Positions 1-64,000 of a DNA stretch of 64,000 bases are shown here, piece by piece. The notes beneath the pieces were generated by a model. It was given only the letters and a program-made list of their open reading frames with translations. It did no database searches and was not told the DNA's origin. Numbering within the stretch: position 1 is the stretch's first letter; every line of letters starts with the position of its first letter. The stretch spans positions 20,226 through 84,225 of the forward strand of contig CALXIO010000004.1 of assembly GCA_944388385.1 (NCBI GenBank), written 5' to 3'. Made by a program: the position numbers and the translations under genes. This stretch comes from an uncultured Ruminiclostridium sp. (GTDB taxonomy: Bacteria; Bacillota; Clostridia; Oscillospirales; Ruminococcaceae).

Positions 1-2
1 CC

Positions 3-86
3 CCCTCAGATCCCCTGCGTTCTGTGGATTGCGTAAAGCAGAGATATGAGCTTATCTCAAAAAATCTTGAATTTCTTTCAAAGTAA
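3..86 (+). CDS. 3' end of an unidentified CDS entering from the left edge (partial)
   Basis: This is the only frame open from the window edge. It stops at TAA 84-86 and a hairpin terminator follows. It is too short to name. Confidence 0.3.
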   Translation, partial: PSDPLRSVDCVKQRYELISKNLEFLSK

Positions 87-106
87 GGTTAATATTTAAA
101 AATAAA

Positions 107-136
107 AGCTGTATGGTATCCATACAGCTTTTTTAT
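107..136 (+). terminator. Rho-independent terminator
   Basis: Stem AGCTGTATG / CATACAGCT with a 5-nt loop, followed by TTTTTT. Confidence 0.75.
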
Positions 137-164
137 TGCATTTTGCAGAAAATTCTGATATAAT
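136..164 (+). promoter_or_regulatory. Sigma-A type promoter of the macro-domain gene
   Basis: TTGCAT, 17-nt spacer, TATAAT, about 25 nt upstream of the GGGAGG RBS and ATG 189. Confidence 0.6.
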
Positions 165-188
165 AGAGAATATGAAGGGAGGATATTT

Positions 189-1208
189 ATGCCTTTATTT
201 TTAGTTCGTAATGATATTACAAAAATGGAGTGCGACGCTATTGTCAATGCCGCAAATTCCTCCTTACTTGGCGGTGGCGGTGTTGACGGCGCTATTCATA
301 AAGCTGCCGGTCCTGAGCTTTTAGAAAAAACAAAAACATTAGGAGGCTGTGAGCCCGGTAAGGCTAAGCTTACAAAGGGCTATAAGCTGCCTGCTTCATA
401 TATTATACATACAGCAGGTCCTAAGTGGCATGGCGGAAATGAGGGCGAGGCTGATATACTTAAAAGCTGTTATGTCTCCTGCCTTGAAATTGCAAAGAAG
501 AATAAATTCAAGACTGTCGCCTTCCCTCTTATATCCACAGGCATTTACGGTTATCCTAAGGATGAGGCCATGAGAATAGCCTGTGATACCATTGAGGAAT
601 TTTTAATTTCCGGTCCGGATATGATGGTATACCTTGTTTTCTTTGATACCGGCTCTTATTGTATCGGCAAGGAATTATATAAGGAAATCGCCTGCTTTAT
701 TGATGATAACTATTATGAGGCTTACAGAGAGCCGGGGCATGACAGGGACGCCAGACTGCAAAACAGCGCATCCATTACCGGGAATATGTTCCCAAGTGAA
801 GTGGGACGTTCATTTACTGAGGATGATATTACAGAATGTCAGTATTCCATTGAATCAATGGTAAGGCACATGGATGAGAGCTTCACTGACTATCTACTTA
901 AAAAGATAGATGAAAAGGGCATTACTGATACAGAATGCTATAAAAGAGCCAATGTGGACAGAAGGCTGTTTTCAAAAATTCGCAGTAACAGGCTGTACCA
1001 CCCTAAAAAATATACCGCTATTGCCTTTGCTGATGCTTTAAGGCTTAATCTTGCCGAAACCAATGAGCTTCTTATGAAGGCGGGGTATATTCTTACCCAT
1101 AGCAGTAAGGCGGATACTATCATTGAATACTGCATCAATAATAACATTTATGATATTTATAAAATAAATGAAACGCTATTCTCCTTTGATCAGCCCTTGC
1201 TTGGATAA
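189..1208 (+). CDS. Macro-domain (ADP-ribose / O-acetyl-ADP-ribose hydrolase-like) protein with a C-terminal helical HTH-like extension
   Basis: The N-terminal ~165 aa carry macro-domain motifs (DAIVNAANSSLLGGGGVDGAIHKAAG, IIHTAGP, ISTGIYGYP). The C-terminal ~110 aa (ECYKRANVDRRLFSKIRSN...AIAFADALRLNLAETNELLMKAGY) look like a short HTH module. RBS GGGAGG. Confidence 0.85.
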   Translation: MPLFLVRNDITKMECDAIVNAANSSLLGGGGVDGAIHKAAGPELLEKTKTLGGCEPGKAKLTKGYKLPASYIIHTAGPKWHGGNEGEADILKSCYVSCLEIAKKNKFKTVAFPLISTGIYGYPKDEAMRIACDTIEEFLISGPDMMVYLVFFDTGSYCIGKELYKEIACFIDDNYYEAYREPGHDRDARLQNSASITGNMFPSEVGRSFTEDDITECQYSIESMVRHMDESFTDYLLKKIDEKGITDTECYKRANVDRRLFSKIRSNRLYHPKKYTAIAFADALRLNLAETNELLMKAGYILTHSSKADTIIEYCINNNIYDIYKINETLFSFDQPLLG

Positions 1209-1297
1209 AATGTCGCATTCAATGCGACCACTTACCTTCGTTTATGTGTTATACTCTGATTGTAAGAATTAAACACATAAAAACGGAGGTATTTTTT

Positions 1298-1931
1298 ATG
1301 AAGAAGAATTTAACAGAAATCGTATTTATACTTGACAGAAGCGGCTCTATGTACAGCCTTACCGATGATACCATAGGGGGATTTTATTCTCTTATGGACA
1401 GTCACAAAAAGGAAGAAGGAGAATCCCTTGTATCCACCCTGCTGTTTAACCACGAAACAGAGGTTATTCATGACAGAAAGAATATAAAGGATATACCCTA
1501 TATGACAAAAAAGGATTATCACGCTGATGGATCTATCGCCCTTTATAGGCGGTGCGGTAAAGCATATTTCAAATATGCATAAATACATAAGAGATGAGGA
1601 TGTGCCGGAAAACACCATATTTATAATAATCACCGACGGCATGGAAAATGCCAGCCATAAGTACAGCGCAGATAAGGTAAAGAAAATGATTAAGGACAAG
1701 AAAAAGCAGGGCTGGGAGTTTTTATTTATCGGGGCTAACATTGATGCTGTAACCACCGCAGAAAGCTTTGGTATAGATAAATCAAGGGCTGTTGATTATC
1801 ATGCGGATGCTATAGGTACAGCTACCGTATTTACTGCGGTGACGGAAAACATCTCCTATATGAGAAAAAATAACGCCCTGTCTGATGACTGGGCGGATGA
1901 TATTAAAAAGGATTATAAAAGCAGAAAATAA
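1298..1931 (+). pseudogene. von Willebrand factor A (vWA) domain gene interrupted by a +1 frame change
   Basis: ATG 1298 follows GGAGG. The MIDAS motif DRSGSM is in frame A, which stops at 1582. The rest of the vWA fold (IIITDGMENAS...FLFIGANID) continues in the +1 frame from 1527. The switch must lie within 1527-1582, near GCCCTTTAT. Confidence 0.7.
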
Positions 1932-1933
1932 GA

Positions 1934-2770
1934 TTATGAGCCTAAGTGCTTTCCGTACTGCTTTTTAAGGCTTTGTATCTTTTCCAGCCGTGAAAGTGCG
2001 GTATCTCCAAGTCTTGCAGAAAGGGAAAGTATAAGGGCATCAATTACCGCTACAGGGGCAGTCATGGAATGATATTCGTCTTCTTCCCCACGGTATACAA
2101 AAAGCTCAATATCTGCTGTGGTGCTTTCGTTATGATAAAGCCTGCTTGTAAATAAAAGGGTCTTATAGCCGGCGGTTTTGCCGTAATCAAGAATTATTTT
2201 TCCCTGGGAGGATATTTTTGAAAATCCGAACATTGTAACAAGGTCATCCCCATTCATAAGTGCAAGATTTTCAAGCAATTCCGATGCTCCCGGTGAAATA
2301 AGGCATACATCTATACCTATTCTGCGAAGCCTGAATTCAAGAAGTCCGGCAGGAGAACGGGAGGCATTTTTAGCAAAGATAAAAACTCTCTTTGCGTTAT
2401 AGATAGCCTCTACTGCCCCTTTAAATTCGTTCTGATCCAGTAATTCAGAGGTTTTCTGAATATAATACTGCTGTTGTACAAGCCATTCTGAAAGTAAATT
2501 ATCTGTGCCTGTCTGTAGGGTTTTCTTTAGCTTTACGGCAGGCCCTTTTTTTAAGGTCTGCTCCATAATTATCTGCTTTAGCTGTTTGAAATCCTCACAG
2601 CCCACATGACGGGCAAATCTGGATATGGTAGCCTCAGAAATATTTAAGGTACGGGACAGCTGTACAATGGTCATACAGAAAAATTCATCTCTGTGACCGG
2701 CTATGTATTCAATTATTGTCTGCTCTGCTGTGGTAAATCTTGCAGGGGTTATGGGAAACGAAAAATTCAT
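1934..2770 (-). CDS. MurR/RpiR-family transcriptional regulator (HTH + SIS domain)
   Basis: N-terminal HTH_6-like segment (TIVQLSRTLNISEATISRFARHVG), C-terminal SIS-like segment, RBS AAGGAG. It is the last gene of the ECF operon. Confidence 0.85.
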   Translation of the reverse strand: MNFSFPITPARFTTAEQTIIEYIAGHRDEFFCMTIVQLSRTLNISEATISRFARHVGCEDFKQLKQIIMEQTLKKGPAVKLKKTLQTGTDNLLSEWLVQQQYYIQKTSELLDQNEFKGAVEAIYNAKRVFIFAKNASRSPAGLLEFRLRRIGIDVCLISPGASELLENLALMNGDDLVTMFGFSKISSQGKIILDYGKTAGYKTLLFTSRLYHNESTTADIELFVYRGEEDEYHSMTAPVAVIDALILSLSARLGDTALSRLEKIQSLKKQYGKHLGS

Positions 2771-2802
2771 AATGCTCCTTTTAATCGGGAATGGGGTGCG
2801 CT

Positions 2803-3624
2803 TTAGCCCTTTGCTCTTAATACTGCCGGGGATTCGCCTGATTTTCTGAGTAATACAGAAACATAATCTCCCCCAAGGGCGTGTATTTCCTTTAATGCTC
2901 TTTTAAGCAGTGTTGCGGTATTTACCTTAAATGCCGCCTCCGGATTTATATTTATGCTGTATCGTCCGGCATACATTTCCTGCTTTAAAACTGAAATAGT
3001 GTCAAATTCCTTCTCAAACTTTGTACGGATACAGCCATACTGTACCGCCTGATGAGTGTCACTTCCGGCTACTACAGGCTTTGAAAGCATCCGTCCGAAT
3101 TCGCAGGTCATAGCCTTTGTTCTGTGGGGGTCAAGGGCTATATCCTTACCGTTCATATCAATAAAGTCAAAGTATCTTAAAAGTGAAGGGGGTAACTGAG
3201 GAATATGTCCTCCCTCTCTGAAGGGGTGTCCTGCTCCCACTAATACGGGATATTCCGAAAACATCTCAAAAAGCTGCTTTGCAGGAAGGAATGAGCCCTT
3301 CTTTTTATAAGGCTCCAAACGTCGGTTAAGCTCCAGTATTGCATCCATAGGTCCTACCGTAAGCACATGGCCTCCCTCTGCTATATCTGTTTCCATACCG
3401 GGGAAAACCTTCAGTTCTCCGAACATAAAGCAATCTCCGACAGGTGTTCCTGTCTTTTTGATGTAGTTATAAAGCACATCAAACTGCTGTGTGTTAAAAT
3501 GCTCGGTAAGGCATATAGCATCAAGGCCGGAGGACTTTGCCTCCCCTAAAAGCCAGTTTGTATAATCTGTTGAAAAGGGCAGATATTTTGCCAGCTTGCC
3601 GTGGGTGTGAAAATCTACGTACAT
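2803..3624 (-). CDS. PHP-domain metal-dependent phosphoesterase
   Basis: MYVDFHTHGK start motif, TEHFN, GAGHPFREGG and AGSDTHQ histidine/aspartate clusters typical of the PHP fold. Confidence 0.8.
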   Translation of the reverse strand: MYVDFHTHGKLAKYLPFSTDYTNWLLGEAKSSGLDAICLTEHFNTQQFDVLYNYIKKTGTPVGDCFMFGELKVFPGMETDIAEGGHVLTVGPMDAILELNRRLEPYKKKGSFLPAKQLFEMFSEYPVLVGAGHPFREGGHIPQLPPSLLRYFDFIDMNGKDIALDPHRTKAMTCEFGRMLSKPVVAGSDTHQAVQYGCIRTKFEKEFDTISVLKQEMYAGRYSININPEAAFKVNTATLLKRALKEIHALGGDYVSVLLRKSGESPAVLRAKG

Positions 3625-3640
3625 ATATATTTCTCCGTTA

Positions 3641-4474
3641 TTAAATTAAAGTGGAAACCAGTATGGTTACTGCTATCCATAAAAATGAAACCGCTAAGAA
3701 TAAAAGGTCGTTATTTGACATTTTAAGACAGGAAAGTCTTATCTTCTTTACATTCTTATTTACTGCGGCATAGCGATAACCCTTAATTTCAAGTACCTCA
3801 ACAGTGGTTCTTGAACGCTTTGCCGTATTAAGCATAAGGGGATAAAATGAATGAATGATTATCTTTATCTGATACACAAGGTATTTAATTTTTCCGATAA
3901 AGCTCTTATGCTCAGGGGGATTTCCTCTTAAGCGGTAGGAAAGCAGGATATTCTGAAATTCCTCCATAAGTATGGGAAGCATTCTATAAGCATAGGAAAT
4001 TGAAAAGGACAGTCTTTCGGGACAGCCGTACCACATAAGACCGTTAGCCAGCTTATCAGGGTCCATTCCGGAAAATACCGTAACAGATGCAAGAGAAACA
4101 GTAGCCACCTTTAAGGTAAGTATAAGAAGCGGTGCAATAGCAGAAGCATCACCGCCGAAAATAAGGGTAACTATAAGTAAATATCCTGTCTGGGAAAATA
4201 CACCCAGTCCGAAAAGGAAAAGTACAAGTCCTGCTACCCTTGCCATTATTGTGGTAACAGCCACCAGCACAAAGCAGCCTATAAGGAAAGGAATATCACT
4301 TACAAACCAGGGTACAAGTCCGAAAAAGAGATACCAGATAAGAAGTATTCTGGGATCCATTCCGGCTATTACCGTGTCATTATTTCCATAGGCATTTTTA
4401 AGTACCTGATTTCTCAGAAAATCAATGGACAGCTTATCCAGTATATTTTCGGATAACTTTTCTCCTATTTTCAT
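3641..4474 (-). CDS. ecfT: ECF transporter transmembrane (T) component, EcfT/CbiQ family
   Basis: Polytopic membrane protein with the SYRLRG-type Ala-Arg-Gly coupling motif region. I prefer ATG 4474 (RBS GAAGGAAGGG, 1 nt after the ecfA stop) over the ORF-track start at 4492. Confidence 0.85.
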   Translation of the reverse strand: MKIGEKLSENILDKLSIDFLRNQVLKNAYGNNDTVIAGMDPRILLIWYLFFGLVPWFVSDIPFLIGCFVLVAVTTIMARVAGLVLFLFGLGVFSQTGYLLIVTLIFGGDASAIAPLLILTLKVATVSLASVTVFSGMDPDKLANGLMWYGCPERLSFSISYAYRMLPILMEEFQNILLSYRLRGNPPEHKSFIGKIKYLVYQIKIIIHSFYPLMLNTAKRSRTTVEVLEIKGYRYAAVNKNVKKIRLSCLKMSNNDLLFLAVSFLWIAVTILVSTLI

Positions 4475-4475
4475 A

Positions 4476-6170
4476 TTAAGCCCTTCCTTCAAACTTATCT
4501 AAAAATTCATCAATGGTATAGCATAGGGCATCCTTGTTTATTTCCTGCCCCAAGGAGAATATCTCCGGGGGACGGATACCCACCTTATTTACAATATCCG
4601 GATTTCCGAATATTTCGTTGCGGTTGCCGTCGGCCACCACTTCACCGTTATATAATACTATAATGCGTTCCGCCCATTCGCATACAAGCTGCATATCATG
4701 GGTGGCAATAACCACGGTTTCGGTTATTTCCTTCATGTCCTCTAAGGTGCGCATTATTTCCTTTCTCGTGGCAATATCAAGGTTTGCCGTAGGCTCATCA
4801 AGAAGAAGTATTCCGGGATTTAAGGCAACACCGATAGCAAGGCTTGCCCTTCTCATCTGACCGCCGGATAAAAGCCTGCCGTCTCTGTCCTTAAGCTCAG
4901 TAAGACGGAAGCACTTTAACAATTCCTCTGTACGCTCCATGCAGTTTTCCACATTTCTTACCTCCATAGCATAGGAAATATCCCCATATATGGAGTCCTT
5001 TATAAACATATCCTCGGGATTTTGATATACCATGGAAATCTGCCTTGAAAGTGCTTCCGGCTTTACATTCTTGATACTTTTGCCGTTTAAAAGTACCTCG
5101 CCTGTGCCGGGCTTTAAAAGTCCCACAAGTAACTTCATCATGGTGGATTTTCCTGCACCGTTAGAGCCGATAAGGGCGATTTTATTACCCTTATTTATAT
5201 CTAAGTTCAGATTTTTAAATACAGTATGGGGCTCTCCCTTTACGGTTCTGTATGATACAGAAACATTCCTGAAGGAGGCTACCGCCTCGCTATTGTCTGA
5301 GGGAATTAAGGGGGCAGAGGTATTTATATCATCCTTTAGTGCGAATAAATCCTTTGCCTTTTCTATGGTTACGGGAAGAGGGGTATTGTCATTAAGTCCC
5401 CCTGCCCTTTTCATACGGTGGGCGGCTATTGTTACCTGGGGAGGGAATATATTACACTCCTGTAATTCCTCTACCTGCTGTAATGCCTCCTCGGTAGGTA
5501 ATACCCATTTTAATTCTCCGTCCTTTAAAAGCATTACGTGTTTGCAGAAGTCTGCTATATATTCGGTGTGATGCTCTATTACTATAATAGTCTTACCGTG
5601 GTTTTCGTTAAGGTTCTTAAGCACTCGGTAAATTCCGTCGGCGTGCTTAGGGTCAAGCTGTGCTATGGGCTCATCCAGTATAAGCACCTCGGGCTGTAAG
5701 GAAACCGCCCCTGCAAGGGCTAAAAGGTGGGTCTGGCCGCCGGATAACTGCCATATAAAGTCATCCTCCTTGCCACTGAGTCCGCATTGTTCAAGGGCTT
5801 TAAGTCCACGCTCCTTATAGTCTGTCATAGCGTAATTAAGACAGGCATAGGAAGCATCATCAAGGACTGTGGGGCGGATTATCTGATTTTCAAAATCCTG
5901 ATATACATATCCTACCTTGCGGGCAAGGTCAGCCACATCCGCTGTACGGGTATCAAGCTCACAGGCCTTTACACTACCCTTGAAATCTCCGCCTATAAAC
6001 TGGGGAATAAGGCCGTTTAGAGTCTTGCAAAAAGTGGACTTCCCACAACCGTTGTTGCCAACGATTGCAAGAAAGTCCCCTTTTTCGATATTAACTGTAA
6101 CATCCTTCAGGGTGGGCTTGTCCGCCCCCGGATATGAGTAGGTAAGATGCTTGGTTTCTATCACATTCAT
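4476..6170 (-). CDS. ecfA: ECF transporter fused double ATPase (EcfA1-EcfA2 type ABC protein)
   Basis: Two Walker A motifs (GNNGCGKST, GSNGAGKST), two ABC signatures (LSGGQ twice) and two Walker B motifs (ILDEP, LLDEP). Confidence 0.93.
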   Translation of the reverse strand: MNVIETKHLTYSYPGADKPTLKDVTVNIEKGDFLAIVGNNGCGKSTFCKTLNGLIPQFIGGDFKGSVKACELDTRTADVADLARKVGYVYQDFENQIIRPTVLDDASYACLNYAMTDYKERGLKALEQCGLSGKEDDFIWQLSGGQTHLLALAGAVSLQPEVLILDEPIAQLDPKHADGIYRVLKNLNENHGKTIIVIEHHTEYIADFCKHVMLLKDGELKWVLPTEEALQQVEELQECNIFPPQVTIAAHRMKRAGGLNDNTPLPVTIEKAKDLFALKDDINTSAPLIPSDNSEAVASFRNVSVSYRTVKGEPHTVFKNLNLDINKGNKIALIGSNGAGKSTMMKLLVGLLKPGTGEVLLNGKSIKNVKPEALSRQISMVYQNPEDMFIKDSIYGDISYAMEVRNVENCMERTEELLKCFRLTELKDRDGRLLSGGQMRRASLAIGVALNPGILLLDEPTANLDIATRKEIMRTLEDMKEITETVVIATHDMQLVCEWAERIIVLYNGEVVADGNRNEIFGNPDIVNKVGIRPPEIFSLGQEINKDALCYTIDEFLDKFEGRA

Positions 6171-6172
6171 GA

Positions 6173-7024
6173 TTACACGTCTTTTCCTACAGGCTCGCTC
6201 TTTGTTCTCATTCTCATTACAAGAACTATTACTACAGCTACTGCGGCAGCTACTACCATGCCTATTGCGAATGCTGTGGAGCTTTCTGCCCAGTCAGCCT
6301 CCCAATCAATAAGGCTCATGCCGTTTTCAGCTAAGAATTCAGCGCCTACTGCTACTGCAAAGGCAACTACACATCCTAAGATTGCCTTCCAACCGATATT
6401 ACCAAGGGCTGTTTCCTTAGTTCTGGGCTGCATACCAAGTAAGGGCTCAATCTTGCCGTGGAGCTTGGGTACTAAGAAGAGTGTGGGAAGCAGGCAGAAG
6501 AGAATTCCTGAGAAGAGAAGGTCATTTGCAAAGGCGAAGCCCTCTGTTGCAAATACGCTTTCGGGAAGTCCTGCCACAGCCTCAAAGTCCTCTATTGCAA
6601 ACTGTACCTTGAGGATATCCACAACAGTTCCTAAAAGAAGCTGGATTGCTGTACCGCCGAATGCGGCAATTCCTACAAGCTTTCTGTTTTCGGGATTTGA
6701 AACAAGGCGGCCTGCTATGTAAACACCGATTGTTACGGTGATGAACTTTTCAAGCTCACCAAGTCCGCCGAACTGTCCTAACATAATTTCACCGAATACC
6801 AATTCACCGGTAGCGGCGCCTAAGGCAACGGACATAGGATCAAAAAGCATAGCCAGTGTAAGGGGTATAAAGAGGAAATATTCAACGGAAAATTCCACAA
6901 TACCTACCTGGAATTTAGGGATAAGCTCAGTAAAAAGGGTTGCAAGGCCGTAAAGTGCCATTGTCAGCACAAACACCATCAGCTTCTGTGAAGCGTTGGC
7001 TGAATTCTTCATTGTGTTAGACAT
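6173..7024 (-). CDS. Putative ECF substrate-capture (S) component, atypically long polytopic membrane protein
   Basis: Hydrophobic 283-aa protein encoded immediately upstream of ecfA (2-nt gap). RBS GGAGG. The assignment rests on position and hydrophobicity only. Confidence 0.55.
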   Translation of the reverse strand: MSNTMKNSANASQKLMVFVLTMALYGLATLFTELIPKFQVGIVEFSVEYFLFIPLTLAMLFDPMSVALGAATGELVFGEIMLGQFGGLGELEKFITVTIGVYIAGRLVSNPENRKLVGIAAFGGTAIQLLLGTVVDILKVQFAIEDFEAVAGLPESVFATEGFAFANDLLFSGILFCLLPTLFLVPKLHGKIEPLLGMQPRTKETALGNIGWKAILGCVVAFAVAVGAEFLAENGMSLIDWEADWAESSTAFAIGMVVAAAVAVVIVLVMRMRTKSEPVGKDV

Positions 7025-7122
7025 AATTCTACCTCCATGGGTTTTTTGTTTGTTTTTTCTTACAAGCCTATTATTACATTTTCCTTGTAAAAGCTACTAC
7101 CATAGTTTGATAAAATGTCTGT

Positions 7123-7163
7123 AAAATTTTCATAATGAAAATTTATGAATGAAAATTTTCATT
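7123..7163. promoter_or_regulatory. Operator-like array of two palindromes upstream of the ECF operon
   Basis: AAAATTTTCAT-A-ATGAAAATTT (7123-7144) and AATGAAAATTTTCATT (7148-7163). Four copies of the half-site ATGAAAATTT are arranged head to head. Confidence 0.5.
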
Positions 7164-7170
7164 AAGATTA

Positions 7171-7201
7171 TAAAATAACCCCTCCGATTTTCACGGAGGG
7201 G
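7171..7201 (-). terminator. Rho-independent terminator of sigG
   Basis: On the minus strand, CCCCTCCG - 7-nt loop - CGGAGGGG followed by TTATTTTAT. Confidence 0.8.
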
Positions 7202-7206
7202 TAAAA

Positions 7207-7992
7207 TTATAGCTGTCTTTTTATCTTCCCTAATGCGCCCTTTTCAAGTCTTGATACCTGTGCCTGACTTATTCCTATTTCGCTTGCCACCTCTACCTGG
7301 GTCTTGCCCTTGAAAAATCTTAAATCAAGAATATGCTTTTCCCTGTCATCAAGGGAATGAAGGGCATCCTTTAATACTATTTCATCAAGCCAGGTTCTGT
7401 CGTCGTTTTTATCCCCTATCTGATCCATCATATAGATAGTATCCCCGGATTCAGAATAAACCGGCTCATACAAAGAAACAGGGTCGCTTACCGCTTCTAA
7501 GGCTATTACTACATCATGCCTGTCAGTGTCTAACTCCTTTGCGATTTCTTCAACGGTGGCCTCCTTGCCTGATTTTGAGGTCAGCTTTTCCTTTGCCTGC
7601 ATGGCTCTGTAGGCAAGATCCCTCATGGATCTGCTTACCCTTACTGAATTGCTGTCCCTCATATACCGCCTTAATTCTCCCATTATCATAGGCACAGCAT
7701 AGGTGCTGAATTTTACCCCGAATTCGGTGGAAAAATTGTCTATGGCCTTTATAAGCCCTATGCACCCCACCTGAAACAGATCGTCCGGCGGCTCTCCCCT
7801 GCCTGCAAAACGCTGAATTACGCTTAATACAAGCCTCAGATTACCGCTTATAAGCTGTTCCCTTGCATTTTCATCCCCCTGCTTTATCTTTAAAAGCAGC
7901 TCGTTTTTCTCGGACTCCTTTAATACCTTTAAGGAGGAGGTATTAACACCGCTTATTTCAACCTTATTGTAATACAAAAAAACACCGCCCAT
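7207..7992 (-). CDS. sigG: Sporulation sigma factor G (forespore, late)
   Basis: NKVEISGVNTS...GNLRLVLSVIQRF...DDLFQVGCIGLIKAIDNF...VKFSTYAVPMIMGELRRY...GISQAQVSRLEK is collinear with B. subtilis SigG. The true start may be TTG 7977, because ATG 7992 lies inside a hairpin. Confidence 0.92.
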   Translation of the reverse strand: MGGVFLYYNKVEISGVNTSSLKVLKESEKNELLLKIKQGDENAREQLISGNLRLVLSVIQRFAGRGEPPDDLFQVGCIGLIKAIDNFSTEFGVKFSTYAVPMIMGELRRYMRDSNSVRVSRSMRDLAYRAMQAKEKLTSKSGKEATVEEIAKELDTDRHDVVIALEAVSDPVSLYEPVYSESGDTIYMMDQIGDKNDDRTWLDEIVLKDALHSLDDREKHILDLRFFKGKTQVEVASEIGISQAQVSRLEKGALGKIKRQL

Positions 7993-8019
7993 ACTTAAAA
8001 TCTTGTTTTAAGTATGGGC
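7987..8019 (-). promoter_or_regulatory. Perfect 14-bp stem-loop covering the sigG start codon and Shine-Dalgarno region
   Basis: GCCCATACTTAAAA - CAAGA - TTTTAAGTATGGGC on the minus strand, followed by GGTGTTTTTTTG. The 3' arm contains ATG 7992 and the GGGCGGTG SD-like sequence. Confidence 0.7.
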
Positions 8020-8038
8020 AGTTTGATTTAAATTATTC
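8009..8038 (-). promoter_or_regulatory. Candidate forespore (sigma F/G type) promoter of sigG
   Basis: GAATA, 17 nt, CATACTTA. This approximates GHATR-N17/18-CATxxTA with one -10 mismatch. The -10 lies in the 5' arm of the hairpin. Confidence 0.4.
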
Positions 8039-8045
8039 TGTAAAA

Positions 8046-10430
8046 TTATGCCAATGTAATATTGCACTTTTTACCGTTAAGGGTAGCTGATACTACCTTA
8101 GCATTTCCTAAGGCGAAATTTGCCGCAGGCTTGTTGGTTACTTCTCCGCCGGGAGCAATATATCCGTTATATGTGCTATTGATAATAATTTGATTTCCTT
8201 CTGATCCAGCGAAATCACCGTTCCAGCCATTAGCAAAATTTATATTCTCAGAAAAAGTAATAACAAGCTCCCAGGATTCTATAGCACTTGAAGTATCATT
8301 TACTATATTAAATGAATATGTACCTTCCCTATTATCCTGGTTCCATATATTTTCTCCGGAAATAGTTACACTCAGTTCTGTTATCACAGGCTTAGGTGCC
8401 GTGGTTGTGGTGGTTGTAGGTTTTGGGGTAGTAGTTGTGGTGGTAGGTTTTCTTGTGGTGGTTGTTGTGGGTCTTGGGGTTGTTGTAGTGGTAGTAGGTT
8501 TTCTTGTTGTAGTTGTTGTGGGTTTGGGAGTTGTTGTAGTGGTAGTGGGTTTTCTTGCTGTAGTTGTTGTGGGTCTTGGAGTTGTGGTAGTTGTTGTGGG
8601 ACGGGGTGAATTTGTGGTTGTGGTGGTGGGTTTTTTAGTGGTAGTGGTGGTTGAAGGCTTACTTTCCTCATCTGATGATGAGGGCTTATTTTCTTCGGTG
8701 GCTTCGGTTTCTTCAGGCTTTGAATCAGCTGTGTCAGTCTCCTCGTCGGTTTCATCCCCCGGCTCAGATGAATCTGTGCTTTCAGGCTGGGATGATCCTT
8801 CCCCGGTTTCCTCTGTGCTGTTTGCAGGAGGTACTATTATATTGTCACCGCCTGTGGTAGCATCTGCCGGAGTTGTTTCGACGGTGGTGGTAGTAGAAGC
8901 AGAGGAATTTTTGCTATCTGTTTTTGAGGTATCAACATCCACCTTATCTCTGCCTGTATAGGCAAGGCAAAGACAGATAAAGAAAATACCGATACATGAA
9001 AGTCCGCCGAAGAACCAAAAAAGGAACTTTTTCTTTTTCTTCTGCTTTTCGGGATCTTCCTCGTCAACCTGTACCGGAACCTCCGGCTCAGGCTCTTCCT
9101 TCTTGGGCTGAGGTCTGTGGGTAGCATAATAAAGCCTTGCCTCTGCCGCTGTTCTGGGTCTGTCTATCTGAGAAACCTCTGTTCTTTCATCGGGATTGAA
9201 TACAGTATCATCAAACAGCTTAGAGCCGGATGCCGCAGAAATGCCTGCCGCCGCTGTGCCTGCCGCTACAAAATTATCAAAGTCATCATTATTTGCCGCA
9301 GGCTTAGGCTCCTCAGTCTTTTTAGGCTGTGGGGGATGTGTGGCATAGTAAAGCCTTGCCTCTGCCGCAGTTCTTGGTCTGTCTATCTGAGAAACATCTG
9401 TTCTTTCATCGGGATTAAATACAGTATCATCAAACAGCTTAGAGCCGGATGCCGCCGCAACATCCTCTTTTTCGGATGCAAAAGTATCAGCAGACTGTGA
9501 TGCCATGAAATTATCAAAATCATCATTCTTAGCGGTATATGAGGGGGTAAACTGTTCAGTCTTGGGAGCTTCCGTTTTGGGAGGCTCTGTAACTGCTGCC
9601 CCGGCTGCCGCCGCTATGAAATTATCAAAGTCGTCATTATTGGCTGTGGGTAATGGCTCATCTGCCGGCTTTTCTTCCTGTGCCGCTTCGGCTGTTGCCA
9701 TTACATAATCATCAAAGGTAGCATAATCATCAGCGGAGGGTGTTTCATCCACCATAGAAGCAACAGCCGCAGCTGCAGCTACAGCCTCATCGGATGTACT
9801 ATCCTCTGTATTTGCCTTATCATCACCCTTATAATGCTCATGATTATCCGGGTCTTCCTCGGGAACATAGCCGTAGTATTCAATAGCCTCTCTTAAAATG
9901 GCCTCGTGGCGCTGTCTTTCAAGCTCCTCTGCCATTTCGGGAGTAACTCCCGGCTGCATATCCTCTACTATGGGTAAGGGCTCATCCTTTACAGGTGCAG
10001 ATGCTGAGGGACTGTCATCAATATCACTGTCAAATAAGAGAAGATCATCCATTGTCTTTGCAGATGCAACTTCCGCAGGAACAGGCTCACTGCCTGCTGA
10101 CAGATCATCATCCATACCTGCAGACAGATCGTCCTCGGTATCATAGATAACATCCTCGATATTAGCCGCTATCATATCAGCATCATAGTCGGCTGTTCTG
10201 GAGCTCATAAGTCCTGCAGATACAGTAACCGCATTACTAAAGCCGTCATCAGCAGGTCTTATTTCATCATCGTCCAGGTTTTCAAGGTCAATATCTCCGT
10301 TAAGATCACTAAGACCGTAACCCTCACGGCTCATTCTGAGGAGACTTGCCTCAAATTCATCACCCGGTGTAACGGGGCTGAAATCATCATTCATCCCGAA
10401 TACATTACCCTTTTTATTATTATTAGCCAA
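8046..10430 (-). CDS. Single-pass membrane protein: acidic repeat-rich cytoplasmic region, TM helix, Pro/Thr linker, C-terminal CBM2-like domain
   Basis: TTG start with GGGGA upstream. The TM helix FLFWFFGGLSCIGIFFICLCLAY (about 8958-9026) is preceded by KQKKKKK. PT repeats span 8385-8660. The last 112 aa (8049-8384) show CBM2-like spacing (SWELVITF, GWNGDF, NGYIAPGG, LNGKKC). Confidence 0.75.
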   Translation of the reverse strand: MANNNKKGNVFGMNDDFSPVTPGDEFEASLLRMSREGYGLSDLNGDIDLENLDDDEIRPADDGFSNAVTVSAGLMSSRTADYDADMIAANIEDVIYDTEDDLSAGMDDDLSAGSEPVPAEVASAKTMDDLLLFDSDIDDSPSASAPVKDEPLPIVEDMQPGVTPEMAEELERQRHEAILREAIEYYGYVPEEDPDNHEHYKGDDKANTEDSTSDEAVAAAAAVASMVDETPSADDYATFDDYVMATAEAAQEEKPADEPLPTANNDDFDNFIAAAAGAAVTEPPKTEAPKTEQFTPSYTAKNDDFDNFMASQSADTFASEKEDVAAASGSKLFDDTVFNPDERTDVSQIDRPRTAAEARLYYATHPPQPKKTEEPKPAANNDDFDNFVAAGTAAAGISAASGSKLFDDTVFNPDERTEVSQIDRPRTAAEARLYYATHRPQPKKEEPEPEVPVQVDEEDPEKQKKKKKFLFWFFGGLSCIGIFFICLCLAYTGRDKVDVDTSKTDSKNSSASTTTTVETTPADATTGGDNIIVPPANSTEETGEGSSQPESTDSSEPGDETDEETDTADSKPEETEATEENKPSSSDEESKPSTTTTTKKPTTTTTNSPRPTTTTTTPRPTTTTARKPTTTTTTPKPTTTTTRKPTTTTTTPRPTTTTTRKPTTTTTTPKPTTTTTTAPKPVITELSVTISGENIWNQDNREGTYSFNIVNDTSSAIESWELVITFSENINFANGWNGDFAGSEGNQIIINSTYNGYIAPGGEVTNKPAANFALGNAKVVSATLNGKKCNITLA
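8385..8660 (-). repeat. Coding low-complexity repeat: about nine units of T5-6 followed by (K/R)P, PRP or PKP
   Basis: Read directly from the translation (KPTTTTTTPKPTTTTTRKPTTTTTTPRP...). The 33-36 nt DNA periodicity is visible on the plus strand as GGTTGTGGTGGT-type units. Confidence 0.9.
9099..9530 (-). repeat. 219-nt (73-aa) tandem duplication inside the cytoplasmic region
   Basis: The cores 9099-9230 and 9318-9449 both encode SGSKLFDDTVFNPDERT(E/D)VSQIDRPRTAAEARLYYATH(R/P)PQPKK with only a few nucleotide differences. Each is preceded by an NDDFDNF motif. Confidence 0.9.
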
Positions 10431-10746
10431 AACAAAATTCCCCTTTGTAATTTGCTTTAAGCGAAATGTAATTTATATGTAGCTGGAAAGTTAAATAAAA
10501 ACAATATCACTTAGTGTAAATTGTAACATATTTAGAGTTGATTTTCAACATATTACTGATACTTTTTGTTATATATGTACAAAATTTTTCCTTGTTTTGT
10601 GCAATTCAACTACTTGTAATCCGTTACATTTAAGTAATAAGTTTGTCCGGGGAAAATATAAAAATAATATTGCATTTTTTTGAGAATAGTGTTATACTAA
10701 AAGTGGACTAAATTTATGCACTTTTGCAATGAAAGGATAGATCAAA

Positions 10747-11571
10747 ATGAGTGAATGTTCACACAACTGCGGAAGCTGTTCTCAGAACTGCTCCGAAAGA
10801 ACACAGCCCCAGAGCTTTCTCGAAAAGCCCCATGAGCTGTCAAACATTAAAAAGGTTATCGGTGTTGTAAGCGGTAAGGGTGGCGTAGGTAAATCTATGG
10901 TTACTTCCCTGCTTTCTGTTATCATGCAGAGAAAGGGTTATAAGACCGCTATACTTGACGCTGATATTACTGGTCCCTCTATACCCAAGGCCTTTGGCTT
11001 AAAGCAGAAGGCTACCGGTGATGATACAGGCATATTCCCTGTAAAGACAAATACCGGCATTGAGGTTATGTCACTTAATCTTTTATTACCTGACGAAACC
11101 GACCCGGTTATCTGGAGAGGTCCTGTTATAGCAAACACAGTAAAGCAGTTCTGGACTGATGTTATCTGGAATGATGTTGACTTTATGTTTGTTGATATGC
11201 CTCCCGGAACAGGCGATGTTCCCCTTACGGTATTTCAGTCACTTCCCATTGACGGTATTGTTGTGGTAACCTCTCCCCAGGAGCTGGTTTCAATGATAGT
11301 AGGCAAGGCTGTAAAAATGGCTGAAATGATGGATGTTCCTGTGCTTGGTATAGTAGAGAATATGTCCTACTTTGAATGTCCCGATTGCGGCGGCAAGCAC
11401 AGTATATTCGGTGAAAGTCATATTGAGGATGTGGCAAAGAAATTTACCATTGATACTATTTCCAAAATGCCTATCAATCCCAAATTATCCGCCGGCTGTG
11501 ACAAGGGTCTTATTGAGCTCTTTGACGGAGATTGGCTTGATAATATGGCTGAAAAAATCGAAAAGCTTTAA
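10747..11571 (+). CDS. mrp: Mrp/NBP35 (ApbC) family Fe-S cluster carrier ATPase
   Basis: Deviant Walker A GKGGVGKS, conserved CPDCGGKH motif, Cys-rich N-terminus CSHNCGSCSQNC. Confidence 0.9.
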   Translation: MSECSHNCGSCSQNCSERTQPQSFLEKPHELSNIKKVIGVVSGKGGVGKSMVTSLLSVIMQRKGYKTAILDADITGPSIPKAFGLKQKATGDDTGIFPVKTNTGIEVMSLNLLLPDETDPVIWRGPVIANTVKQFWTDVIWNDVDFMFVDMPPGTGDVPLTVFQSLPIDGIVVVTSPQELVSMIVGKAVKMAEMMDVPVLGIVENMSYFECPDCGGKHSIFGESHIEDVAKKFTIDTISKMPINPKLSAGCDKGLIELFDGDWLDNMAEKIEKL

Positions 11572-11579
11572 TAAAAACT

Positions 11580-11604
11580 ACCGCAGGCTATCCTGCGGTT
11601 TTTA
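11580..11604 (+). terminator. Rho-independent terminator of mrp
   Basis: ACCGCAGG - CTAT - CCTGCGGT followed by TTTT. Confidence 0.75.
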
Positions 11605-11612
11605 ATGAAAGG

Positions 11613-11645
11613 ATTGTCACCTTATTTTTAATCAGAAGTGACAAT
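11613..11645. promoter_or_regulatory. Inverted repeat upstream of birA (candidate BirA operator)
   Basis: ATTGTCAC - 17 nt - GTGACAAT, ending 8 nt before ATG 11654. The geometry resembles the TGT-AAC-N15-GTT-ACA type BirA sites of Firmicutes. Confidence 0.4.
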
Positions 11646-11653
11646 AGTGTATT

Positions 11654-12643
11654 ATGAAGGTTAAAGAACAGGTTCTTTTAATACTTGAAACAAACAAGGG
11701 AAAATATGTATCCGGTGAGGATATTGCAAAAGAGCTTTATGTAAGCCGTAATGCGGTATGGAAGGCTATAAATGCCCTGCGTAAGGACGGCTTTATAATA
11801 GATGCGGTTACAAATAAGGGGTATATGCTTGGTAAAGAGGCGGATGGCTTTACTGCCCTGAGAGTATCCTCCATGCTTAATAAAACCTGTCAGGATTGCG
11901 AAATAATTTTCTATGATACCATAACCTCCACAAACACCGTACTTAAGGAAATGGCGGAAAAGGGAGCAAAGGAAGGTACTATTCTTATAGCAGATACCCA
12001 GACAGAGGGCAGAGGCAGACGGGGACGAAGCTTCTTCTCCCCTGCCGGTACCGGTATATATATGTCGATTTTGCTTCGTCCGGGCTTTACCACCGATAAG
12101 GCCTCCCTTATTACGGTGCTTGCCGCTGTGTCGGTGGTAAGAGCAATAAAGGAAACAACAGACCTTCCTGTTAAAATCAAGTGGGTAAATGATATAATGC
12201 TTAATGATACTAAGATATGCGGTATTTTAACAGAGGCGGCGGCAGATATTGAGAATGGCCATTTACAATATGCGGTGGTGGGTATCGGTATAAATATTTC
12301 CATGCCTGAGGGGGGATTTCCCTATTATATAAATGATATTGCATCGGTTCTTTTTAATGATGAGGTTGTAATAAATGATGTAAGATGTTCGGTCAGTGCA
12401 AGGGTTATAAACAATTTCTTTGAGCTATACCATAATCTTAACGAAGCAAGGCTTATAAAGGAATATAAGGATAATTCCTGTATTTTGGGAAAAGAGGTAA
12501 GAGTATTTACCGGGGATGAAAGCTATATAGCTACTGCCCTTGATATAGATGAAAATGCCCACCTTATAGTAAAGGACAAAAATGACAGGATTTTAACTCT
12601 TACCTCCTCTGAGGTCAGCATAAGGAAAGGAGATCTGAATTGA
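11654..12643 (+). CDS. birA: Bifunctional biotin-[acetyl-CoA-carboxylase] ligase / biotin operon repressor
   Basis: N-terminal wHTH (GEDIAKELYVSRNAVWKAINALRKDG), catalytic GRGRRGR glycine-rich motif, KWVND motif. Confidence 0.92.
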   Translation: MKVKEQVLLILETNKGKYVSGEDIAKELYVSRNAVWKAINALRKDGFIIDAVTNKGYMLGKEADGFTALRVSSMLNKTCQDCEIIFYDTITSTNTVLKEMAEKGAKEGTILIADTQTEGRGRRGRSFFSPAGTGIYMSILLRPGFTTDKASLITVLAAVSVVRAIKETTDLPVKIKWVNDIMLNDTKICGILTEAAADIENGHLQYAVVGIGINISMPEGGFPYYINDIASVLFNDEVVINDVRCSVSARVINNFFELYHNLNEARLIKEYKDNSCILGKEVRVFTGDESYIATALDIDENAHLIVKDKNDRILTLTSSEVSIRKGDLN

Positions 12644-15183
12644 AAAGACTTGCAGTTTCAATAATGGCACACGTAGATGCAGGTAAGACCACCCTTTCTG
12701 AGGCTATGCTTTATCACACCGGGGATATAAGAAAGCAAGGCAGAGTAGATAACAAGGATACCCTTCTTGACAATAATCAGATAGAGCGAAGCAGAGGTAT
12801 TACAGTATTTTCAAAGCAGGCGATTTTGCATAATAACAATGATTTAATTACCCTTCTTGATACCCCGGGGCATACGGATTTTTCCGGGGAAACCGAAAGA
12901 GCCTTACAGGTAGCTGACTATGCGGTTTTACTTATCAGCGGTACAAGTGGAATACAAAACCATACCCATACATTATGGCAGTTATTAAAAAGCTACCGTG
13001 TGCCCACCTTTATTTTTGTAAATAAAATGGATATAAGCGAATTTTCAACAGAGGATTTAATGTCAAGGCTTTGCCTTAGCCTTGATGAAAGGTGTGTTTA
13101 TTTTGACAATGCCTGTGATGTTACTGAAAATGAGCTTGCGGACAATGTCGCGGTATGTGATGAGGGGCTTATGAATGAGTACCTTGAAAAGGGTAATATT
13201 TCCCCCTCAAATATTGCAAGGGCTATTAAGGAAAGGCATCTTTTCCCCTGCTTTTTCGGGTCGGCGCTTAAAAACAAGGGTATTGAGAATTTGCTGAAGG
13301 CTCTTGATATATACACCACAGAGCCTGTATATAATGAGGAATTTTCCGCTACGGTGTTTAAGATAACCGAGGACGAGCACGAAAACCGCCTTACCCATTT
13401 AAAGGTGACAGGTGGTACACTTAAAGTTAAAAGCAGTATAAAAACCGCTGATGACTGTGAAGAAAAGGTAAATGCCATAAGGATATATTCCGGGGGTAAG
13501 TTTATTACCGCCTCTGAGGTTCCCTGCGGTACTGTGTGCTGTGTTACCGGCCTTGAAAAAACCTACAGCGGACAGGGACTTGGATATTCTGCGGACTCTC
13601 CCCTGCCGGTACTGGAGCCGTTATTTTCCTACAAGGTGGAATTGCCCCCTGATATGGACGCTGTAAAGGGTCTTGCCATGATGAAGAAATTGGAGCAGGA
13701 GGACCCTCTTTTACAGGTTGTGTGGAATGAGCAGTTAAAGGAAATCCACATAAGGCTTATGGGGGAAATTCAGCTTGAAATACTGAAAAGCGAGGCTGAA
13801 AAACGCTTCGGGGTTAAGATAGATTTCGGCAAGGGCAGTATTGCTTACCGTGAAACAATAGCCTCCCCTGTTATCGGCATAGGACACTATGAGCCGTTAC
13901 GACATTATGCAGAGGTACAGCTTTTGCTTGAGCCGGGGGCTGAGGGCAGCGGGCTGAGATTTTATTCCGAATGTAGCGAGGATAAACTGGACAGAAACTG
14001 GCAAAGACTTATTCTTACCCACCTTGCAGAAAAGACCCACGTGGGGGTGCTTACAGGCTCACCCATAACGGATATGAAAATTTTCCTTATAGCAGGTCGT
14101 TCCCACCTTAAGCATACCGAAGGGGGAGATTTCAGACAGGCGGTTTACAGGGCGGTAAGACAGGGTCTTATGAAGGCGGAAAGCGTTCTTTTAGAGCCAT
14201 GGTACAGCTTTAATCTTGCATTACCCTCTGACTGTGTGGGAAAGGCTATGAATGATCTTTCTCTTATGAAGGCGGAGTTTTCACAGCCAGTTAATGAGGG
14301 GGATGAATATATAATCACCGGCACAGCCCCGGCATCGGGAATGACGGGATATTTATCCCAGGTTACCGCCTATACAAGGGGTAAGGGCAGGCTTATATGT
14401 ATTCCCGACGGATATAAGCCCTGTCTTAATAGTGAAGAGGTAATAGCAAGCTTTAATTACGACCCGGAGGCGGATATTGAAAATACCCCGGATTCTATCT
14501 TCTGTTCCCATGGGGCAGGCTTTAATGTAAAGTGGGATGAGGTGGATAACTACGCCCATATTTCCCTTCAGAAGGAAAAGGATGAGGAGCCGGAAATTAA
14601 AACAGTACAGCAAAGAAGAATTGACGCTTCAGATGAAGAGCTGATGGCAATTTTTGAACGTACCTACGGCAAGATAAAAAGAGATCAGCATTATGCCATG
14701 AGAAAAATCCCGGAGAAAAAGCAGGAAAATAAAACAAGGGCGGCTAAAATTCCCTCCGGGCCTGAATATCTGCTGGTGGACGGGTATAATATAATTTTTG
14801 CCTGGGATGAGCTTAAAAAGGCGGCGGCGGAAAATCTTGACTTTGCAAGAAATAAGCTGATTAACATTCTCTGTAACTATCAGGGCTTTAAGCGAAATGA
14901 GGTTATAGTGGTATTTGATGCCTATAAGGTTAAAGGAAATAAGGGTGAAGCGGAAAGACAGGGCGGCATCACCATTGTATATACAAAGGAAGCAGAAACT
15001 GCGGATATGTATATAGAAAAGGCCACCCGTACCCTTGGCAAAAAGCACAGAGTAAGAGTGGCTACATCAGATTCACTTGAACAGCTTATTATACTGGGAG
15101 GCGGTGCCATAAGGGTTTCCGCAAATGAATTTAAGGCTGAGGTTTTGGATATAGAAAAGCAGATAAAGGAATATTTAAGCTGA
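12640..15183 (+). CDS. EF-G/TetM-like translational GTPase fused to a C-terminal Rae1/YacP-type NYN ribonuclease domain
   Basis: G1 AHVDAGKTT, G3 DTPGH, G4 NKMD, and collinear with five-domain TetM/EF-G to about residue 640. Residues 709-847 (nt 14764-15183) have LLVDGYNIIFAW, VIVVFDAY, TKEAETADMYIEK, VATSDSLEQ and GAIRVSANEF, matching B. subtilis Rae1/YacP motif for motif. The TTG start overlaps the birA stop by 4 nt. Confidence 0.85.
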   Translation: MKRLAVSIMAHVDAGKTTLSEAMLYHTGDIRKQGRVDNKDTLLDNNQIERSRGITVFSKQAILHNNNDLITLLDTPGHTDFSGETERALQVADYAVLLISGTSGIQNHTHTLWQLLKSYRVPTFIFVNKMDISEFSTEDLMSRLCLSLDERCVYFDNACDVTENELADNVAVCDEGLMNEYLEKGNISPSNIARAIKERHLFPCFFGSALKNKGIENLLKALDIYTTEPVYNEEFSATVFKITEDEHENRLTHLKVTGGTLKVKSSIKTADDCEEKVNAIRIYSGGKFITASEVPCGTVCCVTGLEKTYSGQGLGYSADSPLPVLEPLFSYKVELPPDMDAVKGLAMMKKLEQEDPLLQVVWNEQLKEIHIRLMGEIQLEILKSEAEKRFGVKIDFGKGSIAYRETIASPVIGIGHYEPLRHYAEVQLLLEPGAEGSGLRFYSECSEDKLDRNWQRLILTHLAEKTHVGVLTGSPITDMKIFLIAGRSHLKHTEGGDFRQAVYRAVRQGLMKAESVLLEPWYSFNLALPSDCVGKAMNDLSLMKAEFSQPVNEGDEYIITGTAPASGMTGYLSQVTAYTRGKGRLICIPDGYKPCLNSEEVIASFNYDPEADIENTPDSIFCSHGAGFNVKWDEVDNYAHISLQKEKDEEPEIKTVQQRRIDASDEELMAIFERTYGKIKRDQHYAMRKIPEKKQENKTRAAKIPSGPEYLLVDGYNIIFAWDELKKAAAENLDFARNKLINILCNYQGFKRNEVIVVFDAYKVKGNKGEAERQGGITIVYTKEAETADMYIEKATRTLGKKHRVRVATSDSLEQLIILGGGAIRVSANEFKAEVLDIEKQIKEYLS

Positions 15184-15296
15184 AAAATGCCGCCTATTTT
15201 CCTCGTAACTGAGGTCAATAGACGGCGGGTAGAAATATTCATAGTTTTGGTGTATAATAGGAAATTAAGAGAAAGACAAATTTGAATTTTACGCTG

Positions 15297-15767
15297 ATGG
15301 AGGTTTTGAATAAAGTGGATATTACATACAAAAAATTAACAGAAAAGGAATTAGATACATTTATCAAAATGAGAATCAATCAGCTTAGAGAAGAAGGTGC
15401 TACAGAAGATATTGATTTAGTTCCTAATCTAAAAGACTACTATAAAAGACATATGGCAGATGGAACCTTTGTCTCATGGCTTGCAATGGATGGGGATAAG
15501 ATTATAGGAACAAGTGGAATGTCATTTGTTGAGAAAGCACCATATTTTGGATGTCCTTCTGGAAGAATAGGTTTGCTTTCCAGTATGTTTACTAATCCAG
15601 ATTATAGGAGAAAAGGCATAGCGAAGGAGTTACTTTCAAGAGTAATAAATGAAGCTAAGGAATTTGGCTGTGGTACTGTTCAAATTACAGCATCAGATAT
15701 GGGTGTTAAGTTATATACAGATTTTGGTTTTAAGCATAATGACAACTTTATGTATTATAAGTTATAG
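15297..15767 (+). CDS. GNAT-family N-acetyltransferase
   Basis: Acetyl-CoA binding motif region (RRKGIAKELLSRVINEAKEFG). I prefer ATG 15297 over the track start TTG 15282. The gene is noticeably AT-richer than its neighbours. Confidence 0.8.
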   Translation: MEVLNKVDITYKKLTEKELDTFIKMRINQLREEGATEDIDLVPNLKDYYKRHMADGTFVSWLAMDGDKIIGTSGMSFVEKAPYFGCPSGRIGLLSSMFTNPDYRRKGIAKELLSRVINEAKEFGCGTVQITASDMGVKLYTDFGFKHNDNFMYYKL

Positions 15768-15835
15768 TGGTAAACTGAAATTATATCTTTGCAAGTAAGG
15801 CAACTTCCAGTTTGTTGAACTACGCATAAAGCAAT

Positions 15836-15866
15836 GACCGCTTACATTGTGTAAGCGGTCTTTTGC
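15836..15866 (+). terminator. Rho-independent terminator of the GNAT gene
   Basis: GACCGCTTAC - loop - GTAAGCGGTC followed by TTTT. Confidence 0.75.
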
Positions 15867-15921
15867 CGTATGCAAAATTATCCGCACACAGTCTGTTTTT
15901 TCCTCTCCGCTGAAACCTTCA

Positions 15922-15959
15922 GAAAAATACAAAAGCCGCCGAAACAATCTTCCGGCGGC
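15922..15959 (-). terminator. Rho-independent terminator of tRNA-Arg
   Basis: On the minus strand, GCCGCCG - 11-nt loop - CGGCGGC followed by TTTTGTATTTTT. Confidence 0.7.
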
Positions 15960-15963
15960 ATTC

Positions 15964-16038
15964 TGGCACCCCCTGCGGGAATCGAACCCACAACTAACCC
16001 TTAGGAGGGGTTTATTATATCCATTTAACTAAGGAGGC
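15964..16038 (-). tRNA. tRNA-Arg (anticodon CCU)
   Basis: Hand-folded cloverleaf: acceptor GCCUCCU / AGGGGGU (two G-U pairs), D loop with GG, anticodon stem AACCC / GGGUU with loop CUCCUAA, T arm GUGGG-UUCGAUU-CCCGC, encoded CCA. Confidence 0.85.
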
Positions 16039-16052
16039 ATAAGTGCTTATAT

Positions 16053-16081
16053 ATTATACACTATTTTAGTAATAATTTCAA
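16053..16081 (-). promoter_or_regulatory. Sigma-A promoter of tRNA-Arg
   Basis: On the minus strand, TTGAAA, 17 nt, TATAAT with an upstream TG, about 15 nt before the mature tRNA 5' end. Confidence 0.6.
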
Positions 16082-16100
16082 GAGGTAAATAAAAATAAAA

Positions 16101-16141
16101 TAAAAATCCCGTCTTATATAGTATAAGACGGGATTTTTTTA
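16101..16141 (-). terminator. Terminator of fba (hairpin flanked by A and T runs, potentially bidirectional)
   Basis: ATCCCGTCTTATA - TAG - TATAAGACGGGAT, a perfect 13-bp stem, with A5 upstream and T7 downstream on the plus strand. Confidence 0.85.
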
Positions 16142-16152
16142 TCAGCAATAAA

Positions 16153-17016
16153 TTAAGCCTTGTTGATAGAACCGAATAATTCCATCTTTTCCTTAACTGT
16201 AGCCTTGATAGCTTCAAAGCCGGGTGCTAAAAGCTTTCTGGGGTCAAAGCCCTTACCGGAAAGATCCTTGCCTGCTTCAATGTATTCTCTTGTAGCAGCC
16301 TGGAATGCAAGCTGGCACTCTGTGTTTACGTTGATCTTAGCAACACCGAGAGAAATAGCCTTCTTTATCATATCAGCAGGAATACCTGTACCGCCATGAA
16401 GTACAAGAGGCATATCCCCTACCTTTTCCTTAACTGCTGCAAGTGTTTCAAATGAAAGACCTGCCCAGTTTTCGGGATACTTACCGTGAATGTTACCGAT
16501 ACCTGCAGCAAGCATTGTAACACCGAGATCAGCGATCATCTTGCACTCGTTGGGGTCAGCACATTCGCCTGCACCAATAACGCCGTCCTCTTCGCCGCCG
16601 ATAGAACCTACCTCAGCCTCAAGTGAAAGACCGAGAACGTTACAAGCATTAACAAGCTCTGTTGTCTTTGCGATGTTCTCCTCGATTGAGTAGTGAGAAC
16701 CGTCAAACATTACAGATGAGAAGCCTGCATTGATACAAGCCTTAGCGCCTTCAAATGAGCCGTGGTCAAGGTGAAGTGCAACGGGAACTGTGATATTGAG
16801 CTCCTCGATCATACCCTTTACCATACCTACAACTGTCTTGTAGCCGCACATATACTTACCGGCACCCTCAGAAACACCGAGGATAACAGGAGAGTTGCAC
16901 TCCTGAGCTGTAAGAAGTATTGCCTTTGTCCATTCGAGATTGTTGATATTGAACTGGCCTACGGCATACTTGCCCTCACGAGCCTTGTTCAACATTTCCT
17001 TAGCTGAAACTAACAT
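16153..17016 (-). CDS. fba: Class II fructose-1,6-bisphosphate aldolase
   Basis: MLVSAKEMLNKAREGKYAVGQFNINNLEW..., LHLDHG and HGGTG motifs of the class II FBA family. Confidence 0.95.
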   Translation of the reverse strand: MLVSAKEMLNKAREGKYAVGQFNINNLEWTKAILLTAQECNSPVILGVSEGAGKYMCGYKTVVGMVKGMIEELNITVPVALHLDHGSFEGAKACINAGFSSVMFDGSHYSIEENIAKTTELVNACNVLGLSLEAEVGSIGGEEDGVIGAGECADPNECKMIADLGVTMLAAGIGNIHGKYPENWAGLSFETLAAVKEKVGDMPLVLHGGTGIPADMIKKAISLGVAKINVNTECQLAFQAATREYIEAGKDLSGKGFDPRKLLAPGFEAIKATVKEKMELFGSINKA

Positions 17017-17104
17017 TTATTTTCTCCTTTTTACACTTTTTCGGCGGTTTTCCGCCCGTCCCTATTATTATACTACATTTAATTCATAATTTCAAGTAGG
17101 AAAA

Positions 17105-17134
17105 ATAAAAACAGGGTGAATATATCACCCTGTA
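17105..17134 (-). terminator. Rho-independent terminator of the abrB-like gene
   Basis: On the minus strand, ACAGGGTGA - 5-nt loop - TCACCCTGT followed by TTTTTATTTTT. Confidence 0.8.
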
Positions 17135-17144
17135 ACGTTATGTA

Positions 17145-17393
17145 TTATTCAGACATCTTATTTAGCTCAGCGAGGCAATCCGCACATATATTCTTGCCCT
17201 TGAACTGCCGGATATCGCTTGCGTTATTACAGAAGGAACATGCAGGAGCATACTTCTTGAGAATAATTGCATCATCCTCAACATAAATTTCAAGTGAGTC
17301 CTTGATGCTGATATCAAGTGTTCTTCTCAGCTCAATGGGAAGCACTATTCTTCCCAATCCGTCTACCTGTCTTACTATACCTGTAGATTTCAT
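17145..17393 (-). CDS. abrB: AbrB-family transition-state regulator (SpoVT/AbrB swapped-hairpin domain + C-terminal CxxC...CxxC)
   Basis: MKSTGIVRQVDGLGRIVLPIELRRTLDI..., then CSFCNN...CADC as in clostridial AbrB homologues. Confidence 0.85.
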   Translation of the reverse strand: MKSTGIVRQVDGLGRIVLPIELRRTLDISIKDSLEIYVEDDAIILKKYAPACSFCNNASDIRQFKGKNICADCLAELNKMSE

Positions 17394-17794
17394 TTTTCTT
17401 TCTCCTTTAAAATTAACTTTCCTTGCGAATGGAAGAATAATCTGTCAAAACTATCTTCCGATTGATATTTTACCAAATTACTTTTAAATTGTCAATCAGC
17501 CATTTTTCGTTAATTTTGGTTACATTTAAAAATCCAAAATTTACATATATTTACATTAAAGTTAATATTATTTTATTTTAATAGCAAAATTGAGGAATTT
17601 TGAACTTATTTTGTAACCATATTCTTAATATTTTACAAATTTAAATTGTTTTTTGTCATTTTTGTGAGTGAAAATTCTACTATTTGCACAAATAATTGAC
17701 AGTTTTTAGCTCTTTGTTCGTCAATTTACCTTGAACGATATGTTAAATAAAATATTGCAAGCATATAAATTTATATATATCAGAGGTTTTTACC

Positions 17795-18391
17795 ATGAAT
17801 TTTATAATTTTCTTTGCTTTTCTTATATCATTTGTGCTGGCGATATTAAGCGGAAGCACTAAGGAATATACTGAGGTACTACTCAGCGAATCGGCTTCAG
17901 CAGTGACTTTGTGTATAAACATATGCGGAAGTATTTGTTTTTGGAGTGGCATTATGAAAGTGGCGGAATCTTCGGGAATTGTGAAAAAAATAGCCAAATT
18001 GCTGTTTTTGCCCATAAGCCTGATTTTTAAGGGAATCGACAAAAACGGCAAAGCAATAGGCTATATCACATTGAATATAATTTCCAACCTTTTAGGCCTT
18101 GCAAATGCCTCTACACCCCTTGGTATAATGGCCATGCAGGAGTTATATAAGGAGGAGGGCTGTCAGGGTGTTGCTACTGACAATATGGTTATGCTGTGCG
18201 TTATAAATTCCGCAAGCCTGCAGCTTTTTCCGGCTACGGTGGCGGCTATGCGTACTGCCTACGGCAGTGATAACCCCCTTGTGATACTGCCGGCGGTGTG
18301 GGTAGTATCAATTCTTGCCTTTGCCGTAAGTGTTACTGTGGCTAAAATTCTTTCTAAGACATTCCCTTATAAAAAGGCGGTGGAAAAATGA
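17795..18391 (+). CDS. spmA: Spore maturation protein A (nucleoside-recognition / Gate domain membrane protein)
   Basis: Membrane protein of SpmA type and size, translationally coupled (ATGA overlap) to spmB. Confidence 0.8.
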   Translation: MNFIIFFAFLISFVLAILSGSTKEYTEVLLSESASAVTLCINICGSICFWSGIMKVAESSGIVKKIAKLLFLPISLIFKGIDKNGKAIGYITLNIISNLLGLANASTPLGIMAMQELYKEEGCQGVATDNMVMLCVINSASLQLFPATVAAMRTAYGSDNPLVILPAVWVVSILAFAVSVTVAKILSKTFPYKKAVEK

Positions 18392-18906
18392 GTATAAGTA
18401 ATTATATCGTTCCTGTAATGGTGATTTTAATTCTCGGGATAGCATTTTTCACTAAAACGGATATTTTTGACTCCTTTTGCAAGGGGGCAAAGGAGGGGCT
18501 AAATACAACAGTTGATATTTTACCTGCCCTTATAGGCCTTATGACCTGTATAGGACTTTTGCGTACCTCTGGGTTTACCTATATTCTCACCGGATTTTTA
18601 AGCCCTGTCACTTCCCTGCTTAATTTTCCGGATGAATGTACTCCCCTTGTACTTATAAGGCCTCTTTCGGGCAGCGGCGCTTTGGCGGTATTTGAGGATG
18701 TGCTTAAAAATAACGGTCCGGACAGCCTTCCGGGGCTTATAGCATCCACCCTTATGGGCTCATCGGAAACCACATTTTATACTGTGGCTGTATATTTCGG
18801 GGCGGTAAAAATAAAGAAAACAAGGCATACCATTCCCTCTGCTTTAAGCGGGGATCTCACCGCCTTTCTTACAGCCTCGTTTGTGGTGGGGATTTTATGC
18901 CTGTGA
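18388..18906 (+). CDS. spmB: Spore maturation protein B
   Basis: Membrane protein paired with spmA. Shows the LIRPLSGSGA motif region typical of SpmB. Confidence 0.8.
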   Translation: MSISNYIVPVMVILILGIAFFTKTDIFDSFCKGAKEGLNTTVDILPALIGLMTCIGLLRTSGFTYILTGFLSPVTSLLNFPDECTPLVLIRPLSGSGALAVFEDVLKNNGPDSLPGLIASTLMGSSETTFYTVAVYFGAVKIKKTRHTIPSALSGDLTAFLTASFVVGILCL

Positions 18907-18914
18907 TTATAAAA

Positions 18915-18947
18915 GAAAAACCACTTCAGAAAAGAAGTGGTTTTTAT
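18915..18947. terminator. Bidirectional terminator between the convergent spmB and ybaK genes
   Basis: AAACCACTTC - AGAAAA - GAAGTGGTTT, flanked by an A-run and a T-run. Confidence 0.8.
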
Positions 18948-18949
18948 AT

Positions 18950-19435
18950 TCAGTCCTTTACTATATCGCAAACATCTGCATTTGCCGCTTTGATAAGATC
19001 ATCCGGGGCAATAATGATCTGAGCGCCTATTCTGCCGCCGCTGATTATTATTTCCGGGTAATTTTTTATAGTGCTGTGGAAAACGGTTTTATAGTGCTTT
19101 TTCATGCCTATGGGAGTACAGCCGCCTCTTATATATCCGGTGACTGAATTTATATCCTTAACATGAATCATTTCAACCGACTTTTCCCCTACTGCCTTTG
19201 CCGCCTTTTTCATATCAAGCTCTAAGTCAATGGGGATTGCATATACATAATAATTTCCGGTTTTGCCTACGGTAACTAATGTCTTGAAGGTTATCTCATA
19301 GGGCTGTCCTAACATATCCGCAATATGAACCCCGTCAATAAATTCATCACATTCGTAGGTGCTTACCTTATAGCTTATTTTACTTTTATCAAGCATACGC
19401 ATGGCGTTTGTCTTGATGTCCTTTTCCTTAGCCAT
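18950..19435 (-). CDS. ybaK: Cys-tRNA(Pro)/Cys-tRNA(Cys) deacylase, YbaK/EbsC family
   Basis: Collinear with E. coli YbaK (TNAMRMLDKSKISY..., FKTLV, TGYIRGGCTPIG, ISGG). ATG 19435 lies 1 nt after the stop of the upstream lyase gene. Confidence 0.88.
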   Translation of the reverse strand: MAKEKDIKTNAMRMLDKSKISYKVSTYECDEFIDGVHIADMLGQPYEITFKTLVTVGKTGNYYVYAIPIDLELDMKKAAKAVGEKSVEMIHVKDINSVTGYIRGGCTPIGMKKHYKTVFHSTIKNYPEIIISGGRIGAQIIIAPDDLIKAANADVCDIVKD

Positions 19436-19436
19436 A

Positions 19437-20702
19437 TCACTTATCCTCACTAAGCATTTTTTCAACAGCCCTGTAGCCCATTTCATGTACCTGCTTTAAA
19501 GCCTCGCAGTTGCTGTTTTCAAGAAACATTTTACAACGTTCCTTGTCTGCTGTCAATGTGTCTATACATTTTTCTCTGAAGGCTTTTACCGTATTTATCA
19601 TCAGCTTAAGACTGTCAAGCAGGCTTTCTGCTATAAGGGGCATAAAGGCATTAAGCTCAAGGTTTCCGGCAGAGGCACAGTAGGAAATTGCATAGTCGTT
19701 TGCCATAACCTTAACTGCCGCCTGTATGGTCATTTCGGGAATAACCGGGTTTATTTTTCCCGGCATGGCACTGCTTCCTACCTGCATGGGCTTTAAATGT
19801 ATCTCCCCTAAGAAATTGCTGTTCATAAGCCTTAAATCATTGGATATTTTAATAAGGCTTACCGCTAAGGCTTTTACAAGGCCGTGTACCTCGGTAAATA
19901 CATCACAGTTCTGAGTAATATCCATGGGATATTCTGCCCTTGCAAGTCCTATACCGCTGTATTCCCTTATAAGCTCGGTTATCTTAAAGGCGAATTTCTT
20001 ATTGCCGATTTTACCTATTGAGCCGCTTCCGATATTGGTAAAACGAAGTCGCTCCTCGGATTTATATAACCTCCACCTGTCCCTTGCAATACTCTGGGAA
20101 TAGGCGGCAAATTCATCCCCCAAAGATACCTCCATAGCATCCATAAGCTCGGTTCTGCCGGGCTTTTTTATGCCCTCATATTCCTGCTCCTTTTTCTGCA
20201 AGGACTCCTGAAGCCTTGCACATTCGTCGCTTAGCTGTCTTATCAGCTTTATTGCCGCTATTCTGAGGGCAGTAGGATAAATATCATTGGTGGACTGATT
20301 TAAATTAACATGGTCAAAGGGGTCAAGCACAGAATAATTTCCCGGCTTTTCTCCCATAAGAGTAAGGGCAAGGTTACATACCACCTCATTAACGTTCATA
20401 TTTGTTGAGGTACCTGCACCGCCCTGTAGACAATCTGTTGGGAAAATTTCGTAATTTATATCCTCAGACAAAAGCCGGTCACAGACCTGTGCTATATAAT
20501 CCGCCTTGCTTGCATCAAGAACGCCTGCATGGGCATTTGCCCTTGCCGCCGCCTTTTTAAGCATGATTATTTCCCTTAAAAGCTCCTTATGTACCCTTTT
20601 GCCGCTTATGTTGAAATTTTCATTTGCCCGTACGGTATTGATACCGAAAAGGCAGTCATCCTCAAGATTAACCTCTCCTGTAATATCCTTTTCAGTACGC
20701 AT
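19437..20702 (-). CDS. Lyase class I family protein, aspartate ammonia-lyase / fumarase-like
   Basis: Signature GSSAMPGKINPV (aspartase/fumarase SS loop), TNMNVNEV and STNDIYPT motifs. It lies 3 nt downstream of hydF. Confidence 0.85.
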   Translation of the reverse strand: MRTEKDITGEVNLEDDCLFGINTVRANENFNISGKRVHKELLREIIMLKKAAARANAHAGVLDASKADYIAQVCDRLLSEDINYEIFPTDCLQGGAGTSTNMNVNEVVCNLALTLMGEKPGNYSVLDPFDHVNLNQSTNDIYPTALRIAAIKLIRQLSDECARLQESLQKKEQEYEGIKKPGRTELMDAMEVSLGDEFAAYSQSIARDRWRLYKSEERLRFTNIGSGSIGKIGNKKFAFKITELIREYSGIGLARAEYPMDITQNCDVFTEVHGLVKALAVSLIKISNDLRLMNSNFLGEIHLKPMQVGSSAMPGKINPVIPEMTIQAAVKVMANDYAISYCASAGNLELNAFMPLIAESLLDSLKLMINTVKAFREKCIDTLTADKERCKMFLENSNCEALKQVHEMGYRAVEKMLSEDK

Positions 20703-20705
20703 AAA

Positions 20706-21914
20706 TTACTCCTTATCAAGCAAGGAATGAATGTAAGGAAATGGCTCTACACTCCGCTTTAATATACCCTGCATATAGGCTATTGCTATGCCGTAATTTG
20801 TCATGGGTATACCCTCCGCCTTTGCACAGGCAAGGCGGTATTTCATTTCCTTTTCACCAAGCATACATCCCCCACAATGTACTATCAGCTTATAGGGGCT
20901 TAAATCCTCTGCAAAGCTGCCGCCGGAGGTAAACTCAAAGGTTATGTCCTTACCGGTGTATTCCTTTATCCACCTTGGGATTTTTACCGTTCCTATATCG
21001 TCACATTGTCTGTGGTGGGTACATCCCTCGGAAATAAGCACCTTATCCCCGTCTTGTAATGTATCAAGGGCGGTAACTCCCAAAACATTGGTTTCAAGAT
21101 CTCCCTTGTACCTTGCCATAAGAATAGAAAAGGAGGTAAGCTGAATATCGGTGGGTACATCCGCTGAAACCTTGGCAAATACCTGACTGTCGGTAATAAC
21201 TATACGGGGCTTTTTATTAAGGCTTGAAAGGGTGTCACGAAGCTCATATTCCTTGCACACTACGGCTGTGGCATCCGCCTCTAATATATCCCTTATAGTC
21301 TGCTGCTGAGGTAAAATAAGTCTGCCCTTTGGGGCGGCCTTATCTATGGGTACAACAAGCACCGCTAAATCCCCGGGGGATAATAAATCAGCGCAGATAC
21401 AAAGGGAATTGTCCTTGACTTCTACCCTTCCTGCCATCATTTCCTTCAGCATATTTATACCTGTGCCGTCAATGGCATCGGTATAGATAACATTTTCGCC
21501 GGAAACCTCCCTTTTATCCGTAAGGGAGCATTTATTCATAACAATAATATAGGGGATTTTAAATTCTTCAAGCTGTGATTTAATATTCTTATCAAAGTCG
21601 CTTATACCCTTTGTGGAGTCTATTACAAGCAGGGCAATATCCGACTGAAGCATTACCCTTTTAGCCTTTGCTACTCTCATTCCTCCAAGCTCCCCCACAT
21701 CATCAAGTCCGGGGGTGTCGGTTATAAGCACAGGGCCTAAGGGCAGTAATTCCATAGCCTTTGAAACAGGGTCGGTGGTGGTACCCGCCGTATCGGATAC
21801 CACCGCTAAGGACTGGCCTGTAACTGCATTTATAATGCTGGATTTTCCGGCATTTCTCATGCCGAAAATTCCTATTCTTATACGCTCGGAATTAGGTGTA
21901 TCGTTAAGTCCCAT
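20706..21914 (-). CDS. hydF: [FeFe]-hydrogenase H-cluster maturation GTPase HydF
   Basis: GMRNAGKSS P-loop, DTPG, and the C-terminal cluster motif CTHHRQC ... HCGGC. Confidence 0.93.
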   Translation of the reverse strand: MGLNDTPNSERIRIGIFGMRNAGKSSIINAVTGQSLAVVSDTAGTTTDPVSKAMELLPLGPVLITDTPGLDDVGELGGMRVAKAKRVMLQSDIALLVIDSTKGISDFDKNIKSQLEEFKIPYIIVMNKCSLTDKREVSGENVIYTDAIDGTGINMLKEMMAGRVEVKDNSLCICADLLSPGDLAVLVVPIDKAAPKGRLILPQQQTIRDILEADATAVVCKEYELRDTLSSLNKKPRIVITDSQVFAKVSADVPTDIQLTSFSILMARYKGDLETNVLGVTALDTLQDGDKVLISEGCTHHRQCDDIGTVKIPRWIKEYTGKDITFEFTSGGSFAEDLSPYKLIVHCGGCMLGEKEMKYRLACAKAEGIPMTNYGIAIAYMQGILKRSVEPFPYIHSLLDKE

Positions 21915-21928
21915 TTCTATCCTTTCTA

Positions 21929-23347
21929 TCAGAAGCGGAAATCTCTCTGTCCGTTCTTGATATTCTCAATATATTCCATAGCTATCTGTCTTACCTTATC
22001 CTTGGGGATATTCTTAAGCTCTCTTTCAATAAGCTCGTTGCCTATTCTCTTAGTATCCTCGCTTGCATAGTCCTCAAGGTATTCCTTTAAGGTCATAAGT
22101 GCATTGGGATGACAGCAGTTCTGAATCTGTCCTGCCTTGCAAAGACTCATGAAGCGGTCACCTGTTCTGCCCTCACGGTAGCAAGCTGTACAGAATGAGG
22201 GAATGTAGCCAAGTCTCATAAGCCAGTTTACTACCTGGTCAAGGGTTCTTCTGTCGGATAACTCAAACTGTGCTGAGTTTTCCTCCTCCTCTTCCTCCTC
22301 AACATATCCGCCTACGCTGGTTCTTGAACCGCCGCTTATCTGGGAAATACCAAGGCCAAGCACTCTTTCACGGCTTGCCTGACTTTCTCTTGTGGAAACG
22401 ATCATACCTGTATAGGGTACTGCAATACGAAGACAGGCTACTATCTTTGCAAAGGTATCATCGGAAATACCGTTGTCAAATTCATCAGGGTCAATGTCAT
22501 CCGCCCTTCTTACTCTGGGTACGGAAATTGTATGAGGACCTACACCGTGTACCGCTTCAAGGTGTTCGGCGTGCATTAAAAGTCCTGCAAATTCATATCT
22601 GTAAAGCTCAAGTCCGAACAGTGCGCCGATACCTACATCATCAATACCGCCCTCCATGGCTCTGTCCATAGCCTCTGTATGATAAGCGTAATTGTGCTTG
22701 GGGCCTGTGGGGTGAAGTCTTTCATAGCTTTCCTTGTGGTAGGTTTCCTGGAAAAGAATATATGTACCTATTCCTGCTTCCTTCAGCTTGCGGTAATCCT
22801 CTACCGTGGTAGCCGCAATATTTACATTTACTCTGCGGATAGCACCGTTCTTGTGCTTGATTGAATAAATGGTCTTGATGCTTTCAAGGATATATTCAAG
22901 GGGGTTATTCACAGGGTCCTCGCCTGCCTCAATGGCAAGTCTTTTGTGACCCATATCCTGTAATGCGATAACCTCAGCCTTTATTTCCTCCTGGGTGAGC
23001 TTTTTACGGCAGATGTGCTTGTTCTTTGCGTGGTAGGGACAGTAAAGACATCCGTTTACGCAGTAGTTGGAAAGATAAAGGGGAGCAAACATAACGATTC
23101 TGTTGCCGTAGAAATCCTGCTTTATCTGCTTTGCAAGGGCGTAGATTTCCTCGTTCTTTTCGGGAATATCACAGTCAAGCAAAACTGCCGCATCTCTGTG
23201 GGAAAGTCCCTTTCTTTCCTTTGCCTTTGCGATTATGCTGTCAATAAGCTCAACGTTGTGCTTGTTCTTTTCGGCATAATCAAGGGTTTCCATAATTTCC
23301 TCATGGCTTATAAATTCTTCAGCCTTCATTGACTTGGGATTGTACAT
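21929..23347 (-). CDS. hydG: [FeFe]-hydrogenase maturase HydG (radical SAM tyrosine lyase)
   Basis: Radical SAM motif CVNGCLYC and the C-terminal auxiliary cluster motif CTACYREGRTGDRFMSLCKAGQIQNCC. Confidence 0.93.
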   Translation of the reverse strand: MYNPKSMKAEEFISHEEIMETLDYAEKNKHNVELIDSIIAKAKERKGLSHRDAAVLLDCDIPEKNEEIYALAKQIKQDFYGNRIVMFAPLYLSNYCVNGCLYCPYHAKNKHICRKKLTQEEIKAEVIALQDMGHKRLAIEAGEDPVNNPLEYILESIKTIYSIKHKNGAIRRVNVNIAATTVEDYRKLKEAGIGTYILFQETYHKESYERLHPTGPKHNYAYHTEAMDRAMEGGIDDVGIGALFGLELYRYEFAGLLMHAEHLEAVHGVGPHTISVPRVRRADDIDPDEFDNGISDDTFAKIVACLRIAVPYTGMIVSTRESQASRERVLGLGISQISGGSRTSVGGYVEEEEEEENSAQFELSDRRTLDQVVNWLMRLGYIPSFCTACYREGRTGDRFMSLCKAGQIQNCCHPNALMTLKEYLEDYASEDTKRIGNELIERELKNIPKDKVRQIAMEYIENIKNGQRDFRF

Positions 23348-23373
23348 GGTTTTAATTTCCTTTCAAAAATAAA

Positions 23374-24429
23374 TTATCTGTGCAGAATGTGATCTCCCCT
23401 GGAAATAACCGCCTTATAGCCGGCATTTTCCACCATTCTGCGTACCTGCTCAACGCACTGGGCGGATTCGTCCCCCAGGGCTATTTTATTATCATAAAGC
23501 AAATATTTTTTTCTTACCGTCACGGGAGATAAATTTGGCATAAGTACATTTGCCCCGCATTTAAGCCCCTTTTGTCTGCCGTCGCTGTCGGCTGTGCCAA
23601 GAGCAGTAGTGGCAGGAAGTAAGCAGGTTGGAAGGGCAAGTCTTACAAGGGCAAGCATAAATAACGTTAGCTCTACGCTGCCCTTTTTTTCTTGCTTAAA
23701 GGGTGTGGCATGGTGTGGGATAAAAGGCCCTATCCCCACCATTTCCGGTTTTAGTTTTTCTAAAAAAAGCATATCATCAGCAAGATTTTCTACTGTCTGG
23801 TATGGTGAGCCCACCATAAAGCCGGCTCCCGTCTGAAAGCCGATTTCCTTTAAGTTAAACAGACATTCCTGCCGGAATTGTCCGCTTAAATTTGCCGGGT
23901 GCAGCTTTGAATAGTGGCTTAAATCCGCAGTTTCATGCCGCAAAAGATACCTGTCAGCCCCTGCATCAAAATACCTCTGATAGCTTTCCTTTGATTTTTC
24001 TCCTATTGATAAGGTCACCGCACATTGGGAGAATTTTTCCTTTATTGTCCTTACTATATCGCAGATAATTTCATCGGTATAGTGCATATCCTCCCCACCC
24101 TGTAAAACAAAGGTGCGAAAGCCCAAGGAGTAGCCCTCCTCACAGCAAAGCAATATATCCTCCTTTGAAAGCCTGTATCTTTCCGCTTCCCTGTTTGAAC
24201 AGCGAAGTCCGCAGTAATAACAGTCATTTTTACAGTAGGAGGTAAATTCAATAAGACCTCTTAAATATACATCCTTACCGTAATTTTCCTGCCTTACCTT
24301 ATCGGAAAGTGTAAAGAGATATTCTCTTAACTGCGTATTATCAAAGGCTTTTATAAGGGTTATATATTCCTTTTTTTCAAGGTGATTTTCAAGGTGTAGC
24401 TTATCAACAAGTGATATTAAGTTATTCAT
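23374..24429 (-). CDS. hydE: [FeFe]-hydrogenase maturase HydE (radical SAM)
   Basis: Radical SAM motif CKNDCYYC with BioB-like length and layout. I prefer ATG 24429 (MNNLISL...), which overlaps the upstream stop by 8 nt, over the track start at 24477. Confidence 0.9.
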   Translation of the reverse strand: MNNLISLVDKLHLENHLEKKEYITLIKAFDNTQLREYLFTLSDKVRQENYGKDVYLRGLIEFTSYCKNDCYYCGLRCSNREAERYRLSKEDILLCCEEGYSLGFRTFVLQGGEDMHYTDEIICDIVRTIKEKFSQCAVTLSIGEKSKESYQRYFDAGADRYLLRHETADLSHYSKLHPANLSGQFRQECLFNLKEIGFQTGAGFMVGSPYQTVENLADDMLFLEKLKPEMVGIGPFIPHHATPFKQEKKGSVELTLFMLALVRLALPTCLLPATTALGTADSDGRQKGLKCGANVLMPNLSPVTVRKKYLLYDNKIALGDESAQCVEQVRRMVENAGYKAVISRGDHILHR

Positions 24430-24706
24430 CGTTTTTCTCTTCCGGCAGCTTATGATATACCGCCTTTGCGGTAACACCCTTCAAAGCCCCCAGCTTTCCT
24501 GACAGGGTGCTTATAACATTCTGAGGTGCATCAATAGCTACGCTTATAAGGGATACGCCTGCCTTTTCATAGGGTACTCCCATTCTGCCTATAATATAGC
24601 CGGCACATTCGTGTAAAAGGCTGTTCAGCTTCTGCACCGAATCCGGCTCACTTACCACAATAGCAATAAGTGCTACTCTTGTAGGCTGGTTTGACAAAAT
24701 CACCAA
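24422..24706 (-). CDS. TM1266-family small ACT-like protein (putative iron-only hydrogenase system regulator)
   Basis: It is about 90 aa and is the first gene of the hydEGF operon. The pattern ALIAIVVSEPDSVQKLNSLLHE...IIGRMGVPY...VSLISVAIDAP matches my recollection of the family. Start codon uncertain (TTG 24706 or GTG 24703). Confidence 0.7.
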   Translation of the reverse strand: MVILSNQPTRVALIAIVVSEPDSVQKLNSLLHECAGYIIGRMGVPYEKAGVSLISVAIDAPQNVISTLSGKLGALKGVTAKAVYHKLPEEKNDE

Positions 24707-24713
24707 TCCTTTC

Positions 24714-24745
24714 CTAAAAAATACGGCTGTGCCAAGGCACAGCCG
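24714..24745 (-). terminator. Intrinsic terminator inside the 5' leader of the hyd operon (attenuator candidate)
   Basis: On the minus strand, CGGCTGTGCC - TT - GGCACAGCCG followed by TATTTTTT, lying between the promoter and the RBS AGGAAAGGA. Confidence 0.7.
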
Positions 24746-24914
24746 GTAGTTACAGAAAAATTTCAGCTTGCCTTTCTTCTCAGAAAACCTTCAAAGTCAG
24801 TACATAATGCCTTATCCATATTGTTTGGTGAAAGAAAAACCTCGCACCGCACAGGCCTTAATAAAAGATAAGGCATTTTTGAATATAAGACAAATAAAAT
24901 ATTCCTATGTAATA

Positions 24915-24943
24915 ATTTTAACATATATCCCTCAATAAGTCAA
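24915..24943 (-). promoter_or_regulatory. Sigma-A type promoter of the hyd operon
   Basis: On the minus strand, TTGACT, 17 nt, TAAAAT. This predicts a leader of roughly 200 nt. Confidence 0.55.
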
Positions 24944-25000
24944 GTAAAATGGGAGGTTTTTAAATAAAATATACTATATAATGAAAATGGACAAATTCAG

Positions 25001-25029
25001 TTGACAAAACAGCATAATAAGTGTATAAT
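25001..25029 (+). promoter_or_regulatory. Sigma-A promoter of secA
   Basis: TTGACA, 17 nt, TATAAT with an upstream TG. It overlaps the ORF-track GTG start at 25021, which is therefore not the real start. Confidence 0.7.
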
Positions 25030-25113
25030 ATAAGAGTATGTAAACTGAAGAAAATATACTTTGGGGTGCAGATAAAAAGATTTCATCTTCACAAACGAAA
25101 GGAAAGAAAGATA

Positions 25114-27828
25114 TTGAGCATACTTACAAAATTATTCGGCAATTACTCCGAAAAGGAAATAAAGCGTATTACTCCCATTAAAGACAAGGTACTTGAGCTG
25201 GAGGCAAGATATTCCTCCATGACCGATACTGAGCTTAAAGGGCAGACAAATATTTTAAAGGGCAGACTTGCAAACGGTGAAACCTTAGAGCAGATTTTAC
25301 CCGATGCCTTTGCGGTATGCCGTGAGGCTATGTGGCGAGTACTTGGCAAAAAGCCCTACCCTGTACAGATACTTGGCGGTATTATACTTTTCCAGGGTCG
25401 TATAGCAGAAATGAGAACCGGTGAAGGTAAAACCTTCGTAGCGGCACTTCCCTCTTATCTTGTGGGTCTCAGCGGCAAGGGTGTTCATGTTGTAACCGTA
25501 AATGACTACCTTGCAAGACGTGACGGTGAGATGATTGGCCGTGTACACCGCTTTTTAGGACTTACCGTAGGTCTTATTCTTCATGATATGACAAACAATC
25601 AGAGAAGACAGTCCTATAACTGTGATATTACCTACGGTACAAATAACGAATTCGGCTTTGACTACCTTCGTGATAATATGTGTATGCACAAGAAGGACAA
25701 GGTTCAAAGAGAGCATAACTTTGCTATCGTGGACGAGGTGGACTCTATCCTTATTGATGAGGCGAGAACTCCCCTTATTATTTCCGGCCCCGGCGATAAG
25801 TCCTCTGATCTTTATGTAAAGGCCAACAAGGTTGCAAAGGCATTAAAGCCCTTTAAGGTTGTTGAGCTTGACAGCAAGGAGGATCAGGACGTTATCGACG
25901 GCGACTATATCATTGACGAAAAGGCAAAGAATGCCACACTTACTCAAAGAGGTGTTAAGAAGGCTGAGGCATTCTTCGGTGTTGAAAACCTTATGGATCC
26001 GGACAATATGACACTTCTTCACCATGTAAACCAGGCTATCAAGGCACAGGGTGTTATGAAGCGTGATGTTGACTATGTTGTAAAGGACGGAGAAATTGTT
26101 ATCGTTGATGAATTTACCGGACGTCTTATGTTCGGCCGTCGCTTTAACGAGGGCTTACACCAGGCTATCGAAGCTAAGGAAGGTGTTAAGATCAAAAACG
26201 AAAGCAAGACACTTGCTACAATCACCTTCCAGAACTTCTTCAGACTTTATGACAGACTTTCCGGTATGACCGGTACAGGTATGACTGAGGAAGCGGAATT
26301 CAGACAGATATATTCACTTGACGTTATTGAAATTCCCACAAATAAGCCTGTTGCAAGAATTGACCATGAGGATCAGGTTTACAAAAACGAAAACGGCAAA
26401 TATACCGCTGTTATAAGACAGATTGAGGAATGTCACGCAAAGGGACAGCCTGTGCTTGTAGGTACTGTTACCATTGAAAAGTCAGAGCTTTTATCCTCCA
26501 TGCTTAAGAGAAAGGGCATAAAGCACGAGGTACTTAATGCTAAAAATCACGAGCGTGAAGCGGAGATAGTTGCCCAGGCAGGTAAAAAGGGTGCTGTTAC
26601 CATTGCTACCAACATGGCAGGCCGTGGTACCGATATTATGCTTGGCGGTAACGCTGAATATTTAGCTAAGGCTAAGATGAGAAAGGAAGGCATGGACGAG
26701 GAGCTTATAAATGAAGCTACCGGCTTTGCCGAAACCGATAACGAGGATATTCTCAATGCAAGAGATACCTATAAGAAGTACAACGACGAATTCAAGGCTC
26801 AGATAGAATCCGAAGCGGAAGAGGTTAAGAAGGCAGGCGGTCTTTTCATACTTGGTACTGAGCGTCACGAATCAAGACGTATCGATAACCAGTTAAGAGG
26901 TCGTGCAGGCCGTCAGGGTGACCCCGGCGAAAGCCGTTTCTTCATCTCCCTTGAGGATGACCTTATGAGAATGTTCGGCGGTGAGCGTGTTCAGTCTGTA
27001 ATGCAGAGCCTTGGTATTGATGAGGATGTGCCTATCGAAAATAAGTTCCTTACTAATACCATTGAATCCTCACAGAAAAAGGTTGAGGGTCGTAACTTTG
27101 CAATCCGTAAGAATGTCCTTGACTTTGACGATGTTATGTCACAGCAGAGAGCTACCATTTACGCCCAGAGAAACAAGGTGCTTGACGGCGAGGATGTAAG
27201 CGAATATGTAAAGAACATGATAAAGGAAGCTATCGAGGAGAATGTAAAGACCTACTGCTCTGATGATTATGCTGAAAACTGGAACTTTATCGGTCTGCGT
27301 GAGCATTTTGCAGGTATGCTGACTACTGAGGATGACTTTAACTATACCACCGATGACTTAAATCAGATCGACCGCAAGGATATTATAAATCTTCTTCAGC
27401 AGCGTGCTGAGGAGCTTTATGCTAAGCGTGAGGCTGAATTTGGCTCTGAAAATATGCGTGAGATCGAGCGTATCTGTCTGCTTAAGGTAGTTGATACAAA
27501 GTGGATGGATCATATCGACGCTATGGAGGAATTAAAGAGAGGTATCTACTTAAGAAGCTATGCACAGCGTGACCCCGTAGTAGAATACCGTATAGAAGGC
27601 TTTGCTATGTTTGATGATATGATTTCATCAATAAGAGAGGATACAGCAAGACTTGTTCTTACAGTAAAGGTATCCTTCCAGGAGCCCTTACAAAGAGAAC
27701 AGGTTATGAAGCCTCACCCTGAAAATGCAGGCTCTACCACCCCTGTTAAGGCCGGAACCAAGGTAGGAAGAAACGACCCCTGCCCCTGTGGTTCAGGCAA
27801 AAAATACAAGCAGTGCTGTGGTAAATAA
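25114..27828 (+). CDS. secA: Preprotein translocase ATPase SecA
   Basis: (M)[18 protein letters not shown]-terminus, MRTGEGKT Walker [21 protein letters not shown]-terminal zinc motif [17 protein letters not shown] 25114 follows GAAAGGAAAG. Confidence 0.95.
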
Positions 27829-27874
27829 TAAAGCCGAAAACGGCAAATAAGCAATACCCCAAGGAGGAATTTTT

Positions 27875-29158
27875 ATGGCTGAGATTAAAGCCTTTAAAGC
27901 AATGAGATTTTCCGATAAGGCAGGCAGCATAGGCTCTGTATGCTGTCCTCCCTATGATATTATAAGCCCGGAGCAAAGACAGGCATTTTTAGAACAAAAT
28001 CCCTACAACATTATCCGTCTTGAGCTTCCCAAGGTGGAGCATGAAACTGATGAGGCATATGACGTTGCAGGCGAAACTGTAAGGGACTGGCTTTCCGAGG
28101 GTATACTGGGAATTGATGAAAAGCCCGGTATATATATCTATGAAATGGAATTTACCGCTTATGAAAAGAAGTACAGCGTAAAGGGATATATTTCCCTTGT
28201 AAAGCTGGAGGAATTTTCTAAGGGTGTAATTCTTCCCCATGAGGAAACCTTATCAAAGGCAAAAAGGGACAGATTCAGCCTTATGTGTGCTACCGGCTGT
28301 AATTTCAGTCAGATCTATTCCCTTTACAATGACAAGGACGGAAGTGTATTTTCACTTATCGAAAAGGCATCAGCCGGAAAACCCGACAATGAATTTACCG
28401 ACGGTGACGGTGTTATTCACAGATTATGGTGCTGTTATGATGAGGAAATTTTAAATGCAATCAGCGCCGGTATGGCTAATAAGAAGTTATATATAGCTGA
28501 CGGCCATCACAGATATGAAACTGCTTTAAGATTCCGTAATCATATAAGAACTCTTGGTATTGAAGCAGGCTCCAGCGAATATATTCCCATGATGCTTGTA
28601 AATCTTGAAAATGACGGACTGGTGGTATTCCCCACCCACAGAATTGTAAGAGATTTAGAGGATTTTGATATTGATGCTGTTATTGAAAAGTGCAGTGACT
28701 ATTTTGAAATTGCCGGTATGCAGGACAGACACGAGGCAGAAGCACAGCTTTCAAAGGCTTATGATAACGGCAAAAAGGCATTTGTGCTTTATTGCAGAAA
28801 CGGTGGCTATACCCTTCTTACCTTAAAGGATACAGAGGTTATGAATAAGCTGATGCCAAATGCAAGTAAGGCATTAAGAGAGCTTGATGTAAGCGTGCTT
28901 CATACTCTTATACTTGAAAGAATATTCGGTATAGATAAGGAGAACATGGCAAATCAGATAAATCTCACCTACACAAGAGATTCAAACGAGGCTGTTGACT
29001 GTGTGGAAAAGGGTATTGCAGACTGCTGCTTCTTACTTAATCCCACAAGAGTTTCTGAGATAAGCGATGTGGCTACTGCGGGAGAAAAAATGCCCCAGAA
29101 GTCAACCTACTTCTATCCCAAGCTCACAACAGGACTTGTACTTAATAAAATTTTTTAA
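27875..29158 (+). CDS. DUF1015-family protein
   Basis: The N-terminal pattern IKAFKAMRF...PPYDIIS and the ADGHHRYETAL motif match my recollection of DUF1015. Confidence 0.7.
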   Translation: MAEIKAFKAMRFSDKAGSIGSVCCPPYDIISPEQRQAFLEQNPYNIIRLELPKVEHETDEAYDVAGETVRDWLSEGILGIDEKPGIYIYEMEFTAYEKKYSVKGYISLVKLEEFSKGVILPHEETLSKAKRDRFSLMCATGCNFSQIYSLYNDKDGSVFSLIEKASAGKPDNEFTDGDGVIHRLWCCYDEEILNAISAGMANKKLYIADGHHRYETALRFRNHIRTLGIEAGSSEYIPMMLVNLENDGLVVFPTHRIVRDLEDFDIDAVIEKCSDYFEIAGMQDRHEAEAQLSKAYDNGKKAFVLYCRNGGYTLLTLKDTEVMNKLMPNASKALRELDVSVLHTLILERIFGIDKENMANQINLTYTRDSNEAVDCVEKGIADCCFLLNPTRVSEISDVATAGEKMPQKSTYFYPKLTTGLVLNKIF

Positions 29159-29173
29159 TCAGGAGAAATTAAA

Positions 29174-30334
29174 ATGCTTTCTAGAGAATGTAAAAATGAA
29201 CTTGTAAATCATATTATTCCCTTCTGGAATAAGCTCGAAGACAAGGAAAAGGGCGGATTTTACGGTTATGTGGGAAATGATCTCACACTTGATAAGGATG
29301 CACCTAAGGGTGTTATTCTTCACTCACGCATTTTATGGTTTTACTCTAACTGCTATCTGGTACTTAAGGACCCTGAGTGTCTTTCAAAGGCACGCCATGC
29401 CTTTAATTTCATGATAAAGCACTGTATCGACGAGAAAAACGGCGGTGTTTACTGGATGCTTAATGCAGACGGCAGCGTAAATGACAGTATGAAGCATACC
29501 TACTGCCAGGCATTCTTTATTTACGCATTATCCAGCTACTATGACGCTTCTAAGGACAAGAAAGCCCTTGAAATTGCCACAAGACTTTTTGAAACAGTTG
29601 AAAAGCATTGTCGTGATGAGGTTGCTTATCTTGAAGCGTTTTCTGAGGATTGGAGCATTATTCCGAACGATGCCCTTTCCGAAAACGGCCTTATGGCTGA
29701 TAAGACAATGAACACTACCCTGCACCTTATTGAGGCATATACTGAGCTTTACAGAGTGGACAAAAATCCTGCTGTATTAAAGGCTCTTCGCTTCCAGACT
29801 GAAATAATGCTTAATAAGATTTACGACCCTGTAAGAGGTCAGCTTATGGTGTTCTTTGATAAGGACCTTAATGAAATCGGGGATATTTATTCCTACGGTC
29901 ATGATATTGAGGCTACCTGGCTTATGGACAGAGCCTGTGATGTTATCGGCGATGAGCATTTATCAAAGAGAGTGGCTGAAATGAACAAGGTGATAGTTGA
30001 AAATATCGCAAAAAGAGCTATCAGTCACGGCAGACTTAATAACGAGGTTGAAAAGGGTGTAATAAACACCTGGCATATCTGGTGGGTACAGGCTGAGGGT
30101 GTTGTAGGCTTCTACAATGCTTATCAGAGATACGGGGATGCACGCTACCTTGATATTGCTCGTGGCTTATGGAAGTACATAACCGAGCATATCATTGATA
30201 AGAGAGAGGGCGGCGAATGGCATTCACAGGTGGATGATACTGAGGTTCCCTCCCCTGACAAGCCTGTGGTTGACCCCTGGAAGTGCCCCTATCACAACGG
30301 AAGAATGTGTCTTGAAATAATCACAAGAATGTAA
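29174..30334 (+). CDS. N-acylglucosamine 2-epimerase superfamily protein, cellobiose 2-epimerase-like
   Basis: HIIPFWNKL.D.E.GGFYGY, KGVILHSRILWFYSN, ADKTMNT.LHLIEAYTELY, GHDIEATWLMDRACDV, WWVQAE.VVGF, PWKCPYHNGRMC. This agrees closely with the Ruminococcus albus cellobiose 2-epimerase as I remember it. Confidence 0.75.
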   Translation: MLSRECKNELVNHIIPFWNKLEDKEKGGFYGYVGNDLTLDKDAPKGVILHSRILWFYSNCYLVLKDPECLSKARHAFNFMIKHCIDEKNGGVYWMLNADGSVNDSMKHTYCQAFFIYALSSYYDASKDKKALEIATRLFETVEKHCRDEVAYLEAFSEDWSIIPNDALSENGLMADKTMNTTLHLIEAYTELYRVDKNPAVLKALRFQTEIMLNKIYDPVRGQLMVFFDKDLNEIGDIYSYGHDIEATWLMDRACDVIGDEHLSKRVAEMNKVIVENIAKRAISHGRLNNEVEKGVINTWHIWWVQAEGVVGFYNAYQRYGDARYLDIARGLWKYITEHIIDKREGGEWHSQVDDTEVPSPDKPVVDPWKCPYHNGRMCLEIITRM

Positions 30335-30347
30335 TTTAAGGTGTCTT

Positions 30348-31349
30348 ATGACTTACAAAAAATCAAAAGGACTTAGAGCTGTAATATCGGCTTTGCTTTG
30401 CCTTAGCTGTGCTGTTTGTCTGTCGGGCTGTAATAGTGACCCGGTGGATGCTCAGATAGTAAAGCCCATAGGCGAAACAAAGGTTACCTACGATACCGCA
30501 AAGGCAACGGTAATGACTATAAAGACTGAGGAGAAGGTTCCTGCTACTGCAAGCTTTTCTAAGTCTGTGTCATTTACCGCCCCCTATGACGGAAAAATCT
30601 CCATGAATAATGCCATGAGAAACTCAAAGGTTAATGAGGGTGATGTCATTATGTCCATGGATACCACCGATATTGATTTTCAGATAAACGAGCTTAAAAT
30701 AAAGATTGCCGCAGAGGGTAATTCTGTACAGAAGGGTTATCTTCAGATTGAACTGGATAAGCTCCAGGCTCAAAGAGATGCCGCTGTGGTTATTGCTCCC
30801 TTTGACGGCATGATACTTGAATGTACCTATGCCGCCACCGGTGAGGATATAGGCGCAGGAAAAAATCTTTGTACCATAGTTGATGAAAATTCCCTTTACT
30901 TTTTCAATGACCAGGGCGGCGGAAGAAATCTCCGCTTTGGTATGGATGTAAGTATTGTGGTAAATGACAAGACCTATGATGCAAAGGTTACAGCAGCACC
31001 GGATACCGCCCCTGAGGATGCGTCAAGCAAGGCTAAGAAATACTCCGCTGTTCATCTGACGGAGGATAGCTTAAAGCAGGTACTTGAGGATAACAAGGGT
31101 GCGGCGCAGGTAGTTGCAGGCTGGGCTACCATTCAGGCTATAACCGTTCAGCGTGACAATGTGCTTGCAGTACCTGAGCAGGCTGTCAAAAAGGACGGAC
31201 AGAAGTATTATTGCAGTATATTGCAGGGTGAGGAAAAATACGATATGCCTGTTGAGGTAGGTGCTACCGCAGGAGGATATATTGAGATACTAAGCGGCCT
31301 TAACGAGGGCGATGAGGTTATCCTTACCGATAATAAGAATAATAAGTAA
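30348..31349 (+). CDS. Lipoprotein, HlyD/membrane-fusion (periplasmic adaptor)-like
   Basis: Signal peptide with lipobox LSGC. Barrel-sandwich / coiled-coil style segments (IDFQINELKIKIAAEGN...LQAQRDAAVVIAPFDGMI). Confidence 0.6.
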   Translation: MTYKKSKGLRAVISALLCLSCAVCLSGCNSDPVDAQIVKPIGETKVTYDTAKATVMTIKTEEKVPATASFSKSVSFTAPYDGKISMNNAMRNSKVNEGDVIMSMDTTDIDFQINELKIKIAAEGNSVQKGYLQIELDKLQAQRDAAVVIAPFDGMILECTYAATGEDIGAGKNLCTIVDENSLYFFNDQGGGRNLRFGMDVSIVVNDKTYDAKVTAAPDTAPEDASSKAKKYSAVHLTEDSLKQVLEDNKGAAQVVAGWATIQAITVQRDNVLAVPEQAVKKDGQKYYCSILQGEEKYDMPVEVGATAGGYIEILSGLNEGDEVILTDNKNNK

Positions 31350-31353
31350 TGTA

Positions 31354-31389
31354 AATCGGCGTATTAAGGTACGCCGATTTTTATTTTTG
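31354..31389 (+). terminator. Rho-independent terminator
   Basis: AATCGGCGTA - 6-nt loop - TACGCCGATT followed by TTTTATTTTT. Confidence 0.8.
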
Positions 31390-31432
31390 CATATAGTGTT
31401 AATACCGTAATTTTATGAAAGGCGGACACTAT

Positions 31433-33433
31433 ATGGATAATAAGGTAAGGGTAGCCTTGGCAGGAAATCCCAATGTGGGCAAAAGCACTCTTTTTAATTT
31501 GCTTACAGGACTTAAACAGCACACCGGAAACTGGGCAGGAAAAACAGTTGAAAATGCCACCGGGTATTTTAAATATAAGGACAGGATTTTTGAAATAACC
31601 GATCTTCCGGGAACATATTCCCTTATGGCACATTCCCCGGAGGAGGAAATAGCAAGGGATTTTATCTGCCTTGAAAAGCCGGATATTACAGTTATAGTAT
31701 GTGATTGCTCCCTGCTTGAAAGGAATTTAAATCTTGCCATACAGGCTATGGAAATAACCGATAATGTAATACTTGTGCTTAATCTTGCGGACGAGGCAAG
31801 AAAAAGAAAAATAACCGTGGATGAAAAACGGTTATCAGAGCTTTTATCCTGTCCGGTGGTAAAAATGTCCGCAAGAAATAAGGAGGGACTAAAGGAATTT
31901 TACGACACCCTATATAAGGCGGTAGATAATACACTTCCCTGCTTTAAGTCCCGTTATACAAGGGATATAGAAAATGCAATTTCCGGATTTTTAAGCCTTA
32001 ACAGTCCCCCACCTGAGATAAACAGTCGGTTTTATGCTTTAAGGTGTTTATCAGAGGATATGGGGTTTAATAAAGATAATACAGATGAAATTCTGGCGCA
32101 AAATAACCTTACTTTGCAAAAGCTGAGGGATAATATTATATCCTGTATTTTCCTTACCGCTGAGGGGATATGCAGTGAATGTGTTACTGCAAACAAAGGC
32201 AAAAAAGCAGAAAGCCGGGCGGATAAAATCCTTACCGGGAAAATAACCGCCGTTCCTATTATGATACTTATGCTGATGATAATATTATGGCTGACGGTAA
32301 ACGGGGCAAATTACCCCTCCTCCCTTTTGTCGCAGCTTTTTACCAAGGGGGAAATATTAGTATCCGGATTTCTTTCGGATATAAATTGCTCTGATATTAT
32401 AAACAGCCTTATATGTGAGGGTATTATAAGGGTAACAGGCTGGGTGGTGGCGGTAATGCTTCCCCCTATGGCTGTATTCTTTCCCCTTTTTACCTTGCTT
32501 GAGGATGGTGGAATTTTACCCCGTATAGCCTTTAACCTTGACGGGGCTTTAAAAAAGGCTCATTCCTGCGGAAAACAGGCACTTAGTATGTGTATGAGCC
32601 TTGGCTGTAATGCCTGCGGTGTTACAGGGGCAAGAATAATAGACAGCAAAAGGGAAAGACTTTGCGCCATACTTACATCTGCATTTATTCCCTGTAACGG
32701 AAAATTTCCCACCCTTATAAGCATTATATCTATGTTTTTAATTACCGGGGCAGGTGTTTTTGAGGGAATGGCAAAGGCCTTGGGGCTTACCCTTGTACTG
32801 ATAGTATCTGTGGGGGCATCCCTTTTTGCTACTAAGCTTCTGAGCCTTACTATCCTTAAAGGCGAGCCCTCCTCATTTGCCTTGGAATTACCCCCTTATC
32901 GTATGCCGAAAATAGAAAAGGTGCTGGTGCGTTCTCTATTTGACAGGACTGTAAAGATACTTTTAAGGGCGGTTATAGTTTCAGCACCTGCCGGTCTTGT
33001 TATTTGGCTGCTTGCTAATTTAAGCATAAACGATATTTCCCTGCTTTCCTATTGTACCGGGGCTTTTGATGGTATTGGTGGGATAATGGGGCTTGACGGG
33101 GTAATTTTATTTGCATTTATCTTAGGCTTTCCGGCAAATGAAATAGTAGTGCCTATTATAATTATGTCCTATATTGAAGGGGGCAGTATAGCTGAGCTTT
33201 CGGGGAATGACGCTTTAAGGGAGCTTCTTATAAATAACGGCTGGAGTATAAAAACCGCTGTTTGTATGCTTTGCTTTACTATGTTTCATTTTCCCTGCTC
33301 CACTACCTGTATCACTATCTATAAGGAAACCAAAAAAATAAGCTATACCCTGCTGTCGATAGTTTTACCTACTGCCCTTGGTATAGCTCTTTGTGTAATT
33401 TTAAATTGTGCTTTATCTTTATTGGGGTTATAA
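31433..33433 (+). CDS. feoB: Ferrous iron transporter FeoB
   Basis: N-terminal G domain ([20 protein letters not shown]) followed by a polytopic Gate-domain membrane region. I prefer ATG 31433. Confidence 0.92.
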   Translation: MDNKVRVALAGNPNVGKSTLFNLLTGLKQHTGNWAGKTVENATGYFKYKDRIFEITDLPGTYSLMAHSPEEEIARDFICLEKPDITVIVCDCSLLERNLNLAIQAMEITDNVILVLNLADEARKRKITVDEKRLSELLSCPVVKMSARNKEGLKEFYDTLYKAVDNTLPCFKSRYTRDIENAISGFLSLNSPPPEINSRFYALRCLSEDMGFNKDNTDEILAQNNLTLQKLRDNIISCIFLTAEGICSECVTANKGKKAESRADKILTGKITAVPIMILMLMIILWLTVNGANYPSSLLSQLFTKGEILVSGFLSDINCSDIINSLICEGIIRVTGWVVAVMLPPMAVFFPLFTLLEDGGILPRIAFNLDGALKKAHSCGKQALSMCMSLGCNACGVTGARIIDSKRERLCAILTSAFIPCNGKFPTLISIISMFLITGAGVFEGMAKALGLTLVLIVSVGASLFATKLLSLTILKGEPSSFALELPPYRMPKIEKVLVRSLFDRTVKILLRAVIVSAPAGLVIWLLANLSINDISLLSYCTGAFDGIGGIMGLDGVILFAFILGFPANEIVVPIIIMSYIEGGSIAELSGNDALRELLINNGWSIKTAVCMLCFTMFHFPCSTTCITIYKETKKISYTLLSIVLPTALGIALCVILNCALSLLGL

Positions 33434-33985
33434 TTATTCTGCCTTGGATTTTCTTACAAATATCAGCTTAAATACAGTCCTTACAATGGGCTGAATAAAA
33501 AACAGCTGACTGAAAAAGGCAAAGGGGAAATTAAAGCATACCAGCTTTATCCAGTCTGCCAGTAATGTCAGTATGGAAAATCCGGCATAGTAGGGATAAT
33601 AAAGCCATGCCGCAATAAAGCTCATAACCGGACACATAATCCCCACGGTAGCACAGATAACGGCGGTTTCAAACATAACAGGGTGGGTTTTGGTAATGTC
33701 GAACACCTTGCTTGCAAGTCTGAAGGAGGCAGGACTTCCCACAAAAATTTCGATTATGTAGGCAAATAAAAACTCCACTATCACCACCGCCCAAATAGGT
33801 GCCATGTGTCCGCAGAGTAAAACTCCGCCCTGTTTATCAATGGCAGAAAGAACGCTTGTGGCTCCTGTGACGCTCATAAGGGTACTACCGTTTACCACAT
33901 AAAGGCTGTAAAAAACATAGGCGTGTACCGTGATTATCACGGTAATAAGTGCAAATATGCACCTTTGAAATTGATTTTTCGGCAT
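33434..33985 (-). CDS. Hypothetical polytopic membrane protein
   Basis: About five hydrophobic segments. ATG 33985 follows AAAGGAG. No family recognised with confidence. Confidence 0.5.
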   Translation of the reverse strand: MPKNQFQRCIFALITVIITVHAYVFYSLYVVNGSTLMSVTGATSVLSAIDKQGGVLLCGHMAPIWAVVIVEFLFAYIIEIFVGSPASFRLASKVFDITKTHPVMFETAVICATVGIMCPVMSFIAAWLYYPYYAGFSILTLLADWIKLVCFNFPFAFFSQLFFIQPIVRTVFKLIFVRKSKAE

Positions 33986-34002
33986 AAAATTACTCCTTTC
34001 GG

Positions 34003-34092
34003 GCAAACAAAAAACACGCCCTACCATATTGGCATGATCTGACTGATTTTAAGTACCGTAATCAGATTTACATACCAAAAGGTAAAACGTGT
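34003..34092 (-). promoter_or_regulatory. Long imperfect hairpin + U-run in the 5' leader of the membrane-protein gene
   Basis: On the minus strand, ACACGUUUUACC...GGUAGGGCGUGU closes a roughly 79-nt stem-loop with an inner stem UCUGAUU / AAUCAG. It is followed by UUUUUU, then the RBS. Confidence 0.5.
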
Positions 34093-34121
34093 GTCGTTTG
34101 CTGTATTTAATTTACTATATT

Positions 34122-34150
34122 ATTTTATCATATTATTAAGAAATTGTCAA
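34122..34150 (-). promoter_or_regulatory. Sigma-A type promoter
   Basis: On the minus strand, TTGACA, 17 nt, TAAAAT. Confidence 0.6.
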
Positions 34151-34271
34151 CTCGATATTTTAAAATTACTGATTTATTTCAATATCCTGCCGGCCTGAAT
34201 TTGCTGAAAGCTCCGGTGCTTCCCCGGTGAATACGCTTCCTGCCTCCCTCGTCTGCCTTAAATGGACAAAT

Positions 34272-34308
34272 AAAAAATAAAAAGCCCTCCGGCTAATTCC
34301 CGGAGGGC
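34272..34308 (-). terminator. Rho-independent terminator of the 87-aa gene
   Basis: AGCCCTCCGG - 6-nt loop - CCGGAGGGCT, with a long T-run on the minus strand. Confidence 0.8.
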
Positions 34309-34327
34309 TTATTTTGCAAAAAATCAA

Positions 34328-34591
34328 TCAAAATGCAAAATAGTCGGTTGTACCTGAATCAGTTACGATAGCATAGCCGATAATTCTGCCGATCTCGTCG
34401 GGACCGTCAGCTTCAAATACAGTTCCGTACTTTTCACTGGTAGAGATATCAAAATACTTACCGTCATTGTTCTGCTTGATAATAGCACCATTTGACAGAT
34501 AAATCTTGTCGTTGACTACTCTTACCTCTTCAAAAACTTCGCCGTCGTATGCGGTTACATCTCTTGTAAACGGATTGTTAAGATACTTCAT
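34328..34591 (-). CDS. Hypothetical 87-aa protein
   Basis: An ORF with its own terminator and AGGGAGAA-type RBS. No recognisable family. Confidence 0.5.
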   Translation of the reverse strand: MKYLNNPFTRDVTAYDGEVFEEVRVVNDKIYLSNGAIIKQNNDGKYFDISTSEKYGTVFEADGPDEIGRIIGYAIVTDSGTTDYFAF

Positions 34592-34643
34592 TGGTTTTCT
34601 CCCTTTCTGATTAACATATATATCAGTACCCCCATGGTACTAA

Positions 34644-35201
34644 TTAACAATTAAAAAATTCCTTCAGCTTATCTGTTACAGCCTTTACGGGAAGTCCCAC
34701 AACATTGTCATAATCTCCCTTTATGCTGCTGACAAAAGCACCGCCCTTGCCCTGAATACCGTAAGCCCCTGCCTTATCCATAGGCTCACCGGTGGCTATG
34801 TATTCCCTTATCTGAGAAGGTGTAAGGGTAAGAAAGGTAACATCTGTCCTACTGTTAAAGCTTATCTCCTTATCCCCACTTATGATACACACTCCCGTGT
34901 ATACCGAATGGGTCTTTCCCGATAACATGGAAAGCATATCAAAGGCATCCTCTTTAGTAGCAGGCTTGCCTAATATTTTATTATCAAGGGCTACCACCGT
35001 ATCAGCACCAAGGATTATATCTCCCTTATGCCTTAATGATACCTCTGCGGCCTTTTGCCTTGATAAAAGTAAAACCGCATCTCCCGGAGTTATATTGTCC
35101 GGAAGTATCTCCTCCCCTGTGGCAGGATCTACCGTAAATTCATAACCGGCTTTACTGAGTAACTGCTGTCGTCTTGGGGATTTACTTGCCAGGATCAACA
35201 T
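34644..35201 (-). CDS. maf: Maf-like nucleoside triphosphate pyrophosphatase (septum formation protein Maf)
   Basis: LILASKSPRRQQLL, GADTVV, KAGAYGIQG motifs. I prefer ATG 35201. Confidence 0.9.
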   Translation of the reverse strand: MLILASKSPRRQQLLSKAGYEFTVDPATGEEILPDNITPGDAVLLLSRQKAAEVSLRHKGDIILGADTVVALDNKILGKPATKEDAFDMLSMLSGKTHSVYTGVCIISGDKEISFNSRTDVTFLTLTPSQIREYIATGEPMDKAGAYGIQGKGGAFVSSIKGDYDNVVGLPVKAVTDKLKEFFNC

Positions 35202-35742
35202 CGTACTTATCGCCGAACACATTAGCGTAATTTTCGATACACTCGTTTATAATGTCTACCGCCGCCTTGTGTCCCATAACCTCATTTACTGCGGTTTCCT
35301 TGCCCTCAAGCTGCTTATATACTCTGAAGAAGTGAAGCATTTCATCAAAGATATGAGTAGGAAGTCCCTCAATGCTTCTGTAGGAATTATAGTTGGGATC
35401 CTCAAAGGGAATGGCTATTATCTTCTGGTCCATTTTGCCGTTGTCCATCATGTTTATAACACCGATGGGATAGCACTGTACAAGCACCATGGGAACAAGA
35501 GGCTCATTACATAATACAAGTACATCGAGGGGGTCACCGTCATCCGCAAGGGTCTTGGGGATAAAGCCGTAGTTTGCAGGATAGTGGGTGGAGGTGTAAA
35601 GTATTCTGTCAAGGATAAGCACGCCGCTTTTCTTGTCCAGCTCATACTTTGCCTTACTGCCCTTTGAAATTTCAACTACCGCTACAAAGTCATTGGCGGT
35701 AACTCTGTTTTTATCAATGTCATGCCAGATATTCATAGACAT
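35182..35742 (-). CDS. ppa: Family I inorganic pyrophosphatase
   Basis: YELDK..., HYPANYGFIP.TL..DGDPLDVLV, and the active-site Asp cluster. Confidence 0.93.
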   Translation of the reverse strand: MSMNIWHDIDKNRVTANDFVAVVEISKGSKAKYELDKKSGVLILDRILYTSTHYPANYGFIPKTLADDGDPLDVLVLCNEPLVPMVLVQCYPIGVINMMDNGKMDQKIIAIPFEDPNYNSYRSIEGLPTHIFDEMLHFFRVYKQLEGKETAVNEVMGHKAAVDIINECIENYANVFGDKYDVDPGK

Positions 35743-35806
35743 ATCCTCTCCCTGTTAAAAATTTCCTCTGAAAAAATGCTACATAAATATTATACTACAA
35801 CTTGTT

Positions 35807-37141
35807 TTAAATTTCAATATCCTTAATCATCTTTTTTAAAGTTTTTATTGTAATCACCGTAACTAAAATACCGCTTAAAACCCATATTATAGGCTCTGAT
35901 ATGGCAACACCGAAATAACCAAGCACAGGGATAATAAATATAACGGTAATAATCTTCCATACCATTTCTATAATGCTTGCAATAATGGGAATTGTGCTTT
36001 TGCCGAGTCCCTGAAGGGTACAGCGTAGGGACAAAAGAACAGTAAGGGCATAATAAAAGGGTACGTTTATTTTAAGATAATCAACAGCGGTTTTAATTAT
36101 AGTGCCGTCATCCTCTGATACAATCATGCCTACAAGGAAATTTCCGAAAAAGAATATTATAAGAATTGCAACAGTAGCCCAGCCGCAGCCAACAAGTATG
36201 GCATAGCGGATGCTCTTTTTTATTCTGTCGGGCTTTCCTGCGCCTAAATTCTGGCTTACAAAGGTCACTAAGGTGGCACTTAAAGAGGAAAAGGGAAGAA
36301 TGGTAAAGCCGAATATCTTTCTTGCCGCTGTATGGGCAGGAATAATAGAAGTACCTAAACCGTTTATGCCGTTTTGAAGTACAATAGAGCCTATATCCAC
36401 TATTGAGTACATAAGCGCCATACCAACACCCGATGCTAAAAGCCCTGAATGGCAATAGCCGTTATGATTAAAATGCCTTAGCTTCAGCTTTAAGAAGGGG
36501 CATTTCTTTACAAGATAGATAAAGCATACCACAGCGGATAAAAGCTGAGCAAATACGGTGGCAAGAGCCGCACCGGAAACATTCATATTAAATCCGAATA
36601 TGAACAATATATCTAATCCCACATTTAAAACAGCGGATATAATAAGGATTATAAGAGGAACTACGCTGTTGCCCACTGCTCTTAATATAGATGCCTCCAG
36701 GTTATATATAAGGGTGACAACAAGTCCTGCAACCACTATTTTAAGATATGCGCCGGCATTGTCAAATATTTCAGGGGGAGTGTTAAGCAGTCTTAATAAG
36801 GGGTCTGTAAATACAAGACAGATAACAGTTACCCCTATTGTGGCTATTGCTGAATAGGTTATCATACCGCCTATTATATTACGCATTTTTTCATGATCCC
36901 CTGCCCCGTAATGTCGGGATACGGATATGGCAAAGCCGGTACAAAGTCCGTTTATTATATTAAATAAAAGAGATACCACAGAGGTGGTTGCCCCCACAGC
37001 CGAAAGTGCGTCGTTGCCTAACTTTCCTACTATAATTATATCTATAAGGTTATATGCCTGCTGAAAAATATTACCAAGTAAAATAGGAAGAGAAAACAAA
37101 AGCATGGGCTTTAAAATTCCGCCCTTGGTCAGATCCTTCAT
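35807..37141 (-). CDS. MATE-family efflux transporter
   Basis: 444 aa with 12 predicted TM segments. The N-terminal motif LPILLGNIFQQAYNLIDIIIVGKLG is typical of MATE/NorM. Confidence 0.88.
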   Translation of the reverse strand: MKDLTKGGILKPMLLFSLPILLGNIFQQAYNLIDIIIVGKLGNDALSAVGATTSVVSLLFNIINGLCTGFAISVSRHYGAGDHEKMRNIIGGMITYSAIATIGVTVICLVFTDPLLRLLNTPPEIFDNAGAYLKIVVAGLVVTLIYNLEASILRAVGNSVVPLIILIISAVLNVGLDILFIFGFNMNVSGAALATVFAQLLSAVVCFIYLVKKCPFLKLKLRHFNHNGYCHSGLLASGVGMALMYSIVDIGSIVLQNGINGLGTSIIPAHTAARKIFGFTILPFSSLSATLVTFVSQNLGAGKPDRIKKSIRYAILVGCGWATVAILIIFFFGNFLVGMIVSEDDGTIIKTAVDYLKINVPFYYALTVLLSLRCTLQGLGKSTIPIIASIIEMVWKIITVIFIIPVLGYFGVAISEPIIWVLSGILVTVITIKTLKKMIKDIEI

Positions 37142-37281
37142 TTATATCCTCCTTTCATTTGCATATCTTAGGAAAGTATAACACAAGGTCATTTTTCTTT
37201 CAAGTGGTTAAAGAAAATTTTTATTATGTCTTGTAAAAAATCCTTCTGTATGCTAAAATTATAAAAAAGGAGGAATTTATC

Positions 37282-37446
37282 ATGGAGCCTAAGGATTATA
37301 TTGTAATAAAAATCGAGGGAGAATATGCCACCCTTAAAGATGTAAATACCGGGGATGAGCTTTTTATAGCCATGGCATTACTTCCTATGGATACGGATAT
37401 AGGTGTAAAGCTGCACTACGAAAACTTAGAATATACTGTTTTATAA
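37282..37446 (+). CDS. Hypothetical 54-aa protein (not in the ORF track)
   Basis: AAAAGGAGG RBS 7 nt before the ATG, its own TTGTAA-17-TAAAAT promoter, and a terminator immediately downstream. Sequence: MEPKDYIVIKIEGEYATLKDVNTGDELFIAMALLPMDTDIGVKLHYENLEYTVL. Confidence 0.55.
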   Translation: MEPKDYIVIKIEGEYATLKDVNTGDELFIAMALLPMDTDIGVKLHYENLEYTVL

Positions 37447-37486
37447 ATAAAAAACTCCTGTACAAGGTACAGGAGTTATTATTTTA
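37447..37486. terminator. Bidirectional terminator
   Basis: ACTCCTGTAC - AAG - GTACAGGAGT, flanked by A and T runs, between convergent genes. Confidence 0.8.
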
Positions 37487-37494
37487 AGTAAAAA

Positions 37495-37827
37495 TCAGTC
37501 TATCGGTACTATGTAGTATATTCTTTCCTCGGGGAGTGCATAGTCAAGATCCTCTCTTGCTATGTTCTCAATATACTCTACCTTGTAATCGTCCTCTGAA
37601 TAACGGATAAGAAGCTGGTTCTGAGCCTTTATCTGCTCTGTCTGTTCAGTTATCTGCTGAAGCTGGGCGTTTTTATTGTTAATTTCAATCTGAAGTGTAA
37701 TAAAGCTGTACCCAACATAACAGAGAGTCACAATCAATATTAAAATAAAGGGGATCAATAATACATTTCTTTTACCTGATTTTGACTTTAATTTTGCTTC
37801 TGAAACCATCTTCTTCACCCCTTTCAT
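37495..37827 (-). CDS. divIC: Septum formation initiator, DivIC/FtsB family
   Basis: Single TM followed by a coiled coil (LQIEINNKNAQLQQITEQTEQIKAQNQLL). Its position after yabQ matches B. subtilis. Confidence 0.8.
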   Translation of the reverse strand: MKGVKKMVSEAKLKSKSGKRNVLLIPFILILIVTLCYVGYSFITLQIEINNKNAQLQQITEQTEQIKAQNQLLIRYSEDDYKVEYIENIAREDLDYALPEERIYYIVPID

Positions 37828-38296
37828 TTCTATGTATTGTATTATAACCTATTACAGGGGCATTTTGCAAGTTATTTTGTGGCTTTTTTGTATAATTTTC
37901 TAATTTTTTGTACAGGGCTACAAAGGGGATTTTAACTTTTTGTGCAATAAACACAAACAAATTTTTAAAGGGCTTTAAAATAAGAAATATTATATGCTTT
38001 ACCACCTTTGTAATATATTTCATAATTACCCCTGTAAGCCGTCCCACGGTAAGCATATAGGCTATTGCCCCAAGGGCGGTAAAGGGCAGATATGCTATTG
38101 AAAACAGTCCTCCGGTAATCTTAAGGCTTACGGCAAATAATATAACACCCCATAGCCCAAGGTAAATAAAATCCTCTGTATTCAAAGCGATTTTATTATG
38201 GGGGATAAGATACCTTACAGCCCTTAAGGGCTCATATAATATCCCCAGCATTATTCCTGATATTATAAAAACGCTCAGTATCTGAAATTCGGTCAT
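37772..38296 (-). CDS. yabQ: Spore cortex biosynthesis protein YabQ-like membrane protein
   Basis: Small multi-TM protein. Assigned mainly from the conserved yabP-yabQ-divIC order. Confidence 0.6.
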   Translation of the reverse strand: MTEFQILSVFIISGIMLGILYEPLRAVRYLIPHNKIALNTEDFIYLGLWGVILFAVSLKITGGLFSIAYLPFTALGAIAYMLTVGRLTGVIMKYITKVVKHIIFLILKPFKNLFVFIAQKVKIPFVALYKKLENYTKKPQNNLQNAPVIGYNTIHRNERGEEDGFRSKIKVKIR

Positions 38297-38304
38297 TTTT
38301 TCTC

Positions 38305-38565
38305 CTATCTGAATATTTTGTTTATAATGTTGTCCTGATATATTTCCTCATTGTCTTCAAAATAAAGAGATCGAATTGTTCCCTCTATCTCCACAGTATC
38401 GCTGTCATTTGCAAAGGCAGAGATTATGTTAAGGCTTTTTCCCCGTATTCTTAAATCTCCGGTTTTGGTAAAAAGTACAATAAGCTCATCTGAGTAGCTT
38501 ATTATCTCCTCTACCCTGTCTACTGTAAGACTTTTTCTGTTAAGTAAGGTCAGCTGTTGCTCCAT
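38305..38565 (-). CDS. yabP: Sporulation protein YabP
   Basis: LTLLNRKSLTVDRVEEIISYSDELIVLFTKTGDLRIRGKSLNI fits the YabP pattern. I prefer ATG 38565. Confidence 0.7.
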   Translation of the reverse strand: MEQQLTLLNRKSLTVDRVEEIISYSDELIVLFTKTGDLRIRGKSLNIISAFANDSDTVEIEGTIRSLYFEDNEEIYQDNIINKIFR

Positions 38566-38628
38566 TTTATCACCCCAATAAAAAATGTCCTGTGCTATAT
38601 TATTCACAGCACAGGACAAATATTCATA

Positions 38629-38868
38629 TTAAATTACTTCATACAGGTCGGAAGCACCGTCCTTGCCCACAACCTCTACCACCTTTAAAACCTTTACTTT
38701 AAGGGGTGTTCTGCCCATGTTTATTTCTATTTCGTCCCCCACCTTAACATCATAGGAGGCACGAGCAATTTTACCGTTTACCGTTATCTTTTCCGCATCA
38801 CAGGCCTCATTGGCCACCGTTCTGCGCTTTATAAGACGGGATACCTTCAGATATTTATCGAGTCGCAT
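38629..38868 (-). CDS. yabO: S4-domain RNA-binding protein (YabO/Hsp15-like)
   Basis: MRLDKYLKVSRLIKRRTVANEACDAEKITVNGK is a classic S4 motif. The ATG follows AAGGGAGGA. The longer track ORF (to 39180) overlaps hup and is rejected. Confidence 0.85.
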   Translation of the reverse strand: MRLDKYLKVSRLIKRRTVANEACDAEKITVNGKIARASYDVKVGDEIEINMGRTPLKVKVLKVVEVVGKDGASDLYEVI

Positions 38869-38929
38869 ATATCCTCCCTTTGTTAAAATAAAAAAGGGCA
38901 GATTGCTCTGCCCTGTTAATCGGCTTAAA

Positions 38930-39208
38930 TTACTTGCCTGCAACTGCGTTCTTAAGAGCGCTGCCTGCCTTGAATGCGGGAACCTTAGTTGCCTTGATCT
39001 TGATAGCCTTCTTTGTCTGGGGGTTGATACCCTTACGAGCTGCACGCTCACGAACTTCAAAAGTACCAAAGCCAACGAGCTGGATCTTGTCACCCTTTTC
39101 AAGAGTTTCTGTGATTGTGTCGATAACTGCAGAAAGTGCCTTTTCAGCATCCTTCTTAGAAATTTCTGCCTTTTCAGCAACCTTTGCTACTAATTCTGCC
39201 TTTGTCAT
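38930..39208 (-). CDS. hup: DNA-binding protein HU
   Basis: [36 protein letters not shown]...[18 protein letters not shown] is canonical HU. A terminator hairpin GGGCAGAGCAATCTGCCC + T-run lies downstream. Confidence 0.95.
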
Positions 39209-39271
39209 TTTTAAAATCCTCCAAGATGAATTTAATTATTATTTATGCTTATAGCATACATTGGACTTAAT

Positions 39272-40054
39272 TTACAGCTTCTTCCAAAGCTCATGCAGTT
39301 CACTCTCACCCAAATCCTCGAGTCCTCTGCCCTCATTGGCAAGTTTCTGTTCGATAGCCCTAAACCGCATTATAACCTTATTTGTCGAAAATGTCAAGGC
39401 TTTTTCACTATCTTTTTTAATAAATCGTGATAAATTGCAAATTTCATACAATAACAAGCCCAAATTTTCCTCAATATCAGTATCTTTTTCCATATTTACA
39501 GCACTTTCAAGCTCATTTAGTTTATTTCTTATGCTGTCAAAAAGCTCCCCGGTGTCGGCATTTGATACCCCTGCATTGGAAAGACGCTTGCTTACCTTCT
39601 GGGCTCTCATAAGTGCAGGAAGCACCTTAGGAACGCTGTCGAGGGTATCAGCAAGGGTTTCCTGACCCTTAGATTTTTTCTTCAGCTGATCCCAATTTTT
39701 AAGTACCTCATCTGAATTTTCTACAGATACAGTACCGAAAACATGGGGGTGGCGGTAAATCATTTTCTTTGCCACATCATCACAAATATCGTCAAACTGA
39801 AATCTGCCTCTTTCCTTTTCTATCTGACAATGGAAAACCGCCTGGAATAATAAATCTCCCAGCTCCTCCTTCAGCATAGCCGCCTCATCGGTGTCTATTG
39901 CCTCCATTACCTCATAGGCTTCTTCAAGCACGTTCATGCGTATGGACTTGTGATCCTGTTCCCTGTCCCATACACAGCCGTTTTCACTTCTTAGTATTTC
40001 GGTGACCTTTAAAAGATCATCAATATTATACTTATCCTTGAATTCAAAATCCAA
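39272..40054 (-). CDS. mazG: MazG nucleoside triphosphate pyrophosphohydrolase (YabN-like)
   Basis: Tandem MazG motifs (EEAYEVMEAID, ELGDLLFQ, HPHVFG). Confidence 0.88.
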   Translation of the reverse strand: MDFEFKDKYNIDDLLKVTEILRSENGCVWDREQDHKSIRMNVLEEAYEVMEAIDTDEAAMLKEELGDLLFQAVFHCQIEKERGRFQFDDICDDVAKKMIYRHPHVFGTVSVENSDEVLKNWDQLKKKSKGQETLADTLDSVPKVLPALMRAQKVSKRLSNAGVSNADTGELFDSIRNKLNELESAVNMEKDTDIEENLGLLLYEICNLSRFIKKDSEKALTFSTNKVIMRFRAIEQKLANEGRGLEDLGESELHELWKKL

Positions 40055-40099
40055 TATTACACATCCTTTTTATTTATTCACTTATATAATACTCCAAAT

Positions 40100-41821
40100 T
40101 CAGGGATTTTTCAAGTAAACAGGGGATTTTTTAAGGGATTTTCTTTTAAAAAGCCTTTTTACGGGTAAACCGCCGGTTAAAGTAACTGAAATAATATACA
40201 CTATCCCTCCTGCTAAAACTGAAATTGCCAGCCTTATTACCGAATTATCAAAAAGGGCTGTGTTGCTGTATACAATATAGGCGGTAATACCGCATAGTAT
40301 ACCGCTTATAAGGGGGGACGCCATTGATTTCAGGATATTAAACTCAGATCTTGTAACATTTTCTATGGCAAGGTATCCTAAAAGGGCGGCTGCCCCCTGG
40401 GAAACTACGGTGGATAGTGCGGCACCGGTTATATTTATTTCCGGTAGGGTGATTAAAAATACATTAAGAATGAGCTTTATTGCCGCTGAAATAAGGGTGA
40501 GCTTTATAGGAATATCCCCTCTGTCTATTACCTGAAGCACCCCGAAGAAGGTTCCGGCAAGGGTGTAGAAAATTCCCCCTATGCAAAGTATAAACAAGGG
40601 CAAAACCGATACCCCCGCTTCCCCGGGTCTTGAGGAATAGAGTAAGTACAGCACCGGCTCACAAAGGGCCGCAAGCCCCATGTACAAGGGAAAGCCTAAA
40701 AGGAAATTTGATTTTAAAACCACCGACAGCCTTTTATTAAAGCTTTTCTTATCCCCTCTTGCATAGCTTCCGGCGATTTCCGGCAGGGCGCTTCTGCCAA
40801 AGCCGGCGGTAAACGAGGGAATAAGCATAAACACGGTGGTTGCAACTCCGGTGTAGCTTCCGTATAAAAAGCCGGATAATCTTAATGAGCCCCCCTGCTC
40901 CTTTATAATATTTCCCATGGTGTCGGTAAAATATGCCGCATTATCATATATGGCAAAGCCTATACAACGGGGTACGGTAATAAGGTCAATAAAGGAATAG
41001 AGATTTACAGCCACCATTCCTAAGGCAATAGGTATACTGTCGCTTATTAGCTTTTTGGCTATTGCCTTAAAGCTGTAATCCTTTGGCTTAAAAAGTCTTA
41101 TTGGGGGTCTGGTTTTATCTGTGCGAAATTTTATCGTAAGGCAGATAAGGGAAACAAATTCGGATATTGTTACCGCTAAAACCGCCCCTGCGGCGGCATA
41201 GGGCAAAATATATTCCATAGCCTTTGTATCCGAAAGGGCAATTTTTCCGAATATCGGCAGACCCTTATTATAGCAATCCATTCCGTAGCTTATAGCAATA
41301 TATGACGCAGAAAGTCCGAATACAGCACGGCTTACCGCTTCAAGGATATTTGAAAAGGCGCTGGGTCCCATATTGCATACCCCTTCATAATACCCCTTAA
41401 ATATGGCTGAAATACAGCAGATTAAAACCGAGGGAGATATAAGGGCTATACATATAAAGCTTTCGGGAGAGCCTGCCACAAAATGGGCAAAGGGCTTACA
41501 TACCGCAAGCATAAGCACAGTACCTGTAAGACCTATTCCCCCGAAAAGAATTATGGCGGTTTTAATTACCCTTCCTAAGTGGATATTATCGGAATACCTG
41601 CAGGAGCTTGCCACGGCCTTTACAATAACTGTAGGTACAGCGGCGGCTGTTACTGCGAATACCGGAGAATAAAGGCTGTAGGCGGTGGAATAATAGCCCA
41701 TACCCACTCCGCCGATTATATTTGTAAGGGGGATTTTAAATAATGCCCCTACTATTTTTGTAATAAGCATTGAAATAAACAATAATGCGGTATTTTTTAC
41801 AAAGTCGTTTTTATAAGTCAC
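40100..41821 (-). CDS. MOP/MurJ-superfamily flippase, SpoVB/YabM-like
   Basis: 573 aa, about 14 TM segments, GTG start. Its position upstream of mazG matches B. subtilis yabM. Confidence 0.75.
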   Translation of the reverse strand: MTYKNDFVKNTALLFISMLITKIVGALFKIPLTNIIGGVGMGYYSTAYSLYSPVFAVTAAAVPTVIVKAVASSCRYSDNIHLGRVIKTAIILFGGIGLTGTVLMLAVCKPFAHFVAGSPESFICIALISPSVLICCISAIFKGYYEGVCNMGPSAFSNILEAVSRAVFGLSASYIAISYGMDCYNKGLPIFGKIALSDTKAMEYILPYAAAGAVLAVTISEFVSLICLTIKFRTDKTRPPIRLFKPKDYSFKAIAKKLISDSIPIALGMVAVNLYSFIDLITVPRCIGFAIYDNAAYFTDTMGNIIKEQGGSLRLSGFLYGSYTGVATTVFMLIPSFTAGFGRSALPEIAGSYARGDKKSFNKRLSVVLKSNFLLGFPLYMGLAALCEPVLYLLYSSRPGEAGVSVLPLFILCIGGIFYTLAGTFFGVLQVIDRGDIPIKLTLISAAIKLILNVFLITLPEINITGAALSTVVSQGAAALLGYLAIENVTRSEFNILKSMASPLISGILCGITAYIVYSNTALFDNSVIRLAISVLAGGIVYIISVTLTGGLPVKRLFKRKSLKKSPVYLKNP

Positions 41822-41952
41822 AATATCACCGTCCTGTTTTTGTATTTATATTCAGGGCTGTCCCGGTTTATGAGGGGGTTTTATGATTTCTTGACTTTTT
41901 TATGAAAATATAGTATTATTTAAGTAGTTATTATTTATCCCGGAGGTAGATT

Positions 41953-43029
41953 ATGGCTTCAGAATTTAAAGCGGGAAATCTCTCCTTTTCCATATTCGGA
42001 GAGTCCCACGGTAAGGCTATAGGCGTTGTTATACAGGGTATACCGGGAGGTATCACCCTTGATTTTGATAAAATACTGGAATATACCGCAAGAAGAGCCC
42101 CTAAGGCTGACGGTACAAGTACCGCAAGAAGTGAAACGGATTTTCCTCATATAGTGTCGGGTGTAGTGGATAATGTTACTACAGGTACACCTATATGCTG
42201 TGTTATCTGCAATAAGGATCAGCGTTCAAATGACTACAAAAGCGTAAGTCATCTTGCAAGGCCGGGACACGCAGATTATACAGGCTATATCCGTTATAAC
42301 GGGGCAAATGATTTAAGAGGCGGAGGACATTTTTCCGGTAGAATTACCGCCCCGCTTGTTTTTGCCGGTGCGGTGGCAGATCAGATTTTACTGCAAAAGG
42401 GCATTGTGACCGGTGCTCATATTAAGGCAATAGGCGAAGTAAAAGATCAGTCCTTTGATCCTGTAAATGTGGATAAGGAGCAGCTTTTAAGAGTAAGAAG
42501 CAGATACCTTCCCCTTATTGATACGGCAAACGATCAGCTTATGAGAAATGTTATAACCGGTGCATTTAATAACCTTGACTCTGTGGGAGGAATTATTGAG
42601 TGCTGTACACTGGGTATGCCTGTGGGTGTAGGCTCACCTATGTTTGACGGACTTGAAAACCGCATATCCCAGCTTGTATTCGGTGTTCCTGCGGTAAAGG
42701 GTATTGAATTCGGGGTTGGCTTTGAGGCGGCCGCACTTTTCGGAAGTGAAAATAATGATGAATTCTATATTGATCATAAGGAGATAAAAACAAGAACAAA
42801 TAATCACGGCGGTATATTAGGCGGTATTTCCAGCGGAATGCCTATTATATTAAGGGTAGCTATAAAGCCCACCCCCTCAATTTCAAGGCCCCAGAATACT
42901 GTTGACTATACCACCATGACTGAAGAAGTATTACAGATAAAAGGCAGACATGACCCCTGCATAGTACCAAGAGCAGTACCCTGCATTGAATCTGCTGTAA
43001 ATCTTGCGTTGTTGTCATTTCTTATATGA
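41953..43029 (+). CDS. aroC: Chorismate synthase
   Basis: FGESHG, RPGHADY, GGGHFSGR and GRHDPC motifs. Confidence 0.95.
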   Translation: MASEFKAGNLSFSIFGESHGKAIGVVIQGIPGGITLDFDKILEYTARRAPKADGTSTARSETDFPHIVSGVVDNVTTGTPICCVICNKDQRSNDYKSVSHLARPGHADYTGYIRYNGANDLRGGGHFSGRITAPLVFAGAVADQILLQKGIVTGAHIKAIGEVKDQSFDPVNVDKEQLLRVRSRYLPLIDTANDQLMRNVITGAFNNLDSVGGIIECCTLGMPVGVGSPMFDGLENRISQLVFGVPAVKGIEFGVGFEAAALFGSENNDEFYIDHKEIKTRTNNHGGILGGISSGMPIILRVAIKPTPSISRPQNTVDYTTMTEEVLQIKGRHDPCIVPRAVPCIESAVNLALLSFLI

Positions 43030-43044
43030 CGGAAAGGTTAAATT

Positions 43045-43638
43045 ATGAGTGTACCTGTACCTAAGCTAACCCTTTATGAAGAAAAGGATATTGAGGTTCT
43101 TATCTGCTATATTCTCCGTAAGGTAGGCCAGATGACAAAAGAAGAGCTTATGTGCTGTACGGTGGATTATGACTTTGTGCTGTACTTTGATTTTTGTCTT
43201 TGCTTTGACGACTTAAAGGAAAGGGGCATAGTCGAAACCGAAAAGCTCCCTGACGGAGATTATATGGTAAAGCCCACAGCAAAAAGCAATTATCTTGCCT
43301 TGGAGCTTGCAAACTCTATTCCCCTTACCATAAGGGAGGACGCTGTATATTATGCAAAGAAGCTGACTGCCGCAGTAAAAATGGAGAAGGCTATTAAGTT
43401 TGAGATAATTCCCCTTCCTAAAGGTTATCATTTCCATGTGAGATTTATAAATGAGCTTGGGGGAGATGATTTTATGGAATTAAAGCTGTTTGCCCCCACA
43501 CTAAATGCCGCAGAGGAAATGGAAAGAAAGTTTATAAATAACCCCATAGGAACCTACCGTTCTGTTATAAATACATTTATAGACGGTTATCTTACCGCAT
43601 CCCAGCAGGAAATACAAAAGGCCATGGAAGAGGCTTAA
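43045..43638 (+). CDS. DUF4364-like protein (putative wHTH N-terminus)
   Basis: Size and N-terminal pattern (DIEVLICYILRKVGQMTKEELMCCTV...YFDFCLCFDDLKERGIVE) recall DUF4364. Not verified. Confidence 0.45.
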   Translation: MSVPVPKLTLYEEKDIEVLICYILRKVGQMTKEELMCCTVDYDFVLYFDFCLCFDDLKERGIVETEKLPDGDYMVKPTAKSNYLALELANSIPLTIREDAVYYAKKLTAAVKMEKAIKFEIIPLPKGYHFHVRFINELGGDDFMELKLFAPTLNAAEEMERKFINNPIGTYRSVINTFIDGYLTASQQEIQKAMEEA

Positions 43639-43672
43639 AAAAATCCCGTACCATACGGTACGGGATTTTTTA
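43637..43672. terminator. Bidirectional terminator
   Basis: ATCCCGTACC - ATAC - GGTACGGGAT, flanked by A7 and T6. Confidence 0.85.
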
Positions 43673-43879
43673 TTTACTTAACAGCTTTTGTAAAAGAGCG
43701 TTGTTTTTTTCTCTTTGGGTTTTAGTGGCATCGTTATCGGGGATATATATTCCATCCTTTAATATTACCGCCATGCCCTCTTTAACATCCTCTCTTACAA
43801 ATTCCTTTTTTACATTGAAGGTACGGTCATTTTCTGTCATTACAGCATACTCGCCCTCAAATCTGTCACAAAATATCAT
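43670..43879 (-). CDS. DUF3006-like small protein
   Basis: MIFCDRFEGEYAVM...KEGMAV... pattern. ATG 43879 follows AAAGGAGGAAG. It lies downstream of a ComEC-type MBL gene, a pairing I recall as typical for DUF3006. Confidence 0.6.
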   Translation of the reverse strand: MIFCDRFEGEYAVMTENDRTFNVKKEFVREDVKEGMAVILKDGIYIPDNDATKTQREKNNALLQKLLSK

Positions 43880-43889
43880 ACTTCCTCCT

Positions 43890-44876
43890 TTAATACTCGC
43901 TGACAACAGATAGCTTGTTGTCCTTGCTTACAAAAACTATATTTCCGTTAAAGGCGGTGACATAGGTATCTATGCCAAAGCCTCTGTATAATGCCATTAT
44001 TTCCTTGTGGGGGTGGTCATAGTCATTTCCCTCACCGCAACATATAACGCTGTAATCAGGCATTACCTCGTATAAAAAATCCTCTGTACTTGAGGTGTCG
44101 CTTCCGTGGTGGGGTACTTTTATAACATTCGCCCTTATATCCTTGCCGGCACGGATTATATCCTCCTCAGCAGCCTTTTCTATATCCCCGGTAAATAAAA
44201 AGCTATGTACGCCGTTTTTTATCCTGCAAACTATGGAATAATTATTTATTTCCTCATAGTCATTTACAGGGGCGATAATATCAATAGTATAGCTGTCCTT
44301 TACCTTAATCTCGTCTGTGGTATAAACAAGCCTTATGGGGATGTTTTTTCTTTCTGCGGTTTTAAGAAGATTGGTATATGAAAATGTGGTTACTGTCATA
44401 TTTCCTGGGATATCCGGCATTATTATACAGTCTGTTGTGAAAAAATCCAGCAGCTTTGCCATTCCCCCTATATGGTCGGAATGGGGGTGGGTGCATATAA
44501 GGTAATCAAGGTGAGTTATTCCCATGCTCATAAGATACTTATACACATCCGGCATTTTACTTTTTTCGCCGCAGTCTATAAGTACCGCTGTATCCTCTGT
44601 TAATATAAGAGAACAATCCCCCTGCCCCACATCTATAAAATGCACCTGCATTTCATCCCCCACAGGAAAGTCTACAAGCGGGGTGGGCTTACCACCCAGG
44701 CTATCTAAGGTGGCAAGTCCCTCTATTTTAAAATATTGCTCATTAAGATAGAGAAAAAGCGTTGCTAACAGGGTTAATATAACCCCTACTATAATTTCGC
44801 TGTGCTTTTTAAGTTCTCTTTCTACCCTTGCCCTTCTTGCCTGAAGAGCCCTTTGTCTGAGTCGGTCTTCTGCCAT
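43890..44876 (-). CDS. Membrane-anchored MBL-fold metallohydrolase (ComEC C-terminal-domain-like)
   Basis: N-terminal TM anchor, then HFIDVGQGDCSLI, THPHSDHIGG and VPHHGS motifs. Confidence 0.8.
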   Translation of the reverse strand: MAEDRLRQRALQARRARVERELKKHSEIIVGVILTLLATLFLYLNEQYFKIEGLATLDSLGGKPTPLVDFPVGDEMQVHFIDVGQGDCSLILTEDTAVLIDCGEKSKMPDVYKYLMSMGITHLDYLICTHPHSDHIGGMAKLLDFFTTDCIIMPDIPGNMTVTTFSYTNLLKTAERKNIPIRLVYTTDEIKVKDSYTIDIIAPVNDYEEINNYSIVCRIKNGVHSFLFTGDIEKAAEEDIIRAGKDIRANVIKVPHHGSDTSSTEDFLYEVMPDYSVICCGEGNDYDHPHKEIMALYRGFGIDTYVTAFNGNIVFVSKDNKLSVVSEY

Positions 44877-46698
44877 TGTTCTTTACCCTTTTATCCTTAT
44901 CGGTAGTTAAATTAAGTCCCTCGGGAGTTATAAGACAATCAGGGCCGTGGCCTATAAGGTCACGCCTGCCTGCTCTTATAAGCGCCCTTGCAACTATCTG
45001 CTTGTTTTCCTTTTTGAAATACTGAAGTAAGGCTCTCTGCATTTCCTTTTCGGCAGGACTGCGGGGAACATAAACCTCCTTCATTGTATAAGGGTCAAGT
45101 CCTGTATAATACATGGCTGTGGAGATAGTGCCGGGGGTGGGATAAAAGTCCTGTACCTGCTCAGGGCGGATATTGTGCTTTTTAAGGAATACCGCTAAGT
45201 CCACCGCTTCCTTTATGGTACAGCCCGGGTGGGAGGACATAAGGTAAGGCACTAAATACTGCTCCTTGCCGCATTGTTTTGTGTATTTGTAGAATTTCTT
45301 TTCAAATTCCTCATAAACCTCAATATGGGGCTTTCCCATAAGATCAAGCACCTTGTTGCTTGCGTGCTCCGGGGCAACTTTAAGTTGACCGCTGACATGA
45401 TGCTCAACCAGTTCCTTAAAGAAGGTGTCGTCCTTATCCTGCATCATATAGTCATATCTTATACCGGAACGGATAAATACCTTTTTAACCTTTTTAAGGC
45501 TTCTTATTTTACGCAGAAGCTGTAAATATTCGCTGTGATCCGGCTTTAAGGCAGGACAGGGGGTTGGAGCAAGGCATTTTTTACCCTTGCAAAGTCCGTG
45601 CTCAAGCTGTTTATCACAGGAGGTTCTGCGGAAGTTTGCGGTGGGACCTCCTATATCATGGATATAGCCCTTGAAGTTAGGCTTGTTGGTAAGGTCAATG
45701 GCCTCATTTATTACCGACTGCTGGCTTCTTGTCTGAATTCTTCTGCCCTGGTGTAAGGCAATAGAGCAGAAATTACAATATCCGAAACAGCCTCTGTTGT
45801 GGGTTATGGAAAACTCCACCTCCTGTATGCCCGGCACTCCGCCCCCCTTTTCATAACAGGGGTGATATGCCTTCATATATGGAAGCTCATAGGCCTTGTC
45901 AAATTCACTTTGGGTAAGGCTTCTCTGAGGGGGATTTTGTACCAGCATCATGTTTCCGTGACGCTGTATTATAGTCCTTCCGTATACCTCATCCTGCTCA
46001 TCATACTGCTGTCGGCAGGATTTTGCATAAGCCTTTTTATTTTCGCTTACTATTTCAAAGCTGTCACATTGTACCGCCCCTAAGGGGGTGTTTTCCGGTT
46101 TTGTAAGATAGCAAGTGCCTCTTATATCGTGGATTTCGGATAACTGCCTTCCGGACTTTAATTCATTGTAAAGCTGTACTATTGTAAGCTCACCCATGCC
46201 GTACATCAAAAGCTCTGCCTTGCTGTCCACAAGTACAGAGGGCATAACCTTATCCGCCCAGTAGTCATAATGGGCAAAACGGCGAAGGCTGGCTTCAAGG
46301 CCGCCTATGGCTATCTGCTTATGGGGGAAAAGCCTTTTCAGGTTATTGCAGTAAACAGTAACCGCCCTGTCGGGTCTTTTACCGCCCCTGCCCCCTTCTG
46401 AGTAGGCATCATCCCATCTTTTCTTTTTAAATACGGTGTAGTTTGATACCATGCTGTCTATATTACCGCCGGTAACTAAAAAGCAATAGTTAGGCTCACC
46501 CAGTTTTTTATAATCCTCGTCGGTTACCGGCTGGGCTATAATTCCCACGGTAGCCCCACAGCTTTCAAGCATACGGGATATAATTGCTATACCAAATGAG
46601 GGATGATCCACATAGGCATCCCCGGTGATACAGATAAAGTCAAGGGAGTCTATTCCCCTTTCCTTCATATCAGCCCTTGAAATAGATAAAAACGGCAT
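44809..46698 (-). CDS. ygiQ: YgiQ-family (UPF0313) radical SAM protein
   Basis: FICITGDAYVDHPSFG N-terminus, radical SAM motif CFGYCNFC, Lys/Arg-rich tail. I prefer ATG 46698. Confidence 0.88.
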   Translation of the reverse strand: MPFLSISRADMKERGIDSLDFICITGDAYVDHPSFGIAIISRMLESCGATVGIIAQPVTDEDYKKLGEPNYCFLVTGGNIDSMVSNYTVFKKKRWDDAYSEGGRGGKRPDRAVTVYCNNLKRLFPHKQIAIGGLEASLRRFAHYDYWADKVMPSVLVDSKAELLMYGMGELTIVQLYNELKSGRQLSEIHDIRGTCYLTKPENTPLGAVQCDSFEIVSENKKAYAKSCRQQYDEQDEVYGRTIIQRHGNMMLVQNPPQRSLTQSEFDKAYELPYMKAYHPCYEKGGGVPGIQEVEFSITHNRGCFGYCNFCSIALHQGRRIQTRSQQSVINEAIDLTNKPNFKGYIHDIGGPTANFRRTSCDKQLEHGLCKGKKCLAPTPCPALKPDHSEYLQLLRKIRSLKKVKKVFIRSGIRYDYMMQDKDDTFFKELVEHHVSGQLKVAPEHASNKVLDLMGKPHIEVYEEFEKKFYKYTKQCGKEQYLVPYLMSSHPGCTIKEAVDLAVFLKKHNIRPEQVQDFYPTPGTISTAMYYTGLDPYTMKEVYVPRSPAEKEMQRALLQYFKKENKQIVARALIRAGRRDLIGHGPDCLITPEGLNLTTDKDKRVKNNGRRPTQTKGSSGKKGKGRKRT

Positions 46699-46752
46699 AA
46701 GATTTCCTTTCAATTATAAAAGGCGGAGGGCATACCTACCGCCTTTTAAGCG

Positions 46753-49512
46753 TTATTCCTTATTATTCATCTGTCTTTCATAATACTGTTCTCTGGTCAT
46801 AAGCACCTGTCTTGGCTTACTTCCTTCTGAAGGACCTACAACACCCATTTCCTCCATAATGTCAATAAGCCTTGCGGCACGACCGTAGCCCAGCTTTAAA
46901 CGGCGCTGTAATGCACTGGTGCTGGCTTGTCCGGCTTCAACCACTATGCGGATTGCCTCCTCCAGCTTTTCGTCATTAACATCAATATCGCCGCTTTCAA
47001 CGGCATCACCGCCGGATTTCTTGTCATTAGTACCCACCTTAGCGGCGTGCTGGTCAATTTCCCTGATAACCTCCTCGTCATAGTCAAGTACAAAGGAGTT
47101 CTTGATAAAGGTGACTACCCTGTCGATTTCCCTATCGGATATCCAGCAGCCCTGTATTCGGGCAGGCTTTGGCATGGCAGTTGAACGGAAAAGCATATCG
47201 CCCTTACCAAGGAGCTTTTCTGCGCCCTGCTCATCAATAATTGTACGGCTGTCAACACCGCTGCTTACCTTAAGGGCTATACGGCTTGGAATATTGGCCT
47301 TAATAAGACCGGTTACAACATCCACCGTGGGTCGCTGAGTTGCAATTACAAGGTGCATACCTGCCGCACGAGCCATTTGCGCTAAACGGCATATACTGTC
47401 CTCAACCTCGTTTTTGGATGCCATAATAAGATCCGCAAGCTCATCTATAAAGATAACTATCTGAGGCAGCTTTTTCAGTTCCTCGTTTTTCTCGGCTATT
47501 GCGTTATAGCCTGCAAGATTACGGACATTATGCTCAGAAAAGAGATTGTATCTTTTAAGCATTTCCCCTACCGCCCAGGCAAGAGCACCTGCCGCCTTTT
47601 TAGGGTCGGTGACTACCGGTATAAGAAGGTGGGGTATGCCGTTATAGATCATAAATTCAACCGCCTTGGGGTCGATCATTATAAATCTTACCTCTTCGGG
47701 GGTAGAACGGAAAAGTATTGACATGATAATTGAGTTTACGCATACCGACTTACCGGAACCTGTGGTACCGGCTACAAGTAAATGGGGCATCTGGGCAATA
47801 TCAGCTATCATAATTTCGCCGGAAATATCCTTACCTAAAACAGCCGCTAACTTACTCTTGTTATCAACTATGGCAGGACTTTCAATAAGCTCTCTGAAGG
47901 GTACTGAATCCACCTTTTTATTAGGAACTTCAATACCTACCGCAGGCTTTCCGGGGATTGGTGCTTCTATACGAATACCGGATGCGGCTAAGTTAAGGGC
48001 AATATCATCTGCAAGGCCGGTTATCTTTGAGATTTTTACACCCGCCGCCGGCTGTAATTCGTATCTTGTAACAGAAGGTCCGCGGCATACGCCTACTATC
48101 TTTGTCTGTACACCAAAGGAGCTTAAAGCATCTACTATTGTTCTTGCGTTTTGTTCAAGCTCGGCTCTGGCATCAACTTCATTTTTGGATAATACTATAT
48201 CATCAAGAAGTGTGGTCGGGGGGAGAACATACTGCTCATCATCCTCAGCCACTTCCTCTTCATTGTAATCAGGTGCAGGGGGAGGTGTGATCTCATTTTC
48301 CTGTACAGGGTCAAAGTCTTCCTTTGCGGTTTCCTCCACATACATACTTACTGCCGCCTTTATGGGGTCAACCGGCTCAGGGGGATAATCAGGCACGGGA
48401 GGTAATTCATCATCGGGTAATGTGGTAACTCCGCCAAGCTCAATTTCGCTTTTACTTACCGATACCGTAACCTCAGGTAAAACCTCAGCAGAGGTGTGAA
48501 TATTATCCTCAGGCACTATTTCGGGGAGCTTACCGTTACCGGTGGAAACCGGAGTATCATCCTCATCATATAAAGGATCGGTATTTTTATCCACAGGCTT
48601 GTCATTGTAATTATTCAGCTTGTTTATAAATATATTGCTGTCATCGTCAGCCTTTTTCATGGCCTCCTTGCTGTCTCTGTCAAGGTCAGGCTTTCTTGCG
48701 GTTTTTCCTGCGGCCTCAAGCTCACGCATCTTCTGAAGCCTTCTTTCACGCTCCTCAAACTCAGCACGCTCACGCTCACGCTTTTCAAGTCGCATAAGCT
48801 CCAACTCTTCCTTGCGTATCTCGTGCTTTTCCTTTGCTGTATCAGCCACCTTCTGAACAGGCTTTTTAACTGCGGTTAAAAAGTCCATAAGGGTCTTTCT
48901 GCTGATAAACATAACAAACACAAATATAATAAGGATAATTATAACAATAGCTCCCACATGGCCGAAAAGTAAAAGTAAAAATGCAGGAAGGCCGCCTATA
49001 ACACCGCCGCCCATCAGCTTCATGCCCTCGGTATAAAGTGTGGCTATTGCTCCGAAGAAATCATCCCCGGGATGTCCTACTCTGCCCACAAAGATTATCT
49101 GTATTGCGGCACTTAATAAGATAATTCCCAGTATTATCTGAAATACCTTTACCGCTATACCGGTACGGCTTTTTTCTGCGGCAATAAGCACAGCAACATA
49201 TATAACAATAGGGCCTGTAAAGAATACAGAAAATCCGAATACACCGCATAAGAACTGATATATGTAGTCAAGCAGATTATATTCGGTTATACCCATAATG
49301 GCTCTTATAAGTCCGATTATTACAAAGAGCAAAAGAAGTACACCTACAGCAAAAAGCACTATGGATATTTTTATACTGCGCTGTTTAGCCTGTTGCTTTA
49401 ACTCCTCCTTGCGCTTTTCCACAAGGGATGAATTTTTAGCTTTAGAGGAGCTTCCTGAGGAGCTTCTTGATGAGGTAGATTTTGTTGAACTTCCTGTCTT
49501 TTTTGTAGCCAT
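46753..49512 (-). CDS. ftsK: DNA translocase FtsK/SpoIIIE
   Basis: N-terminal TM segments, acidic/Pro linker, motor domain with GTTGSGKS Walker A, and a C-terminal gamma wHTH ([28 protein letters not shown]). Confidence 0.95.
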
Positions 49513-49535
49513 TTATTTTTTCCCCTCCTTATTTA

Positions 49536-50399
49536 TCACATAAGAATTACTATGTGACTTCCGGTTACAAGCTCATATACACCAAGGGCAATACAAGCAA
49601 GACCTAAGATGAAAGTATATATTCCGAAAACCTTGAATTTATCCTTTTTAATAAGCCACTTTACAAGGGCTATTGATAAAAGTCCCACAACAGCAGATAC
49701 CACAAAGCCTATTCCAAGGCCTACCCAGTCAAGCTGAATATCGCTGCTTATAGCACTGCCAAGCTCCAGCACGCTGCCGCCGAGTATGGCAGGAATACCT
49801 AAGATAAATGCAAAGGTAACAGCGGTTTCCTTGGTAAGTCCGCAAAACAGTCCTGCGGCGGTGGTTGAGCCTGAACGGGACACACCCGGGAATAATGCAA
49901 CACATTGCATGGCACCTACCGCAATAGCGTCGGTGACTGTCATTTTATCTCCGGTTTTGTTTCCCTTTATTACCTTGTCGGACATAAAGAGTAAAACAGC
50001 GGTGAAGATAAATGCCGCACCCTCAAAGATAATATCGTTATCCCCTTCAAAGCTTGTAAAGAAATCCTTGAAGAAATATATCGGCACTAAAAGAAGGGTG
50101 GCTATTATCACCATGAACATCATTCTTCTGTTGGCGTTCATTTCCTTCCAGGAGAATTTTCCGGTGAAAATATCCCTTATGGTAAGGAAAAATTCCTTTA
50201 TCACGCCCCAGATAGTTGGGAAAAAGGCAATAAATACCGCCACAAGAGTACCTAAGTGAAGCACTATTGAGGTAATAAGACTTTCCTCACCCACATTTAA
50301 AAAGTGCTGTACCACAGATAAGTGACCGCTGCTGGATACAGGGAGAAATTCGGTAAGACCCTGAATAATTCCCTGAATTATAACTGATAAATAATCCAT
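49536..50399 (-). CDS. uppP: Undecaprenyl-diphosphate phosphatase
   Basis: EFLPVSSSGH and PGVSRSG signature motifs. Confidence 0.93.
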   Translation of the reverse strand: MDYLSVIIQGIIQGLTEFLPVSSSGHLSVVQHFLNVGEESLITSIVLHLGTLVAVFIAFFPTIWGVIKEFFLTIRDIFTGKFSWKEMNANRRMMFMVIIATLLLVPIYFFKDFFTSFEGDNDIIFEGAAFIFTAVLLFMSDKVIKGNKTGDKMTVTDAIAVGAMQCVALFPGVSRSGSTTAAGLFCGLTKETAVTFAFILGIPAILGGSVLELGSAISSDIQLDWVGLGIGFVVSAVVGLLSIALVKWLIKKDKFKVFGIYTFILGLACIALGVYELVTGSHIVILM

Positions 50400-50453
50400 T
50401 TATGTACCTCTATTCTTTTTTATTTACTCTATTATATGTACGGGCATACGCCC

Positions 50454-50624
50454 TTATTTTAAAATATTGCTTTTTATATAATCCCGGGGATTTGTGGAAA
50501 ATAATGCTACCGGCTTATTGTCCCGGTAGGTTATAACCCTGTCCCCTGCCCTTTTATAGCTTATTTTCTGATTTTCCTTTGTCCTTAGTATATCATCTAT
50601 TGAAATAATGGAATGAATAATCAT
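50454..50624 (-). CDS. ylzJ: YlzJ-like small protein (56 aa, not in the ORF track)
   Basis: The ATG overlaps the tepA stop (ATGA). Sequence: [56 protein letters not shown]. Its position after tepA matches B. subtilis. Confidence 0.6.
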
Positions 50625-51463
50625 AGCCTGCCCTCCATATTTCCCGGTTTATACTGCCTCATTATATGAACTGTGGCAGTAGCATGGGAGGGGGATTTAT
50701 CAGAGGAGGGCTTTGCCCCGGATTTTCTGCCGGTGGTTTTTCGGGCTTGCTTTTTTCCCTGTGATATGGGGGTATTTTTCCTTTCAATCATATCATAAAG
50801 GCAGGAGACCGCATCACTAAGACTGCCAAGGCTGTCTATAAGTCCTTCCTTTACTGCGGTTTTTCCGTCAAGAACAGAGCCCACATCAAGCACAAGCTCA
50901 TTCTTTTCCATCATAAGCTCACGAAAACGCTCCGGGCTCATACCGCTGTGTTTGCATACAAAGGAGGTAATTCTTTCCTGCATACGCTCAAAATAAGAAA
51001 GCGTCTGAGGAATACCCAGCATAAGACCGTTCATTCTTACAGGGTGGATAGTCATGGTGGCTGAGGGAACTATAAAGCTTTTATCCGCACTTACGGCAAG
51101 GGGAACCCCTATTGAATGTCCGCCCCCTACCACAATGGATACGGTGGGCTTTGACATACCGGAAATAAGCTCGGATATGGCAAGTCCTGCCTCCACATCT
51201 CCACCGACGGTATTAAGAATAATAAGAAGCCCCTCTATTTCCCTGTCCTCCTCAATAGCAACAAGGGCAGGTAAAACGTGCTCATACTTTGTGGTCTTGT
51301 TCTGGGAAGGGAGAATATAATGCCCCTCGATCTGACCGATGATATTAAGACAATGTATATTGTGCTTTGCGTTCACTGAGGCATAAACACCGTTGTCACA
51401 GGTGGTGTTCTGTATATTTTCGGTGCTTTCTTCTACGTTTATTTCCGGTAATTCTTCCTGCAT
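50621..51463 (-). CDS. tepA: ClpP-fold protein TepA (translocation-enhancing / sporulation protease-like)
   Basis: ClpP/crotonase-like core ([21 protein letters not shown]...[11 protein letters not shown]...MTIHPVR). ATG 51463 follows ACGGAGG. Confidence 0.8.
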
Positions 51464-51628
51464 AATAAAACCTCCGTAAAATTTACTGAGGTTATTTTCT
51501 GCATAAATCTCCGGTTTATTCACACGCATAATAAAGCATTATAATTATACCACATAATTGAATATTTTGCAAGAATTTTAGGATAAATAAAAGTATATCG
51601 CGAAAATTTTCACGGTGACATTTTTTCA

Positions 51629-51657
51629 GTATAATCGACTAAATTTTTGCTATAATA
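51629..51657 (+). promoter_or_regulatory. Candidate forespore-type promoter of spoVT
   Basis: GTATA, 17 nt, (C)TATAATA. The -35 fits sigma F/G (GTATA) better than sigma A. B. subtilis spoVT is sigma-G dependent. Confidence 0.3.
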
Positions 51658-51711
51658 GTTTATGCAGGTATTTTTGCAATTTTACGAGAAAAGAAAGGAA
51701 AGGTATTATAT

Positions 51712-52257
51712 ATGAAGGCTACCGGTATAGTCAGACGCATTGACGATCTGGGACGTGTGGTTATTCCTAAGGAAATAAGACGCACTATGCGTATAAGGGA
51801 GGGCACTCCCCTGGAAATTTACACAAGCGTTGATGGTGAGGTTATTTTCAGGAAATATTCTCCTGTAGGGGAAATTTCCGGCACAGCCGATGAATATGCG
51901 GAGGTGCTTTATAAGGTGGGCGGTATGCCTACTGTAATCTGCGACAGGGATCATGTTGTGGCGGCAAGCGGTATTCAGAAAAAAGAGGTTCTTGAAAGAA
52001 GGGTGTCAGGCTCTCTTGAGGATCTTATCGAACAGAGAAAATCCCTTTATCATACTTCTGATGATAAGGAAAAATTAAACCCCATTGAGGGAATTGACCG
52101 CTTTGCAGTTGCCTGCGCCCCTATTTTAGCCCAAGGGGATGTGAACGGCGCTGTAATTATGCTGTCGGATAACGAAAATTCCGTGGCTACCGAAAAACAG
52201 CAGGCCTTAGTGGAGGCCGCCGCTATGTATTTCGGCAAGCAAATGGAGCAGGTATAA
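51712..52257 (+). CDS. spoVT: Stage V sporulation protein T (AbrB-type N-domain + GAF-like C-domain)
   Basis: MKATGIVRRIDDLGRVVIPKEIRRTMRIREGTPLEIY..., with a length of 181 aa. Confidence 0.92.
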   Translation: MKATGIVRRIDDLGRVVIPKEIRRTMRIREGTPLEIYTSVDGEVIFRKYSPVGEISGTADEYAEVLYKVGGMPTVICDRDHVVAASGIQKKEVLERRVSGSLEDLIEQRKSLYHTSDDKEKLNPIEGIDRFAVACAPILAQGDVNGAVIMLSDNENSVATEKQQALVEAAAMYFGKQMEQV

Positions 52258-52295
52258 GAAAAACCGCACAAGGCAAAATAGCTTTGTGCGGTTTA
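52255..52295. terminator. Bidirectional terminator between spoVT and the glycosyltransferase gene
   Basis: ACCGCACAA - loop - TTGTGCGGT, with a T-run on both strands. Confidence 0.7.
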
Positions 52296-52300
52296 TATTG

Positions 52301-53605
52301 TCACTTTTTTAATTTTTGAAGCATTTTATTTGCACGAAGTCGAGATAAAAGAACCAGCTTTCTTCCTTTACCCTTTCTGTGCTTGATAGCACGGTAACGC
52401 TTTTTAACACGCATAATATGCTTATCCTTCTTGTTGCCGTTTACAACGATTGCTTCCTTATATACTTCAAGAAGATCGTTTGCCAGTCTTACAGCGCCTG
52501 AATTTCTTATTGATTCCCTTGTCTGCTCACCAAAGGCCTTAAGCTCGTCCTTTGGCATATCACGCAGCTTTTTAAGAAGGAAATACATACTTTCCGCATC
52601 GGTGAAGTTATAGCCGTTTACTCCGTCAACTACCTGTCCCTCGTTAAGAATGTCCTTAAGGCTTAAAACAGGCAGGTGCATAGCCATACCCTCAAGCATT
52701 GATATTGAGCAGGTATCGGAAAGTGAGGCGGTGATATAAGCATCACAGGCGGCATAATAGGGCACTAAGTCATTATGCTCTACCCTGCCTGCAAAGGAAA
52801 CCATATCATCAATGCCTAACTCCTTAGCCTCATTACAATGCTGATTGTGTAAGGGTCCGTCACCGAGTATGAATAATTTCAGCTTATCGTCATGCTTTAC
52901 GCACTCTGCCCAGTATTGTAAAAGCAGGGTAACATTTTTCTCCTTGCCCAGTCTTCCGCAAAAGCAGAATACCATATCATCATCCTTAAAGCCTGCATTA
53001 CGCCTTATTTCCTTAGCCTTATTCATATCTGCATTTTCCGGCTTGAAGGTTTCAAGCTCAACGGAATTCGGGATAACATGAACCTTTTTCTTTACACCAC
53101 AGGCCTTGAAAAATTCTGCTACCTTTTCAGAGGGGCCTGTAATTGCCGATGCTGTGGCGGCTATCATTTTTGCATAAAAATGAGAAGCGGAGGTTACCAC
53201 CTTGCCAAAGGCATTGGTTTTAGCCACATAATAAATATAGTCATCATACATGGTGTGAAGGGTGTATACAAGGGGAATATTAAGCTGTCTTGCCATAAGT
53301 ATACCTGAAATTCCCACACCGAACTCATTATGGATATGTATAATATCCGGGTTAAAGCTCTTTATTCTTTCCAGGCGGTCTATACTTAAAGGGGATGCCA
53401 CATCATAGTTATATATTTTCTTAACCTTAACAGCAGGACAATACATAACACCGTCTGATATTACATGATTATTCACCCTTGAATCAGCAGTAACCACAAG
53501 AACGGTATGGCCCAAGGCTTCAAGCCCGTCCTTCAGGGTTTTAACATGGGTAACAACTCCGTTTATGGTAGGTAGGTAGGTTTCGGTAAAAAGTGCTATC
53601 TTCAT
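52301..53605 (-). CDS. GT4-family (GT-B fold) glycosyltransferase with a basic C-terminal tail
   Basis: MKIALFTETYLPTINGVVTHV N-terminus and a typical GT4 E-x7-E region (SISMLEGMAMHLPV). The last ~45 aa are Lys/Arg rich. Confidence 0.85.
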   Translation of the reverse strand: MKIALFTETYLPTINGVVTHVKTLKDGLEALGHTVLVVTADSRVNNHVISDGVMYCPAVKVKKIYNYDVASPLSIDRLERIKSFNPDIIHIHNEFGVGISGILMARQLNIPLVYTLHTMYDDYIYYVAKTNAFGKVVTSASHFYAKMIAATASAITGPSEKVAEFFKACGVKKKVHVIPNSVELETFKPENADMNKAKEIRRNAGFKDDDMVFCFCGRLGKEKNVTLLLQYWAECVKHDDKLKLFILGDGPLHNQHCNEAKELGIDDMVSFAGRVEHNDLVPYYAACDAYITASLSDTCSISMLEGMAMHLPVLSLKDILNEGQVVDGVNGYNFTDAESMYFLLKKLRDMPKDELKAFGEQTRESIRNSGAVRLANDLLEVYKEAIVVNGNKKDKHIMRVKKRYRAIKHRKGKGRKLVLLSRLRANKMLQKLKK

Positions 53606-53807
53606 AATATTTCCTTTCGGATATAAATATTTTATCGGATATGCAAAATAATTAAATTCTTAATAGTATTTTACACTATTTCACACAAAATAGCAAGTAA
53701 TTATTTAAAAATTTCAATGTGATTTCACATAAAAAGGAAAAATTTTGCCGAAATAAAGAAATAAAGGAATACAGCGTTAAAAAATTTCTTTAATTTTAAA
53801 AAAATCC

Positions 53808-53836
53808 TTGACAAACGGCAAAGATTAGTGTATAAT
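53808..53836 (+). promoter_or_regulatory. Strong sigma-A promoter of the tRNA-Leu/tRNA-Ser pair
   Basis: TTGACA, 17 nt, TATAAT, preceded by an A/T-rich UP-like tract. It shares the extended motif TTGACAAACGG with the promoter at 63958. Confidence 0.75.
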
Positions 53837-53861
53837 ATATCAAGGTTAATTCAAACAATAT

Positions 53862-53948
53862 GCCGCTGTGGTGGAATAGGCAGACACAAGGGACTTAAAA
53901 TCCCTCGGAGTAACATCCGTACCGGTTCAAGTCCGGTCAGCGGCACCA
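53862..53948 (+). tRNA. tRNA-Leu (anticodon UAA)
   Basis: Acceptor GCCGCTG / CAGCGGC, anticodon loop CUUAAAA, long variable arm, T loop GGTTCAAGTCC, encoded CCA. Confidence 0.9.
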
Positions 53949-53975
53949 AAATTTAATACAGTCTTAATTTACCAT

Positions 53976-54065
53976 GCAGAAATACCCAAGTGGTGAAGGG
54001 GCTCCCCTGCTAAGGGAGTAGGTCGGGAAACCGGCGCGAGGGTTCAAATCCCTCTTTCTGCGCCA
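53976..54065 (+). tRNA. tRNA-Ser (anticodon GCU)
   Basis: Acceptor GCAGAAA / TTTCTGC, anticodon stem CTCCC / GGGAG with loop CUGCUAA, long variable arm, T loop GGTTCAAATCC, encoded CCA. Confidence 0.9.
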
Positions 54066-54073
54066 GGAAAATA

Positions 54074-54106
54074 CCTCTTTTGTCAAAGGACAAGAGAGGT
54101 TTTTTC
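54074..54106 (+). terminator. Terminator of the tRNA pair
   Basis: CCTCTTTTGTC - loop - GACAAGAGAGG (one G-U pair) followed by TTTTTT. Confidence 0.75.
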
Positions 54107-54140
54107 TTTATATTAAAATAGGTTAAAATTTCATACAAAA

Positions 54141-54167
54141 TAAAAAAGGACAGCCTTCGCTGTCCTT
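54141..54167 (-). terminator. Terminator of rplA
   Basis: On the minus strand, AAGGACAGC - GAAG - GCTGTCCTT followed by TTTTTAT. Confidence 0.8.
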
Positions 54168-54182
54168 GTTTTATGTGATTTA

Positions 54183-54875
54183 TTATACACCGTACTTAGC
54201 TGTGTTTACCTTAACACCGGGGCCCATAGTAGATGATACTGTGCAGCTCTTTAAGTATGCACCCTTAGCTGCAGCGGGCTTAGCCTTAACGATAGCGTCC
54301 ATAAGAGCGTTGAAGTTTTCTTCAAGCTTTTCCTTACCGAAGGAAGCCTTACCGATGGGGCAGTGAATAATGTTGGACTTGTCAAGACGGTACTCAATCT
54401 TACCTGCCTTAGCATCAGCAACAGCCTTTGCTACATCGGGAGTAACTGTACCTGCCTTGGGGTTAGGCATAAGGCCACGGGGACCGAGAACCTTACCGAG
54501 ACGACCTACAACACCCATCATATCGGGAGTTGCAATAACTACGTCGAAGTCCATCCAGCCGTCTGTAATCTTCTTTACTGTATCATCATCAGCTACGAAA
54601 TCTGAGCCTGCGTCAATAGCAGCCTGGATCTTTTCGCCCTTAGCGAATACAAGTGTACGTACAGTCTTACCTGTACCGTTAGGAAGTACAACTGCACCTC
54701 TAACCTGCTGATCAGCGTGACGTGAGTCAACACCGAGTCTTACGTGAAGCTCAACTGTTTCATCGAACTTTGCCTTTGCTGTCTGGCAAACTAAGTCAAG
54801 AGCTTCGTTTGCATCATATGCCTTTGTGCTGTCGATCAGCTTTGCGCTGTCAACGTATTTCTTACCTTGCTTCAT
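54183..54875 (-). CDS. rplA: 50S ribosomal protein L1
   Basis: [15 protein letters not shown]...[14 protein letters not shown]...[14 protein letters not shown] is canonical L1. Confidence 0.97.
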
Positions 54876-54924
54876 TCATTATCCTCCTTGTGGTGAAACG
54901 GAATAAATCCTCCCACTGTCTTAA

Positions 54925-55350
54925 TTAGTCAACTACTTCTACACCCATTGAACGGGCTGTACCTGCGATCATAGACATAGCAGCCTCAATAGAACCTGCG
55001 TTAAGGTCACGCATCTTTGTTTCAGCGATCTGCTGAACCTGAGCCTTAGTGATCTTAGCAACCTTGGTCTTGTTGGGTGTGCCGGATGCAGTTTCAATTC
55101 CGCATGCCTTCTTAATAAGAACAGCAGCAGGCGGAGTCTTTGTAATAAATGAAAAACTCTTGTCGGCATAAACTGTAATTACTACAGGGATAATCAGACC
55201 AACATCATTCTTTGTACGCTCGTTGAACTCCTTTGTGAATGCCATGATATTTACACCGTGCTGACCTAATGCAGGGCCAACCGGGGGAGCCGGTGTTGCT
55301 TTACCGGCAGGAATTTGTAATTTAATAAATCCTGTAACCTTCTGAGCCAT
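54925..55350 (-). CDS. rplK: 50S ribosomal protein L11
   Basis: [43 protein letters not shown] is canonical L11. Confidence 0.97.
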
Positions 55351-55382
55351 TTTAACTCTACCTCCAATTAAACAATTAGAAC

Positions 55383-55919
55383 TTAATATTCAACCTTTTT
55401 AAGAACTGAAATCTCAACCTCTGCAGAGGATGTACGTCCCATCATAGAAATGGCAACCTTTGCCTTTCCTGCAGCCTCGTCAATTTCTTCAACGGTACCT
55501 TCCATACCTACAAGGTTACCGCTTACAAATCTGACTGTATCGCCCACAGCAAAGGAAATCTCTGCACGCTTTTGATTTATGCCGAGATTAGCTACCTCGG
55601 CTTCTGTCAGGGGGATGGGTTTTGATCCGGGACCTACAAATCCTGTAACGCCTCTTGTGTTGCGGCATACATACCAGGTATTGTCGGTAAGCACCATCTT
55701 TACAAAAACATAGCTGGGATAAAGGAAGGTTTCCTTGGGGTTGCCCTTGTTGTCAACAATAATGTTGCCCTCTTCATCAAGCTCGTTTACCACAGGAACG
55801 ATAGCATCCTCAATAAGATCCTGCATATCATTGTTCTCTGCGTACTTTAAGATGTTGTTTCTTACACTCTTTTCATAACCTGAGTAGGTGTGAACAATGT
55901 ACCACTTTGCCTCAGACAT
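55383..55919 (-). CDS. nusG: Transcription termination/antitermination factor NusG
   Basis: [13 protein letters not shown]-terminus and a KOW motif at the C-terminus ([22 protein letters not shown]). Confidence 0.95.
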
Positions 55920-55940
55920 CCTGTGTCCCTCCTAACTTAC

Positions 55941-56231
55941 TCAGTCTGTAACACTCATGCCCAGCGCCAGCTTAATAAGCATGCTGAACAGAATATCCAG
56001 ACCCCATACAAAAATACCGGATACAACAAGTGTAATAAGAACTACTACTGTGTTGTTGAATACAGTCTTCTTGCCGGGCCACACAACCTTTTTGAACTCG
56101 GATTTTAAATCCTTGAAGTATTTAACGATGGATTTCTTGGGCTTCTTAGCTGCTGCAGCCTTTTTGCTGTTCTTCTCGTTAGCCTTCTTCGCCTTTGCTT
56201 CTTCTTTAGTTAAGCTTGTGTCCTTAGCCAT
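55941..56231 (-). CDS. secE: Preprotein translocase subunit SecE (with a Lys/Ala-rich N-terminal extension)
   Basis: YFKDLKSEFKKVVWPGKK followed by one TM helix. Its position between rpmG and nusG is the conserved one. Confidence 0.85.
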   Translation of the reverse strand: MAKDTSLTKEEAKAKKANEKNSKKAAAAKKPKKSIVKYFKDLKSEFKKVVWPGKKTVFNNTVVVLITLVVSGIFVWGLDILFSMLIKLALGMSVTD

Positions 56232-56246
56232 CTGTCAATACCTCCC

Positions 56247-56396
56247 TTACTTGGTCTCCTTGTGTGGAGTATGCTTCTTGCAGAACCTGCAATACTTGGT
56301 CATCTCAAGTCTGTCGGGATCGTTCTTCTTGTTCTTCTTGGTGTTGTAGTTGCGCTGTTTGCACTCAGTACACGCAAGGGTAATTTTAACTCTCAC
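56247..56396 (-). CDS. rpmG: 50S ribosomal protein L33 (49 aa, not in the ORF track)
   Basis: GTG start after GGAGGTG. (M)[48 protein letters not shown] shows the CxxC...CxxC zinc-ribbon L33. Confidence 0.9.
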
Positions 56397-56515
56397 TTTT
56401 CGGCACCTCCTATTTTATTTGCCTCCCTCGAGTCAACGGACTTTTTCCGTGACAGAGCCTTATCTTGTCCTTTAAAAAAAGGCACAAAAAAATAGACCCC
56501 TAATGAGGTATGATA

Positions 56516-56544
56516 ATTATATCACATAAAAACCTGTTTGTCAA
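56516..56544 (-). promoter_or_regulatory. Strong sigma-A promoter of rpmG-secE-nusG-rplKA
   Basis: On the minus strand, TTGACA (extended TTGACAAACAGG), 17 nt, TATAAT. Confidence 0.7.
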
Positions 56545-56582
56545 TAGGGATCTATTAAATTTTTTCAAGAAATTTTACTTTA

Positions 56583-56897
56583 TTATGCCGGAGTTTTTAA
56601 GGTAATGGCATAAACCTTATTTATCTGCATGGGATAGCTTTCGGCAACCATGCCGTCATAATAAACTACCACCTCATCCCCCACACTAAAATTGGTCATG
56701 CTGTCCTTAAGCTCTACATCAAGTGATACAGAATATTCCATATTGTCGCTTACAATAAGAATACTGTCATTGCTTGTTTGCTTTACTACGCCTGTAATAT
56801 TGGGCTCGTTTTGTATAACGCTGTTCATTGTTCTATTGCAGCCTGTAACAGTTAAAGCTAAAATCATTGTTAAAAATAATGCCGTAATTTTTTTCAT
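56583..56897 (-). CDS. Small lipoprotein
   Basis: Signal peptide with lipobox LTVTGC, then a beta-rich mature part. Family not verified. Confidence 0.6.
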   Translation of the reverse strand: MKKITALFLTMILALTVTGCNRTMNSVIQNEPNITGVVKQTSNDSILIVSDNMEYSVSLDVELKDSMTNFSVGDEVVVYYDGMVAESYPMQINKVYAITLKTPA

Positions 56898-56912
56898 AAG
56901 AGCTCCTTTCGT

Positions 56913-57125
56913 TTATCTCAGCTTAATATAAAGCAATATCTGAAATCCGCATAAAAGTGCCAGAAGCACCACCACAAATACCTGGGCTACTCCCCATTGG
57001 GGTATGGAAAATGCCACAAACAAATCCGCAAGTCCTAAAACCACCGCATTTATAAGAAAACGCCTCTGAGCTTTTTTATCTGAGGTATTTTTAAGCTGAA
57101 TACCTACGTTTTGCTTACGCTTCAT
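56913..57125 (-). CDS. Hypothetical 70-aa two-TM membrane protein
   Basis: Basic N-terminus followed by two hydrophobic helices. It overlaps the folD stop by 11 nt, suggesting coupling. Confidence 0.45.
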   Translation of the reverse strand: MKRKQNVGIQLKNTSDKKAQRRFLINAVVLGLADLFVAFSIPQWGVAQVFVVVLLALLCGFQILLYIKLR

Positions 57126-57963
57126 AGTTTCCTGACTGGATACGCTTTGCCATAAGGGTGTTTTTCATCAGCATGGCAATAGTCATAGGTCCAACTCCGC
57201 CCGGTACGGGGGTTATGTATGAGCACTTGGGGGCTACCTCGTCAAACTTAACATCACCGCAAAGCTTGTTTTCGGCGTTTCTGTTCATGCCTACATCAAT
57301 TACTACAGCCCCGTCCTTTACCATATCTGCGGTTACAAAATCAGCTCTGCCAACAGCACTTACCAGTATATCTGCCCTGCGGCAAACCTCTGCTAAATTC
57401 TTTGTTTTGGAGTGGCAGATAGTAACTGTGGCATTTTCGTGAAGTAAAAGCATGGCCATGGGCTTGCCTACTATGTTTGATCTGCCGATAACCACACATT
57501 CCTTGCCTGCCACATCTGTACCTGTGGAATGGATAAGCTCCATAACTCCTGCGGGAGTACAGGGTAAAAAGGCGTAGTTTCCTATCATTATCTTGCCTAC
57601 ATTAACAGCGCTGAAGGCATCCACATCCTTTATGGGGGAAATTGCCTTTATTACCTTTTCTTCATCTAAGTGACCGGGTAACGGAAGCTGACAGAGTATG
57701 CCGTTTACCTTATCATCCTTATTAAGGGTGTCGATAAGCTCTAATAATTCCTCCTCCTTTGTGTCCTCGGGAAGGGCATATTCAAAGGATTTAATTCCGC
57801 ATACCTCACAGGCCTTCTTCTTGTTATTTACATAAACTCTGCTTGCCTGGTTATTTCCTACTATTATAACTGCAAGGCCTACCTCAAGACCCTCTTTTTC
57901 AATGGTATCCTTTATCTGCTGTTTTACTGCCGCAGATACTGCCTTTCCGTCAATAAGCTGCAT
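57115..57963 (-). CDS. folD: Bifunctional methylenetetrahydrofolate dehydrogenase / methenyl-THF cyclohydrolase
   Basis: MQLIDGKAVSAAVK..., GILCQLPLP, GRSNIVGKP and TPVPGGVGPMT motifs. Confidence 0.95.
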   Translation of the reverse strand: MQLIDGKAVSAAVKQQIKDTIEKEGLEVGLAVIIVGNNQASRVYVNNKKKACEVCGIKSFEYALPEDTKEEELLELIDTLNKDDKVNGILCQLPLPGHLDEEKVIKAISPIKDVDAFSAVNVGKIMIGNYAFLPCTPAGVMELIHSTGTDVAGKECVVIGRSNIVGKPMAMLLLHENATVTICHSKTKNLAEVCRRADILVSAVGRADFVTADMVKDGAVVIDVGMNRNAENKLCGDVKFDEVAPKCSYITPVPGGVGPMTIAMLMKNTLMAKRIQSGNYEA

Positions 57964-57965
57964 AA

Positions 57966-59030
57966 TTATTCCTCGCTTTCGTTTTTATCGGTATTATCTT
58001 CGGTTTCTTCCTCGGTATTTTCTTCTACATATAAAATACTGGGAGCTTCATCGGAAGACTGCCTCATGGTCTTTCTTGCCTTAGCCTTTTCTTCAAGCAC
58101 TTTCTGGTGCTTTTCGTACTTTTCTATTCTTTCCTTGCTTTCAGGGGTATTGCAATACATTACATAGCCTGCCTTCTTTGTCTTTGCGGTCTTGCAATAG
58201 ATAAAAATACCTAAGGCTAAAGCAAAGGAAACTGCCGCTACTATCTGTGATACTCTGAAATCCCCTATCATAAGGCTGTCTGTTCTGAGGCCCTCGATCC
58301 AGAAGCGACCCAGACCGTACCACATTACATAAAGCAGGAAAATTTCACCGTCAAAGCTACGAAGCTTCTTTGAGTAGAAATGAAGGGCTAAAAATCCCAC
58401 AAGACACCATAAGCTTTCATATAAGAAACAGGGATGAACAAGGGCATATACACCCTCCCCTATTTCATCAAGTCTTATCTGCTCCTGTATAACAATGGGG
58501 TCCTCTATAATAGTAGTACCTGTCATACCCCAGGGGAGCTTTCCTGCCGTGGGAGCGCCGTATGCCTCCTGGTTTACAAAGTTGCCCCATCTGCCTATGC
58601 ACTGACCGATAAGAAGTCCAAGTCCACCAAGGTCAAACATGGCAGGTAATTTCACCTTGCGGATAACACACATTATTGCCGCCGCTATTGCCGCAAAGAT
58701 AACGCCGCCGTATATGGCAAGTCCTCCGTGACGCAGATCAAAGAAATTTATATCCGTGTCAATGAAGATACAGAAGTATGCCCTTGCCCCTATAAAGCCG
58801 AAAATTATTGCAACAAATACCACATCAAATACATGGTCCGCAATAAGTCCGAACTGCTTTGTTCTCTTCATGGCATAAATAAAAGCAAGTATCACACCTA
58901 AGGCAATAATAATGCCATACCAGTAAATATCAATTCCGAATATGGAAAAGGCTACTCTGTCTATTGCAAGTGAGCCGCTGAAAAGGTTAGGAAACTCAAC
59001 CTTTGCAGTAAGAAGCTGTAATCCGTTCAT
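57966..59030 (-). CDS. lgt: Prolipoprotein diacylglyceryl transferase with a ~80-aa charged C-terminal extension
   Basis: IYWYGIIIALG, GARAYF, GQCIGRWGNFVNQEAYG and GLGRFWIEGLRTD motifs. Confidence 0.92.
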   Translation of the reverse strand: MNGLQLLTAKVEFPNLFSGSLAIDRVAFSIFGIDIYWYGIIIALGVILAFIYAMKRTKQFGLIADHVFDVVFVAIIFGFIGARAYFCIFIDTDINFFDLRHGGLAIYGGVIFAAIAAAIMCVIRKVKLPAMFDLGGLGLLIGQCIGRWGNFVNQEAYGAPTAGKLPWGMTGTTIIEDPIVIQEQIRLDEIGEGVYALVHPCFLYESLWCLVGFLALHFYSKKLRSFDGEIFLLYVMWYGLGRFWIEGLRTDSLMIGDFRVSQIVAAVSFALALGIFIYCKTAKTKKAGYVMYCNTPESKERIEKYEKHQKVLEEKAKARKTMRQSSDEAPSILYVEENTEEETEDNTDKNESEE

Positions 59031-59051
59031 TTTGTCATACCTTCCTGTTAT

Positions 59052-60320
59052 TTATATTTTGTTCTTTATAATAGAGATAGTGCTGTTTTCTTCATCAAAA
59101 TTCTTTAAGGCATTAACCACATCCTCAAATGTGATATCTGCAATAAAATCCACTAAATCATAGGGCTGTGCTCCTGCCAGTTCAAACTCCAGAAGATTGG
59201 ACGCCACAGATTCAACACCGCCGAACATTCCCACAATTTCACCGTAGGTCTTGTTTCTTATGGTGTCAAAATCATCACGGCTGATGCCCTCCTTTTTAAG
59301 TTTGGCAAACTCCTTTAATATCTCCTCATATACCTTGTCCGGGTCAGCGGATTCGCCCTCCGCCATAAGTCCGAAAAAGCCTCTGCCGTTAAAGGCTCTT
59401 ACATAGAAGTTATTATTTATAAGGTTGCTTTCGTACATACGATTATAAAAATCAGAGGTTTTGCCAAGGCATATTTCTCCCATAAGATTATAGAGAATAT
59501 AATCCCTGTAACATTCGCTGCCCTCTTTTGCAGGTAATTTAAAGCCTATATTAAATAAGGGTGTGGCACAGGGTAATTCCTGTATCATTCTGCGCTTGTA
59601 TACCCTGTCGGATTCCTCGGGGACTTTTACCGATAACTGAGGGTCTTCGGATGCAATAAGCATTTTATCGCATACCGCCAGTACCTTATCTACATCTAAG
59701 TTTCCGGCTACTGCCAGTACCATATTATTAAGATTATAGAAGGTGTTATAGCAACGGTAAAGCAAATACTTATCTATATGGGAAATACTTTCTACTGTTC
59801 CTGCTATGTCAATTCTTACGGGATTTTTCTCATACATACCCTGTAGGCAGTTGAAAAATACTCTCCAGTCGGGAGCATCCTCGTACATTCTTATTTCCTG
59901 ACCGATAATTCCCTGCTCCTTAGCTACTGTCTCATCGGTGAAGTAGGGCTTTTGTACAAAGCCCAAGAGGATCTCAAGGTTTTCCTCCAGCTTATCCGCA
60001 CAGGAAAAGAGATAGGCTGTTTTATCAAAGCTGGTAAAGGCATTTGCTGAAGCACCGGTGGCGGCATAAAGTGCAAATGCGTCACAGTCCTCATTTTCAA
60101 ACAGCTTATGCTCAAGATAGTGGGCAATTCCCTCGGGGACTGTTACATAATCCTCATCCTTTGCGGTTTTGAAGGTGGTATCAACAGAGCCGTAACGAGT
60201 GCCGAATAAGGCATAGGCTGTGGAAAAGCCCTTCATGGGATAAAGCATTATTGTGCATCCGCTTTTATGCTTTATGCGGTAGCATTCTTCGTTTATTCTT
60301 TTGTTTACTATCCTTTCCAT
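59052..60320 (-). CDS. M16-family zinc peptidase (active subunit)
   Basis: Inverted zincin motif HYLEH (GIAHYLEHKLFE) and insulinase-like length. Confidence 0.88.
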   Translation of the reverse strand: MERIVNKRINEECYRIKHKSGCTIMLYPMKGFSTAYALFGTRYGSVDTTFKTAKDEDYVTVPEGIAHYLEHKLFENEDCDAFALYAATGASANAFTSFDKTAYLFSCADKLEENLEILLGFVQKPYFTDETVAKEQGIIGQEIRMYEDAPDWRVFFNCLQGMYEKNPVRIDIAGTVESISHIDKYLLYRCYNTFYNLNNMVLAVAGNLDVDKVLAVCDKMLIASEDPQLSVKVPEESDRVYKRRMIQELPCATPLFNIGFKLPAKEGSECYRDYILYNLMGEICLGKTSDFYNRMYESNLINNNFYVRAFNGRGFFGLMAEGESADPDKVYEEILKEFAKLKKEGISRDDFDTIRNKTYGEIVGMFGGVESVASNLLEFELAGAQPYDLVDFIADITFEDVVNALKNFDEENSTISIIKNKI

Positions 60321-61597
60321 TATTCTTCCTCCTTTTTCTCTGAAGTAAGAACATATACGGTATCAAGGGTAACCTTGTTTGCGTTTTCGATAACACGCTT
60401 TAAGTCAACGGACATAATCTCCTCAATTTCATCCTCGGGAGAATGAATATCATCCCCTGTCATAATAAGGGGCAGATACCACCTTACCATTGAGCCTACG
60501 CCGTCTCTTACGCTGCGGCGGGCATTGACCATGGCCTTTTTAGCCTGCTCAAGCTCCTTTTCGGAAACATTTCCGGCCTTTACCTCATCAAGCTGGTAAA
60601 TTATCTCATCCCTTGCCTTTTCTATATTGTCACTTTCAACACCGCAGTTTACAACAACAAACTTCTTGGAGGTATTAAAAGGACCGCTGCAATAGTAACA
60701 AAGGGACATTTTCTCACGGACTATGGTAAACAGCTTTGAGGTAACTGCACCGGGGCCGCCGTAAATGTGATTCATTACAAGAGTACCGATATTATCATCG
60801 CTGTCAACCTTGTAGCCTATTACCATTTTGCTCTGGTTTACATCCATAAGCTCAGTAACATATTGAGGCTCTGTTTTAAGGGCGCTCTTATTTGTTACGC
60901 ATTGTTCAATATCGGCTCTTTCTATTTTTGAAAATGCAGAGGTGAGCTTTTCTTCAACCGCTGAAAAATCATTACAGCCTACACAGAATATCTCACATCT
61001 GTAACTGCTAAGCATATGCTTATAGGCATTGTAAACAATATCCGGAGTAAGTTCCTTTGCCTTTTCGGTTTCGTTCCAGAAGGCTCTTGGCTCATCCTTG
61101 CAGACTGTCTTTAATGCCTGCGCCATGGCATAGATTCTTTTATCGTTTATAATGCTTTCTATATCCTCAATAAGCACATTTCTTTCTGTTTCAAATGCCT
61201 TTTGGGGGAATGTGCCGTTTTGTGTAACCGGAGATAAAAGACAGTCAAGGAGAATTTCTGTAATGCCCTCGGTGAGCTTTTCACCGTTTAATGCGTATTT
61301 GTCATCAAGGCAAACCGCCTCTATGGCAAGCTGTTGTAAATCCCCTACGGTAGTGGAGCTGTCGTTTATGCTTGCGGCATACATACGGGCAAGGAGGTTT
61401 GAAAATTCCTTATTTGTGGGGTATTTGCTGTTGTTTTTGGATAACAGCTGAGGTATAAGGGAATTTGCGGTTACCTTGTCCTTATCTATAACAGAATAGA
61501 AATTTATGCTGATCAGATTGAATTTATATCTGTCATCGGTGATTTTGCTGAAGTATACTTCCTTTGCAATTTCCTTGCGGTAAAGGGGGTTACTCAT
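60320..61597 (-). CDS. M16-family peptidase-like protein lacking the HxxEH motif (non-catalytic partner)
   Basis: Same size class and paired with the active subunit (stop/start overlap). No HxxEH seen. Confidence 0.75.
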   Translation of the reverse strand: MSNPLYRKEIAKEVYFSKITDDRYKFNLISINFYSVIDKDKVTANSLIPQLLSKNNSKYPTNKEFSNLLARMYAASINDSSTTVGDLQQLAIEAVCLDDKYALNGEKLTEGITEILLDCLLSPVTQNGTFPQKAFETERNVLIEDIESIINDKRIYAMAQALKTVCKDEPRAFWNETEKAKELTPDIVYNAYKHMLSSYRCEIFCVGCNDFSAVEEKLTSAFSKIERADIEQCVTNKSALKTEPQYVTELMDVNQSKMVIGYKVDSDDNIGTLVMNHIYGGPGAVTSKLFTIVREKMSLCYYCSGPFNTSKKFVVVNCGVESDNIEKARDEIIYQLDEVKAGNVSEKELEQAKKAMVNARRSVRDGVGSMVRWYLPLIMTGDDIHSPEDEIEEIMSVDLKRVIENANKVTLDTVYVLTSEKKEEE

Positions 61598-61936
61598 TTT
61601 ATCATTCCTTTCTTAAAAAAGCGTCCTTATAAGTATACCATACTATTAAATAAAATTCCATACTTTTTACCAAAAAATCAGAAAAAAAGCAAAAAAAATG
61701 AGCGTGATAACATCACACTCGCAAATGAAATAATGTATAATGTGTAGAACAAAAGAAAGGAGACAACTAAAAAACTAAACATTGTAAGGAGGTTTTCTCC
61801 TTACTATGGTTAAATTATAACGCAAAATAAACAATTTGTCAATTAGTAGGTCGAAAGTTTTTGTTAAAACGTTAAAAGATTGTGCAAATACCCTATAAAG
61901 ATAAGATATTAAATATACACAATGCACAAAAAATAT

Positions 61937-62692
61937 TCACCTTTTACGACGTTTCTTCTTGTCGTTGTATTGTGACAAAACCTGTACAATTTTATCCGCT
62001 TTTTCCTTGCCTATGGGCTTGGGGGCTTCATAACCGGATAAAAATTCCATCAGCTCATCGCTATCGGAACAAACGTTATCGCTGTCAACAAGGTCTAAAT
62101 ACAGGTGTACCGAGGGGGCGGAAAAATAAAGCACAGTATCCACCCATGCCTCTATATCATGGTACATAAGGATATTTTTAAGTATCTCACGCTGTCTTCT
62201 CATCTGCTTTATGGGATTTTGTATAGAGGTTTCGGTGGTCTTGCCGTCCTTATACACCTTGCGCTGAGTCCATGACTCATCCTTATGCTTGCCGTAGATA
62301 TAGCCGTTGTGATTTTTAACCTCTATGATCATAATATATTTTTCACATATTACAAGAAAATCTATCTCAGAACGGTTCTTCTTATATCTTATGGGCTGGT
62401 TTGTGAATACAGTATAATCCTTGCCCAGCTTTTTAAGGGTCTTCATAAGGGATTTTTCTCCCCTGAGTCCCGAGATAAGCACATTGTACCGCTTTGTCAC
62501 CACGATATTGGCAATAGCTGTCAGCACCATAATTCCGATAAAGATATAACCTAAGAGAGGGTTTGTATACAGGTTAAGGAAGATATAGCAGACAAGCAGT
62601 ACCACAGGCAATACGCCGAATATTACCTGAAGTGCAAAAAGAACGGAAATCATCTTGAAATTGTCGTTGCCGTTCTTATAAAAATATGCCAA
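61937..62692 (-). CDS. Membrane-anchored NERD (nuclease-related) domain protein
   Basis: Two N-terminal TM helices, then GLRGEKSLMKTLKKLGKDYTVFTN...SEIDFLVICEKYIMIIEVKN, the NERD core pattern. Confidence 0.75.
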   Translation of the reverse strand: MAYFYKNGNDNFKMISVLFALQVIFGVLPVVLLVCYIFLNLYTNPLLGYIFIGIMVLTAIANIVVTKRYNVLISGLRGEKSLMKTLKKLGKDYTVFTNQPIRYKKNRSEIDFLVICEKYIMIIEVKNHNGYIYGKHKDESWTQRKVYKDGKTTETSIQNPIKQMRRQREILKNILMYHDIEAWVDTVLYFSAPSVHLYLDLVDSDNVCSDSDELMEFLSGYEAPKPIGKEKADKIVQVLSQYNDKKKRRKR

Positions 62693-62838
62693 AATAACAC
62701 CTCCTTAACATTACTGATTAAATTATACTATATTATCCTGCTAAAGTCAACATAAATTTTCTAAAGGACTTGAAAACGGCAAAATTTAGTGATATACTTA
62801 TTGAGATTGAGAATTTTTTGTTGAAAGGACAATAAAAT

Positions 62839-63933
62839 ATGAAGCTTGGTATGGTGGGTCTTCCAAATGTAGGAAAAAGTACCCTTTTTAATGCGCTGAC
62901 AAATGCAGGTGCAGAATCTGCTAACTATCCCTTCTGCACCATTGAGCCTAACGTGGGCATTGTATCTGTTCCGGATGAAAGACTGGACGCTCTTGCAGAA
63001 ATGTATCACCCCGAAAAATTCACCCCTGCTACCCTTGAATTTGTGGATATTGCAGGTCTTGTAAAGGGTGCATCAAAGGGCGAGGGACTTGGTAATAAGT
63101 TCCTTTCAAATATCCGTGAGGTGGATGCAATAGTTCATGTGGTAAGATGCTTTGAGGATGACAATATTATCCATGTGGACGGCAAAATCGGTGCCGTAAG
63201 GGATATTGAAACCATAAACCTTGAGCTTATCTTTTCGGATATTGAAATAGTACAAAGAAGAATAGACAGAACCAAAAAGCAGATGAAGGGTGACAAGAGC
63301 CTTGCCGCTGAGGTGGATTTTCTTGAAAGACTTTTAGCTCACCTTGAGGAGGGCAAGTCAGCCAGATCCTTTGATTTTTCCGAAAGTGAGCAGGATATGA
63401 TAAAGACTACTCCCCTGCTTTCAAATAAGCCGGTAATTTATGCGGCTAATTTATCTGAGGAGGATTTCAGAGGTAATCTTGAAAGTAACGAGCATTACAA
63501 GGCTGTATGCGATATAGCAAAGGAAGAAAACAGCGTGGTGCTTCCCATCTGTGCTCAGATAGAGGCTGAAATTGCGGATATGGATGCAGAGGATAAGGAA
63601 ATGTTCCTTGCGGACCTTGGCCTTAAGGAATCCGGTCTTAACCGTATAATAAAGCAGGGCTATTCGCTTTTAGGTCTTATAAGCTACCTTACAGCCGGTG
63701 TTCAGGAGGTAAGAGCCTGGACTATTACTGAGGGTACTAAGGCTCCCCAGGCGGCAGGTAAAATTCATACCGACTTTGAAAAGGGCTTTATAAGGGCTGA
63801 GGTAGTTGCCTTTGATGATCTTATGGCCTGCGGCGGTATGACAGCGGCTAAGGAAAAGGGTCTTGTAAGAAGCGAGGGCAAGGAATATGTTATGCGTGAC
63901 GGCGATGTGGTGCTGTTCCGCTTTAATGTATAA
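62839..63933 (+). CDS. ychF: Ribosome-binding ATPase YchF
   Basis: [38 protein letters not shown], and the C-terminal TGS-like KGFIRAEV...[18 protein letters not shown]. Confidence 0.96.
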
Positions 63934-63957
63934 TTTTGAAAAAATTTAAAAAAGCCC

Positions 63958-63986
63958 TTGACAAACGGGTTTTGTTTTGGTATAAT
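63958..63986 (+). promoter_or_regulatory. Strong sigma-A promoter reading out of the right edge
   Basis: TTGACA (extended CCCTTGACAAACGG), 17 nt, TATAAT with an upstream TG. It closely resembles the tRNA promoter at 53808. Its target lies outside the window. Confidence 0.65.
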
Positions 63987-64000
63987 TATTTCGCCGCATG

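Follow-up and report, generated by a model that had tools for sequence, protein, structure and literature searches.

A predicted membrane-anchored CBM2 protein with a long acidic cytoplasmic tail, encoded next to sigG in an uncultured Ruminiclostridium sp.

The gene described here lies on the minus strand of a 64,000-nt stretch of contig CALXIO010000004.1 from an uncultured Ruminiclostridium sp. (the window). The explanation that we prefer, and to which we give about an even chance of being right, is that its product, tethered in the membrane, binds insoluble polysaccharide at the cell surface without being an enzyme, that its cytoplasmic tail carries docking motifs and that the gene has a transcript of its own.

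Layout, topology and binding module

The gene and the segments of its product occupy the following positions of the window.

8046..10430, minus strand: whole CDS, intact, 794 aa plus stop codon, with a TTG start at 10430..10428
10440..10446, minus strand: ribosome-binding site AAAGGGG, 9 nt 5' of the TTG start, by direct reading
9027..10430, minus strand: residues 1-468, acidic, Ala/Asp/Glu/Pro-rich, Cys-free region, predicted to be cytoplasmic and mostly disordered
8958..9026, minus strand: residues 469-491, single transmembrane (TM) helix FLFWFFGGLSCIGIFFICLCLAY called from hydrophobicity, with KQKKKKK immediately before it
8661..8957, minus strand: residues 492-590, Ser/Thr/Glu/Asp-rich low-complexity spacer of 99 aa (composition), predicted to be extracellular
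8385..8660, minus strand: residues 591-682, Pro/Thr linker of 92 aa with TTTTT-P-[KR]-P repeats and a 51-nt period in the DNA
8049..8384, minus strand: residues 683-794, CBM2 domain with the W696/W736/Y754 triad and a C-terminal LNGxxC motif

An earlier note on this DNA had described an acidic N-terminus of about 468 aa, a lysine cluster, one helix, a 99-aa spacer, a 92-aa linker and a C-terminal domain, and this description was confirmed by the composition of the segments. Residues 1-468 contain 110 Asp and Glu, 40 Lys and Arg (net charge -70) and no cysteine, the linker contains 54 Thr and 17 Pro, and the spacer had no domain match in Pfam.

Kyte-Doolittle windows of 19 residues exceeded 1.6 in one cluster only (starts 468-476, peak 2.31), the next-best window anywhere in the protein reaching 1.04; segment 469-491 was also helical in an AF2 model of residues 138-500. 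On two grounds only, hydrophobicity and the positive-inside rule applied to the charges of the helix flanks (QVDEEDPEKQKKKKK on the N-terminal side, TGRDKVDVD on the C-terminal side), the protein is predicted to be bitopic and of type II, with a single helix, the N-terminus inside and the C-terminus outside, as the note had proposed when it placed the binding module outside and the repeats inside. A lipoprotein or a protein with a cleaved signal peptide was rejected, since the helix starts only at residue 469 and a lipobox is absent. As an internal signal-anchor the helix would fix the protein in the cytoplasmic membrane, and the approximately 190 residues of Ser/Thr/Glu spacer and Pro/Thr linker would carry the CBM2 through and past the Gram-positive wall.

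The C-terminal domain is a true CBM2 as judged from profile matches, alignment and modelled fold, and the resemblance suspected in the earlier note is thus borne out. Pfam CBM_2 (PF00553; gathering score, 24) scored 36.8 bits in the whole protein (residues 704-789) and 41.2 bits with the isolated domain, NCBIfam gave a match to the CbhB C-terminal region (E 3e-7), and the best matches in a PDB sequence search were the Cex CBM2a (1EXG, E 1.3e-3) and the EngD CBM2. The AF2 model of the domain, which is of moderate confidence (pLDDT 66.9, pTM 0.67), is an all-beta sandwich. Its top Foldseek matches were all CBM2 cellulose- or chitin-binding modules, led by 6qfs (E 3e-7, TM 0.70/0.76); the top PDB entries 6qfs, 3ndy, 1exg and 2rtt spanned E 3e-7 to 3e-4 and TM 0.64-0.77.

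In the alignment, W696, W736 and Y754 correspond to W17, W54 and W72 of Cex, the aromatics of the type-A binding face. These positions are aromatic in the target, in its distant homologue P0003 and in the CBM2 of L012, a locus of a related MAG, and the third one is Tyr in EngD as it is in the target. C789 is present at the C-terminal end; a cysteine is lacking near the domain start, so the terminal disulfide must be absent. This disulfide between N- and C-terminal cysteines is a typical, not a defining, feature of actinobacterial CBM2a modules. The planar CBM2a-type face would bind insoluble beta-1,4-glycan, for example cellulose or chitin, and the substrate would thereby be tethered to the cell or its membrane.

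The cytoplasmic tail and its conservation

Profile and sequence searches with residues 1-468 gave no match in Pfam, NCBIfam or PDB. In the AF2 model of residues 138-500 (single sequence, pLDDT 52), 202 of the 363 residues had a pLDDT below 50 and only short helices were formed; the model, being of low confidence, serves here solely to suggest disorder interrupted by short helices. The repeats of the tail, as read from the sequence, are these.

9618..9638, minus strand: NDDFDNF copy 1, residues 265-271
9507..9527, minus strand: NDDFDNF copy 2, residues 302-308
9270..9290, minus strand: NDDFDNF copy 3, residues 381-387
9318..9460, minus strand: module copy 1 (distal) SGSKLFDDTVFNPDERTDVSQIDRPRTAAEARLYYATHPPQPKK, residues about 324-371, absent from strain variant P0002
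9099..9241, minus strand: module copy 2 (juxtamembrane) SGSKLFDDTVFNPDERTEVSQIDRPRTAAEARLYYATHRPQPKK, residues about 397-444, conserved in P0003

The three NDDFDNF copies reported earlier were found at residues 265, 302 and 381, and the DDYATF-type copy, present once, at residue 234; the NDDFDNF copies differ from each other at synonymous positions only. The near-identical 73-aa tandem duplication of the same report has the period given (73 aa, 219 nt), but its near-identity is limited to about 47 aa. The two DNA copies of the duplicated module are 89% identical over 143 nt, therefore the duplication is not brand-new. They differ mainly synonymously (pS 0.29 versus pN 0.034), with a pN/pS of about 0.12 that rests on few sites, 8 synonymous and 3 non-synonymous changes.

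When 1.84 billion proteins were searched exhaustively with HMMER, the only matches were same-species variants and a single distant homologue, P0003, which is 35% identical, has the same architecture and shares the N-terminus MA[NK]3 with the target. The designation as an orphan was thus nearly right, in that there is no wider family but one homologue of the same architecture does exist. The protein is rare and its family tiny, with two lineages, and arguments from conservation are therefore thin. No relative appeared among the matches listed in a whole-protein search of GTDB genomes or in an alignment search of JGI metagenomes (600 stretches in either case, largely low-complexity patterns that may have crowded out true matches), and a degenerate DNA pattern for QI..PRT..EARL[YF]Y had no match in JGI metagenome contigs.

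Over most of its length the tail shows no conservation in P0003. The sole conserved cytoplasmic element is the juxtamembrane motif [VI]SQI[DT][RK]PRT..EARL[YF]YA..RP..KK, which in each of the two proteins precedes the TM helix by about 29 residues (pairwise E 1e-6, core 13/21 identical). Of the suggestion that the repeats are docking motifs, the part that concerns the RPRTAAEARLYY core gains from its conservation in the only distant homologue, whereas NDDFDNF is not conserved there. Taking into account the synonymous bias of the module divergence as well, the core fits a functional short linear motif. In six-frame regex scans of 1.06 Mb of loci all matches to the cytoplasmic motifs lay in the target, in its strain variants or in P0003, and a literature search with the motif strings found nothing.

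The acidic, disordered tail would carry the SQI..PRT..EARLYYA..RP..KK motif as a juxtamembrane helix, together with the lineage-specific, acidic-aromatic NDDFDNF repeats, and these motifs would most likely serve as docking sites for at least one cytosolic partner. Because a simple adhesin needs no 468 cytoplasmic residues, the tail suggests an additional function.

The strain variants are 726, 762, 794 and 799 aa long, whole repeat units having been gained or lost; P0009, for instance, is without the 37-aa unit between NDDFDNF copies 1 and 2. The alleles of the target and P0002 show just 3 synonymous and 4 non-synonymous codon differences, the CDSs of loci L001 and L002 are identical, and the identical protein is present on four contigs of other assemblies. 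The turnover of repeat units would suit a remnant or a low-complexity expansion, such as an anchored glycoside hydrolase that has lost its catalytic domain and carries a tail grown by repeat slippage and devoid of specific function; an anchor-CBM2-GH5 version does exist in a related MAG (L012), and P0003 conserves little of the tail. We nevertheless consider such an origin highly improbable, as many independent assemblies carry the ORF intact and with an identity of at least 97%, the changes between the repeat copies are mostly synonymous, the binding-face aromatics are kept in the CBM2, and the start, the architecture and the juxtamembrane motif are retained in a homologue only 35% identical.

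Transcription signals and the neighbouring sigG gene

Two elements flank the gene, the promoter being called by consensus match and the terminator by energy prediction.

10520..10548, minus strand: sigma-70-type promoter-like site TTGAAA-17 nt-TACAAT with a TG extended -10 (TGtTACAAT), 10/12 consensus matches, about 90 nt upstream of the start
7984..8022, minus strand: predicted intrinsic-terminator hairpin, 17-bp stem followed by GUUUUUUU (U7), between the stop codon and sigG

The hairpin has a predicted dG of -27.5 kcal/mol (z -6.6), 0 of 200 shuffled sequences folded as well, and its 3' arm overlaps the start region of sigG. The gene would be transcribed alone from this housekeeping-type promoter and terminated before sigG.

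As the earlier note stated, the sigma factor encoded downstream is SigG and not SigI (NCBIfam PRK08215, 404.6 bits, cut-off 372); no other sigma gene was seen in the 22-kb neighbourhood. Downstream of the P0003 gene there is a gene for a Na+/H+ antiporter and not sigG. At the sigG loci of related species the target gene was found upstream of sigG in 0 of 80 cases and the flanking synteny was not shared, so that the adjacency, whose conservation the note had proposed to check, is not conserved. Nor was a conserved partner gene common to the target and P0003 loci found. Because of the promoter-like site, the strong predicted terminator, the neighbour of P0003 and the 80 sigG loci, a link to sigG is not supported; the adjacency is best regarded as incidental, and the speculated connection between polysaccharide and sporulation should be dropped. 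A role as anti-sigma-G factor was rejected, since the protein resembles no anti-sigma domain. The anti-sigma-G factors CsfB/Gin and Fin are small soluble proteins, which also speaks against this role.

Proximity to sigG and to housekeeping and division genes (e.g. FtsK/SpoIIIE, SecA) would also suit an envelope or morphogenesis landmark like MapZ, FtsN, DamX or RodZ, in which the CBM2-like module would attach to wall glycan of the same cell and the tail would recruit the division, elongation or sporulation machinery. The general bitopic plan is that of MapZ, in which a disordered N-terminal domain in the cytoplasm is joined through one TM helix to a glycan-binding domain that stands outside the cell on a Ser-rich linker (PMC7055233, PMC4931243). 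A weak RodZ_C match, overlapping the CBM2 match, stayed below threshold (E 0.006, 16.9 bits versus a cut-off of 23.9), and Pfam searches found no MapZ extracellular domain, SPOR, LysM or RodZ HTH at threshold. However, the planar aromatic triad is typical of crystalline cellulose or chitin binders, the closest relatives of the target CBM2 are attached to glycoside hydrolases, a core factor would be expected to be widespread and not limited to two lineages, and the sigG synteny is not conserved. These observations make a morphogenetic role very doubtful.

Comparison with known systems

Polysaccharide-sensing RsgI proteins have their N-terminus in the cytoplasm, cross the membrane with one TM helix and end in a glycan-binding module that is carried outside by a disordered linker, and their SEAL domain is an extracytoplasmic, juxtamembrane, autoproteolytic site-1 element (PMC10556640). 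The likeness in layout pointed out in the earlier note is real: the target has a glycan-binding module outside, a disordered PT linker, one TM helix and a cytoplasmic part, its N-in orientation being assigned by the positive-inside rule. Like it, RsgI1-9 of C. thermocellum and RsgI of B. subtilis are bitopic, N-in/C-out proteins with a Ser/Thr/Pro linker and a C-terminal glycan-binding module, and the RsgI proteins of cellulolytic clostridia share with it a Firmicutes host and a fibre-degrading lifestyle.

A sensor role is possible. If the protein acted in the manner of RsgI, binding to or pull on the CBM2 would lead to ectodomain loss and intramembrane proteolysis, or to a conformational change, by which the tail would be released or unmasked; the juxtamembrane motif would hold a regulator, either a sigma or another transcription factor. 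The layout, the conserved motif at a fixed distance from the membrane and a tail much longer than an anchor requires speak for such a mechanism, which we nonetheless judge unlikely. RsgI_N had no match in Pfam (E up to 1-10) or NCBIfam, nor had residues 1-468 a sequence match in PDB; the H-x3-C-x2-C domain zf-HC2 (ZAS) had no Pfam match and the N-terminal half is Cys-free, in agreement with the absence of both domains noted before, and other anti-sigma domains were not found either. A SEAL-like domain was not found after the helix, where residues 492-590 are T/S/E/D low-complexity sequence lacking a domain match, and because this juxtamembrane stretch is low-complexity and not SEAL, it cannot be taken for granted that the protein signals by the mechanism known from RsgI. 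An adjacent or co-transcribed sigI-like or regulator gene was not found, the only nearby sigma gene being sigG behind the terminator, and the target and P0003 loci have no partner gene in common. In place of the folded cytoplasmic domain of RsgI, which comprises roughly 50-60 aa, the target has 468 aa of acidic disorder, and it has a CBM2 instead of the CBM3, PA14, CBM42 or GH modules of RsgI proteins.

A further idea, which we think rather improbable, is that the target and P0003 are founders of a new class of bitopic polysaccharide receptors, in which a CBM2 outside is coupled across the membrane to a disordered cytoplasmic scaffold, and the binding or sequestration of a cytosolic regulator or enzyme complex by this scaffold depends on the substrate, for example through mechanical pull or shedding. 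The scaffold could here take the place of a folded anti-sigma or kinase domain, binding through the juxtamembrane module and the acidic-aromatic repeats. Returning to the preferred reading, a surface binder with docking motifs, if the tail does dock partners the protein would be a minimal case of a gut fibre-degrading Firmicute that links the interior of its cell to contact with insoluble substrate and uses no known signalling domain to do so, and bacteria, from which few short linear motifs are known, would gain a defined, testable one.

MapZ (LocZ) of Streptococcus pneumoniae likewise has a single TM helix, a largely disordered N-terminal cytoplasmic domain and a glycan-binding domain on a flexible linker. 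Its disordered domain docks a cytosolic partner, and the target tail is comparable with it by plan only, as the two proteins are unrelated in sequence and in domains. The ligands of MapZ are peptidoglycan and FtsZ, and it is found widely among streptococci, whereas the target has a CBM2 and occurs in two lineages.

With the CBM2a modules of Cex (Cellulomonas fimi) and EngD (C. cellulovorans; 1EXG, 6QFS, 3NDY) the target domain has in common the Pfam family, the predicted fold (TM about 0.7), a W/W/(W or Y) face and the NG..GG and LNGxxC motifs. Identity is only 20-25%, and the N-terminal Cys, hence the terminal disulfide, is lacking in the target. The modules of Cex and EngD sit on secreted enzymes, that of the target on a membrane anchor with a cytoplasmic tail.

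The L012 locus (JBJERM010000138.1, 2857..5169) encodes a membrane-anchored CBM2-GH5 endoglucanase, whose cytoplasmic N-terminus is short and of low complexity and is followed by one TM helix, a Thr-rich linker, CBM2 and a GH5 cellulase domain. It resembles the target in its Lys-rich N-terminal start, low-complexity cytoplasmic segment, single TM helix and Thr-rich linker, and its CBM2 is 29% identical with the same aromatic triad. It differs in the GH5 domain after the CBM2, in a cytoplasmic segment of only about 85 aa and in being without the SQI..PRT..EARLYYA and NDDFDNF motifs. Even if the target were merely a tether, this uncultured clade would anchor a CBM2, and in the relative a GH5 cellulase, in the membrane by an N-terminal signal-anchor, a mode different from cellulosome or sortase anchoring.

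The gene and its predicted surface domain

The transmembrane protein is encoded by one uninterrupted reading frame, which starts at a TTG codon located 9 nt downstream of AAAGGGG. Its features outside the cytoplasmic half are as follows.

8046..10430, minus strand: whole ORF, 794 codons, no interruption
Residues 492-590: Thr/Ser/Glu/Asp-rich segment, defined by composition
Residues 591-682: Pro/Thr linker (54 Thr, 17 Pro), repeats with a 51-nt DNA period

Since the identical protein was found on four long contigs of other assemblies (in the contigs shown, its neighbours are the same as well), and its 90%-identity cluster comprises nine proteins drawn from ENA, NCBI and Logan, this is a genuine, recurrent gene of one uncultured species. 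The nearest genomes of the GTDB species set by SigG identity (84% or less) are MAGs from the gut that bear the label Ruminiclostridium, Ruminococcaceae or Oscillospiraceae; some isolate names among them point to deer colon or rectum, and names such as 'Lapin' probably refer to rabbit. A 186-aa Val/Gly-run 'ORF' (8401..8961, plus strand) was rejected as an antisense reading of the Pro/Thr linker.

Composition analysis showed that the segment boundaries of the earlier note were accurate. Residues 1-468 contain 110 Asp+Glu and 40 Lys+Arg (net charge -70). Their lack of cysteine excludes a zf-HC2 anti-sigma identity, in agreement with the earlier reading. Sufficient hydrophobicity for a membrane helix was found in a single stretch (Kyte-Doolittle 19-residue mean, peak 2.31 for windows starting at 468-476; next best window 1.04), which is preceded by KQKKKKK and followed by TGRDKVDVD. 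Because there is no N-terminal signal peptide and the Lys cluster precedes the single helix, the positive-inside rule suggests N-in/C-out topology, as had been soundly argued before.

The resemblance to CBM2 proposed in the earlier note was confirmed by several comparisons. In a Pfam profile search CBM_2 scored 36.8 bits with the whole protein and 41.2 bits with the C-terminal domain alone (gathering score 24), and the only significant matches among PDB sequences were the CBM2a of Cellulomonas fimi Cex (1EXG, 6QFS) and the CBM2 of C. cellulovorans EngD (3NDY). With a three-sequence alignment as input, AF2 predicted an all-beta sandwich at moderate confidence (pLDDT 67, pTM 0.67), for which the best Foldseek matches were all CBM2 cellulose- or chitin-binding modules (top match 6qfs, E 3e-7, TM 0.70/0.76). 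In a five-way alignment the binding-face residues W17, W54 and W72 of Cex corresponded to W696, W736 and Y754, the third of which is likewise Tyr in EngD. Since the domain has only the C-terminal Cys, it lacks the terminal disulfide of Cex. Its three aromatic residues suggest a type-A module, predicted to bind crystalline surfaces.

The cytoplasmic half and its relatives

Pfam, NCBIfam and PDB sequences gave no match to the cytoplasmic half, with permissive thresholds included. For residues 138-500, an AF2 model made from a single sequence was of low confidence (pLDDT below 50 in 202 of 363 residues), with short helices only at residues 164-186, in each AAEARLYYAT segment and at the transmembrane helix. 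There are three copies of NDDFDNF, each within A[NK]NDDFDNF[IMV]A, and the three DNA copies differ at synonymous positions only. The near-identical tandem duplication described previously has a 219-nt period, its DNA copies being 89% identical over 143 nt. Within its 39-codon core, 8 changes are synonymous and 3 non-synonymous (pS 0.29, pN 0.034). Although these counts are small, the peptide of both copies looks constrained.

Strains of the species vary in the tail by entire repeat units, yielding proteins of 726, 762, 794 and 799 aa; the lengths of the PT linker and CBM2 are constant.

9099..9650, minus strand: repeat-unit length variation (alleles P0002, P0004, P0008, P0009)

The 726-aa allele (P0002) lacks one 73-aa module, the 762-aa allele (P0009) lacks a 37-aa unit between NDDFDNF copies 1 and 2, and the 799-aa alleles have an additional VAAAG.

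A phmmer search with residues 1-500, run exhaustively against 1.84 billion representative proteins, returned only two matches, P0002 from the same species and a distant 627-aa homologue, P0003 (E 1.4e-4). The latter has the same layout: it begins with MAKKKN..., after which come an acidic region of low complexity, a cluster of Lys with one helix, an S/T-rich spacer, a PT linker and, at the C-terminus, a domain of the CBM2 clan (Pfam CBM49, 23.8 bits; gathering score 23.4). Within the cytoplasmic part the two have a single segment in common, VSQIDRPRTAAEARLYYATHR versus ISQITKPRTIEEARLFYANYR (13 of 21 identical, pairwise E 1e-6), which runs on as RP..KK.EPE.E and lies about 29 residues ahead of the helix in both. 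Of the putative docking motifs, the juxtamembrane one is conserved, whereas NDDFDNF is absent from P0003, which has acidic-Phe repeats of its own (EELFG, EDLFG). The motifs were found nowhere else in 1.06 Mb of compared locus sequence, nor in JGI metagenome contigs. The family is tiny and has no conserved gene partner.

The neighbouring sigG

7207..7992: SigG (NCBIfam PRK08215, 404.6 bits, cut-off 372)

The speculation that the protein links polysaccharide availability to sporulation through sigG was not supported. Some 90 nt upstream of the start codon there is a promoter-like site of sigma-70 type with extended -10 (TTGAAA-17-TGtTACAAT), and a predicted terminator hairpin (17-bp stem, then U7; dG -27.5 kcal/mol, z -6.6, none of 200 shuffles folding as well) separates the stop codon from sigG. 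The gene after that of P0003 encodes a Na+/H+ antiporter, the gene studied here precedes sigG in none of 80 sigG loci from related species, and none of its other neighbours flank sigG in the 17 closest loci. By these observations the adjacency is confined to this species and looks incidental. In the 80 loci, sigG is preceded by a 100-aa ORF in the closest relatives and by a 235-240-aa ORF, probably sigE, in many others; the rest vary. The former is a conserved acidic ORF containing …RRITGYLVGTLDRFNNAKKAEVEDRVKH…, and may resemble the glycyl-radical region at the C-terminus of anaerobic ribonucleotide reductase.

L004 6574..6876, L006 6630..6932, L009 6602..6904, L011 6623..6943, all plus strand: acidic ORF of about 100 aa (sigG loci of related genomes)

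Within 7984..8038 (minus strand), the 3' arm of the hairpin overlaps a GGGCGG stretch and the first sigG codons. The arrangement GAATA (8038-8034), 17 nt, CATACTTA (8016-8009) is similar to the consensus of forespore promoters of sigma-F/G type. A transcript from this site would lack the 5' arm, so the hairpin would restrict sigG translation to transcripts of its own promoter. Read-through control has been described for B. subtilis sigG, and the proposed arrangement is much like it.

Elsewhere in the window, an 847-aa protein (12640..15183, plus strand) joins an entire EF-G-like translational GTPase (GTP_EFTU, EF-G domains 2, III, IV and C) with a NYN ribonuclease domain of YacP/Rae1 type at the C-terminus (residues 711-844, 167 bits); it could be a ribosome-targeted RNase.

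Function and comparison with known systems

The best supported reading, to which we give an even chance, is a surface protein that is tethered to the membrane, binds insoluble beta-glycan and has a disordered tail for docking in the cytoplasm. A sensing role like that of RsgI, exerted without any known signalling domain, would fit the shared overall layout noticed earlier and the conserved juxtamembrane motif, but is unlikely: of the parts that define the family, the RsgI_N domain, already noted as missing in the earlier reading, and a cognate sigI gene were looked for and are absent, as is the juxtamembrane SEAL domain, which in RsgI is autoproteolytic and performs site-1 cleavage (PMC10556640). 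MapZ offers a functional analogy only: it has a disordered cytoplasmic N-terminus that docks a partner, a single helix and, outside the cell, a domain that binds glycan (PMC7055233).

The most informative relative in architecture is encoded in a related MAG (L012), whose SigG is 77% identical and where the gene is convergent with sigG, ending about 40 nt downstream of it.

L012 2857..5169, minus strand: membrane-anchored CBM2-GH5 endoglucanase, 770 aa

In this protein a short cytoplasmic N-terminus of low complexity is followed by one helix, a linker rich in Thr, a CBM2 (50.9 bits) and a cellulase domain of family GH5 (167 bits), which indicates that the clade anchors fibre-active modules in the membrane via an N-terminal signal-anchor. 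The 794-aa protein looks like a non-catalytic version, with a greatly enlarged, motif-bearing tail.

Follow-up and report, generated by a model that had tools for sequence, protein, structure and literature searches.

In the window, by which we mean the whole 64-kb stretch of DNA analysed here, a single gene encodes an EF-G/TetM-like translational GTPase joined in frame to a Rae1/YacP-type NYN endoribonuclease domain. The original prediction of such a fusion proved genuine: the coding region is one ORF, and the same fusion is conserved in many genomes. As judged from the alignments, purifying selection preserves the GTPase, the nuclease, and the extension and tether that connect them across hundreds of lineages. 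With moderate confidence we read the protein as an mRNA endonuclease of the Rae1 type, gated by GTP and docked on the ribosome, that would serve quality control of stalled or collided ribosomes in Clostridia. A ribosome quality-control role, put forward at the outset, is still the most reasonable reading of the fusion.

One reading frame joins a translational GTPase to a Rae1-type nuclease

Re-reading of the ORF and its translation confirmed one uninterrupted frame of 847 aa with 0 internal stops (Table 1). The TTG start at 12640 is supported by the consensus N-terminus of the fusion homologues, MK(R/K)..., and a GGAG at 12629-12632 lies 7 nt upstream of it. The start shares a 4-nt overlap, TTGA (12640-12643), with the TGA stop of birA. 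The translational coupling to birA described earlier is real in this genome, but none of 80 related loci shows it, nor do the closest relatives (67% identical), in whose loci birA is missing too. The coupling is thus lineage-specific and therefore uninformative on function, and birA is no functional part of the fusion system.

Table 1. Features of the fusion gene and its upstream neighbour (nucleotide positions in the window; aa, residues of the fusion protein)
Feature	Position	Strand	Basis
birA (HTH_11 + BPL_LplA_LipB + BPL_C), upstream gene	11654..12643	+	profile domains
Ribosome-binding site AAGGAAAGGAG, TTG start and birA stop overlap	12622..12643	+	read directly from sequence
Whole gene, EF-G/TetM-like GTPase + NYN_YacP (Rae1-type) nuclease	12640..15183	+	847 aa, stop codon included
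G domain, aa 1-230; G1 AHVDAGKTT, G2 RGIT, G3 DTPGH (catalytic His78), G4 NKMD	12640..13329	+	Pfam, motifs
Domains II (aa 231-320) and III (aa 321-398)	13330..13833	+	EF-G_D2, EFG_III, AF2 model
Domain IV, aa 399-515, with family-specific tip loops	13834..14184	+	Pfam EFG_IV, family alignment
Domain V, aa 516-595	14185..14424	+	EFG_C
Folded C-terminal extension (CTE), aa 596-640: helix, beta-hairpin, helix	14425..14559	+	alignment, AF2
Tether, aa 641-708	14560..14763	+	alignment, AF2
Conserved short helix inside tether, ELMAIFERTYGKIKRD, aa 663-682	14626-14685	+	motif ELMxIFERTYG
NYN_YacP / Rae1-type endoribonuclease domain, aa 709-847	14764..15180	+	Pfam, PDB match, alignment

A Pfam search detected every domain of the proposed architecture, with GTP_EFTU at residues 4-225 (2e-48), EF-G_D2 at 234-308, EFG_III at 326-397, EFG_IV at 399-514, EFG_C at 516-595 and NYN_YacP at the C-terminus. 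Together with the motifs AHVDAGKTT (10-18), RGIT (52-55), DTPGH (74-78) and NKMD (128-131), this bears out the earlier claim of a complete translational GTPase collinear with domains II-V. Domain IV is the best-conserved part of the protein (mean column identity 0.81 in the family alignment), and its tip carries two near-invariant, family-specific loops, GxGHYEPLRHYAEV (413-426) and AGRxHxKHTEGGDFRQA (485-501).

The nuclease domain matched PF05991 (NYN_YacP) over residues 711-844 with E=4e-49 and 167.2 bits, compared to a gathering cut-off of 24.6. It was 45.5% identical to B. subtilis Rae1 over 134 aa and matched PDB 5MQ8/5MQ9 with E=7e-27. The Rae1 motifs given in the original prediction were correct when checked against these structures and an annotated rae1 gene; in the fusion they read LLVDGYN (711-717), VVFDAY (757-762), ETADMY (786-791), VATSD (807-811) and GAIRVS (822-827). 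In the alignment with annotated rae1, D714-G-Y-N, D760, D789 and D811 correspond to Rae1 D7, D53, D81 and D104. The predicted active site is thus intact, with four catalytic Asp and GYN, and the C-terminal 140 aa hold both the NYN_YacP score and the acidic residues on which the assignment had been staked.

By analogy with B. subtilis Rae1, with which the fusion shares the NYN_YacP fold, the D-G-Y-N motif and all four Asp, a ribosome-linked role would be expected. Rae1 differs in having a single domain, 170 aa in all including a C-terminal tail, and in being encoded in an rlmB-rae1-sigH operon, whereas the NYN domain of the fusion sits behind 708 aa, C-terminal to a 640-aa GTPase, and has no tail. 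Of the 166 Pfam profile positions, 1-136 are matched, and the fusion has nothing equivalent to Rae1 residues 138-170. For stand-alone YacP proteins, two basic C-terminal helices have been predicted (Matelska 2017, PMC5499597).

The region between the two enzymes, described earlier as a Lys/Glu-rich linker of ~65 aa, is not featureless. Residues 596-640 form a folded, conserved extension with S619, F621 and G625 invariant in the family, and the extension is missing from Tet(M), Tet(O) and TetB(P). In the tether that follows, variable disordered stretches (641-662 and 683-708) flank the conserved helix 663-682; tether length across the family is 60-192 aa. This helix is a possible analogue of the functional C-terminal helix of Tet(M)-type proteins, though no significant similarity between the two was found. 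The AF2 model gave confident single domains with disorder at 644-664 and 677-701, and the NYN domain thus appears to be flexibly tethered. With pTM = 0.44 for the full fusion, the model does not give the interdomain arrangement or the reach of the nuclease. Foldseek of the full model returned EF-G entries only (top matches at E=1e-53) and nothing informative on the extension; EF-G was also the top PDB match by sequence.

The fusion forms a large family in gut Clostridia

The taxonomic survey proposed earlier found the fusion widespread in gut Clostridia. A search with the C-terminal 252 aa (CTE, tether and NYN domain) yielded 512 clusters at 50% identity with E<=1e-30. In each of the best 150 matches (150/150), similarity continues beyond the NYN domain, on its N-terminal side, to the tether or CTE, and the best genome loci were full-length fusions in 80/80 cases. 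Hosts include Oscillospiraceae, Ruminococcus, Faecalibacterium, Lachnospiraceae, Anaerovorax and Monoglobus. The relatives are all from Clostridia, save one contig labelled Alloprevotella, a label that is probably a binning error. An apparent stand-alone relative, P0234 (181 aa, 69% identical to the NYN domain), was rejected and treated as a fragment because its source contig is only 777 nt.

Residue conservation was taken from alignment-column counts, as strict regular-expression motif counts are misleading on representatives this diverse. Across 74 family representatives, each only 39-52% identical to the window protein, K16, D74, K129, D131, D714, D760, D789 and D811 are retained in 74/74 and H78 in 73/74. 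That two neighbouring genes were fused by a sequencing or assembly error is refuted by this conservation across genomes, and we give such an artefact practically no weight: the identical 847-aa protein occurs on several independent contigs, and >120 clusters at 90% identity as well as the 80 genome loci keep the same unbroken architecture.

TetM-like/YacP fusions in Clostridia had already been recorded by Atkinson 2015 (BMC Genomics, PMC4342817) and Matelska 2017 (NAR, PMC5499597). These reports noted the architecture only ('ten species of clostridiales') and left its role open (resistance? rRNA maturation?). The window gene is a member of the group they described, with the same architecture and from the same taxonomic class. 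The earlier statement that the fusion was not functionally described therefore stands in so far as no functional study of it was found in the literature; its architecture, on the other hand, was not new. Added here are the very large size of the family, its separation as a clade apart from the ribosomal-protection proteins (RPPs), its own domain IV loops, the folded extension, the tether helix and the lack of conserved neighbours.

The GTPase body is a probable sister of the tetracycline protection proteins

The best NCBIfam match of the fusion was tet_protect (NF012153), at 390.2 bits compared to a cut-off of 775, and the fusion scored far under the cut-off of every specific Tet model in NCBIfam. 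The EF-G models were also under cut-off, TIGR00484 with 277 bits vs 659 and NF009381 with 342 bits vs 583. Identity was 24-32% to four sampled resistance or resistance-like GTPases, with 28% to Tet(M) and about the same (~27%) to EF-G. With EF-G the fusion shares the GTPase motifs and domains II-V, and a His of its domain IV loop aligns with H573 of T. thermophilus EF-G; it differs in lacking the large G' subdomain (~50 residues missing compared to the T. thermophilus protein), in a different domain IV loop I and in the extra C-terminal modules.

The resemblance to Tet(M), Tet(O) and TetB(P), at 27-32% identity, lies in the five-domain EF-G-like body, collinear over ~600 aa, and the short G' insert. 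In a neighbour-joining tree with 100 bootstraps, a small sample with four RPPs and two EF-G outgroups, the fusions (100/100) and the four RPPs (100/100) were each monophyletic and formed sister groups. If the GTPase clade is truly sister to the protection proteins, it bears on the origin of those resistance genes. The differences are in the longer, different C-terminal extension, the nuclease domain, the non-mobile context and the domain IV tip. Loop III of domain IV dislodges tetracycline in Tet(M) (PMC4750697). The Tet(M) loop, GLYYSPVS (L505-YYSPV-S511), aligns with AGRSHLKHTEGGDF in the fusion, a segment near-invariant in the family; where the RPPs have GLYYSPVSTPADF, the fusion has its own His/Lys-rich AGRxHxKHTEGGDF.

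These comparisons bear on whether the fusion is an antibiotic ribosomal-protection protein, acting against tetracycline or another A-site/30S drug, with a nuclease that would, for example, destroy mRNAs on drug-stalled ribosomes. This possibility was suggested by Atkinson 2015 (PMC4342817) and is in line with the tet_protect match, the collinearity with Tet(M)/Tet(O) and the tree, as well as with the finding that erythromycin-induced collisions engage Rae1 in B. subtilis (PMC13622287). We nevertheless regard it as quite improbable. The fusion falls well short of the tet_protect cut-off and is no closer to the RPPs sampled than to EF-G, the drug-dislodging loop is replaced by a different invariant motif, and the nuclease residues, not needed for protection alone, are invariant. 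Moreover, the gene occurs in many commensal lineages in variable chromosomal contexts, with no efflux partners, leader peptides or mobile elements.

Automated pipelines do call the fusion a TetM/W/O/S protection protein, as predicted. Because the tet_protect cut-off is failed and the Tet(M) loop III is replaced, this label is probably misleading, and the fusion is probably not a tetracycline-resistance determinant. With the gene so labelled in abundant gut commensals (Faecalibacterium, Agathobacter, Ruminococcus, Blautia), resistome counts can be inflated.

The fusion lacks conserved neighbours and a stand-alone rae1 beside it

The locus lies among chromosomal housekeeping genes with no mobile elements. 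None of the window neighbours mrp, birA, GNAT, fba, abrB, spmAB and ybaK was conserved (tblastn, 80 related loci), and when flanking ORFs were clustered all-against-all, no family occurred at over 11 of 78 loci and no gene recurred directly beside the fusion. There is thus no conserved gene neighbour pointing to a pathway. In the closest relatives smpB lies 3.8 kb downstream, yet it is not nearby at other loci or in the window, and we consider this proximity a coincidence for that reason. In Eubacterium xylanophilum, the fusion lies between prfA and an rlmB-like SpoU methylase.

This context also bears on a stress- or phage-triggered shut-off of the abortive-infection type, in which stalls on foreign transcripts would set off global mRNA cutting. 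A self-contained sensor and effector in one gene would suit such a system, and a 2026 preprint speculates on Rae1 defence against invading mRNA (PMC13622287). We find it very improbable, given that the PADLOC search returned no match, that neither a defence island nor mobile elements surround the locus, and that conservation is broad and looks core-gene-like, with no visible patchiness.

NCBIfam is without any Rae1 model, and the stand-alone gene was looked for by domain and by position. The 64-kb window has no second NYN copy, and neither do the related loci, which total 1.4 Mb. B. subtilis and C. difficile have a (cysS-mrnC-)rlmB-rae1-sigH slot upstream of rpmG-secE-nusG; the rlmB-rae1-sigH slot is empty in the window and in two fusion-bearing cultured species. 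The window's rpmG-secE-nusG-rplK-rplA cluster (56396..54183, minus strand) is preceded by DUF3221/folD/lgt, and the fusion gene lies 40 kb from it, after birA. Records of Monoglobus and Agathobacter, listed as 'plasmids' in PLSDB and really chromosome pieces, have the fusion, no other NYN gene, and rpmG-nusG clusters without the rlmB-NYN-sigH slot. The mrnC gene of Pusillibacter and Subdoligranulum has no rlmB/NYN after it. The empty slots and the missing second NYN gene in the records examined suggest, short of proof, that fusion genomes may lack a stand-alone rae1.

A possible mode of action on stalled ribosomes

EF-G recognises the ribosome in its rotated/hybrid state, and domain IV of EF-G/TetM-type factors fills the 30S A site. 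The original prediction took Rae1 to act in the A site, a view that its discoverers have since withdrawn; the tail of stalled or collided ribosomes is where the enzyme is placed at present. Rae1 cuts mRNA at the tail of stalled ribosomes (PMC12407103) and makes tmRNA substrates on collided ribosomes (PMC13622287), and the collided ribosome of B. subtilis is rotated/hybrid (PMC10897456). Since domain IV itself would occupy the A site, cleavage by the tethered NYN domain most likely takes place elsewhere.

Ribosome binding, GTP dependence, the substrate (mRNA or rRNA) and the position of the cut are all features that we infer for the fusion. In the sequence of events we propose, the GTP form would bind the factor site of the ribosome in the manner of EF-G/TetM, and the conserved His/Lys-rich tip of domain IV would insert into the decoding centre. 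In a TetM-like mode the fusion could target stalled ribosomes that are not rotated and whose A site is accessible, or, in an EF-G-like mode, collided ribosomes that are rotated and unable to translocate. The tethered NYN domain would work outside the A site, with a reach that is a polymer-length estimate, and its cleavage would shorten the mRNA. The sarcin-ricin loop would trigger GTP hydrolysis and release of the fusion factor, after which tmRNA/SmpB may rescue the ribosomes, by analogy with the Rae1/trans-translation pathway of B. subtilis. The GTPase body would substitute for ribosome targeting by the C-terminal tail of stand-alone Rae1, whatever that tail supplies.

The same architecture could belong to an rRNA/tRNA processing or ribosome-inactivating factor that docks on (pre-)ribosomes while its NYN domain cuts rRNA in maturation, hibernation or turnover. 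An older prediction for YacP from the mrnC-rlmB-yacP operon (Matelska 2017, PMC5499597) and the E. xylanophilum arrangement are compatible with this, and the His/Lys-rich domain IV loops could contact rRNA. We think it unlikely, as Rae1, the one YacP protein that has been characterised, depends on translation to cut mRNA (PMC12407103, PMC13622287), the SpoU adjacency occurs in 1 of 80 loci, and nothing connects the family with assembly GTPases.

Going beyond a role in quality control of stalled ribosomes, we tentatively raise the possibility, which we rate well below even chances, that in much of the gut Clostridia (Oscillospirales, Lachnospirales, Monoglobales) the fusion replaced stand-alone Rae1, that its EF-G-like body is a GTP-gated sensor of untranslocatable ribosomes, and that the classical RPPs are a sister lineage derived from a rescue factor of this kind.

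This natural fusion bears on the question of how ribosomes are recognised by Rae1. A 2026 preprint gives transient association as the reason for the lack of a ribosome-bound Rae1 structure (PMC13622287). That a nuclease of this type has been fused in nature to a translational GTPase hints, on evolutionary grounds, at a site of action beside the factor-binding site. Because a GTPase can be trapped on ribosomes by GDPNP or by mutation of His78, the fusion offers a practical handle for cryo-EM.

The job proposed here, an mRNA cut at stalled or collided ribosomes that allows rescue, is that of SmrB in E. coli and Cue2/NONU-1 in eukaryotes. Those nucleases have an SMR fold, unrelated to the NYN fold of the fusion, and are recruited via collision-interface contacts or ubiquitin, whereas the fusion would be recruited via its own translational GTPase.

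One reading frame joins a translational GTPase to a Rae1-type nuclease domain

The fusion gene reads as one TTG-initiated ORF with zero internal stops, and all motifs listed for it in the original prediction were located where they had been placed. A Pfam search for the domain boundaries found GTP_EFTU, the EF-G domains and NYN_YacP, the last of these far above its cut-off. The TTG overlaps the birA stop codon (TTGA) and has GGAG 7 nt upstream; this start is supported by the N-termini of homologues, which begin MK(R/K).

Features of the fusion protein and of the surrounding DNA (aa, residues of the fusion protein; other positions refer to the window)
Feature	Position	Strand	Basis or remark
Fusion gene, 847 aa	12640-15183	+	
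GTP_EFTU	aa 4-225		Pfam, E=2e-48
G1 AHVDAGKTT	aa 10-18		motif search
G2 RGIT	aa 52-55		motif search
G3 DTPGH	aa 74-78		motif search
G4 NKMD	aa 128-131		motif search
EF-G_D2	aa 234-308		Pfam
EFG_III	aa 326-397		Pfam
EFG_IV	aa 399-514		Pfam
EFG_C	aa 516-595		Pfam
Extension	aa 596-640		
Tether proper	aa 641-708		
NYN_YacP	aa 711-844		Pfam, E=4e-49, 167 bits (cut-off 24.6)
LLVDGYN	from aa 711		motif search
VVFDAY	from aa 757		motif search
ETADMY	from aa 786		motif search
VATSD	from aa 807		motif search
GAIRVS	from aa 822		motif search
Sigma-70-family factor	7207-7992		
CBM_2 protein, 794 aa	8046-10430	-	
tRNA-Arg(CCT)	15964-16038	-	between GNAT gene and fba, terminator-like hairpins on its flanks
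AbrB/SpoVT-type regulator and spmA/spmB-like pair	17145-18906		MazE_antitoxin Pfam match; Gate domains
rpmG-secE-nusG-rplK-rplA	56396..54183	-	
Genes preceding rpmG-nusG cluster	56583-62692	-	DUF3221, folD, lgt, two M16 peptidases, NERD-domain protein

The C-terminal region matched the B. subtilis YacP/Rae1 structures 5MQ8/5MQ9 (E=7e-27), with 45.5% identity between the NYN domain and Rae1 over 134 aa, and the Rae1 motifs quoted in the original prediction agreed with the Rae1 sequences. AlphaFold2 modeled the NYN domain confidently. The NYN_YacP match ended at profile position 136 of 166, and the fusion thus lacks a counterpart of Rae1 residues 138-170. Two basic C-terminal helices have been predicted for stand-alone YacP proteins (Matelska et al.; PMC5499597).

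The linker between the two enzymatic parts is not featureless and contains two conserved elements. The extension that follows domain V is a conserved module with S619, F621 and G625 in 74/74 representatives, was confidently predicted by AlphaFold2 to fold as helix, beta-hairpin and helix, and is missing from Tet(M), Tet(O) and TetB(P) alike. In the tether proper, variable stretches (641-662 and 683-708) flank a conserved short helix, ELMxIFERTYG (663-682); AlphaFold2 disorder covered residues 644-664 and 677-701. Across the family the tether ranges from 60 to 192 aa and the G' region from 58 to 363 aa. Some members contain very long inserts of low complexity (rich in Gly/Ala/Ser/Asp/Arg), located in the G' region of one homologue (P0139, 1156 aa) and mainly in the tether of another (P0208, 1069 aa), which has smaller ones in its G' region.

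The fusion is conserved in a large family

The fusion is genuine, as originally proposed. The identical protein was recovered from several independent contigs, and the best 120 clusters at 90% identity (each 824-907 aa, 58-68% identical to the fusion protein) contained the GTPase, EF-G III/IV/C and NYN_YacP Pfam domains in 120/120 cases. In a scan of species-representative genomes, the best 80 loci were all full length at 46-59% identity. Their hosts included Oscillospiraceae, Ruminococcus, Faecalibacterium, Intestinimonas, Flavonifractor, Anaerovorax and many Lachnospiraceae (Blautia, Dorea, Herbinix, Acetatifactor, Eubacterium xylanophilum); annotated records added Monoglobus pectinilyticus and Agathobacter rectalis. 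The independent contigs together with the conserved full-length architecture exclude an assembly artifact, the chance of which we regard as negligible.

When only the last 252 residues were searched against 1.84 billion representative proteins, 512 clusters were obtained at E<=1e-30. All of the best 150 matches reached past the N-terminal edge of the NYN domain to include tether or conserved-extension sequence, which identifies them as fusions or fusion fragments. Among 74 full-length representatives only 39-52% identical to the fusion protein, K16, D74, K129 and D131 of the GTPase were invariant (H78, 73/74), as were D714, Y716, N717, D760, D789 and D811 of the nuclease. Retention of catalytic residues across such divergent proteins indicates, at the sequence level, that both activities are under selection.

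Two records stood apart. A 6.7-kb contig labeled Alloprevotella sp. and binned as a Bacteroidota genome (L063) carries one full-length fusion; this probably reflects a binning error rather than transfer, since all other matches are Clostridia. In a short, 204-aa protein (P0250), a fusion-type NYN domain follows an N-terminus that resembles the beginning of IspE kinase; this metagenomic ORF is probably chimeric or mis-assembled.

The GTPase body is distinct from tetracycline protection proteins and from EF-G

Tet(M) and Tet(O) aligned with the GTPase body in one collinear stretch, whereas the EF-G alignment split, since the fusion lacks most of the G' insert. Identity was roughly equal to all known relatives compared (Tet(M) 28%, Tet(O) 27%, TetB(P) 32%, EF-G 28%), and no curated model passed its cut-off (tet_protect, 390 bits vs 775; EF-G models, 277-342 bits vs 583-659). 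In a rough neighbor-joining tree (100 bootstraps; 18 fusions, four protection or protection-like proteins, two EF-G sequences), the fusions and the four protection-type proteins were each monophyletic in 100/100 replicates; this small sample provisionally suggests that they are sister groups relative to the two EF-G sequences.

Domain IV was the most conserved part of the protein (mean column identity 0.81, 78 species), with family-specific tip loops GxGHYEPLRHYAEV (413-426) and AGRxHxKHTEGGDFRQA (485-501). At the position of the latter, Tet(M) has its loop III, GLYYSPVSTPADF, which is considered key to dislodging tetracycline (PMC4750697). His489 paired in the alignment with the His found in domain IV of T. 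thermophilus EF-G. The low tet_protect score and the replaced loop III uphold the earlier view that a tetracycline-protection label would probably mislead, and despite the collinear Tet alignment we consider antibiotic ribosomal protection improbable. Reading these proteins as a fusion family would correct resistome annotation.

A putative GTP-dependent mRNA endonuclease in ribosome quality control

The TetM-like/YacP architecture, for which the original prediction knew of no functional description, has already been published twice, both times from Clostridia (Atkinson 2015; Matelska et al. 2017); full-text literature searches found no functional work on the family. The premise that Rae1 acts in the A site is outdated, as the Rae1 authors explicitly dropped their own A-site docking model and now place the cut at the tail of stalled ribosomes (PMC12407103). 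According to a 2026 preprint, Rae1 acts on collided ribosomes to create substrates for tmRNA; the preprint also notes that there is no structure of Rae1 bound to the ribosome (PMC13622287). Native B. subtilis disomes pair a non-rotated stalled ribosome with a rotated/hybrid collided one (PMC10897456).

We think it fairly likely that the fusion is a ribosome-docked, GTP-dependent Rae1-type mRNA endonuclease in quality control of stalled or collided ribosomes. The GTP form would dock at the factor site, as EF-G or TetM does, and the near-invariant tip of domain IV would reach the decoding center and fill the A site. Because domain IV would occupy that site, the NYN domain, on its ~68-residue tether, would most likely act outside it; a rough polymer estimate gives a reach of typically 60-80 Å, more if extended. 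The likely target would be mRNA in the region where Rae1 cuts, at the entry channel or the junction between ribosomes. Binding could be TetM-like, to a stalled, non-rotated ribosome whose A site is accessible, or EF-G-like, to a rotated collided ribosome unable to translocate. The factor would then leave upon GTP hydrolysis (His78), and rescue would be completed by tmRNA. A role in rRNA processing or ribosome inactivation seems unlikely. The observation behind the original prediction was confirmed and its interpretation supported in part, the direction toward quality control being right as an inference. For experiments on the way in which Rae1-type nucleases engage the ribosome, the fusion is a timely tool.

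Gene neighborhood and the stand-alone rae1 slot

Locally, a gene for an mrp/NUBPL-type ATPase and a terminator-like hairpin are followed by birA, the fusion, a GNAT acetyltransferase gene that has a promoter-like site to itself, tRNA-Arg and the oppositely oriented fba. Housekeeping and sporulation genes make up the surroundings, and neither mobile elements nor resistance partners were found around the fusion gene in the window. Stress- or phage-triggered shut-off we rate as highly unlikely. The coupling to birA noted originally is real in the window and absent from 80 related loci and from the 67%-identical closest relatives; it is without functional meaning, and no other gene was a conserved neighbor among those 80 loci.

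Eubacterium xylanophilum ATCC 35991 (L080 7002-13370) has the fusion gene in a compact group of translation-related genes, DUF1385-prmC-prfA-fusion-SpoU (rlmB-like) methylase, in which the fusion stop overlaps the methylase start; the prmC-prfA-fusion-SpoU arrangement occurred in 1/80 loci only. In the closest relatives (67% identity; L091 12367-12831) the fusion gene has smpB 3.8 kb downstream of it, probably by coincidence; neither the window nor 80 other loci had smpB close to the fusion gene. The AbrB/SpoVT-type regulator, the spmA/spmB-like pair and the sigma-70-family factor suggest a spore-forming Clostridial host. The CBM_2 protein combines internal repeats of acidic segments and a long run of Thr/Pro-rich repeats (PRPTTTTT / RKPTTTTTT / PKPTTTTT) with a cellulose-binding domain at its C-terminus; it probably binds carbohydrate and is either secreted or displayed on the cell surface.

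In B. subtilis and C. difficile, rlmB-rae1/NYN-sigH precedes the rpmG-secE-nusG-rplK-rplA cluster. This slot was empty in the window, and likewise in Monoglobus and Agathobacter, and a search of the 64-kb window gave no NYN gene besides the fusion; within the window and these partial records, both findings fit a possible replacement of stand-alone Rae1 by the fusion. In Pusillibacter faecalis pMM59_01 (L096 5965-8114), Mini-RNase III (mrnC) abuts an NFACT (RqcH-type) ribosome quality-control gene, not rlmB-yacP, and the canonical operon is therefore rearranged in Oscillospiraceae. Several PLSDB 'plasmid' records of 200-500 kb (NZ_OY725736/NZ_OY725740, Monoglobus; OY725877/OY725879, Subdoligranulum; NZ_CP143948, Agathobacter) contain genes of the chromosomal core (secA, nusG-rplK-rpoB cluster) and look like mislabeled chromosome pieces.
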